From: an uncultured Lyngbya sp. | Lineage (GTDB): Bacteria > Cyanobacteriota > Cyanobacteriia > Cyanobacteriales > Microcoleaceae | Assembly (NCBI GenBank): GCA_964401105.1 | Contig: CAYNXM010000119.1 | Location: forward strand, 1 to 14,463 | Direction: 5' to 3' | Length of the DNA stretch: 14,463 bases | In this document: one piece after another, positions 1 through 14,463 of the stretch | How the letters are laid out: each line of letters starts with the position of its first letter | How positions within the stretch are numbered: the stretch's first letter is position 1 | Translations under genes and position numbers: made by a program | The notes under the pieces: generated by a model | What the model saw: only the letters and a program-made list of their open reading frames with translations | The model's database searches: none | What the model was told of the DNA's origin: nothing

Positions 1-60
1 GCTATAAAGTATGATAGCATAGATTTGGGAAATGTGGACGCTACGCGGGTTAATTTATTG

Positions 61-129
61 CTCGAAATTCATCCCACGCCAAAATATAGTTATTTCTTAT
101 AGTATTTATGGCGTGGGGCTTCTTTCGAG
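61..129. repeat. Imperfect inverted repeat (hairpin) abutting the 3' end of the XamI-like ORF
   Basis: Read directly: 61-67 ctcgaaa pairs with 123-129 tttcgag, and 73-80 cccacgcc pairs with 110-117 ggcgtggg, enclosing an AT-rich 29-nt loop. The structure begins 2 nt beyond the stop codon (132-134) of the minus-strand ORF. No U-tract follows on the minus strand, so a terminator role is unproven. Confidence 0.5.
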
Positions 130-131
130 AT

Positions 132-794
132 TTAAGCTAAATTTACAGGCACGTTCATACGAAAACTAAAAGTGCCAGGGGGCATTTGATCAAATCTTAT
201 ACCATCTTGTCCTACCAGTTTCGTATATTGGCAAGCTTCTAGCCAGTTTTGGATAGCTGCTAACTGTCTTTGCTCTTGTGCATTGCGGATAATTGGATTA
301 GTGACTGACCCACAAAGGCGGTCTGCCACAATCGTAGCGGCACGGTATATGTCTTCTTGTGAGGGAGATTGAGAGCGATTGAGCCAAGGAAAAATATCTG
401 GGTCAGCCATTTTCTCTATAATTTCACCAATTTTCCGAAGCTCTATATCCAAGGCATTCCCTTGAAGCCGTACAGGTAATTTTTTCTCTTTCTCCATTCT
501 TTTTACAAGACTGCTTGGGACTGATGCAAGACCAATTAGTCTATCGACTGCAAGAGGTGGGCAAGTTGACATTCTCAAAGTAGGTAGCACTCCAGGATGC
601 CTCCGAAGAATATCAGTGGTAATATTTGTCAAGTTTTCTGTCGCTCTAAGTGTTTCCTCAACATCCTTAGTAACCTCAACTCTCGTTTCTCGAAAAGCAC
701 TTGGAGCGAAGTTCATAAACCAGTCGTTGTACATGTCTACCGACTGCGAAATATCTGCTTTCCAAAGATGAGGTTTATTGAGATTGACTGCCAT
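132..794 (-). CDS. XamI-family type II restriction endonuclease-like protein, probably a C-terminally truncated fragment
   Basis: ATG-started 220-aa ORF. The N-terminus NLNKPHLWKADISQSVDMYNDWFMNFAP, plus RHPGVLPTLRMSTCPPLAVDRLIGLA, ATIVADRLCGSVTNPIIRNAQEQRQL and PGTFSFRMNV, match my recollection of XamI-family (RE_XamI) proteins. As I recall them, full-length members continue about 100 aa further, through a catalytic D...(I/L)EAK segment that is missing here. None of the three minus-strand frames of 1-131 shows a continuation. The assignment is from memory and has not been searched. Confidence 0.55.
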   Translation of the reverse strand: MAVNLNKPHLWKADISQSVDMYNDWFMNFAPSAFRETRVEVTKDVEETLRATENLTNITTDILRRHPGVLPTLRMSTCPPLAVDRLIGLASVPSSLVKRMEKEKKLPVRLQGNALDIELRKIGEIIEKMADPDIFPWLNRSQSPSQEDIYRAATIVADRLCGSVTNPIIRNAQEQRQLAAIQNWLEACQYTKLVGQDGIRFDQMPPGTFSFRMNVPVNLA

Positions 795-982
795 TGAAGT
801 AATTAACGGAGTCTACTTGCTCCAAAGTTTATTTTGCCAGCTAACTTAGTATTATAATTGTGCTGTAGTTGCTAGATAATACGAGATAGATTAGATTTTA
901 CCACAAAACAGTTTGCCATTTATTCACCCATTTAACGTTCTTTCTTTCTTCCCTTTGTGCACTTCTGTGTCTTTGTGGTTAA

Positions 983-2449
983 TTATCTCTTATTTATCGC
1001 TGCTTCATAAATCTTTTGATTTGCCTTCACTGACTTTCCTAAATCTACTATCGGGTTGGGATAATCTACGCCTAAACGTACATTAAACTTCTTTTGTTCA
1101 TCCTTGGAAAGCTTCCAAGGTGCATGAACTTTATCTCCTGGAATTCCTGCTAACTCCGGCAACCAATACCGCACATAATCTCCTTTAGGGTCGTAATCTT
1201 TGGCTTGTTTTGGAATATTAAAATAGCGAAAACCTCGGGCATCATTTCCCACCCCTGCTGTATAATTCCAATTTCCCCAGTTACTGCAAACATCATAATC
1301 AATCAAAACAGATTCAAACCATTCTGCCCCCATTTGCCAATTAATTCCCAGATTTTTAGTTAAAAAACTAGCGACATTTTGCCGTCCTCGATTTGACATA
1401 AATCCCGTTGCAGCTAACTCTCGCATATTGGCATCAACGAAGGGAAAACCCGTGATTCCGGTTCGCCATTGTTCAAACTGTTTTTCATTGTCTTTCCAGG
1501 GAATATCAATCCCTTGTAAACCGGATTGACGAAAGATTTTATTACCGTGTTTGAGGCAAATAAACCGAAAATAATCCCGCCATAATAACTCAAATACTAA
1601 CCAGTAAGTCGAATCATTTTTAACTCGTTGTTCTTCGTATTCCTCTACTTGGTCATAAATAAACCGAGGAGATAAACAACCATTAGCTAACCAAGGTGAA
1701 AATTTAGATGAATAATTTGCCCCGAGTAAACCATTACGGGTTTGTTTATAATCTTTTAGACAATTCTGTTGCCAAAAATAATCTTTGAGTCTTTCTATTC
1801 CTGCTGTTTCTCCGCCGTGAAATTGTAAAACACCGCGTTCATCTGCGGCTGGCAATTCTAAACCAAAGTCTTGTAATGTAGGTATTTCTCCTAAATCTAT
1901 TTCAGGCAACTTGGGCAAACTTTTAGGAGTGGGAAAAGATTGATAAGGACTACTATTTTTCTCAACTTGTTTACGAAACTGAGTAAAAACTTCAGGTAAC
2001 CGTTTAATTTCAAACGGTAAATCATTAATATCATAAAGTGTTGCCCCCCAACAGGCTTTTGAAGTAACACCTAGGGATTTTAAGGTGTTTGATAATACTA
2101 TTTCAACTGCTAACTCTTCTGCTGTCACCTCTTGATAATAAGAAACACTATCAATTTCTAACGCTTTAACTATTTCCGGAATCACTTCTTCTGGTAATCC
2201 CTGACGAATGATTAAATTACTTCCTAAGTTTTGCAGAGATTGCCGTAAATTAGCAATACTTTCAATTAAAAATTTGGCGCGAAACCCGCCTGTTTTGGGA
2301 AAGCCATAAGAAGTTTCTCCAAATTGCCTTGGATCAAAACAATAAACTGGAATAATTTGAGCTTTTGCTTTAATTGCTAAGTGTAAAGGTTCATGATCGT
2401 GAATTCGTAAGTCATTACGATACCAAATTAAAATGCGTTTTTCGCTCAC
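983..2449 (-). CDS. cry: Cryptochrome DASH (photolyase/cryptochrome family flavoprotein)
   Basis: 488-aa ORF with a GTG start. The N-terminal photolyase alpha/beta domain has ILIWYRNDLRIHDHEPL and PVYCFDPRQF. The FAD-binding domain has WRDYFRF, TGFMSNRGRQNVASFL, LIDYDVCSNWGNWNYTAGVGND and FRYFNIPKQAKDYDPKGDYVRYWLPEL. Length and motifs are typical of the Cry-DASH subfamily. Confidence 0.93.
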   Translation of the reverse strand: MSEKRILIWYRNDLRIHDHEPLHLAIKAKAQIIPVYCFDPRQFGETSYGFPKTGGFRAKFLIESIANLRQSLQNLGSNLIIRQGLPEEVIPEIVKALEIDSVSYYQEVTAEELAVEIVLSNTLKSLGVTSKACWGATLYDINDLPFEIKRLPEVFTQFRKQVEKNSSPYQSFPTPKSLPKLPEIDLGEIPTLQDFGLELPAADERGVLQFHGGETAGIERLKDYFWQQNCLKDYKQTRNGLLGANYSSKFSPWLANGCLSPRFIYDQVEEYEEQRVKNDSTYWLVFELLWRDYFRFICLKHGNKIFRQSGLQGIDIPWKDNEKQFEQWRTGITGFPFVDANMRELAATGFMSNRGRQNVASFLTKNLGINWQMGAEWFESVLIDYDVCSNWGNWNYTAGVGNDARGFRYFNIPKQAKDYDPKGDYVRYWLPELAGIPGDKVHAPWKLSKDEQKKFNVRLGVDYPNPIVDLGKSVKANQKIYEAAINKR

Positions 2450-2516
2450 AATTATTTTAGGTCTTAAATTTATTAGTAAAGTATCATTTTAACACTTTTG
2501 ACAGCAAAAATAAACC

Positions 2517-2984
2517 TTAAAGAAATCGAGTTAAATCAAATTCTTCCGAGGTTGAATTGTCGCGATCGCGTTCTGCCATCAGTAGTAATAAAATCTGAGT
2601 GGTATAATCAACCGATCCGCGCAATTCTTCTTGTAAAATCTCTAATCCACCATTAGCATATTCTTCAAAAATCTGAGTTTTTTGTGTTTCTGCTTCAGAG
2701 TTAAACGGGGATAAAACCACTGTTTCTTGTGTTTCTGATAACACCATTAACTTCATCGCTAAATCATATCCTCTTGAAATAAATACTTCCATAGAAATAG
2801 GACCAGGTTCTCGTTTAGAAATCGTTTCAACAGCCACTCTTTTTTGACGTTTTAACCCTAACATTGCGGCAAATACGACCGCATCTGCATAAGTTTGAAA
2901 CGGCCCAACTTTACTGTCTGATTCGGTTAAAGATTTAACAAATTCCGCTTGTTCTTTTGCAATCCGAACTCGATTGAATGACAT
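2517..2984 (-). CDS. Small protein resembling 'Dnd system-associated protein 4' (DNA phosphorothioation-associated protein 4); function unknown
   Basis: 155-aa ATG-started ORF. The segments RVRIAKEQAEFVKSL, FQTYADAVVFAAMLG, REPGPISMEVF and IFEEYANGGLEILQEEL match my memory of the ~150-aa family that NCBI/TIGRFAMs names 'dnd system-associated protein 4', which usually sits beside a DGQHR (DndB-like) protein. The ORF itself is solid; the family call is from memory only. Confidence 0.45.
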   Translation of the reverse strand: MSFNRVRIAKEQAEFVKSLTESDSKVGPFQTYADAVVFAAMLGLKRQKRVAVETISKREPGPISMEVFISRGYDLAMKLMVLSETQETVVLSPFNSEAETQKTQIFEEYANGGLEILQEELRGSVDYTTQILLLLMAERDRDNSTSEEFDLTRFL

Positions 2985-2988
2985 AGCT

Positions 2989-3016
2989 ATTGGTTATTGG
3001 TCATTTGTTATTTGAT
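2989..3016. repeat. STRR-like tandem heptamers (4 units)
   Basis: Read directly: attggtt attggtc atttgtt atttgat (2989-3016). They lie in the 75-bp spacer between the CNNM/CorC stop codon and the start of the 155-aa ORF. They resemble the TTGGTCA-type short tandemly repeated repetitive sequences of filamentous cyanobacteria. Confidence 0.55.
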
Positions 3017-3059
3017 GGAATAGGCAGCCCATGGAGTTGGGAAAAGCTTGTAACTCATA

Positions 3060-4634
3060 TCAGAAATTTTTCTCCCCATCTCCCGTATCTCCCGTATCTC
3101 CCGTATCTCCCGTATCTCCCGTATCTCCCGTGTCTCCCGTGTCTCCCCACGTTTGTATCTCTCCATCTTTTCTTGATTCTAACTCCGATGAAGGATCGAC
3201 CACATTATCGGAAGAATGAACCGCTTCAGGTGAATCAGCTAACTCCTGACTGGTTTCCGTTGAATCCGTAATCTCAGATAATAGTTCAGAATCTACTTCA
3301 GTTTCAATTAAGTGAATTTGAACTTGATCTAACCGAGGCCCTTCAGCCGCCGCCACCGTCAATTCAAGGTTTTGATAGTGGAAAACTTCTCCTTCAGTGG
3401 GAATTTTTTGTAGTTGATCGATGATAAATCCTGCTAAAGTTTGATACTCTTCAGTTAAGGGTAAACTTAAGTTTAATAATTCATTGACTTCTTCAATATC
3501 CAACTGGGCTTGTACCAGGAAAGTTTGCTCATCAATGTATTGCAGTTTCACTTCCTCGGTTTGGGTGGGTTCAGCACTTTCCCCAATAATTTCCGCGACT
3601 AAATCTTGAATGGTGACTAACCCGGCTGTGCCGCCAAATTCATCGACAATAATCACCATTTCCGTATGGGCCCGCTGCATTAATGGCAACAATTCACTCA
3701 AAAGAATTTGTGCGGAAATAAATCGCGCTGGACGTACCCACGGTTCAAGAGGAGTTTCCGCAGATAAAATCCGTTCAGCTAAGGGTTTTGCCAAATCTTT
3801 AAAGTCTACAATCCCGATAATATCATCTAAAGATTCCCCCATCACCGGATAACGGGAATGTCCCGAAACGGCTGTTTCATCTAACAAGGTTTGAAATGTA
3901 GCGTTTCTCGGCAGGGCAACAATACTCGTGCGGGGAATCATCACTTCTTCCGCTGCCACATCCCCAAATTCAAACACATTATTTAATAGTTGTCGTTCTT
4001 CTGCTTCTAAACCGGTAGACTCAGTAGAAGTGGCAATAATTAACTGTAATTCTTCCGGGGTAACGCGGGTGTAGGGTTCCCCTGTAAACGTCATACCGCC
4101 TAACTTGAGTAACCAACGAGTAGACTGATTTAACGCCCAGACAAATGGCCGAAAAAAGCGGGCGATCGCTAAACTAGGGGCAGCCAGTAACCGCGCCAAC
4201 TGTTCGGGATAGAGTAAGGCAACGGATTTAGGATAGAGTTCCCCCAGGACAATTTGTAGGTAAGCAATGGCAAAAAAGGTCAGTAGGGGAATGGCAACGG
4301 AATGGGATAAAGTGGCTTGAATTTGGGGGGCAACGGGAAGATAGGATAACCAATTTTTGAGGACAACCGCAACAGTACCCTCGGCAATCCATCCTAAAGC
4401 TAAACTAGAGAGAGTAATGCCAAATTGAGTGGTTGACAGTAATAAATCAATCCGTCGCTGTAGCCGTTGTACACTGCGGGCTGGGGCATCTCCTGCTTCC
4501 ACCAGCTGACTAATGCGCGATCGCCGGACTGATACCATGGAAAACTCAGCCGTGACAAAAAACGCATTAATGGCGATCAGTAAAAATACCGCAAGCAATC
4601 GCACCAGCATATCCTTAAGCGTCAGGGTCATCAT
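3060..4634 (-). CDS. CNNM/CorC/TlyC-family membrane protein (DUF21 - CBS pair - CorC_HlyC) with an acidic C-terminal tail ending in (GDT)7
   Basis: The N-terminal DUF21 membrane region has LLAVFLLIAINAFFVTAEFSMVSVRRSRI. The CBS pair region has EVMIPRTSIVAL and VIIVDEFGGTAGLVTIQDLVAEIIGE. The C-terminal CorC_HlyC-like part has FLVQAQLDIEEVNELL and FHYQNLELTV. I place the start at ATG 4634 (tandem ATG ATG, with a GGGGGA Shine-Dalgarno-like element about 11 nt upstream). The track's 4718 start is a GTG that adds 28 non-membrane residues. Confidence 0.9.
   Translation of the reverse strand: MMTLTLKDMLVRLLAVFLLIAINAFFVTAEFSMVSVRRSRISQLVEAGDAPARSVQRLQRRIDLLLSTTQFGITLSSLALGWIAEGTVAVVLKNWLSYLPVAPQIQATLSHSVAIPLLTFFAIAYLQIVLGELYPKSVALLYPEQLARLLAAPSLAIARFFRPFVWALNQSTRWLLKLGGMTFTGEPYTRVTPEELQLIIATSTESTGLEAEERQLLNNVFEFGDVAAEEVMIPRTSIVALPRNATFQTLLDETAVSGHSRYPVMGESLDDIIGIVDFKDLAKPLAERILSAETPLEPWVRPARFISAQILLSELLPLMQRAHTEMVIIVDEFGGTAGLVTIQDLVAEIIGESAEPTQTEEVKLQYIDEQTFLVQAQLDIEEVNELLNLSLPLTEEYQTLAGFIIDQLQKIPTEGEVFHYQNLELTVAAAEGPRLDQVQIHLIETEVDSELLSEITDSTETSQELADSPEAVHSSDNVVDPSSELESRKDGEIQTWGDTGDTGDTGDTGDTGDTGDTGDGEKNF
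3078..3149. repeat. In-frame 9-bp tandem repeat (6 identical units atctcccgt plus 2 variant units) encoding (GDT)n
   Basis: Read directly. Units of 9 nt start at 3078, 3087, 3096, 3105, 3114 and 3123 (all atctcccgt), then 3132 (gtctcccgt) and 3141 (gtctcccca). On the minus strand they read GGA GAT ACG, giving WGDTGDTGDTGDTGDTGDTGDTGD at the C-terminus of the CNNM/CorC protein. Confidence 0.95.
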
Positions 4635-4749
4635 CTGATCAATTATCCCCCTGAGGTTGATGCATGCCCGTCTCCTGAGATAGATCGCAGCAGTTGAAAA
4701 TGCTTGCCCGTGTGGCACAGATTAGCATGGGGGGATTCATGATAACGTC

Positions 4750-5469
4750 TTATTTGACAATTGGAATTCCAGACATTTGTAACTGTAAGTTCTGATCGGG
4801 ATAATCGGTTAAGCTCATCGCCAGCTCATTAGCATTATCCAACAGCACAGTCGGAATACTCACAATTCCAGTATAAGTTTTATTGTCAGGGGGAACTTGT
4901 CCGGGTAGCTCATCAACACTGGCACTCAACGCCCGACCTTTATCATCAGTCACATTCAGAAAACTGTAAAGAAAGCGAACCGATTGTTCTCCCTCGTTTT
5001 TGAGGCTAACCTTTAACTTGAGAGAAGTCCCTTTGCGACTGGCTGAAGTCACCTGCATCGTCACCTCACCATCTCGGCTGACAATGGGAAAGACAGACTG
5101 AGGACTTGGGGAGTCTGTTGCTTGCGGTTTCGCTTCAGCACCAGACTCGGGGACAGAAGTTGAGGCCACCTGAACAATAGCCTCTTCTCCTTTGCCTTCC
5201 ATGCGCTGCTTGACACTTTTGACAATATCGGCTTCTTTCAGCATTTGGACACTTTCTTTGCGATCGCCATCGGTTTTTTTACCCGTGAGATGACTCGGAC
5301 GCATATCCGGTTGACTAATTTCTTTTAAGGCTTCTCGGCCTAACTTGTATCCCCAACTCGAACTAAATAGTCCGGAGCCAAACATCATTACCAGCAGAAC
5401 AACAGTTAATATGACAGTAGAGTTCAATCGGGTCCTCCTCTCTATGTCGGTGTGCATCAATATCTTCAC
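4750..5469 (-). CDS. Hypothetical membrane-anchored protein (N-terminal TM helix, Ser/Pro/Ala-rich linker, C-terminal beta-rich domain)
   Basis: 239-aa ORF with a GTG start at 5469; an alternative ATG at 5457 gives MHTDIERR. The hydrophobic segment is STVILTVVLLVMMFGSGLF. The C-terminal ~100 aa (LKLKVSLKNEGEQSVRFLYSFLNVTDDKGRAL) has the alternating pattern of an Ig-like/DUF4352-type domain, but that domain guess is weak. Confidence 0.6.
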   Translation of the reverse strand: MKILMHTDIERRTRLNSTVILTVVLLVMMFGSGLFSSSWGYKLGREALKEISQPDMRPSHLTGKKTDGDRKESVQMLKEADIVKSVKQRMEGKGEEAIVQVASTSVPESGAEAKPQATDSPSPQSVFPIVSRDGEVTMQVTSASRKGTSLKLKVSLKNEGEQSVRFLYSFLNVTDDKGRALSASVDELPGQVPPDNKTYTGIVSIPTVLLDNANELAMSLTDYPDQNLQLQMSGIPIVK

Positions 5470-5671
5470 TGCCTATGTGTCATAAGTATAGTATCTTAGC
5501 AGTCTGTTGAATCAAATGCACCCGAGACGGGTCAAGTTTTTTGTCGAGATTAACGAGAGCTGCGATTAACTGGGATTTGCAGGATAAGAATGTTTCAATT
5601 CATGCTATATTTTATTATAGGATTGTCTAGAGTGAAACCCGATCTGTTTAATCACTCCTGACACCGCTCAC

Positions 5672-5744
5672 GCGCCCTTGGCCGATTGGGGAGGCAGCGA
5701 ACTCATAATTCGCCTTCAGGCTGGTTCGATTCCAGCAGGGCGCA
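5672..5744 (+). tRNA. tRNA with anticodon CAU (elongator Met or, more likely, lysidine-type tRNA-Ile2); atypical D arm and 6-nt variable loop
   Basis: Cloverleaf folded by hand:
- Acceptor stem: 5672-5678 gcgccct with 5737-5743 agggcgc, 7 Watson-Crick pairs.
- T at position 8 (5679).
- D arm: gcc(g)-attgggg-(a)ggc.
- Anticodon stem: 5697-5701 gcgaa with 5709-5713 ttcgc.
- Anticodon loop: ctCATaa, with the anticodon at 5704-5706.
- T arm: 5720-5724 gctgg with 5732-5736 ccagc, loop ttcgatt.
- Discriminator A at 5744; CCA is not encoded. Confidence 0.7.
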
Positions 5745-5903
5745 TTCTCCCGTGAATCGAATAGAGAAGAGTCTTAAGCAATTGATCGGATTAAGTAGGG
5801 GAATTTACCCCGAAGCGCGATGCTTGACTTATATTGGTTAACAGACTTGTGCTATCAAACGATGTCAAAACCAATTTTGTCATAACAAGCATCACCTGGC
5901 GAT

Positions 5904-7277
5904 ATGATTAAAACCCTCTTGCGCTATGCTCATCAATGGTTTCGACAAACTCCAGATAGAGCGCTGGATCAAGCGTATGATGCAGCGTTGAAAATACGCT
6001 CCATTGAGAATGAGCATTTTAATGGTAAACCCATTTCTACAGAAACGGGTGATTTTGGCGATCGCGTAAATAATTATTTCAAATCCGAATTAAAACAATC
6101 TCTCAGTATTATTAAAACTCGCTTAGCAGAATTCAATATTAGTCGTTCTATTGTCGGAATTTCGGACTCTTTGACTCCAACCGAAACCAATGGCAGTGCT
6201 GCGCTCGATCGGCAAGAATTGATGGAGTTGAAAGCATCAGAAGGTTTTTCTATCTGTTATGAAAAACTCAATTTTATTGATTCCGTTATTAGTCCCTATC
6301 AATCAACTTCTCAAAAGCGTTCCAAACAATCTAAGGCTCTCGTTAAGATACCTGAATCTCCTCAATTTTCTGTTGTGCCTCAATCTGATTCTGAGCCAGA
6401 TATTTCAATGAATCAGAACTACAATGAGCCGGGTATTCCCACTTCAGAGAATAACTTTAAACAAGAACTTACCTCGGGTTCAGATATGAGCTTTTTGCCT
6501 CGCTCTTTGCTGCGGACTTTTGGTCGAATTCGTCGAGAATTGAATCCGGAGTCGGAAGATGAAGTTCTGAAAAAATATCGAACCTCTAAAGTTAAAACAA
6601 TTATTTCAATTCGGTTTGTTTTACTATTAATTTTAATCCCTTTATTAACTCAACAACTAGCTAAAAATTTTGTAGTGGGTCCTATTGTTGATTCATTCTG
6701 GCATCAGGAAGAACAGCAAGAAATCTTTCTGAATATGGATATGGAAGAAGAAGCGTTTACAGAATTACACCGCTATCAAGAACGGCTAGAATTTCAACGC
6801 ATGATCGGGATAACTCCTGAAATCACGGATGAGGAAATTGAAGAAGAGGTGAGACTTAAAGCCCAAAGAATTGCTGAAGAATATCAAAGTTTAGGATCGG
6901 ATGCAATTAAAAATGTTTTTGCAGATATTTTATCAGTTTTTGCTTTTGGCATTATTATTTATACCAATCGTAAAGAAGTGGATATTCTCAAATCTTTTAT
7001 GGGGGATCTAATTTATGGTTTAAGTGATAGCGCTAAAGCATTTATTATTATTCTGTTAACGGATATGTTTGTCGGGTTCCACTCTCCCCACGGATGGGAA
7101 GTAATTTTAGAAAATACTGCTCGGCATTTTGGCTTACCTGAAAATCGAGACTTTAACTTTCTCTTTATTGCAACTTTTCCAGTAATTTTAGATGCAGTTT
7201 TTAAATACTGGATTTTCCGCTATCTCAACCGCAGTTCACCTTCTGCCGTTTCAACTTATAAAACAATGAATGAGTAG
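5904..7277 (+). CDS. pxcA: Proton extrusion protein PxcA (CemA/CotA family inner-membrane protein)
   Basis: 457-aa ORF. The N-terminus has WFRQTPDRALDQAYDAALKIRSIENEHFNG. The C-terminal membrane domain has the CemA hallmark FVGFHSPHGWEVILEN...FPVILDAVFKYWIFRYLNRSSPSAVSTYKTMNE. Size is similar to Synechocystis PxcA. Confidence 0.92.
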   Translation: MIKTLLRYAHQWFRQTPDRALDQAYDAALKIRSIENEHFNGKPISTETGDFGDRVNNYFKSELKQSLSIIKTRLAEFNISRSIVGISDSLTPTETNGSAALDRQELMELKASEGFSICYEKLNFIDSVISPYQSTSQKRSKQSKALVKIPESPQFSVVPQSDSEPDISMNQNYNEPGIPTSENNFKQELTSGSDMSFLPRSLLRTFGRIRRELNPESEDEVLKKYRTSKVKTIISIRFVLLLILIPLLTQQLAKNFVVGPIVDSFWHQEEQQEIFLNMDMEEEAFTELHRYQERLEFQRMIGITPEITDEEIEEEVRLKAQRIAEEYQSLGSDAIKNVFADILSVFAFGIIIYTNRKEVDILKSFMGDLIYGLSDSAKAFIIILLTDMFVGFHSPHGWEVILENTARHFGLPENRDFNFLFIATFPVILDAVFKYWIFRYLNRSSPSAVSTYKTMNE

Positions 7278-7299
7278 AACGTATTAATTTTAAATGAAT

Positions 7300-7896
7300 C
7301 TACTGAACCCTTTCTAAATCTTCTGGGCGATCAATATCAGAAAGTTGAGGTAAGTTACCAATACTCAAATTTAAGGGCTGACAACGGTCTAAAGTCTGTT
7401 GTAAAACCCCCTCAGTCCCCCAATCAATACCTTGAAACAGTTCAGGAATGAATCGCCGTAAACCGATCAAATAATAGCCCCCATCTGTAGCCGTTCCAAT
7501 CACTAAATCTTGCTGTTTTAATGTATCGAACGCTTGAGTTAAAATATCTGTATTTAAATCAATACAATCGGTTCCAATAATAATAATAGCAGAGAATCCT
7601 TGATTAAAACCCGCTTGAAAACTTTGATTCATGCGATCGCCTAAATCACCCGTCCCTTGTATACTATAAATTAAATCTAACCCTAACCAATCCTGCATTT
7701 GAACAAGAGATCCTCCTGTATATCGAATTTCTAAAGATACCCCCCGTGACTGGATTAATTTACGTCCCGTCTCAACAGTTTGTTGTGCCATTTGACGATG
7801 AAGTTGAGCCGCACCTTGCGCCCCCAAAGCAGGAATCAGTCTCGTCTTTGTTTTCCCCGCTTCAGGATAACGAGTAAAGATAATTAGATGTTCCAT
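7300..7896 (-). CDS. DUF2064 / TIGR04282-family glycosyltransferase-like protein (family annotated as arsenosugar-biosynthesis-associated)
   Basis: 198-aa ORF. The N-terminus LIIFTRYPEAGKTKTRLIPALGAQGAAQLHRQM is the characteristic DUF2064 opening (nucleotidyl-transferase-like fold). Also present are IIIIGTDCIDL and DGGYYLIGL. Confidence 0.75.
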   Translation of the reverse strand: MEHLIIFTRYPEAGKTKTRLIPALGAQGAAQLHRQMAQQTVETGRKLIQSRGVSLEIRYTGGSLVQMQDWLGLDLIYSIQGTGDLGDRMNQSFQAGFNQGFSAIIIIGTDCIDLNTDILTQAFDTLKQQDLVIGTATDGGYYLIGLRRFIPELFQGIDWGTEGVLQQTLDRCQPLNLSIGNLPQLSDIDRPEDLERVQ

Positions 7897-7978
7897 TCTA
7901 TTTTAAAATATTAAAAGTAAAATAATTTTAATACAATAGTTAATCACAGTTACAGTTTAACACCCCTGAATTTGAGGC

Positions 7979-8935
7979 TTATTCTTTAACAGCAGAGGAG
8001 CTTGATTTAGCGAGATAAATCCCCAATAAAACGATAGCAAATGCCACCCCATTCAAAATACTCAAGCTTTCTGAGAAAATCATCCAACCAAAAATTGCAG
8101 TCATTATGGGTGACAGGAGTAGGCTAACAGCAACGAATCCTGAAGATAAACGCTTAAGGCAATAATTCACAAGCCCTTGACCCAAAATTTGACAAATAAG
8201 ACCTAACAAAATTACAAACACCCAAGATTGCCAAGAATAAGGGAAAAGTCGATCTTCCATTATTAAAACAATCGGCAATATCCATAGAGTTGAAAATAAA
8301 GAACTCCAGAAAAGTAGAGTTTCAGCACTATATTTTTGTCGGAGTTTTTCTAGGATTAATAAGTAAATACTAAAGCCGACTGAAGCGAGTACGGCAACTC
8401 CATCACCTTGTAGGTTTCCCGTCGCAATTTGCAAGTCTTCTATTCCAATCATACAAGCTCCTACCATCGCGACTCCCATCCCAATTAAAAATCGCTTGTC
8501 AAACTGCTGGCCCCATATCAACCAACCCAAAAGAGTCGTCCACAGAGGACTTAGATATGTCAGTAAAGTAGAATTAGCAACGCTAGTTTGAGTCAGGGAC
8601 CAAGCCCACAAAATTTGGTCGCCAGCAAAACAAATTCCTGCTATGAATAATTGGGCGAGTACCCAACTTGTATAAGGCTGTTTCTGTACGGGTTTATCCT
8701 GAGAAAACTGGTAACGTAGAGCTTGTTGTCCATTCCATATACCTAAAAGAAAAGTTGCGAGCCCAACTCTATGAAATGCGGTTGCCAATGGACCGATTTC
8801 CCGTTCCAATAATCTAAAAAAGATTGCTATCCAAGACAGAGCTACTATGGCGATCGCTAATGCGATAATTGCTGTAATATTGTCTTGAATTGAAGATTTT
8901 TGTTGTATAGCTTTCAAAAGACACTCCCAATCCAA
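7979..8935 (-). CDS. DMT-superfamily transporter (two EamA domains)
   Basis: 318-aa ORF that is hydrophobic throughout, with about 10 TM segments in two homologous halves. Examples are ALAIAIVALSWIAIFFRLL in the first half and LFSTLWILPIVLIM in the second. The apparent start is a TTG at 8935, and no in-frame ATG or GTG occurs before the first TM segment. Confidence 0.85.
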   Translation of the reverse strand: MDWECLLKAIQQKSSIQDNITAIIALAIAIVALSWIAIFFRLLEREIGPLATAFHRVGLATFLLGIWNGQQALRYQFSQDKPVQKQPYTSWVLAQLFIAGICFAGDQILWAWSLTQTSVANSTLLTYLSPLWTTLLGWLIWGQQFDKRFLIGMGVAMVGACMIGIEDLQIATGNLQGDGVAVLASVGFSIYLLILEKLRQKYSAETLLFWSSLFSTLWILPIVLIMEDRLFPYSWQSWVFVILLGLICQILGQGLVNYCLKRLSSGFVAVSLLLSPIMTAIFGWMIFSESLSILNGVAFAIVLLGIYLAKSSSSAVKE

Positions 8936-8983
8936 ATAAAATCGCTACACTAAAAACAAAGAAGCAGGCTTACTACTTTTTGA

Positions 8984-9012
8984 GGGAGCTAGGTTCGTAT
9001 AAAGCAGCTCCC
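8984..9012 (-). other. Intercistronic hairpin between the dioxygenase and DMT genes
   Basis: Read directly: gggagct (8984-8990) pairs with agctccc (9006-9012) around a 15-nt loop. It lies 36 nt downstream of the dioxygenase stop codon. No U-tract follows on the minus strand. Confidence 0.3.
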
Positions 9013-9047
9013 CACCTAAAAATCATCAACTTAATAGCAGCTTGCTA

Positions 9048-9869
9048 CTATACCAACACAACTTCATCTGATAAAGGTTCTATTGGTGTATAATCGCGAG
9101 AGGCTTGAAAATCAGGACGTGGATTTTCTACAGGAAGTGGAAGATTTTTAACGCTGTTGTACCTAATCGCGAATAATGCACGATCAAAAGGAGACATATT
9201 CGAGCTTGAACCATGAACGCAATTAGGGTGCATAAATAGAACCGAACCCGCTTTTCCCTTTGGTGCTACAATACCATACTGATTTACTAATTTTTCAAAT
9301 GTTTTGCGATCGACATGATAAGTCTGGTTCGTTTTAATATGTCGATGCCATTCTTCTTCGCTCTCATCAGTCTCACTGTCTGTGACTGGATTTAAAACGC
9401 TAACGATACCTTCTTTATGAGAACCGGGAATTAACATTAACGGTCCATTAAATTCGTTAACTTCATACAAGAAAACAAGCGCAATGACTAGCTGGGGTGT
9501 AGGAATACCATCTTCTTTATGAAAAAATACATAATCTTGATGCCAGATCCAAACATCATTTTTCCAGGCTATTTTGGGATTAATTTGGCTTTGATGAATA
9601 TATATCTTGCTCCCCAGAATTTGCATTATGGGTTCAATAATAGAAGCATGGTGCGAGCAGCGTCGAAAAATTTCGTTTTCACTATGTACACCTAGAACTG
9701 TGCGGATCTGGTTTTCATCTCCTTCAATAATTTTTCTAGGTGTTTCCTGGGCATATATTGTCCGCAGTTCAGTTCTCATGCGATCTGTTTCTGCTTCAGA
9801 AAAACAGTTTGGCACTAAGAGATAGCCAAGGTCTTCATAAGTTTGCAATTGTTCGCTGCTCAGTTGCAT
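9048..9869 (-). CDS. Fe(II)/2-oxoglutarate dioxygenase, PhyH family, ectoine-hydroxylase (EctD)-like
   Basis: 273-aa ORF with an AAGGAG Shine-Dalgarno element about 9 nt upstream of the ATG. The 2-His-1-carboxylate triad is visible as WIWHQD (HxD) plus the distal His in MHPNCVHGSSSNMSPFDR. The segment W-H-Q-D-Y-V-F-F-H-K-E-D-G-I-P resembles the EctD signature F-x-W-H-S-D-F-E-T-W-H-x-E-D-G-M/L-P. Confidence 0.85.
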   Translation of the reverse strand: MQLSSEQLQTYEDLGYLLVPNCFSEAETDRMRTELRTIYAQETPRKIIEGDENQIRTVLGVHSENEIFRRCSHHASIIEPIMQILGSKIYIHQSQINPKIAWKNDVWIWHQDYVFFHKEDGIPTPQLVIALVFLYEVNEFNGPLMLIPGSHKEGIVSVLNPVTDSETDESEEEWHRHIKTNQTYHVDRKTFEKLVNQYGIVAPKGKAGSVLFMHPNCVHGSSSNMSPFDRALFAIRYNSVKNLPLPVENPRPDFQASRDYTPIEPLSDEVVLV

Positions 9870-9908
9870 GAAAAATTTCTCCTTGAATACTAATACTAAC
9901 GAGCGTTC

Positions 9909-9930
9909 GTGTACCTCAGTTGAGGCACAC
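9909..9930 (-). other. Intercistronic hairpin between the cyclodeaminase and dioxygenase genes
   Basis: Read directly: gtgtacctc (9909-9917) pairs with gaggcacac (9922-9930). That is 8 pairs with one A/C mismatch around the loop agtt. It lies 14 nt downstream of the cyclodeaminase stop codon and is not followed by a U-tract. Confidence 0.3.
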
Positions 9931-9943
9931 CTTTATGGGTTGT

Positions 9944-11029
9944 TTAACCCACTGTTGCTAATGGTTCGGGCTGTGCTGACGAATGCTGCACTGAACTGGT
10001 GATAAACTCGTATGGGTTATAGGGGTCATTCGGACAATATTCAAGTTGCAGACGTTGACCCAAGCCATGAGCTTGTACCAATTCCTGCATAATTGACAAT
10101 GCGACATGGTCTTCTATTGCCAATCCCGTAGAGTCAAATACTGTCTGCTGTTCTCGCCAATGATAAAACTCTTCTGGTCGTTCGATCGCTTCCATTAAAC
10201 TTGAGCCGACTTCCTCGGGTTGTAACTGCTGACATTCGCCTTCAACCAAGGCTTGTTCGGGAAAGTCTGGGCAGACAAAACTCCGTTTGAGTACAGATAG
10301 GGGCAACTCTGTTTTGCCGATGATATCTGCACCTACGGCATTAATATGAACGTGAGGTTTGAGGTTTTCACCGGTCATGACGGGATCTGCTCCTTCATCA
10401 ACCGAGGTAGCCGTACAAATAATGTCAGCATTGCGTTCGAGTTCCTCTAGGGAACAACTCCGAACTGATAGTCCTAAAAATGCGACTCGTGAGGAGAATG
10501 AGCGAGCTACATCTGGGTCAATATCGTAAACTAATACCTGCCGCAATGGAAACACTCGACTCAACCCATGTAACTGGGTGACGGCTTGTGCTCCTGCTCC
10601 TACCAGTCCGACGGTAGCACTATCGGGATGGGCTAGGATCTTGCTAGCGATCGCAGAGGCGGCTCCTGTCCGAATGGCAGTTAGGGTGACAGCATCACAC
10701 AGAGCCACTAAATGACCGTTGTTAAAATCATAAAGGCTTGTGGTTGCCAAAACCGTAGGGATACCGATTGTCTTAATATTGTCTGGCTGATAAGCGACTA
10801 CTTTGATTGTGACAGACTGGTCTGTTTTTCTCATGTAGGGCATCCATTCGACACAAGCACAGGATGGTTTTTTGACGAATCCAGCCCGCGATCGCAGTTC
10901 CCCCTGGCCTCGATTAACTTCCTTGAAAGCTTCGCTCAAGCTAGTCATCATCCTGTCCATTAGGGAATCAAGCCCGATTCGCTTGACAACTTCAGCAATA
11001 TCTTGAGGTCTAATTATCAGTGTTTCCAT
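9944..11029 (-). CDS. Ornithine cyclodeaminase/mu-crystallin family enzyme, lysine-cyclodeaminase (RapL/PipA)-like
   Basis: 361-aa ORF. Family motifs are LTAIRTGAASAIASK, the Rossmann LVGAGAQAVTQ, HINAVGADIIGKTELP and VFDSTGLAIEDHVAL. Overall collinearity with my memory of the lysine cyclodeaminase RapL (GAGAQAVTQ.HALSRV.PL, RVAFL, GKTELP, EGE.QQL, VFDSTG, DPY near the C-terminus) suggests the pipecolate-forming subfamily. Substrate cannot be decided from sequence alone. Confidence 0.85.
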   Translation of the reverse strand: METLIIRPQDIAEVVKRIGLDSLMDRMMTSLSEAFKEVNRGQGELRSRAGFVKKPSCACVEWMPYMRKTDQSVTIKVVAYQPDNIKTIGIPTVLATTSLYDFNNGHLVALCDAVTLTAIRTGAASAIASKILAHPDSATVGLVGAGAQAVTQLHGLSRVFPLRQVLVYDIDPDVARSFSSRVAFLGLSVRSCSLEELERNADIICTATSVDEGADPVMTGENLKPHVHINAVGADIIGKTELPLSVLKRSFVCPDFPEQALVEGECQQLQPEEVGSSLMEAIERPEEFYHWREQQTVFDSTGLAIEDHVALSIMQELVQAHGLGQRLQLEYCPNDPYNPYEFITSSVQHSSAQPEPLATVG

Positions 11030-11211
11030 GACTTTTTTAGATGAACTCTGCTTGGCAAATTAGTCTCAAAAAATATAGCATACATTCTGCTCTGGCTTTA
11101 AAACCCTAACGTCTCAACTCCAAGAGACCATTAGCAGAGGTAAGAAAATATGATATCCTCTCAGTATTTCAGTTCTATCGACTTAATACCAACCCTTCCC
11201 AAAAAATATCA

Positions 11212-11730
11212 ATGAAACGTAAACATCTATTCTGGCCTGGAGCATTTGTTCTCTTGGGTGTGACAATGATAGGAACGGCTGTCGCCCGGGAACTTACCGA
11301 TGAAGAAGTGACTGTCGTTTGTAAACTGGAAGAAGTGGTTGAGGAGGCGGGAAGAGACGGTTATGACTTGGCTTACTGGCCTGTGGTTCGTAAAGGGCCG
11401 CCGAAAGTCAATGCCCCATTAACCCTCCGACTAGATCCATCTATAGAGTATATCTTTGTCGGTTATTGCGATGAAAACTGCGATGATACTGAGTTGAATG
11501 TCTCTAGCTTGGCAGGAGAAGTGCTCAAGTCTGATGAAGAGGATACTGTCTCTGTTTTGCCTTTTGAACCCGATGAAGAGGCTGTATATGAATTAAACTT
11601 ACAGATGAGCAGTTGTACTGTTGAGGAAGGATGCGTCTATGGTATTGGTATTTTAGCGCCGCGCGGAGTTGATGTCCCTTACTCCCCAGATGTCCCCAAA
11701 GAATTGGCTCAATTTGAAGTATGTGATTAG
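11212..11730 (+). CDS. Hypothetical secreted acidic Cys-containing protein
   Basis: 172-aa ORF. The signal-peptide-like N-terminus is MKRKHLFWPGAFVLLGVTMIGTAVA|RE. The mature part is rich in Asp/Glu and has six Cys residues (including CDENCDD and CTVEEGC). I recognise no family. Confidence 0.6.
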   Translation: MKRKHLFWPGAFVLLGVTMIGTAVARELTDEEVTVVCKLEEVVEEAGRDGYDLAYWPVVRKGPPKVNAPLTLRLDPSIEYIFVGYCDENCDDTELNVSSLAGEVLKSDEEDTVSVLPFEPDEEAVYELNLQMSSCTVEEGCVYGIGILAPRGVDVPYSPDVPKELAQFEVCD

Positions 11731-11916
11731 CGGGAAATTTGAGTTAATTGTGTAAGCATCACCAGCGTGTCGTCAATGGCACGCTTCCATTATCGATACA
11801 TTTAGGATATTTTTAATCAAAATCTGTATCTTCAAATCTCTGAGTCAGAGAGAATTTAGGGATTTAGGGGAGCGCCTCAGAAGATAATCGACCAGAAAAA
11901 AATACATAACTGTGAG

Positions 11917-12018
11917 AATTATGTCTCGAAAAATTCTGGGTTTTTTTGATTTCAGTTCCTTTTGAGCGGAATTGGAATCACTCATCAGACCGCTTGAGTT
12001 GAAAACCCAGACATAATT
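11917..12018 (+). other. About 100-nt imperfect hairpin / candidate structured RNA upstream of the GG-leader peptide ORF
   Basis: Read directly:
- aattatgtct (11917-11926) is complementary to agacataatt (12009-12018).
- ctgggtttt (11936-11944) is complementary to aaaacccag (12002-12010).
- The inner helix tttgagcgg (11961-11969) with ccgcttgag (11990-11998) needs three G-U wobbles, so it forms only in plus-strand RNA.
- A T7 run at 11941-11947 is embedded in the structure. Confidence 0.35.
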
Positions 12019-12154
12019 GTGTGACTTATATCGATTTTATCGTCATTAAACCCTTGAATACATAGAAAAAATTGAGCAAGATAGTAATGTGATTAGGCAG
12101 AAAAAACTCTTCCTAAAGCTGAAAAAAATATGATTTTTATCGGAGATCATTGAC

Positions 12155-12313
12155 ATGACTCATACAAGTATCGTCATCCAAGACTTAGAAAAATCTGCTG
12201 CTATTGAGTTAACAGACCTCTCTGTTGATGAATTATCAGATGTTAAAGGAGGTATTCTCTGTATCGTATTAGCCGGCGTTGCCGTTGGATTTGCCGTTGA
12301 AATCTTGACTTAA
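12155..12313 (+). CDS. 52-aa precursor peptide with a double-glycine (GG) leader; bacteriocin-like, with a hydrophobic 19-aa core
   Basis: Absent from the ORF track because it is too short. GGAG at 12142-12145 lies 9 nt upstream of the ATG at 12155, and the TAA stop is at 12311-12313. Translation: MTHTSIVIQDLEKSAAIELTDLSVDELSDVKGG ILCIVLAGVAVGFAVEILT. The leader end LSVDELSDVKGG matches every conserved position of the LSxxELxxIxGG consensus. Confidence 0.7.
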   Translation: MTHTSIVIQDLEKSAAIELTDLSVDELSDVKGGILCIVLAGVAVGFAVEILT

Positions 12314-12347
12314 TCTCAGAAACTATCTGTGACGATAGTAATCATTC

Positions 12348-12369
12348 GAGACGTTCAATCGAACGTCTC
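12348..12369 (+). promoter_or_regulatory. Perfect 9-bp-stem hairpin between the peptide ORF and the PEP-CTERM gene (possible attenuator or processing site)
   Basis: Read directly: gagacgttc (12348-12356), loop aatc, gaacgtctc (12361-12369). It starts 35 nt after the peptide stop codon and ends 69 nt before the next ATG. No U-tract follows immediately. Confidence 0.4.
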
Positions 12370-12437
12370 CACAGCAATCAATAAAATGTTTCACTCCGCC
12401 ACACCGACTCAATTTATCAGACGCTAATTCATCAACA

Positions 12438-13700
12438 ATGTTTAACAAATTCTCTTCACACTTAACTCTGATCGCATTTGGAAGTATTTTAGGGGTTTTT
12501 AATAGTCAAACTCCAGCCACAGCCGCTTTTTTCACAGGAGTAGGAGACTTGCCGGGTGGCGGTTTCAGTAGTGCAGCAACCAGTGTTTCTGCTGATGGTT
12601 CAATTGTGGGTGGGATTAGTTTTAGTGAAGCTGGGCCAGATGGAGAAGCGTTTCTCTGGACAGCAGAAACAGGCTTAATGGGACTTGGAGATCTCCCTGG
12701 CGGCGATTTCTTGAGCGGTGTTTTCGGCGTATCAGATGATGGATTAGCTGCTGCTGGAGCTAGTTTTAGTGCTGAGAGTGCCCTGTCTATGCCACCGCTT
12801 CAGTCTTTTCACTGGACAGCAGAAACCGGACTGGTTCCCTTGGGAGATTTACCAGGAGGTACCTTCAGTAGTTTCACACTCAGTATTTCAGGTGATGGCC
12901 GGGTTGTGGTTGGCGACAGCGATAGTGCTTCCGGTAGAGAGGCATTTCGCTGGAGTGCAGAAACCGGCATGGTTGGACTGGGAGATTTTGAGGGGGGTGA
13001 TTTCGACAGTACTGTCGTCAGTGCCTCTTTTGATGGGTCAGTCATTGTTGGAACGGGGACGAACTCTATTGGTAAAATGGCTTTACGATGGACTGAAGAA
13101 GCCGGGTTGAGCGAACTGGGAGATTTGCCAGGAGGAGAGATCTTTAGCACGGCTGCAAGCGTTTCAAATGACGGCTTAGTGGTTGCCGGAAGAAGTTCAA
13201 GTGCCAATTCAAGTGCCAGTGGCTTACCGGTGACTCTCGCTAGCGGCACAGAAGCGTTTCGCTGGACAGCAGAAATGGGCATGATCGGGTTGGGAGACTT
13301 AGCGGGGGGCAATTTCTTTAGTACGGCCACAGCCATCTCAGGAGATGGCTCAATTATTGTTGGCCAAAGTGAGGGAGCCTTCGGCGAAGAGCCTTTTATC
13401 TGGGATAGCTTGAATGGAATGCGCTCTCTGACAGAAGTGTTAACAAATGACTTTGATTTAGAGTTGGGTAGCTGGACAAATTTGACTGCAACTGAAATTT
13501 CAAGTGATGGCTCAACAATTGTTGGTTTAGGACTCAACCCAGACGGAAACCTTGAGGGATGGATAGCAGGCCTCGATTCTCAGCCTGTTCCAGTTCCTGA
13601 ACCCCGTTCAACCGGAGGAACATTAGTTTTGTTGGGATTGATCGGTATGAGGTTGTTTAAACCCCGCTTTCAAGAGCAAAAAATCAAGACTATCAGCTAA
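12438..13700 (+). CDS. PEP-CTERM sorting-domain protein with 6-7 HAF-like extracellular repeats (probable beta-propeller)
   Basis: 420-aa ORF.
- Signal peptide: MFNKFSSHLTLIAFGSILGVFNSQTPATA|A.
- Repeating 46-58-aa module: GLGDLPGG.F.S.A..VS.DGS.IVG.S.......EAFRW(T/S)AETGM. The Trp codons fall at 12657, 12813, 12951, 13089, 13263 and 13401.
- C-terminus: PVPEP (VPEP at 13593-13604), then hydrophobic TLVLLGLIGM, then basic RLFKPRFQEQKIK. This is the PEP-CTERM architecture. Confidence 0.85.
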   Translation: MFNKFSSHLTLIAFGSILGVFNSQTPATAAFFTGVGDLPGGGFSSAATSVSADGSIVGGISFSEAGPDGEAFLWTAETGLMGLGDLPGGDFLSGVFGVSDDGLAAAGASFSAESALSMPPLQSFHWTAETGLVPLGDLPGGTFSSFTLSISGDGRVVVGDSDSASGREAFRWSAETGMVGLGDFEGGDFDSTVVSASFDGSVIVGTGTNSIGKMALRWTEEAGLSELGDLPGGEIFSTAASVSNDGLVVAGRSSSANSSASGLPVTLASGTEAFRWTAEMGMIGLGDLAGGNFFSTATAISGDGSIIVGQSEGAFGEEPFIWDSLNGMRSLTEVLTNDFDLELGSWTNLTATEISSDGSTIVGLGLNPDGNLEGWIAGLDSQPVPVPEPRSTGGTLVLLGLIGMRLFKPRFQEQKIKTIS

Positions 13701-13730
13701 ACTTTAACTTCCAAAAATTCATTTAATCGC

Positions 13731-13772
13731 GACTGAGTATTATGGGTATTTGCCTGTGTCTCAGTCTTTTTT
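13731..13772 (+). terminator. Candidate intrinsic terminator after the PEP-CTERM gene
   Basis: gactgag (13731-13737) pairs with ctcagtc (13760-13766) and is followed directly by tttttt (13767-13772). The 22-nt loop is large, so the structure is weak. Confidence 0.45.
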
Positions 13773-14034
13773 ATTTAGGAGTTTCTGAGCATTCATTAAT
13801 AGAACCCATTTGAGTTCTTCGTTAGAGGGTAATCTGAAACGCATTCCAAGCAGCTAATACTCTTCTATATTGTGCATCAATTCTTGATGTTTCCAATCCG
13901 CTTTCAATACGGCTACGTTAATGGAAAAGTGAAATTTTTGAGGAATATTAGGTGTCACTCATTTGTGTTTCATTGAATTATGCGACTGTTCATTAATAAT
14001 TAATTTCAGCATATTAGAGAAGTACCCACAATGA

Positions 14035-14463
14035 ATGATGAAACCAATGAAGAATTCCGAAAAAGCGAATAAAGTTGAACGAAATCACGTGTATACAAGT
14101 ATTACTTATGATTTTGTAGTAGATGTGATTTCGGGTTCGTTAAAAGGTCAACAATTTCAGGGATCTTTCAGCTATGATCCTTCAGTGCTGAAAGGTAAAG
14201 GAACGGAGAAAATTAAGGTTTTGGAAGCTGAATTTAATTACTTGAGTAAATACACGGAAGTCCCAGAAATTTCATTCACTGATGGAATTTTTGAGAGACT
14301 GATTTGGGTTTCTGGTAAATCAACTGAACGATTTGGTTTTAATGGTGGTTTTGAGCGAAATCAATTTGGTCGTCCCGAAGAAGCTTTTATCCGAAATGGG
14401 GATGACTATTTTGGCTATCTTGATAAAAACACTTTTGTTGACGGTGCTGGAAAGATAACATAT
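14035..14463 (+). CDS. Hypothetical protein, 5' partial (the ORF runs off the window end)
   Basis: Absent from the ORF track because there is no stop codon in the window. The frame is open from the TGA at 14032-14034 to position 14463, with candidate ATG starts at 14035, 14038 and 14047. Translation: MMKPMKNSEKANKVERNHVYTSITYDFVVDVISGSLKGQQFQGSFSYDPSVLKGKGTEKIKVLEAEFNYLSKYTEVPEISFTDGIFERLIWVSGKSTERFGFNGGFERNQFGRPEEAFIRNGDDYFGYLDKNTFVDGAGKITY... The G.FSYD.S.L.G.G...FNYL pattern loosely recalls the N-terminal domains of some cyanobacterial PEP-CTERM proteins. No signal peptide is evident. Confidence 0.5.
   Translation, partial: MMKPMKNSEKANKVERNHVYTSITYDFVVDVISGSLKGQQFQGSFSYDPSVLKGKGTEKIKVLEAEFNYLSKYTEVPEISFTDGIFERLIWVSGKSTERFGFNGGFERNQFGRPEEAFIRNGDDYFGYLDKNTFVDGAGKITY

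Follow-up and report, generated by a model that had tools for sequence, protein, structure and literature searches.

Near the right end of the DNA analyzed here, a stretch of 14,463 nt from an uncultured Lyngbya sp. (the window), lies a short open reading frame (ORF) whose product carries a double-glycine (GG) leader. The sequence-only reading of this locus had taken the frame for a candidate gene of an exported, bacteriocin-like peptide whose processing machinery would be encoded elsewhere, unless the peptide has another role, such as that of a small membrane peptide. This raises the questions of whether the frame is a functional gene, by which exporter its product would be processed and what the mature peptide might do.

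Re-reading of the frame confirmed that it is open over its 52 codons and that a GGAG motif precedes the start codon with a 9-nt spacer (Table 1). Counting back from Gly33, the leader displays L-12, S-11, E-8, L-7, V-4, G-2, and G-1, all the consensus positions that had been claimed for it, and in addition L-15. Besides this C-terminal LSxxELxxVxGG cleavage motif, the leader contains an N-terminal I-x-I-x-D-L box. The hydrophobic residues at -4, -7, and -12, the acidic residue at -8 and the terminal GG are those expected of substrates of C39-peptidase ABC exporters (PCATs). The strict motif LSxxELxx[IVL]xGG occurred once in the six-frame translation of the window, vs. 0.0005 occurrences expected per window by chance (mean of 2000 first-order Markov resamples), and the leader motif of the peptide is thus not a chance match; a loose hydrophobic/acidic version of the motif is expected 0.6 times and alone is not significant. 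No second GG ORF was found in the window. The 19-aa core likewise proved to be as described, with a GRAVY of 2.49, one Cys (at +3) and a GxxxG motif (G41-VAV-G45). It contains no basic residues and has a net charge of -1, and a monoisotopic mass of 1900.11 Da is predicted for the mature peptide. In an AF2 model of the peptide, residues 33–51 form one helix at low confidence (pLDDT 63), and we predict that the core forms one membrane-seeking helix that packs through its GxxxG face. A PDB sequence search with the leader-family profile returned chance matches only. The expectation that routine annotation would miss so small an ORF did not hold, as the exact 52-aa protein has already been called on 4–6 independent contigs in NCBI-, ENA-, and Logan-derived gene sets.

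Table 1. Positions of the features in the window and in related loci, and sequences of the leader-family members.
Feature	Locus	Position	Strand	Details
172-aa Cys-rich secreted protein	window	11212..11730	+	no Pfam or NCBIfam match
Conserved 5′ region	window	12067..12154	+	GGAG at 12142-12145; conserved GCAAGATAGTAATG block
Peptide ORF	window	12155-12313	+	ATG 12155 to TAA 12311-12313; 52 codons, open; translation MTHTSIVIQDLEKSAAIELTDLSVDELSDVKGGILCIVLAGVAVGFAVEILT
Leader peptide	window	12155..12253	+	33 codons; acidic; MTHTSIVIQDLEKSAAIELTDLSVDELSDVKGG; ends LSVDELSDVKGG
Core peptide and stop codon	window	12254..12313	+	ILCIVLAGVAVGFAVEILT, 19 aa
Two hairpins	window	12322..12369	+	CTATC-N6-GATAG (12322-12339); GAGACGTTC-N4-GAACGTCTC (12348-12369)
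420-aa HAF-repeat protein	window	12438..13700	+	signal peptide; C-terminal PEP-CTERM sorting motif; co-directional with the peptide gene
HAF gene	L001	4127-5380		co-directional
HAF gene	L008	8227-9477		divergent
IS630-type HTH protein	L016	3418-4029		
IS630-type HTH protein	L001	11677-12285		
IS630-type HTH protein	L019	720-1367		
IS630-type HTH protein	L020	9359-9982		
IS630-type HTH protein	L022	9211-9915		
Peptide P0003				leader MKTSSLVIKDLETSSAALQDLSFDELSGVKGG; core IICLIIWLLS
Peptide P0004				leader MKARIEIKDLEQSSTSNTELQDLSLKDMSNVKGG; core VLLDCVMMMMDMTMMA; annotated Moorea/Moorena sp. SIO3G5
Peptide P0008				leader end ...LSADELSGIKGG; core LKLTLPLPFPQPAPIGCIGIWMTF; tandem paralogue of P0003
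Peptides P0006/P0007				MTVIYIDDLKPESYLSELTE[I/M]EIDSTRGG; core LHPLV...

The only close homologue of the peptide, P0002 of the related locus L001, is 77% identical and has the same length, start, and stop. In line with the conservation proposed as a check on the reading, its frame is open and DLSxDELSDVKGG is invariant; the core segment GVAVGFAVE is also unchanged, and the other two frames of this region contain stops both in the window and in P0002. The accompanying check for purifying selection had a less firm outcome, with a dN/dS of 0.41 (Nei-Gojobori, 52 codons) and mostly conservative replacements, which speaks weakly for selection. In the comparison with L001, the non-coding flanks, which comprise ~90 nt on the upstream side and the spacer downstream, show about the same degree of conservation as the peptide gene.

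Similarity to L001 begins, by blastn and alignment, with the conserved 5′ region and does not extend further upstream, and this region is the probable promoter and 5′UTR. Because a simple scan for sigma-70 promoters and terminators gave nothing above shuffle expectation and no convincing promoter, the promoter role is one that we infer. Downstream of the stop codon, the region of the two hairpins folds at -22.8 kcal/mol (z = -1.9); both stems are kept in L001, where the second loop differs. Since the hairpins are not followed by a T-run, they do not constitute a canonical intrinsic terminator, and they may act as a partial terminator or as an mRNA-stabilising element. The second hairpin could also raise the precursor transcript over that of the downstream gene, a role that is speculative given the missing T-tract. 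We also observed a 9-mer, GATAGTAAT, both ~70 nt upstream of the peptide gene (12081-12089) and within the first hairpin. Both copies are largely kept in L001, and the 9-mer may be a shared regulatory site. Rfam gave zero matches in the window, and an RNA explanation for the peptide region was dropped.

A profile search in which every one of 1.84 billion representative proteins was read retrieved three real relatives (P0001, P0003, and P0004) and one spurious repeat protein, and a further search, for which the profile was built from six sequences, brought in P0008 and the pair P0006/P0007. The leader family has seven known members, all apparently cyanobacterial, and is covered by no Pfam or NCBIfam model. 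The leaders of P0001–P0004 and P0008 align end to end; the family cores (10–24 aa) are unrelated in sequence apart from a frequent Cys, which is found in five of the seven members and is missing from P0006 and P0007. This combination of a conserved leader and a hypervariable core, expected of PCAT substrates, is the signature of leader-guided exported peptides. Alignment of 11 PCAT-adjacent peptides from several loci further revealed a common two-part leader, M-x(2-4)-I-x-I-x-D-L ... L-x-D-L-[ST]-x-x-E-L-x-x-[VT]-x-G-[GS], and the window peptide fits this design. Its core segment GVAVG-FAVEILT resembles the cores GKAVGEFVIDVLD of locus L019. Scanning of GTDB species-representative genomes with the peptide alignment gave no relative, and a DNA-pattern scan of JGI metagenomes matched only an unrelated soil GG-leader peptide. 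The latter (L023, 882-1040) is a Lys-rich peptide, MATKKQ...RDLSADELSKVKGG followed by FLPDPNEHK, which shares only the generic cleavage motif.

We then considered by what machinery such a precursor could be exported. No C39 ABC transporter, HlyD protein or modification enzyme was found among the window ORFs of at least 150 aa, as the earlier reading had it, and an exporter is absent within 12 kb upstream and ~3 kb downstream of the peptide gene. In related loci, leader homologues are located 122 nt to ~5 kb from a long-type cNMP-domain/C39-peptidase ABC exporter (PCAT), a HlyD/AprE adaptor and a PpiC rotamase. In L008, P0008 and P0003 lie in tandem, 122 nt upstream of an 893-aa exporter with cNMP-binding, Peptidase_C39, ABC_membrane, and ABC_tran domains, after which an AprE/HlyD adaptor is encoded; a HAF-repeat protein and the PpiC rotamase are found on the divergent side. 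The order in L001 is P0002, a 417-aa HAF-repeat protein and P0006, then, in convergent orientation, the rotamase, AprE (573 aa), the cNMP-C39-ABC protein (911 aa) and a helix-turn-helix (HTH) protein, with an 879-aa Peptidase_C39_2 protein upstream. Both L001 and L008 thereby combine the CAP_ED-C39-ABC transporter, HlyD protein, SurA-type rotamase, and GG precursors of group I/II clusters. Such cassettes also occur in L019, L020 (Dapis sp.), and L022 (Okeania sp.); in each case GG/GS-leader peptides come after the cassette, and their cores are small, rich in Gly and either hydrophobic or amphipathic. The closest named relatives of the exporter are from Dapis, Okeania, and Trichodesmium.

Two further genes of these clusters deserve mention. 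In five of six cassettes, a ~200-aa IS630-transposase-type HTH protein (HTH_23/29/32/33) is encoded directly upstream of the cNMP-C39-ABC gene (Table 1), while none was seen in L008; its position suggests that a regulator of transposase origin was domesticated into this operon. The 172-aa secreted protein of the window has an orthologue in L019 (8824-9342), directly upstream of four GS/GG-leader peptide genes and then of a rotamase-AprE-PCAT-HTH cassette, and its gene may lie at what was once the left border of an exporter cluster.

With the L001 exporter as query, we identified P0010, a 916-aa protein 88% identical to it, on contigs that share assemblies with the window (ERZ23498879, scaffold_1082 vs. 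scaffold_716; also SRR6854573). The C39 signature motifs of P0010 are intact, namely QQSNSDC (Q-x4-D-C) and HYIV-x10-VADP (H-Y-I-V-x10-V-x-D-P). Its cassette (L016) encodes the HTH protein, the cNMP-C39-ABC exporter, AprE (574 aa), and the rotamase (251 aa), arranged as they are in L001, and shows the group I/II gene set, of which the window itself represents the precursor end only. No GG peptide was found beside the L016/L017 cassette, near which an IS605-type TnpB gene is located. By blastn, L001 falls into three blocks, each of which matches a different contig of these assemblies, with 82.5–85.8% nucleotide identity: the peptide and HAF genes (window 12067-13716), the second peptide P0007 (L010) and the exporter cassette (L016/L017). 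P0007 and the cassette are, like the window peptide, intact. The tetranucleotide signature of L016 correlates with that of the window at r = 0.87, the top value among unrelated loci. From this co-occurrence, matching divergence and composition, we infer that the window, P0007, and exporter contigs come from the same organism. The scan for C39 ABC transporters called for by the earlier reading thus located an orthologous cassette on another contig of the same assemblies, in agreement with machinery encoded elsewhere, with the common genome deduced from these comparisons and not from assembly. On sequence comparison, the locus is best explained as a part that has come away from a group I/II bacteriocin cluster of cyanobacterial type, which would be split here over at least three contigs, and the picture is that of a cluster contiguous in the relative L001 and apparently broken up here by rearrangement. 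Clusters of this type are often rearranged (PMC3140520).

In L010 (433-3667), P0007 is followed by an 897-aa protein without a detectable domain, and in L001 the equivalent peptide precedes the exporter cassette. The 897-aa protein was compared with the L001 C39_2 protein as a possible relative, and the two proved to be unrelated.

Taken together, the exporter-linked leader homologues, the two-part leader common to 11 peptides and the orthologous cassette support the claim of a double-glycine precursor of an exported peptide with its machinery elsewhere. As the best explanation, the ORF is probably functional and would encode the precursor of a small peptide destined for export, and it appears likely, on the sequence comparisons above, that the product is a true GG-leader precursor which an unlinked PCAT processes. 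In C39 domains, a two-turn leader helix inserts V-4, L-7, and L-12 into a hydrophobic groove, and the precursor is cut after GG during export (PMC6363468). By the mechanism that we propose, the C39 cysteine-peptidase domain of a long-type ABC exporter with an N-terminal cNMP-binding domain would recognize the 33-aa acidic leader through its I-x-I-x-D-L box and then a short helix presenting L-12, L-7, and V-4. This exporter would be P0010, encoded with its HlyD/AprE adaptor and PpiC-type rotamase on the other contig. Cleavage would presumably occur after Gly33, and the 19-aa hydrophobic core ILCIVLAGVAVGFAVEILT would be exported via the ABC-AprE system.

Several other explanations of the same gene have to be weighed against this one. 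The separation of the peptide gene from its exporter could point to a decaying remnant, that is, a gene cut off from the cluster which is no longer expressed or exported and is intact only since the split is recent. The cluster contiguous in L001 but lying on three contigs here, the TnpB gene near the exporter cassette and a dN/dS (0.41) that is not stringent all fit such a history. Yet the frame, start codon, ribosome-binding site, and GG site are intact and identical in 4–6 independent assemblies, the exporter cassette and the second peptide are likewise preserved, and PCATs routinely process unlinked substrates; we therefore regard a remnant as very unlikely. A precedent for separated components is given by Prochlorococcus marinus MIT9313, in which unlinked components work with group V clusters elsewhere in the genome (Wang et al., PMC3140520). 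Still less credit can be given to an uncleaved, tail-anchored membrane protein, in which the C-terminus would serve as a transmembrane anchor, the acidic N-terminus would stay in the cytoplasm and the GG would not be used. A 19-aa segment of such hydrophobicity (GRAVY 2.49), predicted to be helical and encoded in a window without an exporter, is what this explanation demands. However, the cores of homologues with the same leader measure 10, 16, and 24 aa, one of them being Pro-rich, and cannot all be anchors; moreover, it is the leader and not the hydrophobic segment that is conserved, and the relatives are physically linked to PCAT genes. A tail anchor is accordingly highly improbable.

It is also conceivable, although unlikely, that the peptide is a RiPP precursor, whose leader would also guide modification before export, so that the active product would not be the plain 19-mer. 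The near-conserved Cys, which lies close to where the leader is predicted to be cut, might be the site of such chemistry, or the PpiC-like protein might bring about prolyl/fold maturation. The Cys in the core of five of seven leader-family members points in this direction, as does the cluster rotamase, which weakly matches TIGR04500 (“PpiC-related putative peptide maturation protein,” E = 1e-16, below the cut-off), and cores rich in Cys, Gly, Ser, and Thr are often modified (Wang et al., PMC3140520). On the other hand, P0006 and P0007 lack Cys, and the window core contains neither Pro for the rotamase nor a Ser/Thr-Cys pairing pattern. No dedicated tailoring enzyme of the lanthipeptide or sactipeptide type was found in the window, L001, L008, or L016, and a conserved LanM, cyclodehydratase, radical-SAM maturase or other enzyme of this kind is likewise missing from them. 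A radical SAM gene near L008 was considered as a maturase and turned out to be CofG, a housekeeping gene.

As to the role of the mature peptide, a membrane-active, bacteriocin-like function, possibly exerted together with P0007, can be put forward tentatively, and a signalling peptide is a somewhat less likely candidate; the rest of the probability falls to other or surface/matrix roles. The bacteriocin-like interpretation draws on weak family matches, the GxxxG motif, and the presence, in the cluster of the relative, of another GG peptide that carries this motif. The peptide shares with class IIb/IIc bacteriocins an LSxxELxxIxGG-type leader and a small hydrophobic GxxxG core, predicted to be unmodified and exported by a C39 ABC transporter, and the second GG peptide in the L001 cluster, P0006, also carries GxxxG (IGYQIG). 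Against TIGR03949 (class IIb, lactobin A/cerein 7B) it scored 16.6 bits vs. a cut-off of 21.5 (E = 0.005, residues 22-47), with two of the six aligned peptides matching, even those weakly, and against PF10439 (Bacteriocin_IIc) 15.6 bits vs. a gathering threshold of 27.1; both matches rest mostly on the leader. In class IIb, two adjacent peptides and an immunity gene are encoded and the peptides are cationic, whereas the window contains a single GG ORF, with P0007 elsewhere and a core charge of -1. The core is also shorter (19 aa), and its potential partner is not adjacent, being separated from it by a 1.25-kb gene in L001 and lying on a different contig here. As the host is Gram-negative, export would further need a tripartite system, which is another difference from class IIb. 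The likeness to this class that had been noted earlier stands for the GxxxG motif and the GG leader, and fails at the curated cut-offs, the anionic core and the missing adjacent partner. An anionic core without a basic residue, only 19 aa long (10 aa in P0003), counts against a bacteriocin, as does the lack of an immunity gene: none was identified, and no small membrane-protein gene is conserved beside the peptide gene. Since the anionic, ultra-hydrophobic core is unlike those of typical, cationic class II bacteriocins, a bacteriocin function is just one among several that come into question. A signalling peptide, too, could have a short and hydrophobic core that varies from one relative to the next.

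Comparison with cyanobacterial systems leads to a closer placement. Clusters with a long-type CAP_ED-C39-ABC transporter, HlyD protein, SurA-like rotamase, and short double-glycine precursors constitute groups I, II, and VI (Wang, Fewer & Sivonen 2011, PMC3140520). The same gene set is present in L001, L008, and L016, the 52-aa precursor is within the sizes reported, and an acidic leader is combined with a hypervariable core. In contrast to those clusters, the window precursor is unlinked from the exporter, and the conserved neighbour here is a HAF-repeat PEP-CTERM protein, a term (PEP-CTERM) with 0 occurrences in the text of PMC3140520. The 33-aa leader matched no NHLP or Nif11 leader family of NCBIfam or Pfam at E up to 10, and being neither NHLP nor Nif11, it would fall in the “Other” class of Wang et al. 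(PMC3140520). In Synechococcus elongatus PCC 7942, the small GG-motif proteins EbfG1-4 are secreted and matured by the C39-peptidase transporter PteB (PMC4997328), so that this route has been proven by experiment to operate in cyanobacteria, where its product does not have to be an antibiotic. The mature parts of EbfG differ in being 6–7 kDa, hydrophilic and active in biofilm formation, and no sequence similarity to the window core was found. HetC of Nostoc PCC 7120 shares the architecture of P0010 (cNMP-like domain, C39, and ABC); its peptidase is active, its N-terminal domain binds ppGpp, and the export of a signalling peptide has been proposed by the authors (PMC10986499). Unlike HetC, the loci that we examined show no evident link to heterocysts. 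ComC/CSP, processed by ComA, has a GG leader with the L-12/E-8/L-7 determinants (cited in PMC6363468). It is exported by a PCAT, resembles the window peptide in its GG leader and short (predicted) mature form, and differs in that no two-component sensor is encoded near the window peptide. Mature pheromones differ between close relatives. In hydrophobicity, the window core far exceeds CSPs.

The most interesting loose end is the gene downstream of the peptide, which encodes the 420-aa HAF-repeat protein (TIGR02913 HAF_rpt, E = 5e-18; TIGR02595 PEP_CTERM, 16.3 bits vs. a cut-off of 16). This protein is 85% identical to its counterpart in L001 and 61% to that in L008, and its gene has a dN/dS of 0.16 (Nei-Gojobori). 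A HAF-repeat PEP-CTERM protein adjoins the peptide in all three leader-family loci with readable context, while the gene is absent from the three cassettes with other leader types (L019, L020, and L022). The sample behind this association is small and shared descent is possible. A scan of GTDB representatives with the HAF protein returned only a 44%-identical protein from Planctomycetota, with no GG peptide nearby, and a single-sequence AlphaFold model of the protein was unusable (pLDDT 34). It is conceivable, though unlikely, that the GG peptide functions as a pair with the HAF-repeat PEP-CTERM surface protein, a partnership that would be new for marine filamentous cyanobacteria. The exported peptide, anionic, ultra-hydrophobic and variable between strains, would then act with or on an exosortase-sorted surface beta-repeat protein, its role being in surface properties, kin recognition or signalling and not in killing, and a cNMP/ppGpp-sensing domain of the exporter would control export.

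Other genes around the locus were recorded as well. A 273-aa protein composed of two near-identical halves of ~125 aa, whose DNA copies are 96% identical, is encoded from window 14035-14463 on into L003 (11881-12702) and matches no family. Its comparison with a 273-aa protein near the Dapis exporter gave no match. On the minus strand (9048-11029), a gene for a PhyH-type dioxygenase (273 aa) adjoins one for an ornithine cyclodeaminase/mu-crystallin homologue (361 aa), and the two may form a small amino-acid-modifying pair. Further to the left, we found a XamI-type restriction endonuclease ORF (132-794), which matches only the first 167 of 256 profile positions, and a gene for DNA phosphorothioation-associated protein 4 (TIGR04062; 2517-2984), with a photolyase-family gene (PF00875 and PF03441) between them. 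A 552-aa CNNM/CorC transporter (3060-4718, minus strand) ends in seven GDT repeats (GDTGDTGDT..., 3060-3140).

Nothing here overturns current understanding, and the locus is an ordinary addition to a well-known class. With it, the many double-glycine peptides of cyanobacteria gain a small leader family for which there had been no model. The locus also appears to give a clean example of a precursor that has drifted from its exporter cluster, a gene of the kind that cluster-anchored genome mining would miss. To our knowledge, the only experimentally supported roles of such cyanobacterial peptides so far are in biofilm (EbfG) and heterocyst (HetC) formation, and the pairing with a HAF PEP-CTERM protein and the anionic, very hydrophobic cores provide testable leads on peptide function in cyanobacteria.
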